From the UHGV virus genome UHGV-0057186: a stretch of DNA of 64,000 nt; one strand, 5' to 3'. This document shows, in pieces, positions 1 through 64,000 of this stretch (within the stretch, counting starts at the first letter, position 1; the number at the start of each line of letters is the position of its first letter). Below the pieces are notes generated by a model that made no database searches, was not told the origin of the DNA, and worked only from the letters and a program-made list of their open reading frames with translations. Position numbers and translations under genes: made by a program. This stretch comes from a virus.

Positions 1-98
1 TCCAAAATTTGAGGAGTTACAATATCGCCTTTTTCTAGCAAAGAAACTACTTTATCATATGCGTAAGAATTGATGGCGTTTTTAATTTGAATAGTCAT
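1..98 (-). CDS. hypothetical protein, N-terminal part only (gene runs off the window start)
   Basis: ATG at 96-98 on minus strand, GAGGA SD 5-6 nt upstream; open frame MTIQIKNAINSYAYDKVV... continues to window edge. Confidence 0.45.
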   Translation of the reverse strand, partial: MTIQIKNAINSYAYDKVVSLLEKGDIVTPQIL

Positions 99-133
99 AC
101 ATTATCCTCAATTGCGTTAAAATTTTATTATCC

Positions 134-152
134 AAAAAGGGCCGAAGCCCTT
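134..152 (-). terminator. intrinsic terminator-like hairpin
   Basis: minus-strand GGGC-TTCG-GCCC stem-loop followed by TTTTT, just after stop of 151..351. Confidence 0.45.
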
Positions 153-351
153 AGCTAAACTTTTTGGCACCCTTCCAGCCTTCGTACATCATTGCGACTG
201 ACAATGACAAAGCTCCTTCGCATGCTGTGTACTTATTATTCCAGAACCAATTTAGAAAAACTTCGTCCTCAATACCATTGTGTTTCATGTTCTGGAAAAA
301 TTTGGCGCGTTCTTCACGAAGCTTTTGCGATAACATAGATTCAGGATTCAT
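151..351 (-). CDS. hypothetical protein (66 aa)
   Basis: ORF in track; followed by terminator hairpin; no recognisable motif. Confidence 0.55.
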   Translation of the reverse strand: MNPESMLSQKLREERAKFFQNMKHNGIEDEVFLNWFWNNKYTACEGALSLSVAMMYEGWKGAKKFS

Positions 352-483
352 TTAAATTTCCCAATTACCATTTTCATCAATGAATTTAATCCAGTCATTT
401 ACTGACCACTTAGTTGTATCGCCTTTTGGAGTAACATTTAAAGTGTATAACCCCTGCTTAAAAAGCATTCGTTTGATATTCAT
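352..483 (-). CDS. hypothetical small protein (43 aa)
   Basis: internal ATG (MNIKRM...) chosen because the longer track ORF overlaps the upstream gene; weak. Confidence 0.35.
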   Translation of the reverse strand: MNIKRMLFKQGLYTLNVTPKGDTTKWSVNDWIKFIDENGNWEI

Positions 484-490
484 ATTTTCC

Positions 491-784
491 TCAGCTGTAA
501 CGATAACACTCGTTTGATTTGCGCTTAGCAACTCGTTGAGATGTATTATAATCAAAATCATCGTCAATGTAAACTGATTTTTTCAACTTTCTTACTTCAC
601 CACGCAGTTGACGATTCAATTCATTCTTAACCTCTGAATCAACACCTCGCATACGTCGCCATTTATCTGAACGAAAAATGTTTTCAACCATATCTTTATG
701 ACTTACCCCATCAGGAGCTTTACGCTTTCCGAAATAGTCATAATCACGAACTTTCAAGTCTTTACGACGATACGTTTTACCCAT
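491..784 (-). CDS. hypothetical basic protein (97 aa)
   Basis: start MGKTYRRKDLK with AAGGA SD upstream; Lys/Arg-rich. Confidence 0.5.
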   Translation of the reverse strand: MGKTYRRKDLKVRDYDYFGKRKAPDGVSHKDMVENIFRSDKWRRMRGVDSEVKNELNRQLRGEVRKLKKSVYIDDDFDYNTSQRVAKRKSNECYRYS

Positions 785-959
785 GGAGTTTAATTTCCTT
801 AGCAACTGAACTAAATACAGCACGATCACAAATAATGTGTTTATGTAACTTAAGTATAAGATAATAAACATCATAACCATTTACGTAAGTAACACGAACA
901 ACATTACCATTAATAAAATAATATTGTCCCTTTTTAATTTCTTTATCAACCACAACCAT
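777..959 (-). CDS. hypothetical protein (60 aa)
   Basis: ATG at 957-959 with GAGGA SD; early-type promoter immediately upstream. Confidence 0.55.
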   Translation of the reverse strand: MVVVDKEIKKGQYYFINGNVVRVTYVNGYDVYYLILKLHKHIICDRAVFSSVAKEIKLHG

Positions 960-989
960 ATCAATTCCTCAAAGGTAATTCATATGTTA

Positions 990-1019
990 ATAATACCACG
1001 GTTTGAACTTGTTGTAAAC
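990..1019 (-). promoter_or_regulatory. early sigma70-type promoter (GTTTAC -35, TATTAT -10)
   Basis: minus-strand GTTTAC (1014-1019) and TATTAT (990-995) with 18-nt spacer, followed by SD and ATG of 777..959. Confidence 0.5.
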
Positions 1020-1090
1020 AACTTTGTGAAAAATATTTTAGGGAATGACAAGAAGGGAACGATAGCTTAGAATGGTAATATACAGAATGT

Positions 1091-1114
1091 AAGAAAGAAA
1101 GGCCCAGAGGGCCC
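1091..1114 (-). terminator. terminator-like hairpin
   Basis: GGCCC-AGAG-GGGCC stem-loop followed by T-rich run on minus strand, after stop of nrdH-like gene. Confidence 0.4.
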
Positions 1115-1117
1115 GTC

Positions 1118-1489
1118 TTAGTCTTCTATGATATCTCTATCATATCCAAGTGAAATGAGAGTTTCTTTGAAGTGTTTAATGTTCTTTTGTCTAGAATCAT
1201 TGATGAAAATGACTGGATAACAAATGTTAAGAGATGTGAATCCAGCGCGTTTAGCAAGAGATACAATCAGTGGACGATCATACTCAATCTTACCATTATT
1301 TGTAAGAACTTTATAGAAAGTAAAAGGAGCATTAAGCTCCTTTAGAAGTTTTGTAACTGATTGACATCCAGGACAACGACCTACTTCATCTGGAATTCCA
1401 TAGACTTCAATCTTATTCTTTAAGTTCGAGTTTTGTTCCACGAGAAATAATTCCTTGATAAGCCCAGTATGGCGGGTTAACAGAATCAT
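1118..1489 (-). CDS. nrdH: glutaredoxin-like protein (NrdH-like redoxin)
   Basis: KIEVYG...CPGC...YPVIFIND thioredoxin-fold pattern; sits next to nrdG/nrdD as in T4; start uncertain (ATG 1489 or GTG 1441). Confidence 0.65.
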   Translation of the reverse strand: MILLTRHTGLIKELFLVEQNSNLKNKIEVYGIPDEVGRCPGCQSVTKLLKELNAPFTFYKVLTNNGKIEYDRPLIVSLAKRAGFTSLNICYPVIFINDSRQKNIKHFKETLISLGYDRDIIED

Positions 1490-1724
1490 CGCCAGAATTT
1501 TCTTCAGGAAAATAAACCTGGATAACAAATCCAGATGCATCAAAGGTAAAATAAACCGTAGGTAATTCACCTAACAATTCAGCGCGGTTATTAATTTCTT
1601 CAAGTTCTCGTTCTCGTCCAGCCCAAAAACTAGGATTTAGACTACATTCATAGAAATAATAGTCATTACCGAACATATCAAAACCCTTCCAACTCTCTAC
1701 CACATATCGCTCAAAACTAATCAT
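1413..1724 (-). CDS. hypothetical protein (103 aa)
   Basis: ORF in track; stop/start overlap with upstream gene (TAATTATG). Confidence 0.5.
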   Translation of the reverse strand: MISFERYVVESWKGFDMFGNDYYFYECSLNPSFWAGRERELEEINNRAELLGELPTVYFTFDASGFVIQVYFPEENSGDDSVNPPYWAYQGIISRGTKLELKE

Positions 1725-1726
1725 AA

Positions 1727-1942
1727 TTAGGCCTTTTTATCAAGAACAGCATTCAGTTTGTTAGTAATTTTATCCAGACGCTCATTGAACTCGCTAGAAG
1801 ATAAGCCTTTTTCTGGAGAAATTAAGCTAATCACGAAAAATATAGCAATAAAAGGAATAAGAAAAATAGCACCAACTGCCATAAACAAAAAGAACGTTAC
1901 AGTTGTAAGAAAATCAGCTAAACCTTTACGAAATTTATACAT
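1727..1942 (-). CDS. small membrane protein (71 aa)
   Basis: hydrophobic core TTVTFFLFMAVGAIFLIPFIAIFFVISLI; AAGGG SD. Confidence 0.55.
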   Translation of the reverse strand: MYKFRKGLADFLTTVTFFLFMAVGAIFLIPFIAIFFVISLISPEKGLSSSEFNERLDKITNKLNAVLDKKA

Positions 1943-1951
1943 ATTTTACCC

Positions 1952-2065
1952 TTAATTGATTAACCAAGCATTGATAAGCACTAAACTATATTGCGAATAA
2001 AATTCTGGACCAAAATGAAAAATCATATCATTTATAGTATCCATAATGTAATTCAATTTAATCAT
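1952..2065 (-). CDS. hypothetical small protein (37 aa)
   Basis: ATG overlaps nrdG stop (translational coupling); short, weak. Confidence 0.3.
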   Translation of the reverse strand: MIKLNYIMDTINDMIFHFGPEFYSQYSLVLINAWLIN

Positions 2066-2528
2066 GTGTCCACACCCCATCGGTATTTGACCAAAGTCGC
2101 TGATTATCTGATCCTCGCCACAGCTTTTTGGTCGGAAGATTTTTCTCATACTTCCCATCAATAATAACATCAACATATTTAAGCATTTCTAGTTGTTTAA
2201 TATCTTCAAACTTATATCCTGTCCACAACCAAATGCTTTTATTGGGATAAAGATTTTTAATAGTTTGAACCACAGAGTGAATCACGTCTCTGTTATCAGG
2301 ATAGAGAGGGTCACCTCCGGTTATAGTCAATCCTTCTATATAATCATTATTCAAACATTCAATTAATTGTTCTAGTGTTTCACCAGTGAATGGAACACCA
2401 TTTCTAGCATTCCATGTTGATTTATTATAACACCCTTCACATTTATGCAAACAACCTGTAACGAAAAGAACGGTCCTGCAGCCAGGACCATTAACAAAAT
2501 CGCAAGGATAAAATCTATCATAATTCAT
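2058..2528 (-). CDS. nrdG: anaerobic ribonucleotide reductase activating protein (radical SAM)
   Basis: CxxxCxxC cluster (GCLHKCEGC) and second Cys cluster near N-terminus; 156 aa; directly downstream of nrdD. Confidence 0.92.
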   Translation of the reverse strand: MNYDRFYPCDFVNGPGCRTVLFVTGCLHKCEGCYNKSTWNARNGVPFTGETLEQLIECLNNDYIEGLTITGGDPLYPDNRDVIHSVVQTIKNLYPNKSIWLWTGYKFEDIKQLEMLKYVDVIIDGKYEKNLPTKKLWRGSDNQRLWSNTDGVWTHD

Positions 2529-4342
2529 TGGTGCTTAACCCTATGCATGATTTCTTTATTTTTGCCGAGATTAAATCCGCGTTCGTTCGGATTTCCCAAA
2601 TAACCACATGTTCTTCTTATTGTGTTCATCTTTTTAGGATCAGTTTCTCCACAAATAGAACAAACAAATCCGTTTTCAGTAGGAGTCATTTCATGGGTAC
2701 TTCCACATGTAAAACATTTATCTACTGGCATATTAACACCAAAATAATCTAAATGTTGTGCAGCATAATCCCAGACAGCCTCAAGACCTTTTAGGTTATT
2801 TTTCATATCAGGAAGTTCAACATAAGAAATGTGACCACCTGTCGCAATGAAATGATATGGGGCTTCGCGAGAAATCTTTTCAAACGGAGTAATATTTTCT
2901 TCTACTGAAACATGGAAACTGTTAGTGTACCATCCTTTATCGGTAACATCTTTTACACTTCCATATTTTTCGGTATCAAGTTTACAGAAGCGATAACAAA
3001 GGTTTTCAGCAGGAGTCGAATACAAACTAAAAGCAAACCCAGTTCTTTCAGTCCACTGTTTAAGACGAGCATTCATTTTAGTCAAAATTTCTTGTCCAAT
3101 ATCACGACCGACAAGAATATTCAATTCATGAATACCAATGTATCCTAGGGACACTGAACTTCTACCGTTTTTAAATAACTCAATTATGTCGTCATCAGGT
3201 TTAAGACGAACCCCGAATGCACCTTCTTGGTAAAGAATAGGAGCAACAGTCGCTTTAACTCCTTTTAAGGAATTGATTCTACACATCAAAGCTTCAAAAC
3301 ACAGATCCATTCGTTCATTGAATAATTCAACAAATTTCTGTTCATTGAATTGTGTTCCAATATAAGAATCTAACGCGATGCGAGGAAGATTCAGTGTTAC
3401 AACACCAAGATTATTACGTCCATCAAGAATTTCATTACCAGTCGAATCTTTCCATACGCTCAAGAAACTACGGCAACCCATTGGAGAAACAGGAATAGAT
3501 GAACCAGTGATAGCTTTATTGTTCTTAGCTGAAATAATATCAGGATACATTCTTTTGCTTGCACACTCTAGAGCAAGCTGCTTAATATCATAGTTCGGAT
3601 CGTCTTTATAAAGATTAACACCTTCTTCAACGAACATAACAAGCTTAGGGAAAATAGGAGTTATTCCATCACGACCAAGACCTTTAATGCGGTTTTTAAG
3701 AATTGCCTTCTGAATCATTCGTTCAGTCCAGTCAGTTCCCGTACCAAATGTAATTGTCACAAAAGGCGTTTGTCCGTTTGAACTAAAGAGAGTATTTACT
3801 TCATATTCATAAGCTTGGAATGCGTCATAGACATCTTTTTCTGTCTTAGATTGAGCATAATTCAACGCATCAGCGATTTGCCATTTTTCTGCATCTTCAA
3901 CATGTTTTGCATAGGTGCGTTTAACATAAGGAGAAAGAACTTTATCGACATTCGCAAATGTAGTTCCGCCATACTGATGTGAAGCAACCTGTGCAGTAAT
4001 TTGTGCCATAATTGCAGTAGCAACGCCAATTGATTTAGGAGTTTCAATCTGCGCATTACCAAGCTTAAATCCGTTCTCAAGCATTCCTTTTAAATCTACT
4101 AAACAGCAATTAGTAAAAGGCAATGATATACTGTAATCTAAATCATGAAAATGAATTAATCCAACATTATGGGCATTTACAATATGACTTGGAAGAATAC
4201 GACAAGCGATATGTTTAGAAACAATACCGGCCATTAAATCTCTTTTTGTTGGAAAGACGCGAGAATCTTTGTTGGCGTTTTCTGTATTTAATTCTTTATC
4301 TTTATTTGAAATAAAATTTAAAACATCTTTTTCTAAAGACAT
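2525..4342 (-). CDS. nrdD: anaerobic ribonucleoside-triphosphate reductase (class III), intron-less
   Basis: 605 aa; C-terminal glycyl-radical motif RTCGYLG; zinc ribbon CFTCGS...CSICGE; continuous ORF with no intron. Confidence 0.95.
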   Translation of the reverse strand: MSLEKDVLNFISNKDKELNTENANKDSRVFPTKRDLMAGIVSKHIACRILPSHIVNAHNVGLIHFHDLDYSISLPFTNCCLVDLKGMLENGFKLGNAQIETPKSIGVATAIMAQITAQVASHQYGGTTFANVDKVLSPYVKRTYAKHVEDAEKWQIADALNYAQSKTEKDVYDAFQAYEYEVNTLFSSNGQTPFVTITFGTGTDWTERMIQKAILKNRIKGLGRDGITPIFPKLVMFVEEGVNLYKDDPNYDIKQLALECASKRMYPDIISAKNNKAITGSSIPVSPMGCRSFLSVWKDSTGNEILDGRNNLGVVTLNLPRIALDSYIGTQFNEQKFVELFNERMDLCFEALMCRINSLKGVKATVAPILYQEGAFGVRLKPDDDIIELFKNGRSSVSLGYIGIHELNILVGRDIGQEILTKMNARLKQWTERTGFAFSLYSTPAENLCYRFCKLDTEKYGSVKDVTDKGWYTNSFHVSVEENITPFEKISREAPYHFIATGGHISYVELPDMKNNLKGLEAVWDYAAQHLDYFGVNMPVDKCFTCGSTHEMTPTENGFVCSICGETDPKKMNTIRRTCGYLGNPNERGFNLGKNKEIMHRVKHQ

Positions 4343-5154
4343 AATTCTAATTTATCCTTTTGAAATTCTTCGTCTAAATATGGGTTCCAACCCATTTTAA
4401 ACCTTTTGATGAAATTATCAATTCTAAATTTTGGTAAGTTTAAATCCGCAAAAATAGATGATTTACTTTTAAAATCTGGACTTAAATAATCATATAAAAT
4501 TTCTGCGTATTTTAACCATAATATACAAGTACCAGATTTAATTGCTCTCGGAGTTTTCCAAGGTTTTACACCATACATCGGATTTCCACTTCCTTTATGC
4601 CTGATAGAAGATGAAATTCCAATTTTAATTTTAGCTTCCTTTGTATGCGAAAATCCACGATGCGGATTTTCTTTCCAGTATTTTTTAGAAGCTTCTGATA
4701 TTTTCTTTCTGGCTAAATTAGTATGATGCTTTCCATAAAATCCATGATTTTTGCCTTTATTACGATTTCTTTTAATCATGGTTATTGATTGCTTTTCTCT
4801 AGTTTCTTTAGAAGGAGAAACACCGTACGTTGTAAATTGACCATCAGCATATGCTAAATTAAAATACTCTTTATTCCATACATCTTTTTCTATATTCTTT
4901 TGAAATTCAGCTTCAATGCTAGTTATTTGTTCATCTCCGACTAATTGAAAATATAATATTTCAACTTTCGGCGTTTCTTTCAACAGGGCTTTTTGAAATT
5001 CGGAAGATGACGAAGACGAATAATAAAATTTACCATTTTTATCAATAATATTCGTTCCGTCAAAAGTGCAATTAGTTTTACTTCCAATGTAATAATATGG
5101 CGGGGTTTTAGCATTAATTCTATTAATAAATGATAGTTTATATACTACATTCAT
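4333..5154 (-). CDS. free-standing GIY-YIG homing endonuclease-like protein
   Basis: N-terminal VVYKLSF...YYYIGSK (GIY...YIG pattern); two NUMOD3-like repeats (GKNHGFYGKHHT, KGSGNPMYGVKPW); overlaps nrdD start by 10 nt. Confidence 0.75.
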   Translation of the reverse strand: MNVVYKLSFINRINAKTPPYYYIGSKTNCTFDGTNIIDKNGKFYYSSSSSSEFQKALLKETPKVEILYFQLVGDEQITSIEAEFQKNIEKDVWNKEYFNLAYADGQFTTYGVSPSKETREKQSITMIKRNRNKGKNHGFYGKHHTNLARKKISEASKKYWKENPHRGFSHTKEAKIKIGISSSIRHKGSGNPMYGVKPWKTPRAIKSGTCILWLKYAEILYDYLSPDFKSKSSIFADLNLPKFRIDNFIKRFKMGWNPYLDEEFQKDKLELCL

Positions 5155-5624
5155 TTTAAACTCTTTCTAAGCTGCTTCTTGAATGAAGCTATTAATTGTG
5201 TTTTGGTGTCAGATTCATTATATTCAAATCCTCTTTGAAGCATCTCAGCCATCATTTCCTCTTTTCCTAAACGAGAAAATTCCTTTGATTTATCTCCAAC
5301 AAAGTTAGGGTGAATATTATTTTGGGTGTAATCGGATTTTAAATAAGTAAGTAAATTTTCTAACCATTCAAGATAATCAACACCTTGTCCCTTTAAGCCA
5401 GAACGATTAAATTTATGCTTCATTTGACCTTCTGCGGCATTACAGAGATTACAAAGCAATCCACGTACCTTTCCTGCTTTTGGTCCATTTAATTCATGGT
5501 CATGGTCGAGGTGATTAGCTTGAACATCAGGATTTAGTTCTCGTTGGCAAATTAAGCATTTACCGTTTTGTGCATCATAAAATTTCTGTTTTTCTTCTTT
5601 ATATAATTTGCCAGTCAATAACAT
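5151..5624 (-). CDS. 49: endonuclease VII (Holliday junction resolvase)
   Basis: 157 aa, matches T4 gp49 as I recall it (CLICQRELNPDVQANHLDHDHE...CNLCN zinc/HNH-like motif). Confidence 0.93.
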   Translation of the reverse strand: MLLTGKLYKEEKQKFYDAQNGKCLICQRELNPDVQANHLDHDHELNGPKAGKVRGLLCNLCNAAEGQMKHKFNRSGLKGQGVDYLEWLENLLTYLKSDYTQNNIHPNFVGDKSKEFSRLGKEEMMAEMLQRGFEYNESDTKTQLIASFKKQLRKSLK

Positions 5625-5665
5625 AATAAACCCTTACCTTAAATAGATAAGGGTATTTATTATTT

Positions 5666-6169
5666 TCAAGTATTGTAAAACATTTGATTCAATCGCTTAT
5701 ATTGCCGAATCTTTTGGTCAGAAAAAGAAATTTGAGTTTCAAGCCATTCAATGTACTCTGCGGCAGCTTGCATTAAATTTCCTTCATAGCCATCGTTATT
5801 TTCTTGTGCAGCTAATTTAGCTAATGCGTATGAAATACGTTCACCTTGAAAATCGGCTTTAGGCTTCTGAACAACTTGATTAGTTCGCTCTACAACTTCT
5901 TCAATTTCGCCATTTTCGACTGATTCAGTATTCCACAAGCACCAATACGTAATTGGCTTATCGTAGATGTTAATAATCTTTCCGCCGGAAAGTTCAATTT
6001 CAATAATTCCAGTATCAGGTTCTATATCATCTTCGCATTCTTTTGCAAGTTCACGAACTTTAAAGACAGTACCTGCACTAAGTTCCGGCCAGTAATTACA
6101 CAGCCCTGTATCAGCACGATTAATTCTAAACCACTTATCTACTGTAATCATGTCCCATCTCCATATCAA
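5666..6169 (-). CDS. hypothetical protein (position of pin in T4)
   Basis: ORF in track; synteny only; start may be the internal ATG (MITVDKW). Confidence 0.55.
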   Translation of the reverse strand: MIWRWDMITVDKWFRINRADTGLCNYWPELSAGTVFKVRELAKECEDDIEPDTGIIEIELSGGKIINIYDKPITYWCLWNTESVENGEIEEVVERTNQVVQKPKADFQGERISYALAKLAAQENNDGYEGNLMQAAAEYIEWLETQISFSDQKIRQYKRLNQMFYNT

Positions 6170-6273
6170 TTAAGTCATTTATCGTTGGTTCATTATATAC
6201 TGTTTCTTCATCAGTGTAAACCGGTTCTTCCGGCTCTGGCTCTACAGTTTCCCATCTAGCCGCCCACCAAGGT

Positions 6274-6444
6274 TTAACCCCGAAGCTTATTAAGTTCTTC
6301 ATAACCAATCCAGGATTCTAATCCTGATGGCAGGTCACATTCAATTTCCCAAAGAAGTTCTTCAATTTTCTGAAGACGATCTAGTTCTTCAGCTGGAATA
6401 GTAACCATTGATGGAGTTCTTGATACACTAATATCGTAAATCAT
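6274..6444 (-). CDS. hypothetical protein (56 aa)
   Basis: start MIYDIS coupled to upstream stop (TAAATATG). Confidence 0.45.
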   Translation of the reverse strand: MIYDISVSRTPSMVTIPAEELDRLQKIEELLWEIECDLPSGLESWIGYEELNKLRG

Positions 6445-6446
6445 AT

Positions 6447-6662
6447 TTACCCCAGTTTGACCATGCAATCACCGTATTTCCACTTAGAAATAGACTTTTC
6501 ACCATTAGAATAATAAACTTCGAGTTTAGCACGATTATTTTTAATTTGAATAACCTTGGCTGTCATCAAAGTTCCATACCCATAGTAAACTGCAACTTCA
6601 TCACCTACATATACCGCGCTTCCGCGGTAATCATGGATATAATCAGTTCCTTCGAGCATCAT
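6447..6662 (-). CDS. hypothetical protein (71 aa)
   Basis: ORF in track; ATGATG start overlaps nrdC stop. Confidence 0.5.
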   Translation of the reverse strand: MMLEGTDYIHDYRGSAVYVGDEVAVYYGYGTLMTAKVIQIKNNRAKLEVYYSNGEKSISKWKYGDCMVKLG

Positions 6663-6922
6663 TTAAAGTATTCCCGCAATTGGTCAAATCCACCAATATG
6701 ACTTCCATCAGGAGCAAATACCTGAGGCATCGTCAAGCCGATTTGAGTATCACGACCTAGTTTAGTCAGAAGCTCAGCGATTTTCTCATCATCAAAAACA
6801 CCTTTTTCCGGCATAATGTTGATAAATTCAAACGGTTGTTTCTTCACAGTCAAGAGACGTTTTGCATTATCGCAATACACACATTTATGGATGTTGCTAT
6901 CATAACCATATACTTTAAACAT
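6659..6922 (-). CDS. nrdC: thioredoxin/glutaredoxin for phage RNR
   Basis: 87 aa, CVYC active site, matches T4 NrdC as I recall it. Confidence 0.92.
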   Translation of the reverse strand: MFKVYGYDSNIHKCVYCDNAKRLLTVKKQPFEFINIMPEKGVFDDEKIAELLTKLGRDTQIGLTMPQVFAPDGSHIGGFDQLREYFK

Positions 6923-6923
6923 A

Positions 6924-7166
6924 TTATTCCTTAATTCCTAGTACTTGTTTAAAAGTCTCGTCGTAATCAAGACTTTGACCCGTTTGTTCTTTATGTTTGT
7001 ATATAATATCACTTACTTCTGATAGCATATTTTTGTATGAACGAGTTAAAGCAGATTTAAGCACGCTGTATCTATCAGGAAATTTACCATGTTCATTATA
7101 ATAAGCTATTGCTAATTCACGGACTGCCTTTTCGGCAGTCTCCATATATTCTTTACGCTTGGTCAT
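6924..7166 (-). CDS. hypothetical protein (80 aa)
   Basis: ORF in track; synteny with T4 nrdC.1 position. Confidence 0.55.
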
Positions 7167-7168
7167 TT

Positions 7169-7537
7169 TTAATCCAAAATATTATTAGGCATTGGTTGAA
7201 CACTCGCAAGTTCTTTAAAGAACTCAGTAGAGTCAGGTAATTTAACCATTTCCGGAGCATGCTTACTAAATTTATGTTTACAATGACGACATTTATATTC
7301 AAGCTCTGGTTTACGCCAGTTAATCAATTGGACCTGTTCAGTACCGCACTCAGGACAATTAGGAACGTTTTTAGAAGCCCTTTCGCGACGTTCAACCATA
7401 ACCATAATAGCGTCCCATGCTGGAGGTTTAAAATCTAAATCGTCAGTAACTAGCAGTCCTTTATCAAACCCAGCGCATGGAGTCCATTCAGGAAAATCTG
7501 AAGCTTCGGCAATATCTTCTAATAAGCGCTTTTTCAT
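7169..7537 (-). CDS. zinc-ribbon protein (122 aa)
   Basis: CPECGTEQ...CRHCKHKF four-Cys motif. Confidence 0.55.
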
Positions 7538-8460
7538 TTCAGTACCTCAATAGCATCACGTAAACCATTTGCTTTGGCGGTTAAAGCCTTAATAACTTTA
7601 GTATGCTCTTCAATCTGTTTTTCAACTTCAATCAAACGGGCACTGAGATATTCGCGTTCTTCTTTCATAGTATCATTCCCATGATTGGGCTTTGGCGTAG
7701 GTTTAAATTTATTAGGGTCCTTTAACTTAATAACAACTTTAGTTTCAAACAGTGAAAGACCATAATTCGTATTATCATCAAAGGATTCAACTACGTCCAT
7801 TTTAGACAATAACGTACGAAGATTATAAGTCAAAGAACGAATCGTTTTATTATGTTTATTAGCTTCACATGGTTTCATATATGGAAGATTTTTATATATT
7901 TCATGCGGAGCACAAACAATAATTGACAATTCAAATGGTCCATTCTGTGATGATGGAATGAATTTAGCCGTAACCCAATCTTTTACATTTACATTAATAG
8001 TACGATCATCGCCATGACAAAACAGTCTACGAGAATGCTTAAAAAGCATATTCACATTATTATTAAATTCGTGTGAAAACTCACTGGCAAATTTTTCTTT
8101 ACTATTTTTAGAAAACCATTCTTCTAAATAAGTTCTTTTCACGTCGTTAATAATATTAAATGTAACAACATTAGCATTTGATACATTAGTCTCAATGTAG
8201 CTTGGATACATAAATTTTTTAACATTATTAACAGCTATCACAGAAGATAGTAATCGGGAACGTTTGAACCACTCGAGCAAAGAACCAAGAGAATGTGAAT
8301 ACGCATTTTGTGTATCTTTACAAATATGGTTTTCCCATCCAATATAGTCTAAAAAATCACGAAGAATATTATTGATTACTGCTCTGTGTCCGATCTGATA
8401 ATTACGATGTTTAGTAATAAGACCATCAAAATAATCAATATAATGTTTACGAGTTTTCAT
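7534..8460 (-). CDS. hypothetical protein with C-terminal coiled coil (308 aa)
   Basis: ORF in track; heptad-like C-terminus EEREYLSARLIEVEKQIEEH... Confidence 0.65.
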   Translation of the reverse strand: MKTRKHYIDYFDGLITKHRNYQIGHRAVINNILRDFLDYIGWENHICKDTQNAYSHSLGSLLEWFKRSRLLSSVIAVNNVKKFMYPSYIETNVSNANVVTFNIINDVKRTYLEEWFSKNSKEKFASEFSHEFNNNVNMLFKHSRRLFCHGDDRTINVNVKDWVTAKFIPSSQNGPFELSIIVCAPHEIYKNLPYMKPCEANKHNKTIRSLTYNLRTLLSKMDVVESFDDNTNYGLSLFETKVVIKLKDPNKFKPTPKPNHGNDTMKEEREYLSARLIEVEKQIEEHTKVIKALTAKANGLRDAIEVLK

Positions 8461-8512
8461 GTTCTTCTCACTTGGTTAATGGTTTATACTCCGAGCCATC
8501 CTTGGCTTTAAA

Positions 8513-9514
8513 TTACTTAATTAACTGTAAAGCTTGTTCAAGACGATCCAGGCGATTAACAGATTCTTCCCAAATCCTTTTAGCTTGCTCATATTCTTTC
8601 TGTGCTTTATTAGAAATTTCTAGAACTTCTTTATAAGCTTTTTCTAGTGCAATAACTTCTGGACGAATTTCTACTGGTTCAGGCGAATCGTCAAGACATT
8701 CCATTAGTTCCTCAAGGGTAGTTTCTTCTTTAGGAGTATTCACAATTTCATCACATTTTTGTTGGTAAATTTCTTTATCAGTCGGTGAGTACGCACACTT
8801 TACTTCACGGAGACTAACTACAATTTTATATCCTTCCCAACCGCATATATTCTTAAAAGGATAAGTATGAATATTTTCTACTGTTTCCATACAAAGTAAT
8901 GCGGTCTCTAACTGACGAGTTATATCGCTAGCAATTGAGAAAAATTTATTAATGTTCTTTTGATTAGCTTCTGGTGTAAAAAATTCATAATTCACAAAAA
9001 TAGCTGCTTTATTTTTATCAAGCTCATATTCTTTTATGATAATCATATCAGAAGCCCAAGGATGGATTTGACGATAATCACCATAGCATAATTTAGAAGC
9101 TGATTTTAGAATTTGCTTCTTGAAAAGTCTAAAATTACTAATCCAACGACGAGTAAAAATATTCTCAGGGTCTTCTTTATTATTAAGATGATAAGAATTA
9201 ACATCACCGAACCAACTGTATCCTACTACATCTTTAGTTCGTTTAATTTCTTTCCCAAATTTACCAAGAATATCTTGATTAACTAAATATGAAAGAAGAC
9301 GAGAACCTTTAAAAGTTTCCTTAATATCATCTTTATATTCGCGACTAGAAATTTTATGAACTTCATGAATAAATTTGCTTGAAGAAACAATACTTGCATC
9401 AATATTATTGAGCCATTGATTGATAATGGAAATAACACTATTCTGACTAAACACAGGTTTAACTTTATCATCAATAACGCTATTGAATGATTTGATATAT
9501 TCGTTACGAGTCAT
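8513..9514 (-). CDS. hypothetical protein with C-terminal coiled coil (333 aa)
   Basis: start MTRNEYIKS with GAGGAG SD and promoter upstream; C-terminal coiled coil. Confidence 0.65.
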   Translation of the reverse strand: MTRNEYIKSFNSVIDDKVKPVFSQNSVISIINQWLNNIDASIVSSSKFIHEVHKISSREYKDDIKETFKGSRLLSYLVNQDILGKFGKEIKRTKDVVGYSWFGDVNSYHLNNKEDPENIFTRRWISNFRLFKKQILKSASKLCYGDYRQIHPWASDMIIIKEYELDKNKAAIFVNYEFFTPEANQKNINKFFSIASDITRQLETALLCMETVENIHTYPFKNICGWEGYKIVVSLREVKCAYSPTDKEIYQQKCDEIVNTPKEETTLEELMECLDDSPEPVEIRPEVIALEKAYKEVLEISNKAQKEYEQAKRIWEESVNRLDRLEQALQLIK

Positions 9515-9542
9515 ATTAATCTCCTCAGTAGAAAGTAAGAAC

Positions 9543-9572
9543 ATTATACCACATCCTTGTGGCAAAGTAAAC
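9543..9572 (-). promoter_or_regulatory. early sigma70-type promoter (GTTTAC / TGgTATAAT)
   Basis: minus-strand GTTTAC, 18-nt spacer, extended -10 TGGTATAAT, then GAGGAG SD and ATG of 8513..9514. Confidence 0.55.
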
Positions 9573-10591
9573 TAGTTTAGTGCATTTAGTGCATTGTTCA
9601 GTTTAGAACGTTGCTTCGTAAGATTTTTGACTTTTTCTTGAGCTTTTTCTAGCATCTTTTCAGCTTCTAACACTTCATTAGTTGCTTTAACGAGTTCATC
9701 ATCTACTGCCTTGATAGACTTCTCAATCGCATCCGCGTGCCATTTTTCAACAGGTTTAAAACTCGGATTTTCAACAGGAAGAAAATTCACTTTATTGAAT
9801 TTCCATGTATCTTTATTACCTGAACTATACATCCAAAATTTAGGATCGTTTGATGAGTAATTGGATAAATTTAAGATATCTTGCACTTCCTGCTTTTTCT
9901 CTTGCGGGACTTCGTCCTTTCTCAAAAAATCGTATTTAAATGAAACGATCATATCAAGTTCATACGTTGTTGTATGTTCCCAATTTCGCTCAAAATGAGG
10001 TAAAATCTTAGACTGAACCGCGGCAACTACATCCATATACTTAAATGCTTCTGTCAACTGTGATTTAAGGCATTCACAAATTGAAAGAGAATTTTTTGTA
10101 TTAGGTTTAAAGCTAATTCGTGCAGTTCTGTTATTTTCTTTTAATGGTCTTACTTCCATCTGAAGAGTATAACCATCAAATTTCAGATTCTTTAAGTTAA
10201 TATCAGAACCTTTTAATCGACTAGCCGTCGACAAAATTTGCTTTAATTGTTTACGGAATAGAGCAATAAATCTCCACTCAATACGATAATGATTTGGATT
10301 GAAAAATCCAGATGATAAATCGACCTTACTCTGACCAACACCTTGAACAAATAGAGGATTTTTATAATCAATAGTTTTACAGAAATCAGTGAGCTGCTCA
10401 CGAGCAGTCATTTGTGTAATATACCCCGCTTTACTAAAATGACGTAATAATTCACTGCTATTTAGATATTTAAAGTGAATAGCACGATTAACTTTATCAG
10501 GGTCTAAATTATTTTCACACAAAAATGTCATAACATTACGAGTATCGCTGCCAGTACGAACCATATCTTCAATTTGAGAACGAGTTTTCAT
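9572..10591 (-). CDS. hypothetical protein with C-terminal coiled coil (339 aa)
   Basis: AAGGAA SD; coiled-coil C-terminus LEAEKMLEKAQEKVKNLTKQRSKL. Confidence 0.65.
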   Translation of the reverse strand: MKTRSQIEDMVRTGSDTRNVMTFLCENNLDPDKVNRAIHFKYLNSSELLRHFSKAGYITQMTAREQLTDFCKTIDYKNPLFVQGVGQSKVDLSSGFFNPNHYRIEWRFIALFRKQLKQILSTASRLKGSDINLKNLKFDGYTLQMEVRPLKENNRTARISFKPNTKNSLSICECLKSQLTEAFKYMDVVAAVQSKILPHFERNWEHTTTYELDMIVSFKYDFLRKDEVPQEKKQEVQDILNLSNYSSNDPKFWMYSSGNKDTWKFNKVNFLPVENPSFKPVEKWHADAIEKSIKAVDDELVKATNEVLEAEKMLEKAQEKVKNLTKQRSKLNNALNALN

Positions 10592-10599
10592 GGTGTTCC

Positions 10600-11502
10600 T
10601 TAAGATTTAAGTAAATCAACAATTTTAATTAACTTTTCACGCTCAGATTTAGCTTTACTACTCAGTCCAGATAGTCTGAAAATTTCATCATCATATTGTT
10701 GAATAGAAATATTCAGCTCTTCAATCTGTTTATTAAAATAATCAATTTGTTCAGAATGTTTTTCGTTACTACGAACTGGTACAGGTTTTGTAGGCAATTT
10801 AGTTGAACTGGATTCATCCGGGCGATAAATTAAAACACAACTTGAACCAATAGGGCATTTTGCACCAGATGAATATTCTAATGTTCCAGCTTCTTTTAAA
10901 ACTTCAAAAGCTAAACAGAGATGATGCCCCATATTAACATAATCTGTAGAGTGAGCTCTGATATAATAATCATCGCCACGAATACTAAATTTAAAGCATT
11001 TAAGGTCTTCTGTATTATTGGTCTTAAAAATCATTTGTTTATCTAGACCTTTAGCTAATCGAGCGCCTAATGCTAATAATCGTCGTTGATTTTCCCACAA
11101 ATCTGCGATCATTTGGTCAAATGATAATTTCGGCATTAGTCGACCATAAAGGTCATATCCTTTATTATAATTGCGAAGGATTTCACTCGCATTAATACGA
11201 GACAACGCTCCAATTTTATTAAGGGCTTTCATGATGCGATTAGATAAACCCATTCCAGATCCGTTTGTTCGTTGCAAATGTTTATCTAATCCAAACCCAA
11301 TATCAACTTTAAATTTATCTAAAATTTCAGCATGAACATCTCTGTCAATAACATTCAAATCCAAAGTTGGGTTAAATCTATGAAAAAATTTATCTGGCTC
11401 TCCACGACGAAGTACAGTCCATTCATTTAATTTTTTATTAACTAAAGATTTAATTACTGCATTGACATTATTAATTACTACTGACATATTTTTCTCACTC
11501 AA
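10600..11502 (-). CDS. hypothetical protein with C-terminal coiled coil (300 aa)
   Basis: ORF in track; C-terminal coiled coil. Confidence 0.65.
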   Translation of the reverse strand: MSEKNMSVVINNVNAVIKSLVNKKLNEWTVLRRGEPDKFFHRFNPTLDLNVIDRDVHAEILDKFKVDIGFGLDKHLQRTNGSGMGLSNRIMKALNKIGALSRINASEILRNYNKGYDLYGRLMPKLSFDQMIADLWENQRRLLALGARLAKGLDKQMIFKTNNTEDLKCFKFSIRGDDYYIRAHSTDYVNMGHHLCLAFEVLKEAGTLEYSSGAKCPIGSSCVLIYRPDESSSTKLPTKPVPVRSNEKHSEQIDYFNKQIEELNISIQQYDDEIFRLSGLSSKAKSEREKLIKIVDLLKS

Positions 11503-11903
11503 TTTTCAATTTTACTAAATACACAGAATATGATGGAAAAGACTATATAAGCACCGAATACAGATTGAACTAATACCATTCCAAAGAACCAAACAATATT
11601 ATCAAACAATGTCTGTTTTACGTCGAAAGGACGTAAACTTACAGTAATATTATCACCTTTTTCTATTGAAGAATACATCTCTGGGGAAATATATTCACTA
11701 AATCTATAACCGTCTTTGAGTTCATATACAGCAATAAACGATAAACTAGACCCCTTTCCTTGAGTTCCTGTAAAGGTATTAACTACAGTAACATCATAAT
11801 CTTTATAATGCATATAATCATTAATAGCATAATAACCATATGCAACTACTACACATAAACAACATATCAATAAATTCAATCTTTTAATTATCAACTGTTT
11901 CAT
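11499..11903 (-). CDS. membrane protein (134 aa)
   Basis: N- and C-terminal hydrophobic helices. Confidence 0.6.
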   Translation of the reverse strand: MKQLIIKRLNLLICCLCVVVAYGYYAINDYMHYKDYDVTVVNTFTGTQGKGSSLSFIAVYELKDGYRFSEYISPEMYSSIEKGDNITVSLRPFDVKQTLFDNIVWFFGMVLVQSVFGAYIVFSIIFCVFSKIEN

Positions 11904-11958
11904 AATAATCTCAATTAAAAGGGCTTAGAACCATTATACCATCCTTGGTATAAAGCGG

Positions 11959-12486
11959 TTATGCGAGTACCGTCTTTAACCGTTCTTCAAACTTCCGAAG
12001 AGTATTTTGGCGTTCAGCTCTTTGCTTTTTGTAAGTTTCAATACGCTCTGAAATGAGAGTGTATCGTTCATTTACTGATTCTTTCATAAAATCAGGAATT
12101 TCATGAGAAGCTTTAATCTCGTCAAATTTATCAATAACTGCTTGCTCTTCAGCAATTAAGTTATCATACATCAAAATATCTTTCTTGATGAACTCAATAT
12201 CTTCTTGAGTTACACGAGATAATTTAGATGCTTTATCCTTTTTGTACTGTTCGTTAGTATCACGAGACCAGTGTAATGTACGATTTTTATTCGTATTCTT
12301 GTAAATTTCTACAATACCAATCTCATCGATAATAACGATCCAATTCCAACGAGATTTGTAAATTTGTCCTCCGTCAACCGTGATTTCACCTCCGATTGAG
12401 ATGTCATTAAAGAACTTGCTTTGTGCTTCAGATTTAAATTTACCATCGTTGTAATTTACCAGGTTGAAAATATCTTTAGCGTTCAT
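11959..12486 (-). CDS. hypothetical protein (175 aa)
   Basis: GGAGG SD; promoter cassette upstream. Confidence 0.65.
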   Translation of the reverse strand: MNAKDIFNLVNYNDGKFKSEAQSKFFNDISIGGEITVDGGQIYKSRWNWIVIIDEIGIVEIYKNTNKNRTLHWSRDTNEQYKKDKASKLSRVTQEDIEFIKKDILMYDNLIAEEQAVIDKFDEIKASHEIPDFMKESVNERYTLISERIETYKKQRAERQNTLRKFEERLKTVLA

Positions 12487-12513
12487 TTTGTGTTCCTCCG
12501 TAGTTGATAGTTG

Positions 12514-12544
12514 TATAGTACCACAGAGGAACAGTCTTGTAAAC
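12514..12544 (-). promoter_or_regulatory. early promoter cassette (GTTTAC / TACTATA)
   Basis: minus-strand GTTTAC-N18-TACTATA-CAACTATCAAC; near-identical copy at 30174-30204. Confidence 0.55.
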
Positions 12545-12546
12545 CA

Positions 12547-12861
12547 CTAAAAGAAACTTCTTTCACAATTTTTTCCACTGAACCACGCGCTCACTGCTTT
12601 CTTAGTCTCAGGAGCAGTGTTATCCATAAACCATTCAAAGGCAGCCTTTTTATGATTCTGGAGGGCTTCTCGGGCTTTAATCTGCTCACGGTCTATTAAC
12701 ACTAACATATGAGCCTTTCTTGTCACCATGGGCTTCTTATGATTTTTTGAATATTCCCAATCATTTGTCCATCGCATCGTTGTTGCGAATTGAAGTACAG
12801 CTTCTTTAATTTTAGTTTCGTAAATTTCACGAGCCTTTGAGTATAACATCATTACCTCCAT
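12547..12861 (-). CDS. hypothetical protein (104 aa)
   Basis: ORF in track. Confidence 0.55.
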   Translation of the reverse strand: MEVMMLYSKAREIYETKIKEAVLQFATTMRWTNDWEYSKNHKKPMVTRKAHMLVLIDREQIKAREALQNHKKAAFEWFMDNTAPETKKAVSAWFSGKNCERSFF

Positions 12862-12950
12862 TCACCAGTTTAATTCTAGTCATCTTTTTGATGGCAGTCC
12901 ATATAATCTATTTCTGAACTGCCTTTTTGTCATAGAAGTCCTCTTATGAA

Positions 12951-13919
12951 TTATTTCAGAAGAGTAACCTCAGCGATTTCTTCCCAACCGTTTTTGTCGG
13001 TCATAATAAAGTCAGCAAGATAAAGAGCAGTACGCAGTGAAACATTGCGTAAACGATTAACATTGACTTTCATCCATGATAATGCTTTATAAGTTTCTTC
13101 ATCAGAAAGACCGCGTTTTTGCATCATGTCAGTTGAAAGAATAACATCTTCAACCCTGACCATAATTTCTTCATTAGTGTGAACACCCAAATCTAAATAA
13201 ACTGAGCGGGACACTAATGCTTGTAAATGTGGAGCAAGTTTAGTACCACGGTCTAATTCGCGGTCAATGTCAACGTTTGTGATAAAAACAATCGTTCCTT
13301 TAAATTCAAACTCACGCTCAATGCCTTTTTCTTCTAAGTAAGAAGACGCAGTACTCCAGCAGACTTTACGGGTCTCTCCAGTGTCCAGAGCGGCTTTTAG
13401 AAGATTAAGAATGTCCATATCAGAGAAAACATCCACATCATCAATCAAAAGGACAGAATTCTCTTCACGATTATTCCAAAGCTGCTCATAAAGACCAATA
13501 CCAGAGATTTTACCATTAATGCTTTTATATTCAATGTATCCAATATCATTTGCTTTATTTAAAGCTTTATCTAAAGAATACGTTTTACCAATACCTGCTG
13601 CGCCAGAGATAATTAATGAACGAATATTTCCATTAATAATACCATTCGTCATCATTCCCATAACATTAAATCTTTTATTAATGCGGGTTTTCATATCTTC
13701 ATACGATTCTTTAACTTCTTCAACTTTTACACCATCATATGAAATGTCTGATTTGTAAACCCAAACACCGCGACGTTTACCGTCAATTTCAACAAAAACT
13801 TTACCATCTCCTTGTGCATCTACCGGAGCATTATCTGGGAACCATTCGCCTAAAAGCTCAAAAGTTCCAGAGATTTCTTTACCGAAGTAGATACCCTTAT
13901 TGATAGTTACAGTTTTCAT
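12951..13919 (-). CDS. P-loop NTPase (AAA-like ATPase)
   Basis: Walker A GAAGIGKT and Walker B LLIDDVD; 322 aa; GGAG SD. Confidence 0.7.
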   Translation of the reverse strand: MKTVTINKGIYFGKEISGTFELLGEWFPDNAPVDAQGDGKVFVEIDGKRRGVWVYKSDISYDGVKVEEVKESYEDMKTRINKRFNVMGMMTNGIINGNIRSLIISGAAGIGKTYSLDKALNKANDIGYIEYKSINGKISGIGLYEQLWNNREENSVLLIDDVDVFSDMDILNLLKAALDTGETRKVCWSTASSYLEEKGIEREFEFKGTIVFITNVDIDRELDRGTKLAPHLQALVSRSVYLDLGVHTNEEIMVRVEDVILSTDMMQKRGLSDEETYKALSWMKVNVNRLRNVSLRTALYLADFIMTDKNGWEEIAEVTLLK

Positions 13920-13937
13920 TTTATTCTCCTTTGATTT

Positions 13938-13974
13938 GATAGGACTACTATAACATAGTCCTATCAGTTTGTAT
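13938..13974 (-). promoter_or_regulatory. promoter with 10-bp perfect inverted repeat around the -10 region
   Basis: GATAGGACTA-N8-TAGTCCTATC palindrome (13938-13965) with GTATAC -35-like hexamer at 13969-13974. Confidence 0.45.
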
Positions 13975-13976
13975 AC

Positions 13977-14177
13977 TTATTTTGACATTTCTTCGATGTC
14001 ACGACGATACCCGTCACGAACTTCACGAAGAGCTTCAAGGCCACACATAGGCTCGATACCAGTAATGTGAACTTGATTAATCTGATACTCTACATCTTCT
14101 AACTGAGCGAAAACATAACGACGTTCAGCTGCACAACCAGATTTAGCTTTACCGAAACGTTTATTCAAAGTAGTCAT
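13977..14177 (-). CDS. hypothetical protein (66 aa)
   Basis: GGAG SD; promoter upstream. Confidence 0.5.
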   Translation of the reverse strand: MTTLNKRFGKAKSGCAAERRYVFAQLEDVEYQINQVHITGIEPMCGLEALREVRDGYRRDIEEMSK

Positions 14178-14214
14178 TTTGTATCTCCAATTTACTCATT
14201 TGTTTTGATAGGTC

Positions 14215-14245
14215 TATAGTATCAACAACTACAGACCATGTAAAC
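14215..14245 (-). promoter_or_regulatory. early promoter cassette (GTTTAC / TACTAT)
   Basis: GTTTAC-N18-TACTAT with GGTCT/AGACC inverted repeat flanking the -10. Confidence 0.5.
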
Positions 14246-14248
14246 AAT

Positions 14249-14512
14249 TTATTTTAATTTTCGCCAAATTTTTACTGCTTCTCGCCTCGATACTTCTACG
14301 GCGCCAAGTTCTATAGCTTTTTGACGACGACTTGCACGTAAGTCATAATGTTTAATGCGTTTATCTTGAAACCAAGAACGTTTCATTCCTATTGCTTCTG
14401 CCATTTCGTGAAGCTCTTCAATATCTCCATCAGTGAACATATGACAATTTTTAGTTGGATGACCGCGAAGTTTCCATCCATGATTCATTAAAACATCTAC
14501 GTAAACTGTCAT
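14249..14512 (-). CDS. DUF4031-like protein (87 aa)
   Basis: MTVYVD...HGW...HMFTDGD..ELH..A...G....WFQ....HYDL pattern resembles the DUF4031 family; from memory, not searched. Confidence 0.5.
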   Translation of the reverse strand: MTVYVDVLMNHGWKLRGHPTKNCHMFTDGDIEELHEMAEAIGMKRSWFQDKRIKHYDLRASRRQKAIELGAVEVSRREAVKIWRKLK

Positions 14513-14658
14513 TGATTCTTCTCCAAATAAGTTTCGATAATTTTCTGGGCGAGATAAACCGCGTTATCTTCAGTTGCGTCTTCTAAGAAACTTTCAAAAC
14601 ACTCTGAAATTTCTTCTGTATCAATCAACTTTTTTACTTCAATTGGTGTAATTTTCAT
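14509..14658 (-). CDS. hypothetical small acidic protein (49 aa), not in ORF track
   Basis: ATG 14656-14658, clean 49-codon frame MKITPIEVKKLIDTEE..., stop overlaps next ATG (ATGA); promoter cassette upstream. Confidence 0.35.
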   Translation of the reverse strand: MKITPIEVKKLIDTEEISECFESFLEDATEDNAVYLAQKIIETYLEKNQ

Positions 14659-14693
14659 TTTGTTTTCCGTTTAAGTGTTTGTTTTGATAGTTG

Positions 14694-14724
14694 TATAGTA
14701 CCATAAAGCTTTATGCTTGTAAAC
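14694..14724 (-). promoter_or_regulatory. early promoter cassette (GTTTAC / TACTATA)
   Basis: GTTTAC-N18-TACTATA-CAACTATCAAAAC. Confidence 0.5.
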
Positions 14725-14748
14725 AGTTTTGTGAAAAATTTTTGAAAT

Positions 14749-14772
14749 AAAAAAGGGAGCCCGAAGGCTCCC
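14749..14772 (-). terminator. intrinsic terminator
   Basis: GGGAGCC-TTCG-GGCTCCC hairpin followed by TTTTTTATTTC on minus strand, 3 nt after stop of 14775..15788. Confidence 0.55.
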
Positions 14773-14774
14773 TA

Positions 14775-15788
14775 TCATTTATAATAGCTTCGGTGGTTTT
14801 CAAGATAAACCTTCTCAAGGAAGTCATCCCAGAAACCCATGTCTACTTTTTGCTGCATACCGTTCTTAGAAGCTTCAGTAGATGCTGCTTCTACTTGATC
14901 GACCACATCTTCCAAAAACTCTTGAACTGTTTTAAATGGATGTTTACCCAACTTCACGTCGAGAATAAATGGAGCATCTTGGAGTGGATAAACCAAGTCA
15001 CCAGTTTTGTAAATTTCCAATAGTTGGAGTCCACCACGGCAGGCATGGCTCAGAGCTTTCCAGTCAATGCCTTCATTGGCTTCGGCCTTACGAGCGCGTT
15101 CACCGTATTCAGCATCTAATTTGTTCAGTGACTGCTTAAGCTCAATAAGAGAAAGCGTTGTCTGATATTTACGACCCAACACAGTGTAGAACGTTTGTGG
15201 GCCTGTTTTCTCATGATTATGGAACACCCATTCACAGAATTCGTTTTCTGGAAGACGATGCTTAATATCTTCAACTTTAGTACGACGCTGCTTAATAGAA
15301 CCATCTTCTTGGTAATCAATCCATTGCTCAGGGATTTGATTAACTACTTTCAATACATCACGTAATGCAGCCAAACGAGAACCCTTGACGCCATATTTAG
15401 AAGCTTGCTTACGGACATATCCTAAATAGGATTTCATGTTAGTCGTATAAAAACGAGAACGGTTGTCTTGAATAAACTTCCACACATCAGGCAAATCAGA
15501 TTTAACCACTAGTTCAGGTGGAGTGTGAAGCATATCCAATGCTACGGTTTCACCATCTGCTGCTAATTTAAAGAAATATTTAAGACTGTATAGTTCATGG
15601 TCAATATCATCTTTAGTGTTTTTAGATGATGTGTTGTTAGTGTTTTTACTCATATGCTCTTTGACATTTCCGATAAGAATATCGCGAGCAGGAGGAACAA
15701 AGATTTCTTTAAAATCTACATCAGATTCTGGGGTAGAAGTTCCATAAAGATGACTACCAAAATAGCTTTTCATTACTGTTTTCATCAT
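14775..15788 (-). CDS. Pol-beta-superfamily nucleotidyltransferase-like protein (337 aa)
   Basis: N-terminal GSHLYGTSTPESDVD matches the G[GS]-x9-13-D-x-[DE] NTase signature; rest has no recognised motif. Confidence 0.65.
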   Translation of the reverse strand: MMKTVMKSYFGSHLYGTSTPESDVDFKEIFVPPARDILIGNVKEHMSKNTNNTSSKNTKDDIDHELYSLKYFFKLAADGETVALDMLHTPPELVVKSDLPDVWKFIQDNRSRFYTTNMKSYLGYVRKQASKYGVKGSRLAALRDVLKVVNQIPEQWIDYQEDGSIKQRRTKVEDIKHRLPENEFCEWVFHNHEKTGPQTFYTVLGRKYQTTLSLIELKQSLNKLDAEYGERARKAEANEGIDWKALSHACRGGLQLLEIYKTGDLVYPLQDAPFILDVKLGKHPFKTVQEFLEDVVDQVEAASTEASKNGMQQKVDMGFWDDFLEKVYLENHRSYYK

Positions 15789-16258
15789 TCAGCCTTATAT
15801 TCAATAACAGGACATACTTTAGCTTTACGCGCTTTTAAAAATTCGACGATAATAGATTTCTTGGGTTGAATAGGAGGTAAACCTTTATACGCCCTATCAA
15901 TATTTTCTACATGTAAAGCATAATCCTTTTTCCATTTATAATCTTTATATTTTTCACGCAGTTGTGCAGGAATAACAAATGAACCGATAATAAGTAAAAC
16001 AAGCAAAATGGCAAGTATAAATGCTGATGGAATAAGAGTCCATAAACTACCAAAAATAAGCCATTTCTGCATGATTTCTGCGCAGATAATAGTTAGACCT
16101 ACGAGTATAGTACATCCGAAAAAAGAAACGAAAAATGTAGGAATAACAATAGACCAAAAATACGCGCACAGTGTCTTAGGTCGTTGCCATTCATCGTTAA
16201 ACAATTTGAATAATTTATAGTGCCAAGAGTTTTCATTAATAATCATAATTATAATCAT
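15785..16258 (-). CDS. membrane protein (157 aa)
   Basis: multiple hydrophobic helices; start overlaps upstream stop. Confidence 0.6.
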   Translation of the reverse strand: MIIIMIINENSWHYKLFKLFNDEWQRPKTLCAYFWSIVIPTFFVSFFGCTILVGLTIICAEIMQKWLIFGSLWTLIPSAFILAILLVLLIIGSFVIPAQLREKYKDYKWKKDYALHVENIDRAYKGLPPIQPKKSIIVEFLKARKAKVCPVIEYKAE

Positions 16259-16776
16259 CCTTTCATTGAAGGCGTAACGGTTGTTAAATACTTAATCATA
16301 GCTTCAGCTTCTGATTTTGATAATGAAATTTCTCCATTGTTTTGACGAATAGAAATAAAATCCGGATGACGGTCACCACCGGCTTTTAAAACACACATAT
16401 AAGTATCAGTTTCATCTTCAATATTTGAAATGATTGAAGCAGTTCCACACGAATGTGGTTTTTGATAAATCAATACAGCTTTTCTTCCACCATTTGACTG
16501 TTCATAAACTTTTAATACATCAAACAAATCACTTCTTTTATCAATAGCTAAAATGTTGTTTTCATCTTCAATGTTAAATCCTTCGGATACTTCATAAAGT
16601 GTCACCCATAAATCACCTATATCGATAGTAGCATTTTCCTTTCCATGACTTTCAAGAGCATGACAAATTTTCTTGATTTCGTCATAACTCATTTTAATAA
16701 TATCATCTCCTTGACTAAGAAAGATGTCATTTTTAAATTCAACACGAATTAAACCGCTTCCACTTGAAATAAACAT
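16255..16776 (-). CDS. hypothetical protein (173 aa)
   Basis: ORF in track; C-terminal tail resembles that of 16783..17325. Confidence 0.6.
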   Translation of the reverse strand: MFISSGSGLIRVEFKNDIFLSQGDDIIKMSYDEIKKICHALESHGKENATIDIGDLWVTLYEVSEGFNIEDENNILAIDKRSDLFDVLKVYEQSNGGRKAVLIYQKPHSCGTASIISNIEDETDTYMCVLKAGGDRHPDFISIRQNNGEISLSKSEAEAMIKYLTTVTPSMKG

Positions 16777-16782
16777 ATTTCC

Positions 16783-17325
16783 TCACTTTGAAATCATAGT
16801 TGGAATGACAGAATCAAGATAAGTCTTTAACGCAATAGCTTCGTCTTTGGTAAATGTGACAATATGCGCTCGAAAATCATCAATTTGACGAATAGTTAAG
16901 ACATCTCCATCTTCATAACATTTTGATACATTTAAAACAGTTTCATCATTCTGATCGCACTGATCGCAAGCGTTAGTAATAATAGCATTGCAATTTTTAA
17001 GCCATTTTAAACTATGTTTTCTTTCATTAGAATAATAAAAATATTTAATGTAAGTTATAAAATTATCCCAATTATTAATTGATAAGCATATTGACTCGCT
17101 TTCAATGTTAAATCCTGGGCATAAAGAATAGAAATGAATTTTATGCTCATCATTAATGCTTACAATTTTATCAGTGTAAGGTTTTTCAATTTGGGTTAAA
17201 TGAATAATTTCGCTAGGCGTAAAATATAGCATATCGTCTTCTTGCGTCAAACGATACATATTATTTACTTTTTCTATAGCCAATTCACCAAAAAATGAAC
17301 TAACTTCTAATACTAATCGTTTCAT
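16783..17325 (-). CDS. hypothetical protein (180 aa)
   Basis: ORF in track; possible paralogue of 16255..16776. Confidence 0.6.
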   Translation of the reverse strand: MKRLVLEVSSFFGELAIEKVNNMYRLTQEDDMLYFTPSEIIHLTQIEKPYTDKIVSINDEHKIHFYSLCPGFNIESESICLSINNWDNFITYIKYFYYSNERKHSLKWLKNCNAIITNACDQCDQNDETVLNVSKCYEDGDVLTIRQIDDFRAHIVTFTKDEAIALKTYLDSVIPTMISK

Positions 17326-17326
17326 A

Positions 17327-17605
17327 TTAATCCTTTTTATTTGCGCTGATTTGTTCTAAAATTTTAGAGTATTCCTTTGTATCAGATTTACGTACAATTG
17401 ATACACTATAAGGCATACTATCGGTGTCTTTTATAAAGCGTTCCAAATGACACTCTAACAAAATTTCTGGATTATAAATCGTGTACATCAAATTACCTGT
17501 TGCTCCACGATATTGGCAGATTTCTACTGATTGAACACCATTCCATAATTTTGTTAAAACTAAGTCACCTACTTCTAATTTAGGAAAACTCATATTATTC
17601 ACCAA
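17327..17605 (-). CDS. hypothetical protein (92 aa)
   Basis: ORF in track. Confidence 0.55.
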   Translation of the reverse strand: MVNNMSFPKLEVGDLVLTKLWNGVQSVEICQYRGATGNLMYTIYNPEILLECHLERFIKDTDSMPYSVSIVRKSDTKEYSKILEQISANKKD

Positions 17606-17780
17606 TTAAAGTTTCAATATAAGAATCAAGATTTACTTTAGCTTCTTCCATAAGAGTTTTGTATTTAATCTTGTTAGCATGTCCGGAGAAAGCTGATTCA
17701 TCAATAATTGTTGATGTATGAACAGCTTTACTATACGTCTCAATTAATTCTCTTAATTTAAAAGCCTGCTCACTTGTCAT
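17595..17780 (-). CDS. hypothetical protein (61 aa)
   Basis: ORF in track. Confidence 0.5.
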   Translation of the reverse strand: MTSEQAFKLRELIETYSKAVHTSTIIDESAFSGHANKIKYKTLMEEAKVNLDSYIETLIGE

Positions 17781-17884
17781 TACATACTCCTTTGAATAAT
17801 ATCAATAATGTTGTTCACCAGATTATAAGTAAACATTGGGTAATTATATTGAATCATCACATACACAACAAACAAAACTTTCAT
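17780..17884 (-). CDS. small hydrophobic peptide (34 aa), not in ORF track
   Basis: AAGGAG SD 7 nt before ATG 17882-17884; MKVLFVVYVMIQ...; stop overlaps next ATG. Confidence 0.3.
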   Translation of the reverse strand: MKVLFVVYVMIQYNYPMFTYNLVNNIIDIIQRSM

Positions 17885-17912
17885 TCTCTTCTCCTTGGCA
17901 GTTGACAAGATT

Positions 17913-17942
17913 ACTATACCATAACCTTGCCAACTTGTAAAC
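17913..17942 (-). promoter_or_regulatory. early promoter cassette (GTTTAC / TATAGT)
   Basis: GTTTAC-N18-TATAGT. Confidence 0.45.
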
Positions 17943-17944
17943 CA

Positions 17945-18091
17945 TTAAATGACGTTTTCAATAAAATTCTGAAGCTTTGTGTGAGCATCAACCATGATTT
18001 TCATTTCTTCTTTTGCGAAAGCTGTACCTCTTTCCCGAGCAGAATACTCATAGTCAGAAACTGCATTAGCATATTCTTCAATTAGTTTCAT
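17945..18091 (-). CDS. hypothetical small protein (48 aa), not in ORF track
   Basis: clean frame MKLIEEYANAVSDYEYSARERG...; codon by codon checked; weak SD. Confidence 0.35.
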   Translation of the reverse strand: MKLIEEYANAVSDYEYSARERGTAFAKEEMKIMVDAHTKLQNFIENVI

Positions 18092-18107
18092 TAAAAACAT
18101 CTGCTTT

Positions 18108-18302
18108 TCAGTTTTCATTATTCCACCTAATCATTTCAAGATATTGAACTAACTTAGCTTTAGATTTATCCAAATCCTTTTTAGCTGCTTCTATACCGTC
18201 GTATGAATATCCTTCACAATGCTCAACTGCTAATTGATATGAATCTATTTCAATATCACGTGCTAATTTAATGATTTTTTCAAACTGTTCGCGTGTTAGC
18301 AT
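18108..18302 (-). CDS. hypothetical protein (64 aa)
   Basis: ORF in track. Confidence 0.5.
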   Translation of the reverse strand: MLTREQFEKIIKLARDIEIDSYQLAVEHCEGYSYDGIEAAKKDLDKSKAKLVQYLEMIRWNNEN

Positions 18303-18304
18303 AC

Positions 18305-18508
18305 TTAAACTCTCGTATTATGATCGATAATTTCATCAAGAAACATATCTAACGCTTCTAAAGCATTATCCACTTTAGTTTCAAAGTCTTTAATGCCTTT
18401 ATTCGAAATACCCGATGAATACCAAGCAAAGTTAATGCGCTCCTCGTCTGCTTTACGAATTAAAGCTACCAATTCCTTAATTTTATCAGCTTGTTCGATA
18501 CTAATCAT
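18305..18508 (-). CDS. hypothetical protein (67 aa)
   Basis: start MISIEQ coupled to upstream stop (ATGA). Confidence 0.5.
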   Translation of the reverse strand: MISIEQADKIKELVALIRKADEERINFAWYSSGISNKGIKDFETKVDNALEALDMFLDEIIDHNTRV

Positions 18509-18696
18509 TATTCCACCACATATGAAAGAGAGAATATTGCACACGCCATATGAGTTGCAACTTCATCACACATATTATAACGTTTCTTGAGAAATTCTAC
18601 AAGTTCTTCACTAGTAACTTCATCCATGTCGACGAAAAAATCACCATTAATGATGACGTAGATATTTCCTTCTTGATTGAGTGCTTCAATTTTCAT
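18508..18696 (-). CDS. hypothetical protein (62 aa)
   Basis: start MKIEALNQ with GAGGAG SD; promoter cassette upstream. Confidence 0.5.
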
Positions 18697-18723
18697 GATG
18701 TTCTCCTCTTTATCCGATGGTTG

Positions 18724-18754
18724 TATAGTACCACAGCTCAAACGGAAAGTAAAC
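18724..18754 (-). promoter_or_regulatory. early promoter cassette (GTTTAC / TACTATA)
   Basis: GTTTAC-N18-TACTATA. Confidence 0.5.
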
Positions 18755-18764
18755 CGGTAAAATG

Positions 18765-18786
18765 AAAAAAGTCTCCCGAAGGAGAC
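18765..18786 (-). terminator. intrinsic terminator
   Basis: GTCTCC-TTCG-GGAGAC hairpin followed by TTTTTT on minus strand after stop of 18792..19178. Confidence 0.55.
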
Positions 18787-18791
18787 TAATG

Positions 18792-19178
18792 TTATTCGAG
18801 GGAAAGAAGATACTTACTTTGGTAAAACATTCCAGTAATATCATCTATCGTGCTTTGGATGGCTGGAGGCATTTCTTTATAAATGCTGTTAGATTGGTCT
18901 AGTATGCGATCAATCATTTTAATTGTGTCGGTAGGAAGTTTACTAGCATCTGGAATTGAAGGTGTGTATTTTCTACCAGAATACCCCAAATATTGCTCAC
19001 CAAATTTATCAATCAAATCTGGCAACTCGGAGAAAATAAAATCGTATGCTTTGTGTCTAGCATAACTTTTAGTTTCAAAATGTGCAGAATGAAAATAAGC
19101 TTGTGCAGCCATTAATAAACCTAAGTATTCATCTGCCTTTGAAGGTTTTCCACTTTGTGAAAAGTCGCTGAATTTCAT
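18792..19178 (-). CDS. hypothetical protein (128 aa)
   Basis: ORF in track; immediately downstream of rI. Confidence 0.6.
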
Positions 19179-19468
19179 TCAGTCTCCAATTTAATGTTCA
19201 TAATTCTAGCGTATGATTGTGCCATCTCCGCGCCTCGTTCTATACATTCAAAATCAGAAGAGCACGGGTCATTTTTATAGGTCGTTCTCATAAAACTATA
19301 GAATTGTTCAGACGATTCTACGCTTTTATTTTCAAAAAGCATATAAACGTGCCTAATACCAGATTCCATAAATTTATCAAAATGAGGATCGACATTCACT
19401 TCAATCGGTGGAGATAAAGCAAACGCTAATCCTAGCATGGCAAATAGTGCCGTTGCTTTTAAGGCCAT
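19175..19468 (-). CDS. rI: lysis inhibition regulator rI (antiholin)
   Basis: 97 aa with N-terminal signal anchor MALKATALFAMLGLAFALS; matches T4 RI as I recall it; upstream of tk. Confidence 0.85.
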   Translation of the reverse strand: MALKATALFAMLGLAFALSPPIEVNVDPHFDKFMESGIRHVYMLFENKSVESSEQFYSFMRTTYKNDPCSSDFECIERGAEMAQSYARIMNIKLETE

Positions 19469-19480
19469 AAAGGCCTCCTA

Positions 19481-19693
19481 TCATTTTTGTCCTGTATTTA
19501 CTTTATGCCGATGCACGGCCTTAACTTTATCAAGGTATTTTTCAAAATTTCGCAATCTAGTATAGTCTGCCGGAGATTGGTTGAGTGATACTTCTCGACG
19601 CAAAGCTGAAATGATATTTCCAACTTCCCTACGAATTTCATCTAATTGAAGAACGGTAAGATTGCGAAGTTGCTTTTCAGTTAATTGTAGCAT
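19481..19693 (-). CDS. hypothetical protein (70 aa)
   Basis: ORF in track. Confidence 0.55.
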
Positions 19694-19735
19694 ATATACC
19701 CCTTTAGTTAGATAAACCTATTTATAACTTTTGCA

Positions 19736-20317
19736 CTAACCGAGCTTTTTAGTTAATTCATTCCAATGTTTTCTACACAAAGAAACATAAATTTCATCAC
19801 CAATACAGATTTGATTACCTTCTTTAACTGGTGTTCCATCTTCCATTAATCGAGCTGTCATAATAGCTTTTTTACCACAATGACAAACTGCCTTTAGTTC
19901 AATAAGTTTATCTGCAATCGCCAAAAGTTCTTTAGAACCTTCAAATAATTTTCCAGCGAAATCAGTCCTTAGTCCATAAGCCATAACAGGAACATTATAT
20001 GTATCAACAATTCGGCTTAATTGATGCACTTGTTCAGTTTTTAAAAACTGAGCTTCATCTACAAATACACAATGAATATCTTTTTGTGCTTCAGCCCATT
20101 TATAGAACTCAAAAATATCCATATCATCCGTAATAATATTCGCTTCCTGTTTAATTCCAATGCGAGAAACGACTTCACAGACAGAATCGCGAGTATCAAT
20201 AGCAGGCTTAAGAACTAATACACTCATTCCACGTTCTTTATAATTATGCGCAGCAGTCAAAAGAGAAGCAGATTTTCCAGCATTCATTGCTGCATAAGTA
20301 AAAATTAAACTCGCCAT
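19736..20317 (-). CDS. tk: thymidine kinase
   Basis: 193 aa; P-loop NAGKSASL; C-terminal Cys zinc motif; matches T4 Tk. Confidence 0.93.
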   Translation of the reverse strand: MASLIFTYAAMNAGKSASLLTAAHNYKERGMSVLVLKPAIDTRDSVCEVVSRIGIKQEANIITDDMDIFEFYKWAEAQKDIHCVFVDEAQFLKTEQVHQLSRIVDTYNVPVMAYGLRTDFAGKLFEGSKELLAIADKLIELKAVCHCGKKAIMTARLMEDGTPVKEGNQICIGDEIYVSLCRKHWNELTKKLG

Positions 20318-20326
20318 ATCACCTTC

Positions 20327-20512
20327 TTAAAGCGTATTCACATAAGCTATTAATTCATTTTCTTTCTTATCAAACCGATCAGCAAATTCTTCCTGCTGTT
20401 CAGGAGATAGCGGGCCGTATTCATCATAAAAGGTGTTTGCTTCTGTATGCTCATCTAGAAGTTCATGGATAAGCTCAAACAATTTATCTTTTTGTTCTTT
20501 GCTTAGGCTCAC
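20327..20512 (-). CDS. hypothetical acidic protein (61 aa)
   Basis: GTG start overlapping upstream stop. Confidence 0.5.
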   Translation of the reverse strand: MSLSKEQKDKLFELIHELLDEHTEANTFYDEYGPLSPEQQEEFADRFDKKENELIAYVNTL

Positions 20513-20685
20513 AGTATGTCAATCCCCAAAAGTTTTAAAATGACTCGTTTCTGATTCATAACCGCTACGATTGAATGACCGTTGGGGTCTTTTTGACCTG
20601 ATCCAATTATAAATCCTTTTTGCGCAGAAAGTTTAATCAAAACATCAAGTTCACGTAATAATTGATATTTTAAATCATCATTCAT
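20509..20685 (-). CDS. hypothetical small protein (58 aa), not in ORF track
   Basis: ATGA overlap with upstream stop; codon-by-codon clean frame MNDDLKYQLLRELDVLIKLS... Confidence 0.4.
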   Translation of the reverse strand: MNDDLKYQLLRELDVLIKLSAQKGFIIGSGQKDPNGHSIVAVMNQKRVILKLLGIDIL

Positions 20686-20888
20686 TTTGGTTTACCTTCT
20701 TTAACGAAATCAGGATAAGGATAAAATCCTGAATAAAATCCTTCACCTTTATGATTGATGCATCCTTTATTAGAACAATAGCACCAATAATCGAAATCAC
20801 AAGTCATTTCATCGTTGCATAAAGCAAAAACAACCGGCCACTTACACTTTTCGCAGTGGGCATTTTTAAGAATACTAGTTTGGCTCAT
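20682..20888 (-). CDS. Cys-rich small protein (68 aa)
   Basis: 8 Cys including CEKCK and CYCSNKGC; ATGA coupling. Confidence 0.5.
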   Translation of the reverse strand: MSQTSILKNAHCEKCKWPVVFALCNDEMTCDFDYWCYCSNKGCINHKGEGFYSGFYPYPDFVKEGKPK

Positions 20889-21097
20889 AACCATGTAACC
20901 TTTAAGCAATATTCTTCTACATGTTGTTTACGACCTTTCTTATCAATAAAGGTATATTCAACGAATGTTCCAATGTAGTCTTTATCTACATCATGTGGAC
21001 TATTAATTGGACATTTAGTACGGCAAATGCGTTCCCATTGACGAATAATTACTGCCTTATTCTTTGGGTCATACGGATGTGGATAATGTATATTCAT
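20885..21097 (-). CDS. hypothetical protein (70 aa)
   Basis: ATGA coupling with macro-domain gene stop. Confidence 0.5.
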   Translation of the reverse strand: MNIHYPHPYDPKNKAVIIRQWERICRTKCPINSPHDVDKDYIGTFVEYTFIDKKGRKQHVEEYCLKVTWL

Positions 21098-21561
21098 AAT
21101 AACGGTTCCCAATCAACAATCACAATTTCTAATTTAGAGGAATATGTATCTAAAATCCCCTCAATAATATCCCAGTTCCCTTTACCTATGCCTGCACCAA
21201 TCCTAGGCATATAGATTGTAGGTTTAATCAGTTTATTTTCACCAAACTCATTTAATTCTAACATACAATTCATTAAAGCGGAATACTCAAAATTTGGCCC
21301 CGGTTGAAATTGAGTATAAAGATTGAAGCAGTAAGCTTTATGAGTCCTAAAGTATTTTTCATAGACTGAGTAAGAACCGAGTTTAGTTACATCGCCCCAT
21401 TCTGTCTGTAATTTATCAGCTTCCAAAATTTTAGGGAAAGCTTTAGTTAATTGACCTGCGACTCCAGCTTTCATCGTGTGAAAACAATTACATCCATGCG
21501 CAATATTTTTACCTTCAGCGAAAAGGGCGACAATATCGCCCTTGATATATTTTACAATCAT
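21094..21561 (-). CDS. macro-domain protein (ADP-ribose binding/processing)
   Basis: 155 aa; GDIV...HGCNCFHTMKAGVAGQL and MPRIGAGIGKGNW resemble macro-domain motifs. Confidence 0.65.
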   Translation of the reverse strand: MIVKYIKGDIVALFAEGKNIAHGCNCFHTMKAGVAGQLTKAFPKILEADKLQTEWGDVTKLGSYSVYEKYFRTHKAYCFNLYTQFQPGPNFEYSALMNCMLELNEFGENKLIKPTIYMPRIGAGIGKGNWDIIEGILDTYSSKLEIVIVDWEPLL

Positions 21562-21905
21562 CTAGTACTCAATCCTCGATTATAAGAATCTACCAAACGG
21601 TCAACCATTGAATGACAAGCGGCTTTATCTTTTTCCTCCGCAACTGAACATTCTAAGGTATTCCACTTTTTAGCATATCGTTTTAACAATGTATCATTTT
21701 TGTATCTGCTTGATTTATCTCTTTCTCCGTCTTTATATGCATATATTAATTTCTGCGCAAATTCAGCTTGGCATGCTTTATTTTTCCCGCAATAATCCGC
21801 TGCAGTACGGTTTACATACTCTCTAATTTCAGTATATGATGTATCTGCTAACGCAGAAGCAGAAAATGAAATTAATCCTATACATAAAACCAAAATTTTA
21901 GTCAT
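21558..21905 (-). CDS. secreted/periplasmic small protein (115 aa)
   Basis: signal peptide MTKILVLCIGLISFSASALA; 4 Cys; vs position in T4 synteny. Confidence 0.55.
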   Translation of the reverse strand: MTKILVLCIGLISFSASALADTSYTEIREYVNRTAADYCGKNKACQAEFAQKLIYAYKDGERDKSSRYKNDTLLKRYAKKWNTLECSVAEEKDKAACHSMVDRLVDSYNRGLSTR

Positions 21906-22443
21906 TTACTATTTCCAAAAGTTTATTATTTTTAAGGTAATTAGCCTTTTCTAGGACTTCAGAAGCATATTTAGAACCAGCTTTAACATTCCATCCCGAA
22001 TTATAAGAGGATATTGCTTTTCTTATATCGCCCTTATGTATATTTAACCAATAAGAAAGTTCAATGTACGCCCAGGAAGCTGAATTGGATCGTTTATTCA
22101 ACATTCTTTTTATTTCAGCATCGGTCATATTATAACCAAGTTCCTTAACTCTCGCTCGCATAGTAGGCAAATAATTTTGGAACATTCCGTAGGCGTGATG
22201 CTTTGGTTTAGATTTTAAATTAACTCCGCCAGAGCTTTCTTGCCATAAAATGGCTGCCATTATATGACCTAATCCGCTCTTGTGGATATTTTTGTGTGTT
22301 TTATATTTTCCATCCTTAGAAAATTGTTCCCCGAATTGATACGCGTAACGCATGTTATCGAGTTGGACATTACTGAAAGTATGCTCGGAGCTATGCGCCA
22401 TCATTGAAATGGCCAATAGACCAGCGAGTAGTGCTTTTCTCAT
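21898..22443 (-). CDS. lytic transglycosylase-like protein with signal peptide
   Basis: signal peptide; ILWQESSGG and YGMFQ motifs typical of SLT-domain enzymes. Confidence 0.6.
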   Translation of the reverse strand: MRKALLAGLLAISMMAHSSEHTFSNVQLDNMRYAYQFGEQFSKDGKYKTHKNIHKSGLGHIMAAILWQESSGGVNLKSKPKHHAYGMFQNYLPTMRARVKELGYNMTDAEIKRMLNKRSNSASWAYIELSYWLNIHKGDIRKAISSYNSGWNVKAGSKYASEVLEKANYLKNNKLLEIVND

Positions 22444-22450
22444 GCTTACC

Positions 22451-22912
22451 TCATTGAGTTTTAATTACTGCTTTAGAAGCCTTTCCTGGTAAACGACGAC
22501 TGTTAATAATTGCCATCCTACATTGAAGTGACGGGTCTTTGAACTTCGCGTTAGGTTTACAAACTGTAAATCCAAGCCAAAGATTTCCATCTGTGATTTC
22601 TAAACGTCCAGGACGATATTCAACCCCATCAATAAAATCCTCGTCAATGTCAGGGCGCGGAGGCATACTCAGGAATTCATTAACTTCTAAAACATGGTCT
22701 TTTATTTTATGGAATAATTCAAAAACATATGTCTCGTCAATCTCCCGTTGAATTGCACGATCAAGAAGATGCTGAGAATATTTTAGATGAAACGATGAGA
22801 CCCCTGCTGCTTTTGATGCCTCACGAATCTCATTGTTAATTTGACGAAACTCCGACTCAAAGTGACGACGAAGCTTATTTCGACGGATAAAAACTTCTGT
22901 ATTGATAGTCAT
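22451..22912 (-). CDS. regB: endoribonuclease RegB
   Basis: 153 aa, matches T4 RegB as I recall it; GAGGAG SD; promoter cassette upstream. Confidence 0.9.
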   Translation of the reverse strand: MTINTEVFIRRNKLRRHFESEFRQINNEIREASKAAGVSSFHLKYSQHLLDRAIQREIDETYVFELFHKIKDHVLEVNEFLSMPPRPDIDEDFIDGVEYRPGRLEITDGNLWLGFTVCKPNAKFKDPSLQCRMAIINSRRLPGKASKAVIKTQ

Positions 22913-22939
22913 GTTATTCTCCTCTTAACTGATAGAAAA

Positions 22940-22968
22940 ATTATACCACAGTCAAGAGGAAAAGTAAA
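22940..22968 (-). promoter_or_regulatory. early promoter (GTTTAC / TATAAT) for regB
   Basis: GTTTAC-N17-TATAAT followed by GAGGAG SD. Confidence 0.55.
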
Positions 22969-22971
22969 CAG

Positions 22972-23250
22972 TTATTCTTTAAATCTAATCAATTTATTCA
23001 TAGACTTTGAAACTTCTGCACGAACCTCATGTAGATTTTTGAGCTGTTCAAGACGCTGCTCATAGTAAGCAATTTCATCTTCTTCGAGACAGTCCTGTGA
23101 ATCTTCTTTAAGATAACGTGCATAGTCCTGGAAAGCGTTACGAACTACTTCCTGGAAGTCATCAAGACTTTGAATTTTCTTAGGAGCAACAGATACACGA
23201 CGAGGGGCAGTATAATACTCATAACCAAACCCTGCGCTTAATTGAGCCAT
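22972..23250 (-). CDS. hypothetical protein (92 aa)
   Basis: start [13 protein letters not shown] coupled to upstream stop. Confidence 0.5.
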
Positions 23251-23516
23251 TAATATTTTTCCTCTGGTTGGAACACAGCACGACAAGCCCACATACTGGC
23301 TTCTTTGAGTTTCGTTTTAGCAATAGTTAACTGATCGAGGCTTTCGGCGTAATTCTTCGCGAGTTCATCATCTTCACAGCTATCAAATGCTTCCCAAAAT
23401 TCATCGTATAAAGCATCAAAGATAAGTCCTAAACGAACTTCAGCGTCTTTAATAGCATTTACTTTACCGATTTTTTCGTCGGTATGTGGCTTATAACCTT
23501 TAATATCTTCAATCAT
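23250..23516 (-). CDS. hypothetical protein (88 aa), vs.4 position
   Basis: ORF with coupled start; position corresponds to T4 vs.4 (reported anti-CBASS sponge Acb2); sequence not verified. Confidence 0.45.
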
Positions 23517-23730
23517 ATTTGACTTCCTCACCAGTACATAAATCGTATTCAACTAAACGAATAGGTTCATGAATGCCATATCCTTGAACAGAAATTTCTG
23601 TAGTAGGATAAATTCCATTAATATCACCCATGTTCCATGCTTCGTTAAATTGCTGTTCGCCTGAATTACTAAACCATTCGGCGAAAGCATTTAGCACATC
23701 TTTAGAACCTTCAATAATTATCTTTGCCAT
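23509..23730 (-). CDS. hypothetical protein (73 aa)
   Basis: ORF in track. Confidence 0.5.
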   Translation of the reverse strand: MAKIIIEGSKDVLNAFAEWFSNSGEQQFNEAWNMGDINGIYPTTEISVQGYGIHEPIRLVEYDLCTGEEVKYD

Positions 23731-24092
23731 TACAAACTCTCAGTAAAGGTACGAGCGATAACGTCGCGCTGCTGTTCCGGAGTCAGAGAGTTAAAGCGAA
23801 CTGCATAACCGGATACACGGATGGTCAGCTGCGGATATTTTTCCGGATGCTTAACTGCATCTTCCAGAGTTTCACGACGCAGAACGTTAACGTTCAGGTG
23901 TTGACCACCTTCAATTTTAACTGTAGGCTGTTGCTCAATTTCAATTTCACGGGCATGCAAACCGTAGAAAATTTCTGGGTCTACAAAAGAGTCCTCTTTA
24001 AAGGTTTTAGAGACAATAATTCGTGCTTGAATACCATCTTCAAAATAAATAGTACCTTTATGTGTGCCTTCAAGAATTTGATATGCTTTCAT
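23730..24092 (-). CDS. autonomous glycyl radical cofactor (GrcA/YfiD family)
   Basis: C-terminal 60 aa essentially identical to E. coli GrcA incl. [29 protein letters not shown]; T4 Y06I homologue. Confidence 0.9.
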
Positions 24093-24099
24093 ATAAACC

Positions 24100-24429
24100 T
24101 CAATTAGAAAATAAATTTATCCAAGATTGTTCTTTAATTAAAAATGGCTCAGAATCATATGCCATTAAACTCTGTGTGATTAGTCCTTTAAAAGGCCCAT
24201 CAATAAATTCCATGGTAAAATATGGAATTTTATTCATTAGCCGTGCATTAGGAGCAGTACACAAAACTCTGCATCCTTTGAATACGCCTTTTTGTAATTT
24301 GTATTGCTTAGGATAAAATTCGCTCAAGACGTTGTTATTTGCCAAAATTTCAAAATGATTCACCAATTTATTTTTAATAGTTTTTGGCGAAAAATAAAGA
24401 TATTCGAAAAGCTGAGTGTCTGTCATCAT
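24100..24429 (-). CDS. hypothetical protein (109 aa)
   Basis: start MMTDTQ coupled (ATGA) to upstream stop. Confidence 0.45.
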
Positions 24430-25013
24430 TGCATTCCGATTACGAAAAACTGTGGACGAGTAATACCACCAATGCAACATTTAATATTACAGCAGCAGTG
24501 TACAGTGTCAATATGGACACTATAAATCTTATCCATATCAGGAGATTTGACAGGCTCATCAATTATATACAAAATTCGCGAAAGCGATAAACCTCTGAAC
24601 TTGCTTCCTTTATTACCGATAAAACTGCGCACAGAATCAGTAAATAAACGAAAACGTATATCATCGCTAGAATAACGAGAAAATTCCTTTTTAATGTTAT
24701 TTGCAGAAATTTTAGCGTAAGCTGAAGTATTAGAAAGAACAATAACTGTTCCGCCATCATACAACCAATTAGCAGCAAAGTTAGTCACAGCAATTGATTT
24801 ACCAGATTGACGTCCACCATCTAGTCGAAGTGTGCAGTACTGTTTAAGTAATTCTTCAAATGGCGGGATATAATCGTTTTTACAAATTTCTTCTACTCTA
24901 GCATCAGAATGGTGTGTAAAAGCATTCATCAGGGATAGATAAGGACCAGTTAAAAATGTTCTCATTTTATTCTCTCTAAATTTGGGCCATTCCATGGCGC
25001 ATGAATTGTCCAT
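24426..25013 (-). CDS. hypothetical protein with P-loop-like motif
   Basis: GGRQSGKS Walker-A-like; start codon uncertain (no good SD). Confidence 0.5.
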   Translation of the reverse strand: MDNSCAMEWPKFRENKMRTFLTGPYLSLMNAFTHHSDARVEEICKNDYIPPFEELLKQYCTLRLDGGRQSGKSIAVTNFAANWLYDGGTVIVLSNTSAYAKISANNIKKEFSRYSSDDIRFRLFTDSVRSFIGNKGSKFRGLSLSRILYIIDEPVKSPDMDKIYSVHIDTVHCCCNIKCCIGGITRPQFFVIGMQ

Positions 25014-25118
25014 TTCTGTATTTACCCATTACCGCACTTGGGCTCGACCTTATTACAGGTTGGCGGGAATCCCTCATAGAATCATGAGGTCCAGCTTGTT
25101 CCCATATTTCTTATTTGC

Positions 25119-25592
25119 TTATTTGAATGATTTGACGTACTGAATAGAACCTTTACTATTCACGAAAGCGATTTTACCATTTTTATTATACATGGTAGCA
25201 GTACGCTGATAGCCATAAGTTTGTTTACCAGATTGATAACCAACTAATGCGAAATTATCTTCACCCATTTTATTCTGTTTAGCGCGAATACGTTCATGAC
25301 CGTGTGCCATAAGAACCTTAGCATCACCAGTTGAAATTGATCTACGAGTTTTTTCATCTTCAACTGTATTAACAAAGTCGTCAAATGAATCAAATTTAGC
25401 ATGGGATTTATTATACAGTTTTCCATCTACTGCATAATTATATCCCTGTACATCCATCTCAACTTCTGTACCATCATCCAATACAGCAGTAATTTTTTGA
25501 CCTTTTTTAAATTTCAAAAGATCAGTAAAAGATTCAGCAATAATTTGAGAATTAATAGCTGCTTCAGTGATAAATTCTTGATATGTTTTCAT
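25119..25592 (-). CDS. internal-protein-like (capsid-targeting N-terminus)
   Basis: N-terminus MKTYQEFITEAA matches T4 internal protein capsid targeting sequence; 157 aa. Confidence 0.55.
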   Translation of the reverse strand: MKTYQEFITEAAINSQIIAESFTDLLKFKKGQKITAVLDDGTEVEMDVQGYNYAVDGKLYNKSHAKFDSFDDFVNTVEDEKTRRSISTGDAKVLMAHGHERIRAKQNKMGEDNFALVGYQSGKQTYGYQRTATMYNKNGKIAFVNSKGSIQYVKSFK

Positions 25593-25648
25593 ATGTTTCC
25601 TTTAAATGTAAATATTTTTGCCGTAATACTTGTACCAGTGTGGCTTCA

Positions 25649-26017
25649 TTAAAATTTTTCATCGAGTCGTTGTTGACTCAATTTAATAGCTGATTTGCAT
25701 GGATTATAATCATTTTTCCATTCTGCTGGAATATCGCTGATGTCAGGAACTTCAGTATCTTTTATACTAAACCCACGTTTTAAGCATTCCGTTATAATGT
25801 CTGATTGACGCTTTCGCAAAAATTCTAACTTATCGTAAAAGAACGTAACATGACCAGAGCCTAAAATAAACTCGGAAGATATTTTAAAATCTTTAACCCG
25901 CTTACCATTTGCCACATGTTTACGAACTATACCAAAAACACGCGGCAATTCACGATACTCAGCCATAAGATGTTGGTCGGTCAGTTCAGAAACAAGTGTT
26001 AAATTGATACGAGTCAT
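25649..26017 (-). CDS. denV: endonuclease V, pyrimidine dimer DNA glycosylase
   Basis: [12 protein letters not shown]...[16 protein letters not shown] matches T4 DenV; GGAGG SD. Confidence 0.9.
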
Positions 26018-26043
26018 AATTTCCTCCAAGTAGTTGATGAATG

Positions 26044-26074
26044 TATAGTATCAAAGTCCTTGGAGGAAGTAAAC
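26044..26074 (-). promoter_or_regulatory. early promoter cassette for denV
   Basis: GTTTAC-N18-TACTATA; spacer arm TTCCTCCAAG complementary to SD region. Confidence 0.55.
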
Positions 26075-26075
26075 A

Positions 26076-27316
<1,241 letters not shown>

Positions 27317-27320
<4 letters not shown>

Positions 27321-27805
27321 TTTAATTTCCTGCATTCAGTGATAAAGCTATTTAAATTTTGAGCATATTTCTTTTCATCATAAATCTTTTGCTGTCTGCG
27401 TAAACGCCATGGCATTTCAATGAACACGCACCATATTCCTGATAGTACTGCTGCTGTAAAAATATTAACAAGTATAATTAAAAGAATCCAATCTTCCGTT
27501 CTGCCTACTGGACTTTCTCCAAAGAAGCAAAATACAAATGATGTCACAGGAAAACTAATAATATACCACAGAATAACCTTCTTATCTGTGAACCAATCAG
27601 CGTTCGTTAACTTAGCACGACCATTTTGAATACACACGAATTTATCATCTGTTACAGTAGATGGCTTAACTGCTTGATATCCCATTCTAAACTCCCTAAT
27701 TAATCGTTTCTTTGTATCTTCAGAACAGCCGCTCCAGTCAACTCTATCGACTGAAATGCCATCGTCCCCATCATCTAAATCATACCAGCGAGTTTTTAAA
27801 ATCAT
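27317..27805 (-). CDS. membrane protein, e.x junction family
   Basis: two TM helices; C-terminal FITECRKLK tail; ATGA coupling to nudE. Confidence 0.55.
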
Positions 27806-28176
27806 TTGATTTTCCTGCAATCACTCACAAACTCTTTCATTGATTCATTTTCAATATAAGATATGTAGTTATTATATTCTTTTAATTGTATTTTGTAATC
27901 CTTTTTTCTTTGCCAATTTATTTTAAAATTATCATAATGAAAATATAAAATAATACCAAAGAATGAAAATAATGAAATTGCTATAGTATAATGAAGTTCA
28001 CTCCAAACTTCTATTATATCTACTATACCGCTGACGTTACTGCGGATGTTTAAAATAAAACAGTCAATTAACAATCCAATAAGACTACCCGCAAGAGCTG
28101 CAGCCAATGCCACAGCAAAAATTAAAAATGACTCAGAAAAAGAATATTTGACTTTATTTAGTTTTGGCTTTTGCAT
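27802..28176 (-). CDS. membrane protein, e.x junction family
   Basis: TM helices; C-terminal FVSDCRKIK; AAGGAA SD. Confidence 0.55.
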   Translation of the reverse strand: MQKPKLNKVKYSFSESFLIFAVALAAALAGSLIGLLIDCFILNIRSNVSGIVDIIEVWSELHYTIAISLFSFFGIILYFHYDNFKINWQRKKDYKIQLKEYNNYISYIENESMKEFVSDCRKIK

Positions 28177-28550
28177 CGTGATTCCTTAACAAATTTCATA
28201 ATTTCATTAAATTCATACATATCTAGTTTAAGCTGATGTTCCTTTTTAATCTTTTTACACTGAGCTTTCCATTCACGTACGCGTTTACGATAATGTCTTC
28301 CTTGATACCAGTATCCTACCCAATTTATAGGTACTAATAAAAATGGAACTACAAATGGAAGAATTAATACTAACAGAAATATTACGTCAGATTCAATATC
28401 AGTCATAAAGTCTATAACCATTCCAACAATCAATAGAATTACAAATGATATAGCTGTCACAGGACCTATTAATATATCAGTAGGAATTAGCTGGCGCTTT
28501 AATTCATACTTCACAGGTTTACTTGGAAGATACATTGATGGCTTTGACAT
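28158..28550 (-). CDS. membrane protein, e.x junction family
   Basis: TM helices; C-terminal FVKESRCKSQN; start MSKPSMY. Confidence 0.5.
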   Translation of the reverse strand: MSKPSMYLPSKPVKYELKRQLIPTDILIGPVTAISFVILLIVGMVIDFMTDIESDVIFLLVLILPFVVPFLLVPINWVGYWYQGRHYRKRVREWKAQCKKIKKEHQLKLDMYEFNEIMKFVKESRCKSQN

Positions 28551-29127
28551 ATTCTCTACATTCCTTAACAAATTTTTCTAGTAATAAATCGCTTTCAAAA
28601 CTAGGATTTTCCACGAATTTATCAAAAAGATCATCAACAATAGTTAAGATATTCTTTTTACTAAGAATACGCTTATTTTCATATTTTGTTTCAGAGTCAA
28701 CTATAAGAGTAAAGAAATATTTCTTTCCCTGAAATTTTACCGTAGTATCAATATAAAATAAATTTGACTTTTGTAAATTACGTTTAAACCATGCGTCACT
28801 TAAACTATAAACGCCAAGATAATCAAAATCGTCGTTTAAATAACATACTGTCCATTCAGGAGAAATGAAATCAGTAAATTCAACATCAAAATCACACGTC
28901 AATGAATGAATTGATTCAATACTGTTAATGAGTATTCCAGGACGTATTAAAGACTTTTTACCTCTAGAAAATCTTCCGGAAAGGCTTTCATCAGTTTCAT
29001 ATGAAGACCCCCAATAGTAATTACGTCCTTCTGCCATGCGTTTAAGAGCATTTAGTAATTGGTCTGGAACATCAACCTGTCTTTGGAACTCTTCAAACAT
29101 TGAATTGAAATCACTTTGCATTTTCAT
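28519..29127 (-). CDS. hypothetical protein (202 aa)
   Basis: soluble N-terminal part; C-terminal FVKECREYVK junction motif. Confidence 0.55.
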   Translation of the reverse strand: MKMQSDFNSMFEEFQRQVDVPDQLLNALKRMAEGRNYYWGSSYETDESLSGRFSRGKKSLIRPGILINSIESIHSLTCDFDVEFTDFISPEWTVCYLNDDFDYLGVYSLSDAWFKRNLQKSNLFYIDTTVKFQGKKYFFTLIVDSETKYENKRILSKKNILTIVDDLFDKFVENPSFESDLLLEKFVKECREYVKAINVSSK

Positions 29128-29145
29128 TCCTATTTACTCCAAGTA

Positions 29146-29165
29146 TAAGGGGCCGAAGCCCCTTA
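29146..29165 (-). terminator. stable GC hairpin (possible terminator or RNA end-protection)
   Basis: TAAGGGGC-CGAA-GCCCCTTA, no clear U-run. Confidence 0.3.
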
Positions 29166-29168
29166 TCA

Positions 29169-29762
29169 TTATTTCAGAGAATTAATGTATTCCTGAACAT
29201 CGGCAGAGGTAGTTTCAACCCCAGAAATATTACCGTTAAAGGTTTCAACTCGAGCAAGGGTATCTTCAATATCAACCTTAGTCAGTGCTGCAATTTCAAC
29301 TACATCATCAGCAGTACTAATTCCAAGGGCATTTGCTGCACGAGTTTCACGGATATATTCCAATTTAACCGCAAGTTCTTGACGAGCATCATCTAACTCA
29401 ACTACTTTCTTGGCGATTTCAATTCGCATTTCAGCATAACCGTCAGCCTTAGTAGTCAACTGCTCAGCTGTTCGACGATATAGTAAACCGAGTTTAGCAT
29501 GCATTGTTACATCTTGGCCTTCGGAAAGAAGTTTACGAATTTCACGCTCTTTTGATTCGGCCTGTCGATTCTTTTCGATAACAAGTTCACGAATACGTTT
29601 TTCTTCGTTAATAGATTTAACAGAAGCAGTTTTTAGATCTTTAATTTTATCAAGTAGTTTTGCTGCTGCAGCAGTATACTGTTCTTCGACAGATAGATTT
29701 TTAGCCATAGCAGAACCAAGTTTAGTGCGAATAAACTCAACAATTTTCTTCAGTGTGTTCAT
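29169..29762 (-). CDS. coiled-coil protein (197 aa)
   Basis: long predicted helices; composition reminiscent of PspA-like proteins but unverified. Confidence 0.55.
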
Positions 29763-29866
29763 AGTATTTCCTTAGGTTGATTAAGATTTAAAATCCGTAA
29801 AAGTAGTATTATACTCTATCATCAAGTTACAGGCTCATAATATCTCAATCATGAGCCTATGTAAAC

Positions 29867-30130
29867 TTATTTCATATTATTAAAATATTCTTCTGCGATT
29901 TCGTCGTTATCGTGGTAAACTTTAGAAGACAGTTTAACATAACCTTCAGCAGTGAACATATTAATCACAACCTTTACAGTATACCACTGTCCGTCTTCAT
30001 TACCCATTACTGCGTAAGTTTCAAACATCGGATGGTCAGGACCGATAACTTTAATATCATTCACTGTACGACCAAAATCTTCTGAAACGCATTTCATAAA
30101 GAAGTTGAACAGTTCGCCGTAATTATCCAT
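29867..30130 (-). CDS. hypothetical protein (87 aa)
   Basis: start MDNYGELFNFF with GGAG SD; promoter cassette upstream. Confidence 0.5.
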   Translation of the reverse strand: MDNYGELFNFFMKCVSEDFGRTVNDIKVIGPDHPMFETYAVMGNEDGQWYTVKVVINMFTAEGYVKLSSKVYHDNDEIAEEYFNNMK

Positions 30131-30173
30131 TTCATTCTCCAAGTTGTTTTTCTGTATCAGTAGTTGATAGTTG

Positions 30174-30204
30174 TATAGTACCATGGAAGAACAGTCTTGT
30201 AAAC
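30174..30204 (-). promoter_or_regulatory. early promoter cassette (GTTTAC / TACTATA)
   Basis: near-identical to cassette at 12514-12544. Confidence 0.55.
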
Positions 30205-30338
30205 CATTTTGTGAAAAAAAAATTTTTAAAAGTTTTAGGGAATTCTAGGGAGGGATGGGCAATTAAAGGATAGGATAATATATTATAAAGGGTATAAACT
30301 AAATGATGCCTAGAGAGGTCCAGAAAGGCCTAGATACC

Positions 30339-30363
30339 AAAAAGCCCTATCATTTAGATAGGG
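30339..30363 (-). terminator. intrinsic terminator
   Basis: CCCTATC-TAAAT-GATAGGG hairpin followed by CTTTTT on minus strand after stop at 30372. Confidence 0.5.
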
Positions 30364-30371
30364 ATTTAAAA

Positions 30372-30656
30372 TTATTTGCTTAGTTTAGTTATTATAGCTT
30401 CTGCGGCAGCTTTTAGCTTAGATGCGGTGTTAATACGATTTTTAATTTCAGTATACGCATCGCCAAGAACATCAAGGCTATCGGAATAAACACTTACACT
30501 ATTGCGTTCGCTATTTGAAATAGAACCTTTAGTTTTGCGATCAAAATCGGTGTACACGTCTTGAAGATCACGGGCTGCCTTCTTTGCATCATCCAATGCC
30601 ATTGCTTCCATGGCCCAGTGTGTTTCAGGGTCTATGTTTTCAATCTCACGGGTCAA
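30372..30656 (-). CDS. hypothetical protein (94 aa, TTG start) or 3' part of a gene interrupted by an in-frame TAA
   Basis: frame continues upstream through TAA (30687-30689) to ATG 30741-30743 with GAGGA SD; GGGAG precedes the TTG. Confidence 0.4.
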   Translation of the reverse strand: MTREIENIDPETHWAMEAMALDDAKKAARDLQDVYTDFDRKTKGSISNSERNSVSVYSDSLDVLGDAYTEIKNRINTASKLKAAAEAIITKLSK

Positions 30657-30777
30657 TGCAACTCCCAGGTCTTTTGCAAATTTTTGTTATTCAGGAGTTA
30701 ATGAATCATATAACTTTTTCATTTCTTTATCTTCAATATTCATAATATTTTCCTCAAGGGGCTTTCGCCCCAATCAT

Positions 30778-31083
30778 TTAGATTTTATTTTCCTGCACAC
30801 CATAATACAGTTCATCAGACACGATATTCAGGATGCGGCGAACATATTCATCATGGTAACGACATTCAAAATCAAATTCAACTGTAGTTTCTGCTTCACG
30901 AGTAAATTTAACAACCACATTCAGGTGGTTAACAACTTTAGTAAAGCTGTCAGTAAAGAACTCTTTTGCTACTGCTTGTTGTACTTGTACTTTATACTTT
31001 GTATTGCGAATCATGTTTTCAGCTGATGCGAAATTACCAGTTTTATCAAAGTCAACAAGCGCCAGGTTGATGATGAATTTCAT
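30778..31083 (-). CDS. hypothetical protein (101 aa)
   Basis: start MKFIINLALVDF preferred; upstream extension in track lacks SD. Confidence 0.5.
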   Translation of the reverse strand: MKFIINLALVDFDKTGNFASAENMIRNTKYKVQVQQAVAKEFFTDSFTKVVNHLNVVVKFTREAETTVEFDFECRYHDEYVRRILNIVSDELYYGVQENKI

Positions 31084-31192
31084 TTTATTATCCCGTTTGT
31101 TTATTTGGTAACTCAGTATGGGATAATTATACACCCGGTCAATTCGGATGTACACTACTTTTTGAAGAAAATTTCAAATTTATTCGGGGTAT

Positions 31193-31220
31193 AAAAAAGC
31201 CCCAACCTTTTGGTCGGGGC
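31193..31220 (-). terminator. intrinsic terminator
   Basis: GCCCCGACC-AAAA-GGTTGGGGC hairpin followed by TTTTTT on minus strand. Confidence 0.55.
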
Positions 31221-31365
31221 TAAGAATGTTATTTGATTTGTTTAGCAGACCAAATGCGGTCTTTGATGATTTTTTGGAGGTCTTCAACATACTCTAGGTC
31301 ATGAGCATGTGGATTATCTTTAAAACTATAAGCTCGCGCAAGTTTCTGGCCTTCGGTCTTAATTA

Positions 31366-31689
31366 TCAAAAGTTCTTTAAGAATTGCTTCATACCTAGAG
31401 ATAATTCCTTTAGCAATATTTTTTCTTGTGCTGCTTTAGGGTCAGCCTTAGGAGCAGGTTTACCAGAAGGTTTTTCGAAAGCCGCGCCAGTAGCAACCAG
31501 GCTTTTCCAGGCGGTGGTAACATAGTTACCCACAAAGCCTTCAGCTCTCATATCGTCGTAGAACTTGTACCGAGATTCGTCAGAAGCATCTTTATAAGAA
31601 TATTTACCAGCTTTAATAGCAGCAGTTGCTACAGCGCGAACATCTGAAGCGGATGCTTCGGTCATTAAAAATTGAGCATAAGTTTTCAT
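31366..31689 (-). CDS. internal-protein-like (capsid-targeting N-terminus)
   Basis: MKTYAQFLMTEASA start; AGGAAA SD; late promoter upstream. Confidence 0.55.
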   Translation of the reverse strand: MKTYAQFLMTEASASDVRAVATAAIKAGKYSYKDASDESRYKFYDDMRAEGFVGNYVTTAWKSLVATGAAFEKPSGKPAPKADPKAAQEKILLKELSLGMKQFLKNF

Positions 31690-31717
31690 TGTTATTTCCT
31701 GTGTTAATTAACTCATC

Positions 31718-31725
31718 TATTTATA
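31718..31725 (-). promoter_or_regulatory. late promoter (TATAAATA)
   Basis: minus-strand TATAAATA about 30 nt upstream of ATG of 31366..31689. Confidence 0.5.
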
Positions 31726-31727
31726 CC

Positions 31728-31754
31728 AAAAAGCCCCAACCTTTCGGCTGGGGC
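31728..31754 (-). terminator. intrinsic terminator closing the tRNA/stable-RNA transcription unit
   Basis: GCCCCAGCC-GAAA-GGTTGGGGC hairpin followed by TTTTT on minus strand. Confidence 0.55.
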
Positions 31755-31804
31755 TAAGCCTTGCGGCAACCTTGTCGGGGTTCCACCTGCTAAGGCAAGT
31801 GTTT

Positions 31805-31964
31805 GTACGAAACGCCGGGATTCGAACCCGGTTATTAAGTAGTTGACGCTACTCAATATTTTTAAAAGGCCATATCTCGACCATATCCGAACGTTCCGTC
31901 AAAAACGCTACTCGGCTTATGGCAAAGATATTTCCTCGAATCGATAATTCGGTGCGCCGTTTCT
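31805..31964 (-). ncRNA. candidate stable structured RNA (T4 species-1/2-like)
   Basis: ~160-nt non-coding stretch with tRNA-like T-arm CCGGG-TTCGAAT-CCCGG and terminal pairing GAAACG/CGTTTC; bounded by terminator; boundaries approximate. Confidence 0.3.
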
Positions 31965-32042
31965 GCTGTGATGTAAGAGGGCATCAATAAACGTAAAGAT
32001 TATTAACGCAATTCCTTACTCAGGGAACATCAGTCCGACGAC

Positions 32043-32597
32043 TTACCGGTAGCGACCCGGTTTCTCATTTGGTATTTCAAATTGTGTAGATTTAGTATCT
32101 AATTTTTTAACTATGGAACTTATGTCATGAAAGAAAAACCATTCGCCATTTATATGGTCCTGATTATAAATGCTGTGCATATATTTTTCAAGTTCTACTG
32201 CATCCTGGGAATATCTAAATGATACTATTTTAAAACTTTTAAACGGTGAAAATGTATTTGCTGTTATAACTCTAACATCAGGTTCTATACTTCTTCCTAT
32301 TTTATAATAATTAGGATTTGTAGTATCTACCATTATGTATACGAAAGCCTGTCGATAGCTTTTTTCTATATCAAATTCATCTTTAAATTTCAAAAGATTT
32401 AGGGCGGCAGTCCTACAAAATACTTTCCATTTTGACAAGCGTTTGGCTTCAGTCATAGAAAAGAATTTTTTCTTATCTGTTATTTTAAGAAAAGCAACAT
32501 TTTCAATTAGTTCTTGTGTTATTTCAAAATTACCACGGTATATTAATCCAGCTTTTATAGCCAAATTAATTTGGTCCCAGTCTACATCACTTCTCAT
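32043..32597 (-). CDS. T5orf172-type (GIY-YIG superfamily) domain protein
   Basis: C-terminal half FVYIMVDTTNPNYYKIGRS...R...E...H...EWFF fits the T5orf172 pattern; sits inside the tRNA/stable-RNA locus. Confidence 0.6.
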   Translation of the reverse strand: MRSDVDWDQINLAIKAGLIYRGNFEITQELIENVAFLKITDKKKFFSMTEAKRLSKWKVFCRTAALNLLKFKDEFDIEKSYRQAFVYIMVDTTNPNYYKIGRSIEPDVRVITANTFSPFKSFKIVSFRYSQDAVELEKYMHSIYNQDHINGEWFFFHDISSIVKKLDTKSTQFEIPNEKPGRYR

Positions 32598-32618
32598 AAT
32601 ATTATTCTCTCAATAATT

Positions 32619-32695
32619 TGGCCAGGGTGAAAGGATTCTAACCTTTAACCTGCGGTTTAGAGGACCGCTACTCTATACAATTGAGTTACACCCCG
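32619..32695 (-). tRNA. tRNA-Arg (anticodon UCU)
   Basis: manual cloverleaf: acceptor CGGGGUG/CACCCUG, anticodon stem GCGGU/ACCGC, loop CCUCUAA, T-arm AAAGG-UUAGAAU-CCUUU, CCA encoded. Confidence 0.7.
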
Positions 32696-32820
32696 TAATT
32701 AGTTCACAGCAATACCTACTCCAACAATCAAGATGTCTTCACACGAAATTAAGAGAAGAGTGATCAGTTTAACCCCTATAATCGCGTCAAGTGATATTAA
32801 TGTGACAACTGTCACAAGTT

Positions 32821-32895
32821 TGGCGGACGTGATAGGATTCGAACCTATAACAAATCGCTTAACAGGCGATCGCTCTGCCATTGAGCTACACATCC
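32821..32895 (-). tRNA. tRNA-Asn (anticodon GUU)
   Basis: manual cloverleaf: acceptor GGAUGUG/CACGUCC, anticodon loop CUGUUAA, T-arm AUAGG-UUCGAAU-CCUAU, CCA encoded. Confidence 0.7.
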
Positions 32896-32899
32896 AAAT

Positions 32900-32986
32900 T
32901 GGTGGGGAGTGATGGAGTCGAACCACCCGAGTCGCAATGACAATGGATTTACAGTCCACACCGCTACCTCTACGGGATAACTCCCC
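32900..32986 (-). tRNA. tRNA-Tyr (anticodon GUA), type II with long variable arm
   Basis: acceptor GGGGAGU/ACUCCCC, anticodon stem GUGGA/UCCAU loop CUGUAAA, T-arm GGUGG-UUCGACU-CCAUC, CCA encoded. Confidence 0.7.
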
Positions 32987-32995
32987 AAATTAATT

Positions 32996-33070
32996 TGGTG
33001 GCCCTGGGTGGAATTGAACCACCATCTGGCGATTATGAGTCGCTTGCTTGAACCTTCCAGCTACAGGGCC
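32996..33070 (-). tRNA. tRNA-Ile (anticodon CAU, presumably modified) or tRNA-Met
   Basis: acceptor GGCCCUG/CAGGGCC, anticodon loop CUCAUAA; corresponds to T4 tRNA-Ile position next to tRNA-Thr. Confidence 0.75.
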
Positions 33071-33071
33071 T

Positions 33072-33147
33072 TGGTGCTGATTGACGGAATCGAACCGCCG
33101 ACCTTCTCATTACAAGTGAGTTGCTCTACCTACTGAGCTAAATCAGC
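33072..33147 (-). tRNA. tRNA-Thr (anticodon UGU)
   Basis: reverse complement reads GCUGAUUUAGCUCAGUAGGUAGAGCAACUCACUUGUAAUGAG..., as T4 tRNA-Thr. Confidence 0.9.
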
Positions 33148-33152
33148 AAAAC

Positions 33153-33242
33153 TGGCGGAGGCGATAGGATTTGAACCTATGAGTCGCCGGAGCGACTGCC
33201 GGTTTTCAAGACCGGTGCATTAAACCACTCTGCCACGCCTCC
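33153..33242 (-). tRNA. tRNA-Ser (anticodon UGA), type II
   Basis: reads GGAGGCGUGGCAGAGUGGUUUAAUGCACCGGUCUUGAAAACCGG...; long variable arm. Confidence 0.9.
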
Positions 33243-33244
33243 AG

Positions 33245-33318
33245 TCTCCATACAAGGATTTGAACCTTGGACCTCCTGATCCCAAATCAGGCGCTCTACC
33301 AAACTGAGCTACACGGAG
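33245..33318 (-). tRNA. tRNA-Pro (anticodon UGG)
   Basis: anticodon loop UUUGGGA; T-arm GGUUCAAAUCC; CCA not encoded. Confidence 0.85.
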
Positions 33319-33328
33319 TAAATTAAAT

Positions 33329-33402
<74 letters not shown>

Positions 33403-33407
33403 AAATT

Positions 33408-33494
33408 TGGTGCGAGAAGTGGGACTCGAACCCACAAGGAAATCATTCCGCAGCATTTTAAGTGCTGTGCCTTTACCAATTTGACCATTCTCGC
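33408..33494 (-). tRNA. tRNA-Leu (anticodon UAA), type II
   Basis: reads GCGAGAAUGGUCAAAUUGGUAAAGGCACAGCACUUAAAAUGCUG...; long variable arm; CCA encoded. Confidence 0.9.
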
Positions 33495-33495
33495 G

Positions 33496-33568
33496 CTGGG
33501 AATAAAGGACTCGAACCTTTGCATCCTGGAATCAAAATCCAGTGCCTTACCAACTTGGCTAATTCCCA
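33496..33568 (-). tRNA. tRNA-Gln (anticodon UUG)
   Basis: acceptor UGGGAAU/AUUCCCA, anticodon loop UUUUGAU, T-arm AAAGG-UUCGAGU-CCUUU; CCA not encoded; abuts tRNA-Leu. Confidence 0.85.
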
Positions 33569-33654
33569 ATTATTAACAAAGGCTCTTAAGCAAGAACCCT
33601 TGATGATAGAGGGTATTAATCAGTGCGATATGAGTTAATAATAACAAATAATTC

Positions 33655-34170
33655 TTAAAGCAAATTAAACATTTTAACGGTCGGCAAAACAATTTCTTCT
33701 TCTATATAAGAGTATTTAACACTCTCAACTACACGCAAAAAATCATAATCATAATACTCAGAAGCATTACCTAAAATATTAATAAGTCCTTCAAGCACTT
33801 TATTACCATTCACAAAGAATAAGTCAAATACACGTTCTTCATCTTCTTCAGATTTATTACCAAGATCAACTTCTATGCGAAAGACCTTTTTAATGAATTC
33901 TGGATAAAGCTGGTCTGAGAACAGTCCTTCAACTAAGTATTCATAAATAAAAAGAGATTGCTCGCTGAACAAACCATTACCACAATAGCGCTCAATTTTA
34001 GTACTAGAATATCTGCTTTTAAACTTCTTTAAAAGATACTGAAATTGTAAGATTTCATGCTCTTCTACGCCAAACAGTGTTTTGGTTTTATAGTTGTCAC
34101 CATCATTTTCCCAGGTAGTGACATCAATTACGTAGCCCTGCGGAATTGTAGTACCTAAACAAATATTCAT
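33655..34170 (-). CDS. hypothetical protein (171 aa)
   Basis: ORF in track. Confidence 0.6.
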   Translation of the reverse strand: MNICLGTTIPQGYVIDVTTWENDGDNYKTKTLFGVEEHEILQFQYLLKKFKSRYSSTKIERYCGNGLFSEQSLFIYEYLVEGLFSDQLYPEFIKKVFRIEVDLGNKSEEDEERVFDLFFVNGNKVLEGLINILGNASEYYDYDFLRVVESVKYSYIEEEIVLPTVKMFNLL

Positions 34171-34173
34171 TTT

Positions 34174-34470
34174 TCACCACGCTGCGTTAATGTAAGTATA
34201 TTTAATACATTCAAGACCCAAAGGATTCTTGAAAATATCATATTCAAGAGGACCTTTTTCTGTTTCAATAAAGAAATCAAAATTTACTGTATTAAATTTA
34301 CGGTCTTCCTTCACTAATTTAACTTGTGAAGATGAACGGTCAATGTAAACCTTTTCAACTTCAAAACATGTTAAAATGCCATAATCATCAATCAAGGCTT
34401 TAGCTGCTTCTTGATCATATTTATATCCATTTTCAATGGATGATACTTTAGCATAAAGAATCATTATCAA
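34174..34470 (-). CDS. hypothetical protein (98 aa)
   Basis: ORF in track. Confidence 0.55.
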   Translation of the reverse strand: MIMILYAKVSSIENGYKYDQEAAKALIDDYGILTCFEVEKVYIDRSSSQVKLVKEDRKFNTVNFDFFIETEKGPLEYDIFKNPLGLECIKYTYINAAW

Positions 34471-34868
34471 CCTTCATCAACAACAGTATGCGTATTGGCA
34501 TTTACGATTTGCCACCAATCAAAGCGATTAGAACCATACATCGGTTTGTTTTCATTTTCTTTGATAATGTCACGGAGTTCATCTTCAGAGAATGCTTTAG
34601 CGATTAAATCGGTATACCCACCACGTGGATAATAATTATCACCTGCAAACAAAAGGAAATTTACCTTCCCGGAAGGAACATACGCTTCCTTAGGATACTT
34701 GTTTCCTGCGTGGTCAACCACTTCAATATAACGGTAAGGAATATCGGTTCTTTCAACCCATTGCCATGCCGCTGCAGGGGAATCGAAAGCATCTACACCT
34801 AAACGATTATCTTCATCTTTAGACGGATTATTTTCGTAATCCGCATATACATAATATTCAACGTTCAT
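34467..34868 (-). CDS. hypothetical protein (133 aa)
   Basis: ORF in track; coupled to neighbours. Confidence 0.55.
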   Translation of the reverse strand: MNVEYYVYADYENNPSKDEDNRLGVDAFDSPAAAWQWVERTDIPYRYIEVVDHAGNKYPKEAYVPSGKVNFLLFAGDNYYPRGGYTDLIAKAFSEDELRDIIKENENKPMYGSNRFDWWQIVNANTHTVVDEG

Positions 34869-35053
34869 TATTCACCTTTAGAAATTTTATCCATAACGAT
34901 AGCAATTAAACCAATTAAAAATGCTACTACAAGTGAAAAAACATTTTCTGCCGTAGTCAATAATCCGCATATAAATCCAACAAACATTGAAAAACTGAAA
35001 GCGGAAGCAGAAATTGCAATAGCAACATTTCGAATTAATTCACAGCGTTTCAT
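34868..35053 (-). CDS. small membrane protein (61 aa)
   Basis: start MKRCELIRNVAIAISASAF with GAGGAG SD; two hydrophobic helices. Confidence 0.45.
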   Translation of the reverse strand: MKRCELIRNVAIAISASAFSFSMFVGFICGLLTTAENVFSLVVAFLIGLIAIVMDKISKGE

Positions 35054-35080
35054 TTTATTCTCCTCAGTAGTTGATAGGGT

Positions 35081-35110
35081 AATAGTATCACTACCCCATC
35101 TAAAAGTAAA
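35081..35110 (-). promoter_or_regulatory. early promoter cassette variant (ATTTAC / TACTAT)
   Basis: -35-like TTTACT, TACTAT -10 flanked by GGGTA/TACCC inverted repeat. Confidence 0.4.
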
Positions 35111-35111
35111 T

Positions 35112-35345
35112 TTATTTTTTACGAAAAATTGATTTATTTTCTGCTGCCCATTTTTCAATAACTGCAGCAGGACCAGTAACAACAATTTTATCACCGTAAT
35201 CTTCTGCGGCGAGTTGACCGAAATTATCTAATGCATCACGAAGAACTCCATGAGGCATTTCACCCATTTTATCTTTCTTGCCGGTGTAAATAAACTCAAC
35301 TTTTGCATCAGAAGATTCAGCGATAAATTCTTTGAAAGTTTTCAT
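35112..35345 (-). CDS. internal-protein-like (capsid-targeting N-terminus)
   Basis: MKTFKEFIAESSDAK start; 77 aa; weak SD. Confidence 0.5.
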   Translation of the reverse strand: MKTFKEFIAESSDAKVEFIYTGKKDKMGEMPHGVLRDALDNFGQLAAEDYGDKIVVTGPAAVIEKWAAENKSIFRKK

Positions 35346-35382
35346 TTTAGTTTCCATTCGATTGTTTTGTTTTGATAGGGTA

Positions 35383-35412
35383 ATAGTATCACAACTAAAA
35401 CCCTATGTAAAC
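35383..35412 (-). promoter_or_regulatory. early promoter cassette (GTTTAC / TACTAT)
   Basis: GTTTAC-N18-TACTAT with ATAGGG/CCCTAT inverted repeat. Confidence 0.5.
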
Positions 35413-35424
35413 AACTTTGTGAAA

Positions 35425-35682
35425 TTATTTTAAATCTTCTAATCGTTTCTTCATCTTAGAACCATTTTTAGCAATTTCTCCTGCATCGGAGCATAATGCT
35501 AAAAGTGCTTTAACTTTAGTTTGGTCTCCTTTAAAAGATGAAGGATCGACTGCAGCAGCAAGTTCTTTAATACGAGAGAAAAGACGCTCAGCTTCAGCTA
35601 AAGCCATTCCAAGCTTTACTTCCATACCGTGAGAAGATTCAGTGATAGTAGTTTTTGTAGCAAACTCTTTGAAAGTTTTCAT
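35425..35682 (-). CDS. internal-protein-like (capsid-targeting N-terminus), ipI position
   Basis: MKTFKEFATK start; paralogue of 26076..26357; adjacent to 57B as ipI is in T4. Confidence 0.55.
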   Translation of the reverse strand: MKTFKEFATKTTITESSHGMEVKLGMALAEAERLFSRIKELAAAVDPSSFKGDQTKVKALLALCSDAGEIAKNGSKMKKRLEDLK

Positions 35683-35712
35683 TTTATTTTCCTAATTAAT
35701 TTTGATGAGATA

Positions 35713-35742
35713 ATAGTATCACTATCTCATCAGCATGTAAAC
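35713..35742 (-). promoter_or_regulatory. early promoter cassette (GTTTAC / TACTAT)
   Basis: GTTTAC-N18-TACTAT with GATGAGATA/TATCTCATC inverted repeat. Confidence 0.5.
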
Positions 35743-35754
35743 AACTTTGTGAAA

Positions 35755-36451
<697 letters not shown>

Positions 36452-36452
<1 letters not shown>

Positions 36453-37177
36453 TATAGTACCTTTAGTGTATTTTTAATTTTAGAAAAAAGTTCTTCAAGA
36501 GAACCATCGTTTGTAATTACTAAATCGCCATCACGAATTGGCAATCCAGCTTCTGTAATATGTGTATCATTGGATTTTTGACCAGGACGAACTACATGAA
36601 TTACTGTAGCACCCATCGCCCTAGCCGCATCCATTTCATGATCTTGACGGGTATCAGGAACGATATAATAATCATAACCTGAGTTAAATTTATCAAGATA
36701 ATCTAAAGCAAATAATTTTACCCAGTACATGCGGTCGAAGTTATTAACAATCAAATCCGTACCTAGGGCTTGCATCAGACGACGGACTGACCATTGATCT
36801 TCAATATTATTTATAACGTCAGTAATTTTGTTAAATGCTACGAAATTAACTGATTCTTTTCCTTCGTCGTCAAAAACAAACACGCCTTTAATCGGGCTTT
36901 TACTATTAAGATAGCAAAATGCTTGTTCCATAATCATAATTACTTCTAATTTAGTCAAATTCAAATTAGTCTCACGATCATAGTCAATTCCTTCAAACTC
37001 TTTACGAGTTAAGCAAGGATAATCATTGTTTGCAGCAAATACACCCCATGCATAAGCCAATGCATCCTTAATAGGACCAGCAAGTTGATATTTAACTGCA
37101 GAATAATTATTCATGATAAAATCTGCAGTAGTATCTTTTCCACTACGCTTTACACCACTTAAAAAGATTAGTTTCAT
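36452..37177 (-). CDS. 1: deoxynucleoside monophosphate kinase
   Basis: 241 aa; P-loop GVKRSGKDT; T4 gene 1 synteny. Confidence 0.9.
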
Positions 37178-37226
37178 GTGTTTCTCCTCAAATTTAGTTA
37201 AGATTATAACACATGAAACTGAAGCA

Positions 37227-37757
37227 TTAAACTTCTGCTATAATTTTGCCATCTTTTTCTACTTGAAAATACGTATAAGGAATCGTTGCTGTGCATACTA
37301 AAGCCGGGTCTGAATCTTCCGTGTAGCTAAATTCTACTTCAGACAGGTCAGAAACCCAGGGCTTATAAAAATTTATTGACATCACGATTTCAGTTTTACT
37401 ATTATCTAAAATGTAAAGCGTAATGTATTCAGGACCTGTTTTTTGGGCAGTATTTTCGCCTGTAAGATAGTTACTAGTTCCTAACATCCATTCATACATT
37501 CCTATCCACGACTTAAGTTCTTCATCAACTATAAATCTCACAATGAGTGGATCATACTCAAATGTAACACCTGGACGTTGTGCTCGACCCAGGCCAAATG
37601 GCCCAGTCACGGTATCAGTAACAGGTATCCTAATTCCTGGAATAGGAACTGACTGAGCATTTAAAGTAAAAGCAGATGTAGTATTACTATGCGGTATTGA
37701 TACTACAAAGTTAGTTGTATTTGCTTGGTTAAAAATTTGTTGCAGTGCTTGCGACAT
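37227..37757 (-). CDS. 3: tail completion and sheath stabiliser protein gp3
   Basis: 176 aa from MSQALQQIF with GAGGA SD; track ORF extended upstream. Confidence 0.8.
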   Translation of the reverse strand: MSQALQQIFNQANTTNFVVSIPHSNTTSAFTLNAQSVPIPGIRIPVTDTVTGPFGLGRAQRPGVTFEYDPLIVRFIVDEELKSWIGMYEWMLGTSNYLTGENTAQKTGPEYITLYILDNSKTEIVMSINFYKPWVSDLSEVEFSYTEDSDPALVCTATIPYTYFQVEKDGKIIAEV

Positions 37758-37863
37758 ATATTCCTCATAATGCTTTATAAATGTTGGTGGTATAATGGGT
37801 CTAAGTCCCTTCCATTCAATTCCAATTAGAACAAACAATAGAAAAGAATGGAAGATAATAGAA

Positions 37864-38688
37864 TTAGATATTTGACCAGACTTTGTTTGCAGAGAAACGT
37901 TTTCCTTTTGAAACGAACTGCTGAAGTGGCATTAACACAACGTTCGCCCAGTCTTTCGGGGCGATTTCAACAAGGCTACCCATAATATTACCGGGGATAT
38001 ATGCCTTAATCATTTGGTCTGCACCCCTAAATCCTTTCACTTGACTCCAATCAATTTTTAATTTCGTTTTATTAGTAATAGTAGGTGTATTTGAATATTG
38101 CTTTAAAAGCTCTTCTAGGAATTGCTGGCGAGCTTTAGGTGGAATATAGTGCAAGTTCAATCCGTACATTAAATTATGCTTACCTAAACCAAGGTAAATT
38201 ATTAAAGGAAATTTATCCCAGTAAGGAAGAGTTTCCTTGTGTTTAGCATCATAAGCAAAAGCATATATTCGTCCCGGCTGCGGGCGAACAACTTTATGTC
38301 CTTTTACTTGCTTAATAGTTTCAGCAAACCACTTTCTGGTTTTATTATTAATTGCTGCACCTTCATTACGAATTTTATCACGCAATGTTTGTCTGAATGA
38401 ATTTATCATAAGCAGTTGTCTTTCTTGCTTATTGAGTTTATTCATTGGTTTTGATTCAAGCTTTTGAATCTTTTCAGCCGTTTTAATTCCTGAAGCATAT
38501 TTTGACATTGCTGAAGTAAACGTAGAGTATTTGATTCCTCTTTCTTCAGCAAATTGCTTTCCTGTCATTCCTTTTGCTTTGGCCTTTTTATATTCAAGAC
38601 CTATCTGAATCCATTTCTTTTCGTTTAATGATTGCTTAACCTTTGGAACTTGGGGAGTGCTTTCATTAATTATTTGAAAAATAGCCAT
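37864..38688 (-). CDS. 2: DNA end protector protein gp2
   Basis: 274 aa; synteny 4-2-3. Confidence 0.85.
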
Positions 38689-39140
38689 TATGCCCCCTTA
38701 AAGCCAAGAGCTCGTAATCCATCTTCTGTTAAAATTCTAAATTTTATTCCACGCTTTTCAGCTAAAGATTGTGCTGCTTTCCATTTGTCGGTGTTAACAG
38801 ACCAGGTATAAATTTCATTCATAAATCTTTTCTTCGCTGCGGTTGTTAGATGCGCCGGTTTAACTGGTGGTTGTGTTTCTTTTTTAGGTTTTATTTCAAT
38901 AAAAAATTCTTGTCCAGAAGAATCTTTCATCCAAATATCCATGAAGTATCTACGTTTTTTCCCTTCTGCATTACAAAAATAAGGAATTACTGCTGTTTCA
39001 CTACCCCATGCAATAATTTCTGGATTTTTATCTAACCATTCAAAAAAGAATTTTTCCCAATTTGATCTATACGTAATTTTTTTAGGGTCACCTCTATACT
39101 TTGATATATTTTTAGGAACCCATTTTCCAGAATATGCCAT
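38688..39140 (-). CDS. 4: head completion protein gp4
   Basis: 150 aa; divergent from gene 53 across late promoters. Confidence 0.85.
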
Positions 39141-39151
39141 TGGATTCTCCT

Positions 39152-39174
39152 TATAAATAGATAATATATTTATA
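39152..39174. promoter_or_regulatory. divergent late promoters (TATAAATA on both strands)
   Basis: plus-strand TATAAATA 39152-39159 (gene 53) and minus-strand TATAAATA 39167-39174 (gene 4). Confidence 0.55.
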
Positions 39175-39187
39175 AACAGGAGGGCCC

Positions 39188-39778
39188 ATGCTCTTTACAT
39201 TTTTTGATCCGATTGAATATGCGGCCAAAACGGTGAATAAAAACGCGCCGACTATTCCTATGACAGATATTTTTAGAAACTATAAAGACTATTTTAAACG
39301 CGCTCTTGCGGGATACCGCTTACGTACTTATTATATCAAAGGTTCACCACGCCCGGAAGAATTAGCAAATACTATATATGGAAATCCACAGTTGTATTGG
39401 GTTTTATTGATGTGTAATGATAATTATGACCCGTATTATGGATGGATTACTTCACAAGAAGCAGCTTATCAAGCATCTATACAAAAATACAAAAATGTAG
39501 GTGGAGACCAAATAGTATATCATGTGAATGAGAACGGTGAAAAATTTTATAATTTAATATCATACGATGATAATCCATATGTTTGGTATGATAAAGGTGA
39601 TAAAGCTAGAAAATATCCTCAATATGAAGGAGCACTTGCTGCTGTTAATACGTATGAAGATGCTGTTCTTGAAAATGAAAAACTTCGTCAAATAAAAATA
39701 ATAGCAAAATCAGACATTAATTCATTTATGAACGACCTTATACGTATAATGGAGAAATCTTATGGAAATGATAAGTAA
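39188..39778 (+). CDS. 53: baseplate wedge protein gp53
   Basis: 196 aa; AGGAGG SD; synteny. Confidence 0.85.
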   Translation: MLFTFFDPIEYAAKTVNKNAPTIPMTDIFRNYKDYFKRALAGYRLRTYYIKGSPRPEELANTIYGNPQLYWVLLMCNDNYDPYYGWITSQEAAYQASIQKYKNVGGDQIVYHVNENGEKFYNLISYDDNPYVWYDKGDKARKYPQYEGALAAVNTYEDAVLENEKLRQIKIIAKSDINSFMNDLIRIMEKSYGNDK

Positions 39779-41489
39779 TAACCTTAATTGGTTTGTTGGT
39801 GTTGTTGAAGATAGAATGGACCCATTAAAATTAGGTCGTGTTCGTGTTCGTGTGGTTGGTCTGCATCCACCTCAAAGAGCACAAGGCGATGTAATGGGTA
39901 TTCCAACTGAAAAATTACCATGGATGTCAGTTATTCAACCTATAACTTCTGCAGCAATGTCTGGAATTGGAGGTTCTGTTACTGGACCGGTAGAAGGAAC
40001 TAGAGTTTATGGTCATTTTTTAGACAAATGGAAAACTAACGGAATTGTCCTTGGCACGTATGGTGGAATAGTTCGCGAAAAACCGAATAGACTTGAAGGA
40101 TTTTCTGACCCAACTGGGCAATATCCTAGACGTTTAGGAAATGATACTAATGTATTAAACCAAGGCGGAGAAGTAGGATATGATTCGTCTTCTAACATTA
40201 TCCAAGATAGTAACTTAGACACTGCAATAAATCCCGATGATAGACCACTATCAGAGATTCCAACCGATGATAATCCAAATATGTCAATGGCTGAAATGCT
40301 TCGCCGTGATGAAGGATTAAGATTAAAAGTTTATTGGGATACCGAAGGATATCCGACAGTTGGTATTGGTCATCTTATCATGAAGCAGCCAGTTCGTGAT
40401 ATGGCTCAAATTAATAAAGTTTTATCAAAACAAGTTGGTCGTGAAATTACTGGAAACCCAGGTTCTATTACGATGGAAGAGGCGACGACTTTATTTGAAC
40501 GTGATTTGGCTGATATGCAACGGGACATTAAATCACATTCTAAAGTAGGACCAGTCTGGCAAGCTGTCAACCGTTCTCGTCAAATGGCGTTAGAAAATAT
40601 GGCATTTCAGATGGGTGTTGGTGGTGTAGCTAAATTTAACACAATGTTAACTGCTATGTTAGCAGGAGATTGGGAAAAAGCGTATAAAGCCGGTCGTGAT
40701 TCATTATGGTATCAACAAACAAAAGGCCGTGCATCCCGTGTTACCATGATTATTCTTACGGGAAATTTAGAATCATATGGCGTTGAAGTGAAAACCCCAG
40801 CTAGGTCTCTATCAGCAATGGCTGCTACTGTAGCTAAATCTTCTGACCCTGCTGACCCTCCTATTCCAAATGACTCGAGAATTTTATTCAAAGAACCAGT
40901 TTCTTCATATAAAGGTGAATATCCTTATGTGCATACAATGGAAACTGAAAGTGGACATATTCAGGAATTTGATGATACCCCTGGGCAAGAACGATACAGA
41001 TTAGTTCATCCAACTGGAACTTATGAAGAAGTATCACCGTCAGGAAGAAGAACAAGAAAAACTGTTGATAATTTGTATGATATAACCAACGCTGATGGTA
41101 ATTTTTTGGTAGCCGGTGATAAAAAGACTAACGTCGGTGGATCAGAAATTTATTACAACATGGATAATCGTCTTCACCAGATAGATGGAAGCAATACAAT
41201 ATTTGTACGTGGCGACGAAACGAAAACTGTTGAAGGCAATGGAACTATCCTAGTTAAAGGTAATGTTACTATTGTAGTTGAAGGTAATGCTGACATTACA
41301 GTTAAAGGAGATGCTACCACTTTAGTTGAAGGAAATCAAACTAACACAGTAAATGGAAATCTTTCTTGGAAAGTTGCTGGGACAGTTGATTGGGACGTTG
41401 GTGGTGATTGGACAGAAAAAATGGCATCTATGAGTTCTATTTCATCTGGTCAATACACAATTGATGGATCGAGGATTGACATTGGCTAA
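39762..41489 (+). CDS. 5: baseplate hub/cell-puncturing protein with lysozyme domain gp5
   Basis: 575 aa; internal T4-lysozyme-like domain EMLRRDEGLRLKVYWDTEGYPTVGIGHLI; C-terminal beta-helix VxGxxxx repeats. Confidence 0.95.
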   Translation: MEMISNNLNWFVGVVEDRMDPLKLGRVRVRVVGLHPPQRAQGDVMGIPTEKLPWMSVIQPITSAAMSGIGGSVTGPVEGTRVYGHFLDKWKTNGIVLGTYGGIVREKPNRLEGFSDPTGQYPRRLGNDTNVLNQGGEVGYDSSSNIIQDSNLDTAINPDDRPLSEIPTDDNPNMSMAEMLRRDEGLRLKVYWDTEGYPTVGIGHLIMKQPVRDMAQINKVLSKQVGREITGNPGSITMEEATTLFERDLADMQRDIKSHSKVGPVWQAVNRSRQMALENMAFQMGVGGVAKFNTMLTAMLAGDWEKAYKAGRDSLWYQQTKGRASRVTMIILTGNLESYGVEVKTPARSLSAMAATVAKSSDPADPPIPNDSRILFKEPVSSYKGEYPYVHTMETESGHIQEFDDTPGQERYRLVHPTGTYEEVSPSGRRTRKTVDNLYDITNADGNFLVAGDKKTNVGGSEIYYNMDNRLHQIDGSNTIFVRGDETKTVEGNGTILVKGNVTIVVEGNADITVKGDATTLVEGNQTNTVNGNLSWKVAGTVDWDVGGDWTEKMASMSSISSGQYTIDGSRIDIG

Positions 41490-41523
41490 TATACTTCCAA
41501 TGAGCGCTGATTTAGGAGAATCC

Positions 41524-42018
41524 ATGGAAGGTTCTTCTATCGACGTCACCTTTACCGCTCAATTAGAAACAGGTGAAACGTTAGTATCTATAAATATAAC
41601 TAGTTACGAAGAAACTCCTGGGGTTTTAGTAGAAGAAAATCGCTTATATGGAACATATGAATCTGTGTTTGGATTTGGAAATGACGCGTTGAAATATCGT
41701 TTAGGCGATGAATTTAAAACTGCTGCTTCATGGGAAGAACTTCCTACTGATTCTGATACTCAGTTGTATTTGTGGAAAGCTCCTCAGAACCTCCAGAAGA
41801 CATTCACTTACGAAGTAACATTAATATATGACTACCAAGAACAAAGTGAATCTGGAGGTTCTGGCAGTAATTCTAGGTCATCTTCTGATACTACTGAACC
41901 GACAGATCCTCCTGCTCCAGTAAGAAAAACTCTCGTTAAAAATTATACTAAAACTATAGTTGGAAATTGGAGTCGTTGGGCTAATAAATTAAGAAGCTAT
42001 GTGTATGAGAGGTCATAG
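41524..42018 (+). CDS. hypothetical protein gp5.1-like
   Basis: start MEGSSIDV with AGGAG SD preferred over TTG at 41461. Confidence 0.55.
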
Positions 42019-42312
42019 ATGTCAGGATTAAGTTATGATAAGTGTGTTACTGCCGGCCATGAAGCATGGCCTCCAACAGTTGTGAATGCTACACAAAGTA
42101 AAGTATTCACTGGAGGAATTGCTGTTCTCGTAGCAGGTGATCCAATTACAGAACATACAGAAATTAAAAAGCCATATGAAACACATGGCGGAGTGACACA
42201 ACCCAGAACTTCTAAGGTATATGTCACTGGAAAGAAAGCTGTTCAAATGGCTGATCCAATATCATGCGGTGATACTGTGGCTCAGGCATCATCTAAAGTA
42301 TTCATTAAATAG
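42019..42312 (+). CDS. 5.4: PAAR-repeat spike tip protein gp5.4
   Basis: 97 aa; T4 gp5.4 synteny. Confidence 0.75.
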
Positions 42313-42320
42313 GATTTAAA

Positions 42321-44303
42321 ATGGCAAATACCCCTGTAAATTATCAATTAACAAGAACAGCAAATGCTATTCCCGAGATATTCGTCGGGGGTACGTTTGC
42401 TGAAATAAAACAAAACCTCATTGAATGGCTTAATGGCCAAAATGAATTTTTGGATTATGATTTTGAAGGCTCAAGATTAAACGTTCTGTGCGACCTTTTG
42501 GCTTATAATACGCTGTACATTCAACAGTTTGGTAATGCTGCTGTGTATGAAAGCTTTATGCGTACTGCTAACTTACGAAGTTCAGTTGTTCAAGCTGCAC
42601 AAGATAACGGATATTTACCTACTTCAAAATCCGCTGCGCAGACCGAAATTATGTTAACATGCACCGACGCATTGAATAGGAATTACATTACTATTCCTCG
42701 CGGAACTCGCTTTTTAGCATATGCAAAAGATACTTCTGTTAATCCATATAACTTCGTTTCTACCGAAGACGTTATTGCTATTCGTGATAAAAATAACCAA
42801 TATTTTCCGCGTTTAAAATTGGCCCAGGGACGTATAGTAAGAACTGAAATCATTTATGATAAATTAACACCTATTATCATTTATGATAAAAATATTGATA
42901 GAAACCAGGTTAAATTATACGTTGATGGAGCAGAATGGATTAACTGGACAAGAAAGTCAATGGTTCATGCTGGTTCTACATCAACAATTTACTACATGCG
43001 TGAAACTATTGATGGAAACACTGAATTCTATTTTGGTGAAGGTGAAATTTCTGTTAATGCTTCTGAAGGAGCTTTGACCGCTAATTATATCGGAGGTCTC
43101 AAACCTACTCAGAACTCTACGATTGTTATTGAGTACATTAGTACTAATGGTGCTGACGCGAACGGAGCAGTCGGATTTTCATACGCAGATACATTAACAA
43201 ATATAACTATCATCAATATTAATGAAAATCCAAACGGTGACCCAGATTTTGTTGGGGCAGATGGAGGCGGTGATCCAGAAGATATTGAGCGTATTCGCGA
43301 ATTGGGTACTATTAAACGCGAAACCCAGCAACGATGCGTAACTGCGACTGACTACGATACATTCGTTTCAGAGAGATTTGGTTCTATTATTCAGGCAGTT
43401 CAGACTTTCACTGATTCTACTAAACCTGGGTATGCATTTATTGCTGCTAAACCTAAATCAGGTCTGTATTTAACTACTGTACAGCGTGAAGATATTAAAA
43501 ATTATCTCAAAGACTATAATTTAGCTCCTATTACGCCATCAATTATTTCTCCTAATTATCTTTTTATTAAGACTAATTTAAAAGTCACATATGCTTTAAA
43601 TAAACTACAAGAATCCGAGCAGTGGCTTGAAGGTCAAATAATTGATAAAATTGATCGCTATTATACCGAAGATGTAGAAATTTTTAACTCGTCTTTCGCT
43701 AAATCTAAGATGTTAACTTATGTAGATGATGCAGATCATTCTGTCATTGGTTCATCAGCGACTATTCAAATGGTTCGTGAAGTACAAAACTTCTATAAAA
43801 CACCTGAAGCAGGTATTAAATACAATAATCAAATAAAAGATCGTTCTATGGAATCTAATACGTTTTCATTTAATTCTGGACGAAAGGTTGTAAATCCTGA
43901 TACTGGTTTAGAAGAAGATGTATTATATGATGTTCGTATAGTATCAACAGACCGAGATTCTAAAGGAATTGGTAAAGTTATTATTGGTCCATTTGCTTCT
44001 GGCGATGTTACAGAAAATGAAAACATTCAGCCATATACAGGCAATGATTTTAATAAATTAGCAAATTCTGATGGACGCGACAAATACTATGTTATCGGTG
44101 AAATAAATTATCCGGCTGACATGATTTATTGGAATATCGCTAAAATTAATTTAACATCTGAAAAATTTGAGGTTCAGACTATTGAATTATATTCTGACCC
44201 AACCGATGATGTTATCTTTACCCGTGATGGTTCACTGATTGTATTTGAAAATGATTTACGTCCGCAATACTTAACTATCGATTTGGAGCCTATATCACAA
44301 TGA
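42321..44303 (+). CDS. 6: baseplate wedge protein gp6
   Basis: 660 aa; synteny and length as T4. Confidence 0.9.
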   Translation: MANTPVNYQLTRTANAIPEIFVGGTFAEIKQNLIEWLNGQNEFLDYDFEGSRLNVLCDLLAYNTLYIQQFGNAAVYESFMRTANLRSSVVQAAQDNGYLPTSKSAAQTEIMLTCTDALNRNYITIPRGTRFLAYAKDTSVNPYNFVSTEDVIAIRDKNNQYFPRLKLAQGRIVRTEIIYDKLTPIIIYDKNIDRNQVKLYVDGAEWINWTRKSMVHAGSTSTIYYMRETIDGNTEFYFGEGEISVNASEGALTANYIGGLKPTQNSTIVIEYISTNGADANGAVGFSYADTLTNITIININENPNGDPDFVGADGGGDPEDIERIRELGTIKRETQQRCVTATDYDTFVSERFGSIIQAVQTFTDSTKPGYAFIAAKPKSGLYLTTVQREDIKNYLKDYNLAPITPSIISPNYLFIKTNLKVTYALNKLQESEQWLEGQIIDKIDRYYTEDVEIFNSSFAKSKMLTYVDDADHSVIGSSATIQMVREVQNFYKTPEAGIKYNNQIKDRSMESNTFSFNSGRKVVNPDTGLEEDVLYDVRIVSTDRDSKGIGKVIIGPFASGDVTENENIQPYTGNDFNKLANSDGRDKYYVIGEINYPADMIYWNIAKINLTSEKFEVQTIELYSDPTDDVIFTRDGSLIVFENDLRPQYLTIDLEPISQ

Positions 44304-47300
44304 CAGTAAAAGCACCTTCAGTCACTAGTCTCAGAATTTCCAAGTTATCCGCAAATCAGGTGCAAGTACGCTGGGATGACGTTGGTGCTAATTTCTACTA
44401 TTTTGTAGAAATCGCTGAGACAAAAACAGACTCGGGGGAAAATCTCCCGAGTGATCAATATCGTTGGATTAATTTAGGATATACAGCAAACAATAGTTTC
44501 TTTTTTGATGATGCTGATCCACTAACATCATACATCATTAGAGTAGCTACAGCTGCACAAGATTTTGAGCAATCTGATTGGGTTTATACGGAAGAGTTTG
44601 AAACTTTTGCTACGAATGCTTACACATTTCAAAACATGATTGAAATGCAATTAGCCAATAAATTCATTCAGGAAAAATTTACTCTTAACAATTCTAATTA
44701 TGTCAATTTTAATAATGACACTATAATGGCTGCATTGATGAATGAATCGTTCCAATTCAGCCCATCATATGTTGATGTTTCATCAATCAGTAATTTTATT
44801 ATTGGTGAAAATGAGTATCATGAAATACAAGGTTCCATTCAGCAAGTATGTAAGGATATTAACCGAGTTTATTTGATGGAATCAGAAGGGATTCTATATC
44901 TTTTTGAGCGTTATCAACCCGTGGTTAAAGTATCTAATGATAAAGGACAAACCTGGAAAGCTGTGAAGCTCTTCAATGACCGTGTAGGATATCCTTTATC
45001 TAAGACAGTATATTACCAATCTGCGAACACAACATACGTTCTAGGATACGACAAGATTTTCTATAGCCGTAAATCGACTGACGTTAGATGGTCAGCAGAT
45101 GATGTCAGATTCAGTTCGCAGGATATAACATTTGCTAAACTTGGCGACCAGTTACATTTAGGATTTGATGTAGAAATCTTTGGTACTTATGCGACTTTAC
45201 CAGCGAATGTATATCGTATAGCTGAAGCCATTACTTGTACGGATGATTATATCTATGTTGTTGCCAGAGATAAAGTTAGATATATAAAAACGAGTAATGC
45301 ACCTATAGATTCTGACCCGTTATCACCAACATACTCGGAAAGACTTTTTGAACCTGATACAATGACTATAACTGGAAATCCTAAAGCAGTATGCTATAAA
45401 ATGGATTCTATCGGTGATAAAGTTTTTGCTCTTATTATTGGTGAAGTTGAAACATTAAATGCCAATCCGAGAACTTCAAAAATAATTGATTCTGCTGATA
45501 AAGGAATATATGTTTTAAATCATGACGAAAAAACATGGAAAAGAGTTTTCGGTAATACCGAAGAAGAAAGAAGACGTATTCAACCTGGATACGCAAACAT
45601 GTCAACTGACGGTAAATTAGTTTCTCTGTCTTCGAGTAATTTTAAATTTTTAAGTGATAATGTTGTTAATGACCCTGAAACTATGGTGAAATATCAGTTA
45701 ATCGGTGCTGTTAAATATGAATTTCCCCGTGAATGGTTAGCTGATAAGCATTATCATATGATGGCATTTATAGCGGATGAAAAATCTGATTGGGAGACTT
45801 TTACTCCTCAACCAATGAAATACTACGCAGAACCGTTCTTTAATTGGTCTAAAAAATCTAACACACGCTGTTGGATAAACAACTCTAATAGAGCTGTAGT
45901 AGTTTATGCTGATTTAAAATACACTAAAGTTATAGAAAATATTCCGGAAACATCACCAGATAGATTAGTTCATGAATACTGGGATGATGGTGATTGTACG
46001 ATAGTAATGCCAAATGTTAAATTCACGGGATTTAAAAAATATGCGTCTGGGATGCTTTTTTATAAATCTTCTGGTGAAATAATTTCTTACTATGATTTTA
46101 ACTATCGTGTGAGAGATACAGTAGAAATTATTTGGAAGCCGACTGGAGTATTTTTAAAAGCATTTTTACAAAACCAAGAGCATGAGACTCCTTGGTCACC
46201 AGAAGAAGAGCATGGATTAGCTGATCCTGATTTAAGACCATTAATTGGCACAATGATGCCTGATTCTTATTTGTTGCAGGATTCGAATTTTGAGGCATTT
46301 TGCGAAGCATATATTCAGTATCTTTCTGATGGATATGGAACTCAGTATAACAATTTACGAAATTTAATTCGTAACCAATATCCACGAGAAGAGCATGCGT
46401 GGGAATATTTGTGGTCAGAGATATATAAAAGAAACATTTATTTAAATGCTGATAAACGTGATGCTGTTGCGAGATTCTTTGAATCACGTAGCTATGATTT
46501 TTATTCTACTAAAGGAATTGAAGCATCATACAAGTTTCTTTTTAAAGTTCTTTATAATGAAGAAGTTGAAATTGAAATTGAATCTGGGGCCGGTACTGAA
46601 TATGACATAATCGTTCAATCTGATTCTTTGACTGAAGATTTAGTAGGACAAACGATTTATACGGCAACAGGAAGATGTAATGTTACTTATATAGAAAGAA
46701 GTTATTCTAATGGTAAATTGCAATGGACCGTAACTATTCATAATCTTTTGGGAAGATTAATTGCTGGTCAAGAAGTTAAAGCAGAAAGACTCCCTAATTT
46801 TGAAGGCGAAATTATTCGTGGAGTTAAAGGAAAGGATTTGCTTCAAAACAATATAGACTATATTAATAGAAGTAGATCATACTATGTAATGAAAATTAAA
46901 TCCAATTTACCTTCTTCCCGCTGGAAATCTGACGTTATTCGTTTTGTTCATCCAGTAGGATTTGGATTTATAGCAATTACCCTTTTAACGATGTTTATTA
47001 ATGTTGGTTTAACTCTTAAACACACAGAGACAATAATTAATAAATATAAAAACTATAAATGGGATTCTGGATTGCCTACTGAATATGCTGATAGAGTAGC
47101 TAAATTAACTCCAACCGGTGAAATTGAGCATGATTCAGTAACAGGCGAAGCAATTTATGAGCCTGGCCCAATGGCTGGTGTAGAATATCCTCTTCCTGAT
47201 GACTATAATGCTGAAAATAATAATTCAATATTTCAAGGTCAATTGCCGTCTGAACGACGTAAATTAATGAGTCCTTTATTTGATGCATCTGGAACAACAT

Positions 47301-47398
47301 TTGCGCAATTTAGAGATTTAGTTAATAAACGTCTAAAAGATAATATAGGAAATCCAAGAGACCCTGAAAATCCAACACAGGTTAAAATAGATGAATGA
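44300..47398 (+). CDS. 7: baseplate wedge protein gp7
   Basis: 1032 aa; synteny and length as T4. Confidence 0.9.
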   Translation: MTVKAPSVTSLRISKLSANQVQVRWDDVGANFYYFVEIAETKTDSGENLPSDQYRWINLGYTANNSFFFDDADPLTSYIIRVATAAQDFEQSDWVYTEEFETFATNAYTFQNMIEMQLANKFIQEKFTLNNSNYVNFNNDTIMAALMNESFQFSPSYVDVSSISNFIIGENEYHEIQGSIQQVCKDINRVYLMESEGILYLFERYQPVVKVSNDKGQTWKAVKLFNDRVGYPLSKTVYYQSANTTYVLGYDKIFYSRKSTDVRWSADDVRFSSQDITFAKLGDQLHLGFDVEIFGTYATLPANVYRIAEAITCTDDYIYVVARDKVRYIKTSNAPIDSDPLSPTYSERLFEPDTMTITGNPKAVCYKMDSIGDKVFALIIGEVETLNANPRTSKIIDSADKGIYVLNHDEKTWKRVFGNTEEERRRIQPGYANMSTDGKLVSLSSSNFKFLSDNVVNDPETMVKYQLIGAVKYEFPREWLADKHYHMMAFIADEKSDWETFTPQPMKYYAEPFFNWSKKSNTRCWINNSNRAVVVYADLKYTKVIENIPETSPDRLVHEYWDDGDCTIVMPNVKFTGFKKYASGMLFYKSSGEIISYYDFNYRVRDTVEIIWKPTGVFLKAFLQNQEHETPWSPEEEHGLADPDLRPLIGTMMPDSYLLQDSNFEAFCEAYIQYLSDGYGTQYNNLRNLIRNQYPREEHAWEYLWSEIYKRNIYLNADKRDAVARFFESRSYDFYSTKGIEASYKFLFKVLYNEEVEIEIESGAGTEYDIIVQSDSLTEDLVGQTIYTATGRCNVTYIERSYSNGKLQWTVTIHNLLGRLIAGQEVKAERLPNFEGEIIRGVKGKDLLQNNIDYINRSRSYYVMKIKSNLPSSRWKSDVIRFVHPVGFGFIAITLLTMFINVGLTLKHTETIINKYKNYKWDSGLPTEYADRVAKLTPTGEIEHDSVTGEAIYEPGPMAGVEYPLPDDYNAENNNSIFQGQLPSERRKLMSPLFDASGTTFAQFRDLVNKRLKDNIGNPRDPENPTQVKIDE

Positions 47399-48395
47399 TT
47401 CAAGTGTTATCTATCGTGCGATAGTTACTTCAAAATTTAGAACAGAAAAAATGTTGAATTTTTATAATTCAATTGGAAGTGGTCCGGATAAAAACACTAT
47501 CTTTATCACATTTGGAAGATCAGAACCGTGGTCATCAAATGAAAATGAGGTGGGCTTTGCCCCACCTTATCCAACCGATTCTGTATTAGGCGTAACTGAC
47601 ATGTGGACGCATATGATGGGAACAGTAAAGGTTCTTCCATCAATGCTTGACGCAGTTATTCCTCGTCGAGATTGGGGAGATACTAGATATCCGGATCCAT
47701 ACACATTTAGAATTAACGATATTGTAGTGTGTAACTCAGCTCCTTACAACGCTACTGAATCAGGCGCAGGCTGGTTAGTATATCGTTGTTTAGATGTTCC
47801 TGATACTGGAATGTGTTCAATTGCATCTTTAACTGATAAGGATGAATGCCTTAAATTAGGCGGAAAATGGACACCTTCTGTTAGGTCAATGACTCCTCCT
47901 GAAGGTCGAGGAGATGCTGAAGGAACAATTGAACCTGGGGACGGGTATGTATGGGAATATCTTTTTGAGATTCCGCCTGATGTATCTATAAATAGATGCA
48001 CGAATGAATATATCGTGGTTCCTTGGCCTGAGGAATTAAAAGAAGACCCGACTAGATGGGGGTATGAAGATAATCTCACTTGGCAGCAAGATGATTTTGG
48101 ATTAATTTACCGTGTTAAGGCAAATACTATCCGTTTTAAAGCATATTTAGATTCAGTTTATTTTCCTGAAGCTGCATTGCCAGGAAATAAAGGATTTAGA
48201 CAAATATCAATAATCACGAATCCTCTTGAAGCTAAAGCTCATCCAAATGACCCAAACGTTAAAGCTGAAAAGGATTATTATGACCCAGAAGATTTAATGA
48301 GGCATTCGGGCGAAATGATTTATATGGAAAATAGGCCACCTATTATTATGGCAATGGATCAAACAGAAGAAATCAATATTCTGTTTACATTTTAA
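47391..48395 (+). CDS. 8: baseplate wedge protein gp8
   Basis: 334 aa; synteny and length as T4. Confidence 0.9.
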   Translation: MNDSSVIYRAIVTSKFRTEKMLNFYNSIGSGPDKNTIFITFGRSEPWSSNENEVGFAPPYPTDSVLGVTDMWTHMMGTVKVLPSMLDAVIPRRDWGDTRYPDPYTFRINDIVVCNSAPYNATESGAGWLVYRCLDVPDTGMCSIASLTDKDECLKLGGKWTPSVRSMTPPEGRGDAEGTIEPGDGYVWEYLFEIPPDVSINRCTNEYIVVPWPEELKEDPTRWGYEDNLTWQQDDFGLIYRVKANTIRFKAYLDSVYFPEAALPGNKGFRQISIITNPLEAKAHPNDPNVKAEKDYYDPEDLMRHSGEMIYMENRPPIIMAMDQTEEINILFTF

Positions 48396-48400
48396 ATTAA

Positions 48401-48427
48401 GGGAGCCCATGGGCTCCCTTTTTCTTT
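48401..48427 (+). terminator. intrinsic terminator after gene 8
   Basis: GGGAGCCC-ATG-GGCTCCC hairpin followed by TTTTTCTTT. Confidence 0.6.
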
Positions 48428-48433
48428 ATAAAT
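48426..48433 (+). promoter_or_regulatory. late promoter (TATAAATA) for gene 9
   Basis: TATAAATA 26 nt upstream of gene 9 ATG. Confidence 0.6.
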
Positions 48434-48458
48434 ACTATAAACTCATAAGGAAACCGCT

Positions 48459-49325
48459 ATGTTCATTCAAGAACCAAAGAAATTGATTGATACCGGCGAA
48501 ATTGGTAACGCTTCTACTGGTGATATCTTATTCGACGGTGGTAATAAAATTAATAGTGATTTTAACGCAATTTATAATGCGTTTGGCGATCAGCGTAAAA
48601 TGGCAGTAGCAAATGGCACTGGAGCAGATGGTCAAATTATCCATGCTACTGGGTATTATCAAAAACACTCTATTACAGAGTACGCAACTCCAGTGAAAGT
48701 TGGCACTAGACATGATATTGATACCTCTACTGTAGGTGTTAAAGTTATTATTGAAAGAGGCGAACTCGGCGATTGTGTTGAATTCATTAACTCTAATGGA
48801 TCAATATCAGTTACTAATCCTTTAACAATTCAAGCTATTGATTCAATTAAAGGTGTTTCAGGTAATTTAGTAGTAACTAGCCCATATAGTAAAGTAACTT
48901 TACGCTGTATTTCATCTGATAATTCTACATCGGTTTGGAATTATTCTATTGAAAGTATGTTTGGACAAAAGGAATCACCGGCTGAAGGTACATGGAATAT
49001 TTCTACATCCGGATCAGTTGATATTCCACTATTTCATCGCACTGAATACAATATGGCTAAATTGTTAGTTACGTGCCAATCGGTAGATGGAAGAAAAATT
49101 AAAACGGCAGAAATAAATATTCTTGTAGATGCTGTTAATTCAGAAGTCATTTCTTCTGAATATGCTGTCATGCGGGTTGGAAATGAAACAGAAGAAGACG
49201 AAATCGCTAATATTGCATTTAGTATTAAAGAAAATTATGTAACGGCAACTATAAGTTCTTCAACTGTCGGTATGAGAGCAGCAGTTAAAGTTATCGCTAC
49301 GCAGAAAATCGGGGTGGCTCAATAA
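48459..49325 (+). CDS. 9: baseplate protein gp9 (long tail fibre socket)
   Basis: 288 aa; synteny and length as T4. Confidence 0.9.
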   Translation: MFIQEPKKLIDTGEIGNASTGDILFDGGNKINSDFNAIYNAFGDQRKMAVANGTGADGQIIHATGYYQKHSITEYATPVKVGTRHDIDTSTVGVKVIIERGELGDCVEFINSNGSISVTNPLTIQAIDSIKGVSGNLVVTSPYSKVTLRCISSDNSTSVWNYSIESMFGQKESPAEGTWNISTSGSVDIPLFHRTEYNMAKLLVTCQSVDGRKIKTAEINILVDAVNSEVISSEYAVMRVGNETEEDEIANIAFSIKENYVTATISSSTVGMRAAVKVIATQKIGVAQ

Positions 49326-51130
49326 TGAAACAAAATATTAATATCGGTAATGTTGTAGATGATGGTACCGGTGACTACCTGCGTAAAGGTGGTATAAAAA
49401 TAAATGAAAACTTTGATGAGCTTTATTACGAGCTTGGTGATGGAGATGTTCCATATTCAGCCGGTGCCTGGAAAACTTATAATGCTTCATCAGGACAAAC
49501 ATTAACAGCAGAATGGGGAAAATCATATGCTATTAACACTTCATCTGGAAGAGTAACTCTACAACTTCCTAAAGGAACCGTTAATGATTATAATAAAGTA
49601 ATTAAAGCTAGGGATGTATTTGCAACATGGAATGTTAATCCAGTTACTCTAGTAGCCGCTTCTGGTGATACTATTAAAGGATCATCGTCATCAGTTGAAA
49701 TTAATGTTCAATTTAGCGATTTAGAGTTAGTTTATTGTGCTCCAGGACGTTGGGAATATGTCAAAAACAAACAAATTGACAAAATTATTAGTTCAGATAT
49801 TAGTAATGTAGCACGTAAAGAATTTTTAGTCGAAGTTCAAGGACAAACAGACTTTTTAGATGTTTTCCATGGAACTAGTTATAATGTCAATAACATCAGA
49901 GTAAAACACCGCGGTAACGAATTATATTACGGCGATGTATTTAGTGAAAACAGTGACTTTGGCTCTCCGGGGGAAAATGAAGGAGAATTAATTCCTCTTG
50001 ATGGATTTAATATTAGGTTAAGACAGCCTTGTAATATTGGCGACACTGTTCAAATTGAAACGTTTATGGATGGTGTATCACAATGGAGAAGTTCATATAC
50101 AAGACGCCAAATAAAAGTACTGGATTCAAAACTAACATCAAAGACTTCTTTAGAAGGAAGTATTTACGTTACTGATTTATCAACAATGAAATCAATTCCA
50201 TTTTCAGCTTTTGGATTAATTCCTGGCGAACCCATTAATCCTAATTCTCTTGAGGTTCGTTTTAATGGAATTTTACAGCAACAGGCTGGAACAGCTGGGT
50301 ATCCTCTGTTTTTGTGCGAAGGCGCTAATTCAGATACGCAAGAAGGATGTATATCTCTTGGTGGCGAATGGAAAGAATCAAACACAGATTATTCTATAGA
50401 ATATGAAGATGGAAAACCTGTCAGTCTTTTATTTGATAGAAAATTTGAATCAGGTGATATAATCGTTATAACATGGTTTAATAATGATTTAGGAACTCTT
50501 TTAGAAAAAGATGACATTATTGAATTAACTGATGACCGTTATGTTAGTAAAGGATCATCTACTGAAGTTACTGGGGATGTAGCCTTAACAGATTTTGATA
50601 AAATCGGTTGGCCAAATGTTGAAAAAGTTGATTCTTATACTAGAACGTATAATTCAATATCATCTATTTTCGATAGCATTTATCCTGTAGGTTCAATTTA
50701 TGAAAATGCTATAAATCCAAATAATCCGGTGACTTATATGGGATTTGGTTCATGGAAATTATTTGGTAAAGGACAAGTTTTAGTAGGATGGAATGATGAT
50801 GTTACGGATCCAAACTTTGCTTTAAACAATAATGATTTAGATTCTAGCGGAAATCCTTCACATACTGCCGGTGGAACAGTTGGAACAACATCGGTGACAC
50901 TTGAGAACGCAAATCTTCCTGCGACTAAAACTGATGAAAAAGTTTTAATTGAAGATGAAAACGGATCAGTTATTATTGGAGGTTGTCAATATGACCCAGA
51001 CGAAACTGGTCCTATATATACAAAATATCGTGAAGACTACGCAACAACAAACTCTTCACATACTCCTCCTGCTAATATTAGTAATATTCAACCGTCTATT
51101 ACTGTATACCGTTGGATAAGGATTGCATAA
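49325..51130 (+). CDS. 10: baseplate wedge protein gp10
   Basis: 601 aa; synteny. Confidence 0.9.
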
Positions 51131-51789
51131 TGAGTTTACTTAATAATAAAGCGGGAGTTATTTCCCGCTTAGCAGATTTTCTTGGTTTTAGAACTAAGAA
51201 AAATGATATTTCGGTTATGAATAATCAGCCAGTAGGCGCTGTAACAATTTCACAAATAGCAAAAGGTTTTTATGACCCGAATGTAGAATCTGCTATCAAT
51301 GATGTTAGAAATATGGCAGAGCAACAGGTTGGAGCTGTATTAGTTAATATAAGCGGCGTATCTCCTACTGGCGTGCAACAAACAGACTATTGGTCATTTG
51401 AAGGAACCGTTACTGATACTTCAGCCAAACCAGGTGATCCAGTTATTGTTAACATGTTTGGTATTCCAGTTAAAGCTACTAATGGAATGACTTCAATCGA
51501 ATTCACTAGTGCCGTTAGAATAGCTCTACAGGAAATGGTTGTAAAATTTATTGCAATTGATTCGTTTGAAGACCATCCTACCATAGGAAATAAAATACAA
51601 GTTAAGTATTTAGATAACCAAGAACATATCTTAGAACAATACTCTGATAAAGGAATTACTTTCAAACAGGAAATAATTTCTCCTTCTAAACCTGGGTACG
51701 GAACTTGGCAATTATTAGGTGCGCAAACTGTCACGCTAGATAGTCACACACAACCTACAGTATTTTATTATTTTGAGAGAATAGCATGA
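51130..51789 (+). CDS. 11: baseplate wedge protein gp11 (short tail fibre attachment)
   Basis: 219 aa from ATG overlapping gene 10 stop; track start 51112 is an upstream extension. Confidence 0.85.
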
Positions 51790-53336
51790 GTAACAATACA
51801 TATCAGCACGTATCAAATGAATCAAAATATGTTAAATTCGATCCAGTAGGATCGAATTTTCCTGACACTGTTACGACAGTGCAGTCTGCATTATCAAAAA
51901 TAAGCAATATCGGCGTAAATGGTATTCCTGATGCAACTATGGAAGTTAAAGGAATAGCAATGATTGCGTCAGAACAAGAGGTTTTAGATGGAACTAATAA
52001 TTCTAAAATCGTTACCCCAGCTACATTAGCAACAAGATTATTGTATCCAAATGCTACTGAAACTAAGTATGGTTTAACGCGCTATTCAACAAATGAAGAA
52101 ACATTAGAAGGATCAGATAATAATTCATCAATAACGCCACAAAAACTGAAATACCATACTGACGATGTGTTCCAAAATAGATATTCGTCTGAGTCATCAA
52201 ACGGGGTTATTAAAATATCATCTACACCTGCAGCTTTGGCCGGCGTAGATGATACTACGGCAATGACTCCATTAAAAACCCAAAAACTTGCAATAAAATT
52301 AATTTCACAAATAGCTCCTTCAGAAGACACTGCAACAGAATCGGTGAGAGGAGTAGTTCAATTATCTACTGTTGCGCAAACTCGTCAAGGAACTCTCCGC
52401 GAAGGATATGCAATTTCCCCGTATACCTTTATGAATTCTGTTGCAACACAAGAATATAAGGGTGTTATACGTTTAGGAACACAATCGGAAATTAACAGTA
52501 ATTTGGGAGATGTTGCAGTAACAGGTGAAACACTAAATGGTCGAGGAGCTACTGGTTCTATGCGCGGAGTAGTTAAATTAACGACGCAAGCCGGTATTGC
52601 CCCTGAAGGTGATAGTTCTGGAGCATTAGCATGGAACGCAGATGTAATTAATACTCGTGGTGGACAAACTATTAATGGTTCTTTAAATTTAGACCATCTT
52701 ACAGCAAACGGAATTTGGTCGCGCGGCGGAATGTGGAAAAATGGCGATCAACCTGTTGCCACTGAAAGATATGCGTCCGAAAGAATTCCAGTTGGGACTA
52801 TTATGATGTTTGCAGGTGATTCAGCACCTCCAGGTTGGATTATGTGTCATGGTGGAACCGTGTCAGGTGACCAATTTCCTGATTATAGAAACGTAGTTGG
52901 ATCAAGATTTGGTGGTGATAGGAACAATCCTGGTATTCCTGATATGCGAGGTCTTTTCGTCAGAGGAGCCGGTACTGGCGGTCATATTTTAAATCAACGA
53001 GGACAAGATGGTTATGGAAAGGATAGACTTGGTGTAGGATGTGACGGAATGCATGTTGGTGGTGTCCAGGCACAACAAATGTCATACCATAAACACGCCG
53101 GTGGTTGGGGGGAATATATCAGAAGTGAAGGCCCATTTGGCGCGTCTGTTCATCAAGGATATCTTGGAACTGGAAAACATGCCGACTGGGATAATGCTTC
53201 ATACTTCACTAATGATGGATTTGAATTAGGCGGACCGAGAGATGCCCTTGGTACACTTAATCGTGAAGGATTAATTGGTTATGAAACTAGACCATGGAAT
53301 ATATCATTAAACTATATTATTAAAGTTCATTACTAA
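51786..53336 (+). CDS. 12: short tail fibre protein gp12
   Basis: 516 aa; synteny between 11 and wac. Confidence 0.9.
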
Positions 53337-54806
<1,470 letters not shown>

Positions 54807-54837
54807 CATGGGGCCGCAAGGCCCCAAAGGATTTTAA

Positions 54838-56539
<1,702 letters not shown>

Positions 56540-56580
56540 TAAATATTATAAACTAATTAAAGCCCAGATTAGGAGAAATC

Positions 56581-59718
<3,138 letters not shown>

Positions 59719-59749
59719 ATATATTAAAGCATATTAAAGAGGATTAAAA

Positions 59750-61729
59750 ATGACTTTATTATCTCCGGGCATTGAGCTCAAAGAAACTACGGTTCAAAGC
59801 ACCGTGGTTAATAACTCTACTGGTACAGCAGCTTTGGCCGGTAAATTCCAGTGGGGTCCTGCTTTTCAGATTAAACAGGTTACAAATGAAGTAGATTTAG
59901 TTAATACTTTTGGTCAACCAACCGCTGAAACTGCTGACTATTTTATGTCTGCGATGAATTTCTTGCAGTACGGAAATGACTTACGAGTAGTTCGTGCTGT
60001 TGATAGAGATACCGCTAAAAACTCATCTCCGATTGCCGGTAATATTGAATACACTATTTCTACCCCAGGTAGTAACTACGCGGTTGGAAATAAAATCACG
60101 GTTAAGTATGTTTCAGATGATATTGAAACTGAAGGTAAAATTACCGAAGTAGACGCAGATGGAAAAATTAAGAAAATTAATATTCCTACTGCAAAAATTA
60201 TCGCTAAAGCGAAAGAAGTCGGTGAATATCCAGCACTAGGTTCTAACTGGACTGCCGAAATTTCTTCGTCTTCCTCTGGTTTAGCTGCAGTAATAACTCT
60301 TGGAAAAATTATTACTGATTCTGGTATTTTATTAGCTGAAATTGAAAATGCTGAAGCTGCTATGACAGCGGTTGACTTTCAAGCAAATCTCGAAAAATAC
60401 GGAATTCCAGGAGTAGTAGCGCTTTATCCAGGCGAGTTGGGCGATAAAATTGAAATTGAAATCGTATCTAAAGCTGACTATGCAAAAGGAGCTTCTGCAT
60501 TACTCCCAATTTATCCAGGTGGTGGTACTCGTGCATCTACTGCCAAAGCAGTGTTTGAATATGGACCACAAACTGATTCACAATACGCTATTATAGTTCG
60601 TCGCAATGATGCTATTGTTCAAAGCGTTGTTCTTTCGACAAAGCGAGGTGAAAAAGATATTTACGATAGTAACATCTATATTGATGACTTTTTCGCAAAA
60701 GGTGGTTCAGAATATATTTTCGCAACTGCGCAAAACTGGCCAGAAGGCTTCTCTGGAATTTTAACTCTGTCTGGTGGATTATCATCAAATGCTGAAGTAA
60801 CAGCAGGAGATTTGATGGAAGCTTGGGACTTCTTTGCTGACCGCGAATCTGTTGACGTTCAGTTGTTTATTGCGGGTTCTTGTGCCGGTGAATCTTTAGA
60901 AACAGCATCTACTGTCCAAAAACACGTCGTTTCAATTGGAGATGCTCGCCAAGATTGCTTAGTATTGTGCTCACCACCGCGTGAAACTGTTGTTGGAATT
61001 CCTGTAACTCGTGCAGTAGATAATTTAGTTAACTGGAGAACTGCGGCAGGTTCATACACTGATAATAACTTTAATATCAGTTCAACCTATGCAGCAATTG
61101 ATGGTAACTACAAGTATCAGTATGACAAATATAATGATGTAAATCGTTGGGTTCCATTAGCAGCTGACATTGCTGGTTTATGCGCGAGAACTGATAACGT
61201 TTCTCAGACTTGGATGTCTCCAGCTGGTTATAATCGTGGTCAGATTCTTAACGTTATTAAACTTGCTATTGAAACTCGCCAAGCTCAGCGCGACCGTTTA
61301 TATCAAGAAGCTATCAACCCAGTAACTGGTACAGGTGGTGATGGTTACGTATTGTATGGTGATAAAACAGCTACTTCTGTTCCTTCTCCATTTGATCGTA
61401 TTAACGTTCGTCGTCTGTTTAATATGTTGAAAACGAATATCGGACGTAGTTCAAAATATCGTTTGTTCGAATTAAACAACGCGTTTACTCGTTCATCATT
61501 CCGCACAGAAACTGCCCAATACTTACAGGGAATTAAAGCTCTCGGTGGAATTTATGAATATCGTGTAGTTTGCGATACAACAAATAACACTCCGTCAGTA
61601 ATTGATAGAAATGAGTTTGTTGCAACATTCTACATTCAACCGGCTAGAAGCATTAACTACATTACCTTGAACTTCGTAGCAACTGCTACTGGTGCAGATT
61701 TCGATGAGTTAACTGGTCTTGCAGGTTAA
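59750..61729 (+). CDS. 18: tail sheath protein gp18
   Basis: 659 aa; synteny and length as T4. Confidence 0.95.
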   Translation: MTLLSPGIELKETTVQSTVVNNSTGTAALAGKFQWGPAFQIKQVTNEVDLVNTFGQPTAETADYFMSAMNFLQYGNDLRVVRAVDRDTAKNSSPIAGNIEYTISTPGSNYAVGNKITVKYVSDDIETEGKITEVDADGKIKKINIPTAKIIAKAKEVGEYPALGSNWTAEISSSSSGLAAVITLGKIITDSGILLAEIENAEAAMTAVDFQANLEKYGIPGVVALYPGELGDKIEIEIVSKADYAKGASALLPIYPGGGTRASTAKAVFEYGPQTDSQYAIIVRRNDAIVQSVVLSTKRGEKDIYDSNIYIDDFFAKGGSEYIFATAQNWPEGFSGILTLSGGLSSNAEVTAGDLMEAWDFFADRESVDVQLFIAGSCAGESLETASTVQKHVVSIGDARQDCLVLCSPPRETVVGIPVTRAVDNLVNWRTAAGSYTDNNFNISSTYAAIDGNYKYQYDKYNDVNRWVPLAADIAGLCARTDNVSQTWMSPAGYNRGQILNVIKLAIETRQAQRDRLYQEAINPVTGTGGDGYVLYGDKTATSVPSPFDRINVRRLFNMLKTNIGRSSKYRLFELNNAFTRSSFRTETAQYLQGIKALGGIYEYRVVCDTTNNTPSVIDRNEFVATFYIQPARSINYITLNFVATATGADFDELTGLAG

Positions 61730-61763
61730 TACGGTGCATTCTAAAGGCCTGTTTCGGCAGGCC

Positions 61764-61831
61764 ATATAAATACACTATATCCTTAATTCTTTAATTCTAT
61801 ATGCCCTAGGTTAAACATAGGGATATAAATA
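61764..61831 (+). promoter_or_regulatory. two late promoters (TATAAATA) upstream of gene 19
   Basis: TATAAATA at 61764-61771 and 61824-61831. Confidence 0.55.
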
Positions 61832-61845
61832 CTACAGAGGCTAAT

Positions 61846-62337
61846 ATGTTTGTAGATGATGTAACACGAGCGTTTGAATCTGGTGATTTTGCTCGACCTA
61901 ACTTATTCCAAGTAGAAATTTCTTATCTTGGACAAAATTTTACGTTTCAATGTAAAGCCACTGCTTTACCAGCTGGTATTGTAGAAAAAATTCCAGTCGG
62001 TTTTATGAACCGTAAAATTAACGTAGCAGGCGATCGTACATTCGATGACTGGACTGTTACAGTAATGAACGATGAGGCACATGATGCTCGTCAGAAGTTT
62101 GTTGATTGGCAAAGCATTGCTGCTGGGCAAGGGAACGAAATTACTGGTGGAAAACCAGCAGAGTATAAAAAGAGCGCTGTTGTTCGCCAATATGCTCGTG
62201 ACGCTAAAACTGTAACAAAAGAAGTTGAAATTAAAGGCCTGTGGCCTACTAACGTGGGTGAACTTCAATTAGATTGGGATTCAAACAATGAAATCCAAAC
62301 CTTTGAAGTAACTCTCGCTCTCGATTATTGGGAATAA
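61846..62337 (+). CDS. 19: tail tube protein gp19
   Basis: 163 aa; synteny and length as T4. Confidence 0.95.
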   Translation: MFVDDVTRAFESGDFARPNLFQVEISYLGQNFTFQCKATALPAGIVEKIPVGFMNRKINVAGDRTFDDWTVTVMNDEAHDARQKFVDWQSIAAGQGNEITGGKPAEYKKSAVVRQYARDAKTVTKEVEIKGLWPTNVGELQLDWDSNNEIQTFEVTLALDYWE

Positions 62338-62369
62338 AATGAATGGGGAGAAATCCCCATCCTGCTTAA

Positions 62370-63995
<1,626 letters not shown>

Positions 63996-64000
63996 TGGAT

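Follow-up and report, generated by a model that had tools for sequence, protein, structure and literature searches.

An ochre-interrupted hybrid of two ORFan genes in a T4-like phage genome, a probable by-product of modular shuffling

The minus-strand reading frame at positions 30743-30372 of the window (here the whole 64,000-nucleotide stretch of UHGV virus genome UHGV-0057186 that was analysed) joins the beginning of one ORFan gene to the end of another and is broken at codon 19 by a TAA. Most probably, the locus represents a hybrid gene made by recombination that carries a C-to-T stop, a non-functional and decaying by-product of modular shuffling in the hyperplastic region of T4-like phages. 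A megablast search with positions 30200-30900 returned 457 phage records, mostly Tequatrovirus infecting Escherichia or Shigella, and on this similarity the window is assigned to a T4-like phage.

When the minus strand was read directly, the Shine-Dalgarno (SD) sequence, ATG, TAA, GGGAG, TTG and terminal stop described in the first-pass annotation were all found to be correctly placed. A spacer of 7 nt separates the GAGGA (30755-30751) from the ATG (30743-30741), and an 18-aa product is what would be expected from this strong start. Beyond codon 19 the frame stays open, in the same phase, to the TAA at 30374-30372; it thus spans 124 codons with both stops included, the TAA at 30689-30687 being its sole break. 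The TTG at codon 30 opens the 94-aa ORF of the mechanical ORF list. The signals of the frame are as follows.

30751-30755, minus strand: Shine-Dalgarno GAGGA, read directly; identical across the homologues in alignment A1
30687-30743, minus strand: ATG and 17 further sense codons (MNIEDKEMKKLYDSLTPE), then TAA as codon 19 (30689-30687), from translation
30654-30666, minus strand: GGGAG (30666-30662), 5 nt, then the in-frame TTG (30656-30654, codon 30), read directly
30609-30611, minus strand: ATG at codon 45, derived (ACG>ATG, Thr to Met) and confined to the TAA lineage; the parents and the CGA allele have ACG
30411-30414, minus strand: A4 run; A3 in the sister allele (L012, L013), where it causes a frameshift to the tail KLKLPQKL and a stop
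30339-30363, minus strand: intrinsic terminator CCCTATC-TAAAT-GATAGGG followed by CTTTTT, directly 3' of the ORF; aligns with the annotated SA21RB_136 terminator

The first-pass annotation had treated the frame as a single one opened at a strong start. The open frame is real, but instead of descending from a single old gene it is a chimera that combines two unrelated ORFans. Against PHROGs, residues 1-54 align with positions 1-54 of the 132-position phrog_8232 profile, and residues 42-117 with positions 99-178 of the 178-position phrog_2280 profile. Approximately codons 1-50, together with the ribosome-binding site, are of the phrog_8232 type, and codons 51-123 with the terminator are of the phrog_2280 type. 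The parts of the hybrid and its joint can be delimited as follows.

30600-30743, minus strand: 5' segment from the 131/132-aa ORFan family (phrog_8232), codons 1-48; from PHROGs, with 148 of 150 nt identical to the P0013 gene
30372-30599, minus strand: 3' segment, made up of the C-terminal ~75 codons, TAA stop included, of the 187/188-aa ORFan (phrog_2280); from megablast, alignment and PHROGs
30584-30599, minus strand: recombination joint with the 16-nt microhomology GCATTGGATGATGCAA; from a three-way DNA alignment, with 14 of the 16 bases common to both parents
30758-30771, minus strand: hairpin GGGGC-GAAA-GCCCC separating the 101-aa gene from the SD; it was imported along with the 5' segment

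At the joint, the corresponding parent sequence reads GCATTGGAAGAAGCAA, and the protein passes from one parent to the other as ...ETHWAMEAMAL/DDAKKAARD.... Most of the Tequatrovirus matches in the megablast search end abruptly at window position 30599, the shared part consisting of the last ~75 codons and the terminator of the 187-aa SA21RB_136; the terminator at 30339-30363 came along with the 3' end of this 187-aa gene. The phrog_2280-derived part has 100% protein identity to the intact parent P0004, and since these C-terminal 75 codons are identical, sequence alone gives no sign of decay there. The formation of the chimera or of its stop may simply be too recent for decay of the 3' part to be visible. 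Pfam produced only matches below the curated cut-offs (Spectrin_2, LTXXQ and Cytochrom_B562), which were not used, and a second protein search returned close relatives of the 188-aa parent alone, which precluded a deep alignment. The 188-aa parent was modelled with AlphaFold at low confidence (pLDDT 61, pTM 0.32), and the model was used only for the approximate placement of helices and linker; it suggests an N-terminal helical part followed by a disordered linker at residues 77-96 and by two long helices at 101-136 and 142-187. On this model, the junction (near parent residue 115) would interrupt the first of the long helices and would not coincide with a domain boundary.

The ancestry of the interrupted codon can be read from the intact relatives of the 5' parent. 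Codon 19 is CAA (Gln) in 11 of the 11 intact homologues examined (L001-L007 and L014-L017), and TAA in the window and in L008-L011. Uninterrupted 132-aa coding sequences starting at the homologous ATG are annotated in Gaprivervirus VR20, P896, TH54, P479 and 212, and also in fPSFA; in the DNA alignment, these genes and Tequatrovirus SA21RB_134 have CAA at the site of the window's TAA. Furthermore, a protein search that used the conceptual full-length product as query recovered the 131-aa P0013, and its gene, present in four assemblies (L014-L017), is identical to the window at 148 of the first 150 bases, the two differences being CAA>TAA at codon 19 and ACG>ATG at codon 45. Because this closest intact relative differs at two of 150 bases and one of them is a C-to-T change, the stop arose by a single C-to-T change. 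Codons 1-18 and codons 20-50 both align in frame with the 131-aa gene, and such in-frame alignment on either side of the TAA with intact CAA genes makes the pattern more than chance. Judged from these alignments, the stop is derived and lies one transition away from an intact relative. The suggestion of a recent nonsense mutation, and hence of a pseudogene, is borne out by the CAA in all intact homologues and by the proximity of the nearest parent. The first-pass annotation had also considered that orthologues in related phages might share the stop and an independent downstream start, which would make the locus two ordinary genes; none of the intact orthologues compared has a stop at codon 19.

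The TAA is a property of the phage population and not of a single record. Three assemblies from other samples, L008, L010 and L011, show it on direct inspection; their flanks are 97-98% identical to the window. Sequencing error had been listed among the first readings of the interruption, and it is rejected on the identical TAA in these three assemblies with their distinguishable flanks; the change is, in addition, a substitution and not an error of homopolymer length, which leaves a practically negligible chance that this record was mis-sequenced or misassembled at the TAA. Over 5.5 kb, L009 matches the window at 100% identity, and it probably represents the same phage. All of the TAA carriers (L008-L011) hold the same chimera, and an exact-protein look-up, the route by which all environmental copies were obtained, recorded the exact 94-aa product on 6 contigs. 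The allele sits in several genomic backgrounds, with or without a downstream 132-aa gene and with differing genes beside the tRNAs. From this distribution, the TAA allele is taken to be heritable and to circulate in nature, and its persistence across backgrounds could reflect either tolerance or usefulness. Propagation on a suppressor host, which had been offered as an accompaniment to the nonsense mutation, finds no support, given that the allele occurs in several environmental assemblies.

Other collections yielded no further copies. An exact-pattern scan for the allele in IMG/VR viral contigs, in which the mutated base was set to N, gave 0 matches, as did an exact-pattern scan of JGI metagenome contigs for the whole stop-to-junction stretch. 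The chimera is absent from cultured phages in INPHARED, where no record covers at least 80% of window 30200-30900. As a separate observation, the 132-aa gene (phrog_8232, Tequatrovirus-type and SA21RB_134-like) lies between e.8 and e.6 in L008 and L010 and is absent from the window (~29763-29866) and from L009; in some of its carriers the chimera is thus accompanied by an intact paralogue of the 5' parent, whereas the window phage has none.

Decoding of the stop into the full 123-aa fusion, by an ochre-suppressor tRNA, by readthrough or by a gene-60-style hop from GAA at codon 18 to GAA at codon 35, would restore a single product, and some local features agree with it. The base following the TAA is C, a relatively weak termination context. 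A GAA stands directly before the stop, a second in-frame GAA lies 48 nt downstream, and a GAG is found 3 nt ahead of the second GAA. The likeness to the bypass of T4 gene 60 consists in this stop directly after GAA and in the recurrence of the codon in frame some 50 nt downstream. Unlike in gene 60, no take-off stem-loop is present here, window 30705-30670 folding at -0.3 kcal/mol with z = 0.45. The 48-nt "gap" is former coding sequence and encodes conserved residues (QKFAKDLGVALTREI) in the parent family. The downstream match is to be expected by chance, since GAA accounts for 9 of the 124 codons, and the stop is a recent point mutation, one change from the parent gene, and not an old conserved feature. 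Unlike in ochre suppression of the T4 psu type, ARAGORN found no tRNA with the ochre-reading UUA anticodon among the 10 tRNAs in the 64-kb window, which were Arg, Asn, Tyr, Met, Thr, Ser, Pro, Gly, Leu(taa) and Gln(ttg). TAA is, moreover, the commonest genuine stop in the window, ending 37 of 64 long ORFs, this ORF included. Within the 64-kb window, gene-60-like bypass, a suppressor tRNA and codon reassignment were rejected on folding, tRNA content and stop usage, respectively, and production of the fusion by any such route is considered very improbable.

A different way of giving the interruption a function is to regard the locus as two cistrons, in which an 18-codon leader is followed by a restart at TTG30 or at the new ATG45, so that the two helices at the C-terminal end of the phrog_2280 protein would be made separately, as a product of 94 or 79 aa. 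The first of these layouts, an 18-aa leader with a TTG-initiated gene, had been put forward in the first-pass annotation, and its elements do exist: an SD-like GGGAG stands 5 nt before the in-frame TTG, which lies 30 nt past the stop. Pairing of AACUCCUG (30699-30692) with UGGGAGUU (30667-30660) in an 8-bp stem would keep the GGGAG masked as long as no ribosome has reached the leader's end. In addition, the ACG>ATG change at codon 45 is confined to the TAA lineage and perfectly linked to the TAA, the protein sequence further downstream shows no damage, and the TAA allele is present in several assemblies. These signals, however, pre-date the stop. The GGGAG, the TTG and the 8-bp stem are all unchanged in the intact parent gene, and because the GGGAG and TTG are base for base the same there, where they belong to Gly27 and Leu30, they did not evolve as start signals. 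The folds are no more stable than shuffled sequence (z = -1.78, -0.62 and 0.10). The only candidate SD for ATG45 is a GGG separated from it by just 2 nt, too short a spacing for that role, and TTG is weak as an initiation codon. Furthermore, the two-ORF layout is restricted to copies at least 97% identical, and diverged relatives have one uninterrupted ORF. The junction cuts helix 101-136 of the C-terminal hairpin in the low-confidence model, and with its first long helix cut in this way the restart product would not be a clean domain.

Sarabhai and Brenner in 1967, and Napoli, Gold and Singer in 1981, reportedly described T-even ochre mutants and reinitiation after early nonsense codons in T4 rIIB. 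The present locus resembles those classical cases in having a single early CAA>TAA in a non-essential gene with potential restart codons shortly downstream; it differs from them in being a natural metagenome allele in a hybrid gene, and its restart codons are candidates. As in bacterial termination-reinitiation, a short upstream ORF ends here before a potential SD and start on the same mRNA (PMC9841429). The efficiency of bacterial reinitiation falls as the distance from stop to start grows, and in contrast to coupled pairs with overlapping or adjacent stop and start (PMC9841429), the distance here is 30 nt from the TAA (30687) to the TTG (30656) and 75 nt to ATG45, with no overlap or abutment, a TTG as start and signals older than the stop. 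A further report on reinitiation (PMC4648390, Sci Rep 2015) treats eukaryotic scanning and does not apply here. Going by these signals, expression of a truncated protein from TTG30 or ATG45 is conceivable, and for TTG30 poorly supported; a true two-cistron arrangement is rather unlikely.

The hybrid gene has also been altered in a second lineage. P0001 (116 aa), known from L012 and L013 in two samples, is a further allele of this chimera: codon 19 reads CGA (Arg), codon 45 retains the ancestral ACG, and P39T is present. It has, in addition, one synonymous change and a 1-nt deletion in the A-run at 30414-30411, through which the last 15 codons give way to the KLKLPQKL tail. Polarised against the parents, the changes since the chimeric ancestor are Q19* and T45M in the TAA lineage, and Q19R, P39T, one synonymous change and one frameshift in the CGA lineage. 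Of the resulting six changes (one nonsense, one frameshift, three missense and one synonymous), all but the synonymous one modify or truncate the product; six are far too few for a test of relaxed selection. The adjacent 306-nt (101-aa) gene shows no differences between the same genomes, and pN/pS in the parent families is 0.14-0.6. Small as the numbers are, the changes in the chimera form the pattern that unconstrained sequence would show.

Lesions were also observed elsewhere in the phrog_2280 family. In window 31229-31689 (minus strand), a 107-aa ORF (31689-31366) and a 46-aa ORF (31369-31229) together make up one split phrog_2280 paralogue of 153/157 aa. The split results from a -1 frameshift in the A-run at 31424-31419, which is A6 in the window, A7 in the intact copies and A11 in L008; the paralogue is intact in L011, L012 and SA21RB_137. 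The split may reflect a true pseudogene, a site prone to slippage or a miscalled homopolymer. In L018:907-1473, on another phage contig (Logan SRR25571654), a full-length 188-aa phrog_2280 gene carries an independent CAA-to-TAA change at codon 57 (FTMS*ENKF), as a result of which gene callers report pieces of 56 and 91 aa. P0019 (118 aa), found on ENA contigs outside the window, has residues ~98-123 of the phrog_2280 protein (MFDTKKYVNALNKALDALDDAKKAAR) fused to Nudix-looking sequence (RECLEETG...). Its breakpoint lies ~8 codons from the junction in the window, and this proximity hints at a possible hot spot of deletion or recombination. Across these sequences, the phrog_2280 family and its locus appear to be lesion-prone.

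Repeated damage of this kind raises the question of whether loss itself is selected, with the intact fusion or phrog_2280 proteins being harmful in some hosts, through toxicity or by triggering host defence, and knock-outs being repeatedly favoured. Codon 19 is changed in each of the two known alleles of the chimera, to TAA or to CGA, and the CGA allele is also frameshifted; a word-indexed search of a 5.8-billion-protein database found no fully intact 123-aa chimera. The independent lesions in the family, namely the A-run frameshift of the paralogue with its other run length in L008, the codon-57 TAA of L018 and the fusion or deletion in P0019, would fit as well. The same pattern is, however, expected of dispensable genes under no selection, and the chance that two of six changes fall in one of 124 codons is about 0.1 by a hand estimate. 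Furthermore, most sequenced relatives have an undamaged 187-aa gene, and a single cluster of this 187-aa form comprises 151 member sequences. Selection for loss is judged improbable. That the stop is meaningful in any sense, either as a selected knock-out (the L018 allele included) or through re-tooling of the locus to the C-terminal helical hairpin by way of TTG30 or ATG45, is unlikely.

The genomic setting agrees with an origin of the hybrid by modular shuffling. T4-like phages possess hyperplastic regions in which ORFans are shuffled through promoter-early stem-loop (PeSL) cassettes (Arbiol et al. 2010, PMC2839356; Comeau et al. 2014, PMC4122927). The locus described here is likewise a variable block of small ORFans by tRNA genes: ARAGORN places the 10 tRNA genes at 32619-33568, on the same strand as the ORF, and the ORF lies downstream of this cluster within a small-ORFan block that precedes e.8 and e.6. 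The gene content between the tRNA cluster and e.8/e.6 varies among SA21RB, VR20, L008, L009 and L014, and, as in PeSL shuffling, the differences between relatives consist in whole ORFans that are inserted, deleted or replaced. BLAST painting assigned window 31130-30584 to the Gaprivervirus/L014 type, covering a 101-aa ORFan and the 5' end of the 131-aa gene, and assigned the flanks on both sides to the SA21RB type. Two further features delimit this imported block.

30778-31083, minus strand: 101-aa ORFan (phrog_7474), imported with the 5' part of the chimera; from PHROGs and BLAST, with 0 differences from L012 and L013
31193-31221, minus strand: terminator hairpin marking the left edge of the imported segment; SA21RB-type similarity ends just after it

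The two boundaries of the block are of different kinds. Cassette-targeted exchange has been argued to avoid chimeric genes as a rule (PMC2839356; PMC4122927), and both crossovers were tested for a position in intergenic stem-loop and early-promoter cassettes. The left one fits, as in PeSL shuffling, lying in an intergenic region with the terminator hairpin and an early-promoter-like site at 31154-31126. The right one does not: unlike in PeSL shuffling, it falls inside two coding sequences, at the 16-nt microhomology (30599-30584) and not in an intergenic cassette, and a hybrid ORF is the consequence of this position within coding sequence.

A course of events can be proposed from these boundaries. 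A block from another T-even lineage would have replaced the 5' two-thirds of the resident 187/188-aa ORFan (phrog_2280), bringing with it the 101-aa ORFan together with the ribosome-binding site and the first ~50 codons of the 131-aa ORFan (phrog_8232). The left crossover presumably took place in the intergenic terminator/early-promoter element, and the right one in the 16-nt microhomology inside both coding sequences, in frame by chance, which would have yielded a fusion of 123 codons. Codon 19 of this fusion would then have changed from CAA to TAA by the single C-to-T transition. Ribosomes starting at the GAGGA-ATG would now stop after 18 residues, and the other 105 codons would be left untranslated, or translated weakly by reinitiation at TTG30 or ATG45.

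The locus is thus most likely an ordinary product of phage genome shuffling and decay, with its main consequence for annotation. The 94-aa TTG "gene" that is called in the window and on no fewer than five further contigs should preferably be annotated as what is left of the 3' end of a broken hybrid gene, and not as a genuine protein. The case also provides a natural example of T-even shuffling with a crossover inside coding sequence, leading to an in-frame ORFan chimera that is seen in the wild in damaged forms only. It offers a small, concrete view of gene birth and death in T4-like hyperplastic regions, with no new mechanism.

Several minor observations concern the neighbourhood of the hybrid gene. 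The split 153-aa gene stands between two near-identical terminator hairpins at 31193-31221 and 31732-31755 (minus strand), AGCCCC...GGTTGGGGCT with a T-run behind it, and elements similar to these paired hairpins occur upstream of other ORFans in Gaprivervirus loci; the two hairpins are candidates for PeSL-type recombination cassettes. Immediately downstream of tRNA-Arg, window 32043-32597 (minus strand) encodes a 184-aa protein with T5orf172/MUG113 domains. SA21RB has a tRNA-His in that neighbourhood and no T5orf172/MUG113 gene, and the window has 10 tRNAs without tRNA-His; L008 and L010 are also without the MUG113-type gene. The T5orf172/MUG113 gene looks like a mobile-element-type insertion or replacement beside the tRNA cluster. 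Finally, the listed 105-aa ORF at window 29867-30184 (minus strand) is the e.8/Y07A homologue. The phrog_2678 profile aligns with it from residue 19, so that translation probably begins at the ATG at 30130; the resulting length of 87 aa is that called in L008 and L009.

Follow-up and report, generated by a model that had tools for sequence, protein, structure and literature searches.

SegB of phage T4 targets tRNA genes and drives the inheritance of the T4 tRNA region (PMC2330249). When SegB homes, the tRNA genes beside it are replaced; the sequence that it targets is tRNA-coding, with the core recognition motif GGTTCRANTCC (PMC2330249). Phage T5 carries the HNH genes hegA, hegC and hegD interleaved with its tRNAs; the 3′ end of hegC extends 14 nt into the tRNA that follows, and that of hegD 23 nt. 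The T5orf172 genes found in ICP1, T5-like and other phages are treated as a further homing-endonuclease class, and 87% of those surveyed have CapR, DUF723 or DUF4397 Zn-finger DNA-binding repeats (PMC10448857). Within this family the ICP1 protein Odn cuts DNA in vitro and requires a conserved Glu (PMC8263062). T5orf172 genes are nonetheless a suspected, barely tested class of phage homing endonuclease, and the founding T5 ORF172 is itself uncharacterised. T4 has been stated to have no T5orf172 gene (PMC10448857). Some relatives of T4 do have one, and it lies in the tRNA operon.

The DNA that we analysed (the window, a stretch of 64,000 nt) is of the Tequatrovirus type, a T4-like coliphage; over 25 kb it shares 95-97% identity with numerous phages of E. 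coli, Shigella and Yersinia. Ten tRNA genes (Gln, Leu, Gly, Pro, Ser, Thr, Met, Tyr, Asn and Arg) run along the minus strand from 33568 to 32619, and tRNA-Arg is followed by an ORF of 184 codons and then by rnaD and rnaC. The features of the locus are as follows.

32696-32820, minus strand: 125-bp spacer between tRNA-Asn and the cassette tRNA-Arg, homologous to the tRNA-Asn/tRNA-His spacer of Aplg8-type phages
32619-32695, minus strand: cassette tRNA-Arg(UCU) allele (ARAGORN; Rfam, 59.3 bits; alignments)
32598-32618, minus strand: 21-nt spacer between tRNA-Arg and the ORF, with a GAGAG Shine-Dalgarno-like (ribosome-binding-like) element (sequence)
32043-32597, minus strand: ORF, 184 aa, T5.069-like T5orf172 family, PHROG 5032 (ORF list, Pfam, PHROG)
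32355-32597, minus strand: N-terminal four-helix domain, residues 1-81, basic (pI 9.3), with the conserved helix motif W57..CRTAALNLLKFK
32070-32354, minus strand: C-terminal T5orf172 domain of predicted GIY-YIG nuclease fold, residues 82-176
32043-32069, minus strand: read-through tail, residues 177-184 (NEKPGRYR) and stop, encoded by the 5′ end of rnaD (T4 identity, junction alignment)
32070-32704, minus strand: transferable module of about 635 bp comprising the tRNA-Arg allele, the spacer and the ORF body (a discrete blastn block in differing contexts)
31805-32068, minus strand: rnaD (about 31950-32068) and rnaC (about 31805-31943), from transferred T4 coordinates, +/-1 nt
31755-31732, minus strand: terminator-like hairpin past rnaC/rnaD

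The ORF opens with an ATG on the same strand as tRNA-Arg and directly beside it, as an earlier sequence-only reading of this DNA had it, and the gap measures 21 nt; the Klebsiella and Serratia versions have a comparable spacer in an alignment of tRNA-Arg 3′ flanks. The stable-RNA region that the same reading placed downstream is real, as window positions 31723-32075 are 97% identical to T4 rnaC/rnaD. Its proposal that the ORF occupies a seg-like position needs correction. The T4 order is tRNA-Ile, segB, tRNA-Arg, rnaD, rnaC, with the same arrangement in phage RPN226, so that segB, like its RPN226 homologue, lies upstream of tRNA-Arg (in T4 immediately so) in a slot bounded on its other side by tRNA-Ile/Met, whereas the ORF lies immediately downstream, in the neighbouring slot. 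We found no T4 late promoter upstream of the ORF and a MotA-box-like element at 33664, upstream of tRNA-Gln; transcription of the ORF as part of the tRNA operon is therefore the simplest reading of the sequence.

The ORF runs into the stable RNA that follows it. It takes its last eight codons and its stop from the 5′ end of rnaD, with the final 26 nt of the ORF, stop codon included, falling within rnaD, and positions 32043-32075 (33 nt) are 100% identical to the junction of the tRNA-Arg 3′ end and rnaD in T4. The homologues in AV110 and KpV477 end at ~177 aa, unlike the 184-aa window ORF. Overlap with a downstream tRNA or stable RNA is common to the ORF family and to hegC and hegD, though the T5 heg genes, likewise nuclease genes set among tRNAs, encode HNH proteins of an unrelated nuclease superfamily.

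A T5orf172 domain, which belongs to the GIY-YIG superfamily, had been proposed for the C-terminal half of the product, and profile searches bear this out. The Pfam models MUG113 (PF13455; E=2.6e-9, 38.0 bits against a cut-off of 22.3) and T5orf172 (PF10544; E=3.4e-6, 27.9 bits against a cut-off of 20) both pass their curated thresholds, and close homologues of the ORF all have the same precomputed Pfam domains. The canonical GIY-YIG model PF01541 scored 13 bits (E=0.13), under its cut-off of 22.6. PHROG 5032, a family of unknown function, matches the full-length product with E=2.7e-59. An NCBIfam search with the product gave no match, and PADLOC returned only weak matches to the PDC-S57 and PD-Lambda-1 nuclease domains, none significant, so that no defence or anti-defence family was significantly matched. 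An exhaustive HMMER search recovered 2871 relatives at E<=0.001 and just 27 at E<=1e-10.

An AlphaFold2 (AF2) model built from 12 homologues (pLDDT 90.9) places the four-helix N-terminal domain at residues 1-75 and gives the C-terminal domain a beta-beta-alpha-beta-alpha core, the fold of the GIY-YIG superfamily. A Foldseek search of the PDB and a sequence search of PDB chains with the product were non-significant or empty, the sequence search matching no chain. The motif described from the translation, FVYIMVDTTNPNYYKIGRS...R109...E137...H141...GEWFFF, is present exactly as claimed. In a 31-member alignment that includes T5.069 and extends down to 21% identity, Y87, K99, G101, R109, P118, E137 and E152 are invariant, whereas conservation does not extend to the second Tyr (Y98), and H141 is kept only within the close subfamily. 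Y87, R109, E137 and E152 fall in the expected secondary-structure elements of the model. E137 and E152 are the candidates for the counterpart of the catalytic Glu of I-TevI. The N-terminal domain, in which no known DNA-binding fold was recognised, is presumed to serve nucleic-acid recognition.

The most similar described protein is T5.069, the ‘T5 ORF172’ (ORF172c in BF23), a similarity to BF23 ORF172c that the annotators of phage VR7 had already recorded. T5.069 (172 aa against 184 aa) shares the two-domain architecture throughout at 29% identity (tblastn E about 7e-13), together with the Y/K-G/R/E/E residues. Like the ORF it sits in a tRNA cluster, starting ~20 nt past tRNA-Cys with its 3′ end entering tRNA-Asn; unlike the ORF it has Cys and Asn rather than Arg neighbours, and it belongs to a siphovirus of the T5 type, not to a T4-like myovirus. 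The founding ‘T5 ORF172’ thus belongs to the subfamily of the ORF and, like it, to a tRNA cluster. Similar to the ORF, the ICP1-type T5orf172 homing genes have the same Pfam nuclease domain at the C-terminus, a sporadic distribution, a location at boundaries of genetic exchange and a modular architecture. However, the N-terminal half of the ORF product is an unrelated all-helical, four-helix domain with a single Cys (C61) in place of Zn-finger repeats, and no Pfam match to CapR, DUF723 or DUF4397 was found in the product; the ICP1-type genes also cluster near terminase, RNR and capsid genes, whereas the ORF lies in a tRNA cluster.

The likeness to SegB is one of situation. Both are free-standing nuclease-type genes in the same tRNA operon, both flank tRNA-Arg and both are missing in close relatives, and it is by analogy that the ORF is compared with a gene whose homing replaces its tRNA neighbours. 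The canonical GIY-YIG domain of SegB is N-terminal whereas the T5orf172 domain of the ORF product is C-terminal, and hhalign of the ORF family profile against T4 SegB gave a probability of 0.1, with no detectable homology between the two. SegB activity has been demonstrated, whereas nuclease activity of the ORF product is predicted from its domain family.

Comparison of genomes defines a discrete unit that contains more than the ORF. The module is 94.8% identical in VR26 (block 32069-32703) and 93.7% identical in VR7, both Gaprivervirus, 90.7% identical in ESCO10 (Dhakavirus) and 80.4% identical in AV110 (Mosigvirus; 32070-32704). In these four phages it comes after tRNA-Met, and the sequence downstream differs. 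The genes that flank it in VR7 and VR26 (trna.3, trna.4 and the ip genes) are just 72-81% identical to the window, against 93.7-95.2% for the module, and the module has therefore been exchanged recently between genera. An element closer than its flanks between divergent genomes, a hallmark of homing genes, is accordingly seen in alignments with VR7 and VR26 but not with AV110, in which module and flanks are both ~80% identical and the module is no more similar than its surroundings.

The empty counterpart of the module is found in phage JK1, which lacks the module although its flanks match those of the window at ~99% identity. JK1 homology stops at about 32065 to 32073 (the exact point varies with the blastn settings) and restarts at 32819; in place of window positions 32066-32818, JK1 carries 82 bp that form its own tRNA-Arg. 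Upstream of the module, window positions 32705-33000 match Aplg8 (L001, 2809-3108) at 95.7%, and the window is without the tRNA-His present in Aplg8-type phages. The module ends at its 3′ side in ...TTTGAAATACCA. We considered whether the ATACCA at this end is a relic of a T4-type tRNA-Arg; it instead encodes conserved Ile-Pro codons that are present in homologues with other flanks, and it is at most a microhomology used at the rnaD junction. Judged from these alignments, the mobile unit is tRNA-Arg(UCU) and the ORF together, a point overlooked in the sequence-only reading. That reading had suggested a distinct selfish or marker-exclusion element, an interpretation that our analysis supports in part.

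About 1050 phage records have this tRNA region, 11 of which cover >=80% of it. The ORF occurs in 19 E. coli/Shigella T4-like records, representing about 15 distinct phages, and REP3 is the only carrier among the 25 best relatives over 25 kb. Other carriers include teqskov, REP2 and UFV-AREG1. Among Klebsiella Jiaodavirus-type phages, the ORF is present in about 5 of ~146 records. Sporadic presence, with clean presence/absence alleles among near-identical genomes, is the pattern by which homing genes are recognised, and the genome comparisons place the ORF within it. The copies are well kept. Against those in VR7, ESCO10 and AV110, dN/dS is ~0.12 (pairwise 0.11-0.14), by which measure the ORF is under purifying selection, and the reading frame is unbroken in every copy seen. 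A strong sigma-70-like site lies within the ORF at 32191-32163. It is not conserved in the AV110, Klebsiella and Serratia copies and is probably a by-product of AT-rich coding sequence.

Linkage to tRNA-Arg extends well beyond the coliphages. About 25 individually retrieved loci underlie the context statistics, and in 12/12 T4-like loci examined (Tequatrovirus, Mosigvirus, Gaprivervirus, Dhakavirus, Jiaodavirus, Winklervirus and Muldoonvirus, together with an unclassified Logan contig) a tRNA-Arg(UCU) precedes the ORF, with roughly 10-21 nt from its end to the ORF start. In RN29, a T5-like Epseptimavirus, a 40%-identical homologue lies just upstream of tRNA-Arg(UCU) and overlaps its 5′ end. 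The linkage is partly shared ancestry, and the 12 loci are not 12 independent events. However, the gene order is reversed in the T5-like phages and three separate replacements can be traced, which together argue for a real association. In the window, compared with JK1, the resident tRNA-Arg has been swapped for a divergent, ORF-linked allele. The Klebsiella phage Mineola has the order Arg-Leu-Thr, whereas KpV477 has Leu-Arg-ORF-Thr with a different tRNA-Arg. In RN29, 632 bp holding the ORF and tRNA-Arg stand in place of the 94 bp that hold tRNA-Arg in T5. The stable RNA ‘rnaX’ of T5 was considered as a decayed copy of the ORF and rejected, as rnaX is conserved in RN29 with the ORF and tRNA-Arg inserted alongside. 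What is genuinely new in this description is the tRNA-Arg cargo and the occurrence of parallel replacements in three groups of phages.

The cassette tRNA-Arg is itself unusual. It is just ~60% identical to the resident-type alleles of JK1, Aplg8 and T4, with C33 in the anticodon loop (CCUCUAA), U19:A56 replacing G19:C56, and the T-loop GGTTAGAATCC. The U19:A56 elbow, which the window-, AV110- and RPN226-type alleles have in common, places the T-loop DNA one base away from the SegB core motif (PMC2330249) and thereby breaks that motif. These three allele types differ by compensatory changes in all four stems, and the cassette tRNA-Arg therefore looks functional. T4-like tRNA clusters are highly mosaic in general, with at least four tRNA-Arg alleles and varying content of tRNA-His, tRNA-Ile and tRNA-Met.

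U33 is near-universal in tRNA anticodon loops. Among the retrieved loci, no ORF-adjacent tRNA-Arg has the standard nucleotides at both position 32 and position 33: the coliphage carriers have the loop CCUCUAA (C33) and the Klebsiella, Serratia and T5-like carriers GUUCUAA, whereas the ORF-less tRNA-Arg genes examined in the same phage groups all have CUUCUAA. T5.069 and the homologue in phage Riker adjoin tRNAs with ordinary U33. An exact-pattern scan of IMG/VR viral contigs found the C33 tRNA-Arg stem-loop in 7 tRNA-bearing contigs, one of them with the ORF, the C33 tRNA-Lys stem-loop in 9 contigs (ORF in 5/9), and the G32 tRNA-Arg in 4 contigs (ORF in 2/4). We had considered C33 and G32 as immunity mutations exclusive to ORF-linked tRNAs. 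Their presence in ORF-less contigs (6/7, 4/9 and 2/4) makes them a wider phage tRNA trait that is not readable as a nuclease-specific immunity mutation. The variants may be linked to evasion of anticodon nucleases, as has been proposed for unusual anticodon loops (PMC10264068).

We consider it reasonably probable, by analogy with the systems above, that the ORF is a free-standing homing-type endonuclease gene of the T5.069-like T5orf172 subfamily that moves with a tRNA-Arg cargo; it would then be a known kind of selfish element in a new place. The ORF would be transcribed with the tRNA operon, and a ribosome-binding site of its own would serve its translation. With its basic, helical N-terminal domain the protein would place its C-terminal nuclease on the tRNA-Arg region of a co-infecting, module-less relative, and the resulting break would be repaired by recombination from the module-bearing genome. 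Repair would bring in the ORF with its linked tRNA-Arg allele, remove the resident tRNA-Arg, and sometimes also remove neighbours such as tRNA-His or tRNA-Leu. Because the AGA-decoding tRNA would be kept by the phage throughout, the element should be carried at little cost. That the product is an active nuclease, that it acts on DNA, that the tRNA-Arg gene is its target and that marker exclusion or biased inheritance results are all inferred from this analogy.

Several observations weigh against homing. The N-terminal domain is without a recognisable DNA-binding fold or Zn-finger domains, the canonical GIY-YIG Pfam model stays below threshold, and the lasting synteny with tRNA-Arg and strong purifying selection would also suit a domesticated, phage-beneficial function. 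If homing is correct, the original T5orf172 subfamily would consist of tRNA-cluster homing nucleases, which would help to account for the mosaic tRNA-Arg alleles and tRNA content of these phages, a mosaicism of some relevance since phage tRNAs are now recognised as counter-defence cargo. If it is not, the ORF is an ordinary accessory gene of a known domain family. The window offers a compact and tractable E. coli T4-like case, with a 635-bp module, near-isogenic module-less partners such as JK1 and an obvious candidate target, and the parallel events in Klebsiella T4-like and in T5-like phages permit cross-checks.

An unlikely alternative, though the best of those considered, is a domesticated T5orf172 protein that benefits the phage, whether as a nuclease or DNA-binding factor directed against host DNA, satellites or competitors, or as a counter-defence factor acting with the variant tRNA-Arg. 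The tRNA would here be the selected cargo, and the ORF would resemble SegB in amplifying or spreading anti-defence tRNAs. A dN/dS of ~0.12 maintained across deep divergence and the strict tRNA-Arg synteny in seven T4-like genera are consistent with such a role. There are precedents in ICP1 Odn, a domesticated T5orf172 nuclease (PMC8263062), and in SegB, which promotes tRNA-Tyr amplification and thereby escape from Septu (PMC13096335). The C33 or G32 loop of the linked tRNA-Arg is of the kind proposed for anticodon-nuclease evasion (PMC10264068), the identical C33 anticodon stem-loop in ORF-less phage contigs suggests that this tRNA design is valuable by itself, and the PADLOC matches, weak as they are, point in the same direction. 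However, rarity in close relatives (~15 phages in ~1050 records, and ~5 of ~146 in Klebsiella) is odd for a generally beneficial gene and is the classical pattern of a homing gene, and the product significantly matches no defence or anti-defence family.

It is distinctly unlikely, by our assessment, that the module is a nuclease and resistant-tRNA pair with which phages compete. The nuclease would destroy a rival's tRNA-Arg(UCU) gene, or with lower probability its tRNA, at or near the segment encoding the anticodon loop, and the linked allele (C33 or G32, with U19:A56 in addition in the coliphage version) would be immune. Were this pairing true, the small T5.069-like proteins as a subfamily would be homing nucleases specific for tRNA genes, each matched with a resistant tRNA of its own (Arg, Lys and others), and in T4-like and T5-like phages such modules would be what drives tRNA allele turnover.

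The ORF could also be an inert or decaying remnant carried along with an exchanged tRNA-Arg segment, the whole pattern reflecting ordinary recombination in a hypervariable region. The high mosaicism of T4-like tRNA clusters and a C-terminal tail that is an accidental read-through into rnaD would fit, but frames intact in every copy, the dN/dS of ~0.12 and putative catalytic residues that are invariant down to 21% identity make decay very improbable.

We give least credence to an RNA-level, toxin/antidote-like pair, in which the protein would cut the anticodon loop of host or competitor tRNA-Arg(UCU) and the linked C33/G32 tRNA-Arg would be the resistant replacement: the consistent deviation of ORF-adjacent tRNA-Arg from the CUUCUAA of the ORF-less genes examined, the adjacency of Lys-linked paralogues in three phage groups to C33 tRNA-Lys(UUU) with the same anticodon stem-loop in differing tRNA bodies, and an N-terminal domain not recognisable as a DNA-binding fold would suit it, but to our knowledge every characterised GIY-YIG and T5orf172 nuclease acts on DNA, C33/G32 tRNAs occur without the ORF (6/7 tRNA-Arg contigs, 4/9 tRNA-Lys contigs and one C33-rich array), and T5.069 and the Riker homologue adjoin U33 tRNAs.

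The Lys-linked paralogues are those of S114, IrisVonRoten and Aeromonas phage 44RR2.8t.2, in each of which the adjoining tRNA-Lys(UUU) has C33. The anticodon stem-loop of this tRNA is identical in the three phages, and the tRNA body of 44RR differs from that of the other two. The tRNA-Lys of T5 and that of Riker have U33, with no such ORF adjoining. The IMG/VR scan also brought up one phage tRNA array that is rich in C33 tRNAs.

The tRNA-Arg(UCU) gene of the cassette departs from the usual tRNA design: position 33 is C, where U is near-universal, and the elbow pair is U19:A56 rather than G19:C56.

32619-32695, minus strand: cassette tRNA-Arg(UCU), anticodon loop CCUCUAA

The gene looks functional, as judged by an allele comparison, because the stem changes between tRNA-Arg alleles are compensatory. 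A single base separates its T-loop DNA, GGTTAGAATCC, from the core motif GGTTCRANTCC of SegB, the T4 GIY-YIG homing endonuclease. Among T4-like phages, tRNA-Arg(UCU) exists as four or more clearly distinct alleles (tRNA-Arg genes of loci L002, L001, L007, L008 and L019), of the T4/KpV477, JK1/Aplg8, RPN226/Mineola and window types, and a separate allele goes with each nuclease-gene context (segB-like or T5orf172). The T4 tRNA-Arg is similar to the ORF-linked tRNA-Arg of Klebsiella and Serratia phages.

C33 tRNAs recur among phages (L021, L023, L024, L029 and L036-L042). The following tRNA-Lys(UUU) genes lie beside T5orf172 ORFs and have the stem-loop GCGGA-CCTTTAA-TCCGT:

L021 1827-1904: tRNA-Lys(UUU)
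L023 1659-1736: tRNA-Lys(UUU)
L024 (phage 44RR2.8t.2) 1672-1747: tRNA-Lys(UUU)

Across three groups of phages this stem-loop is identical, and the tRNA bodies that bear it are of at least two kinds. About ten C33 tRNAs occur in one metagenomic tRNA array (L029 8400-13400), and six contigs lacking the ORF have the C33 tRNA-Arg stem-loop. The C33 design may represent evasion of anticodon nucleases.

In the spacer upstream of the cassette tRNA-Arg, TGTGACA-GT-TGTCACA forms a perfect palindrome, and TTGACG-17-TAAACT is sigma-70-like.

32696-32820, minus strand: tRNA-Asn/tRNA-Arg spacer, 125 bp

The tRNA-Asn/tRNA-His spacer of Aplg8-type phages is 95-96% identical to it; relative to these phages, tRNA-His is lost from the window.

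In phage tRNA clusters, the 3' ends of nuclease genes repeatedly fall within the next tRNA or stable RNA.

Window 32043-32068: 184-aa ORF, 26 nt into rnaD
L014 (T5) 7007-7030: T5.069, 24 nt into tRNA-Asn
L014 4023-4036: hegC, 14 nt into the next tRNA
L014 2398-2420: hegD, 23 nt into the next tRNA
L004 (RN29) 2005-2043: ORF, 39 nt into tRNA-Arg
L005 (KpV477) 3025-3034: ORF, 10 nt into tRNA-Thr

Processing of the downstream RNA 5' end would cut off the stop codon of the overlapping nuclease gene, and such removal could hold down nuclease expression.

The best sigma-70-like match of the region lies inside the ORF, about 95 nt upstream of rnaD, and overlaps the codons for the conserved LEKYMHSIYN.

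32191-32163, minus strand: TTGAAA-17-TATAAT, 11/12 match

The window, LF82-9 and VR7 copies have this site, which is absent from those of AV110, KpV477, X20 and SP1 and so is probably incidental.

Two further ORFs were seen in related loci.

L024 about 1140-1670, plus strand: T5orf172-family ORF of Aeromonas phage 44RR2.8t.2 (KY290948.1), ...EGYVYVLTNPAWPGHFKIGST...GEWVDN...
L011 1143-1487, minus strand: extra 114-aa ORF of phage AV110, between cassette and rnaD

The former is placed between tRNA-Tyr and tRNA-Lys, where the KY290948.1 annotation marks tRNAs only. Downstream of the module, where the AV110 ORF lies, the slot varies as well.
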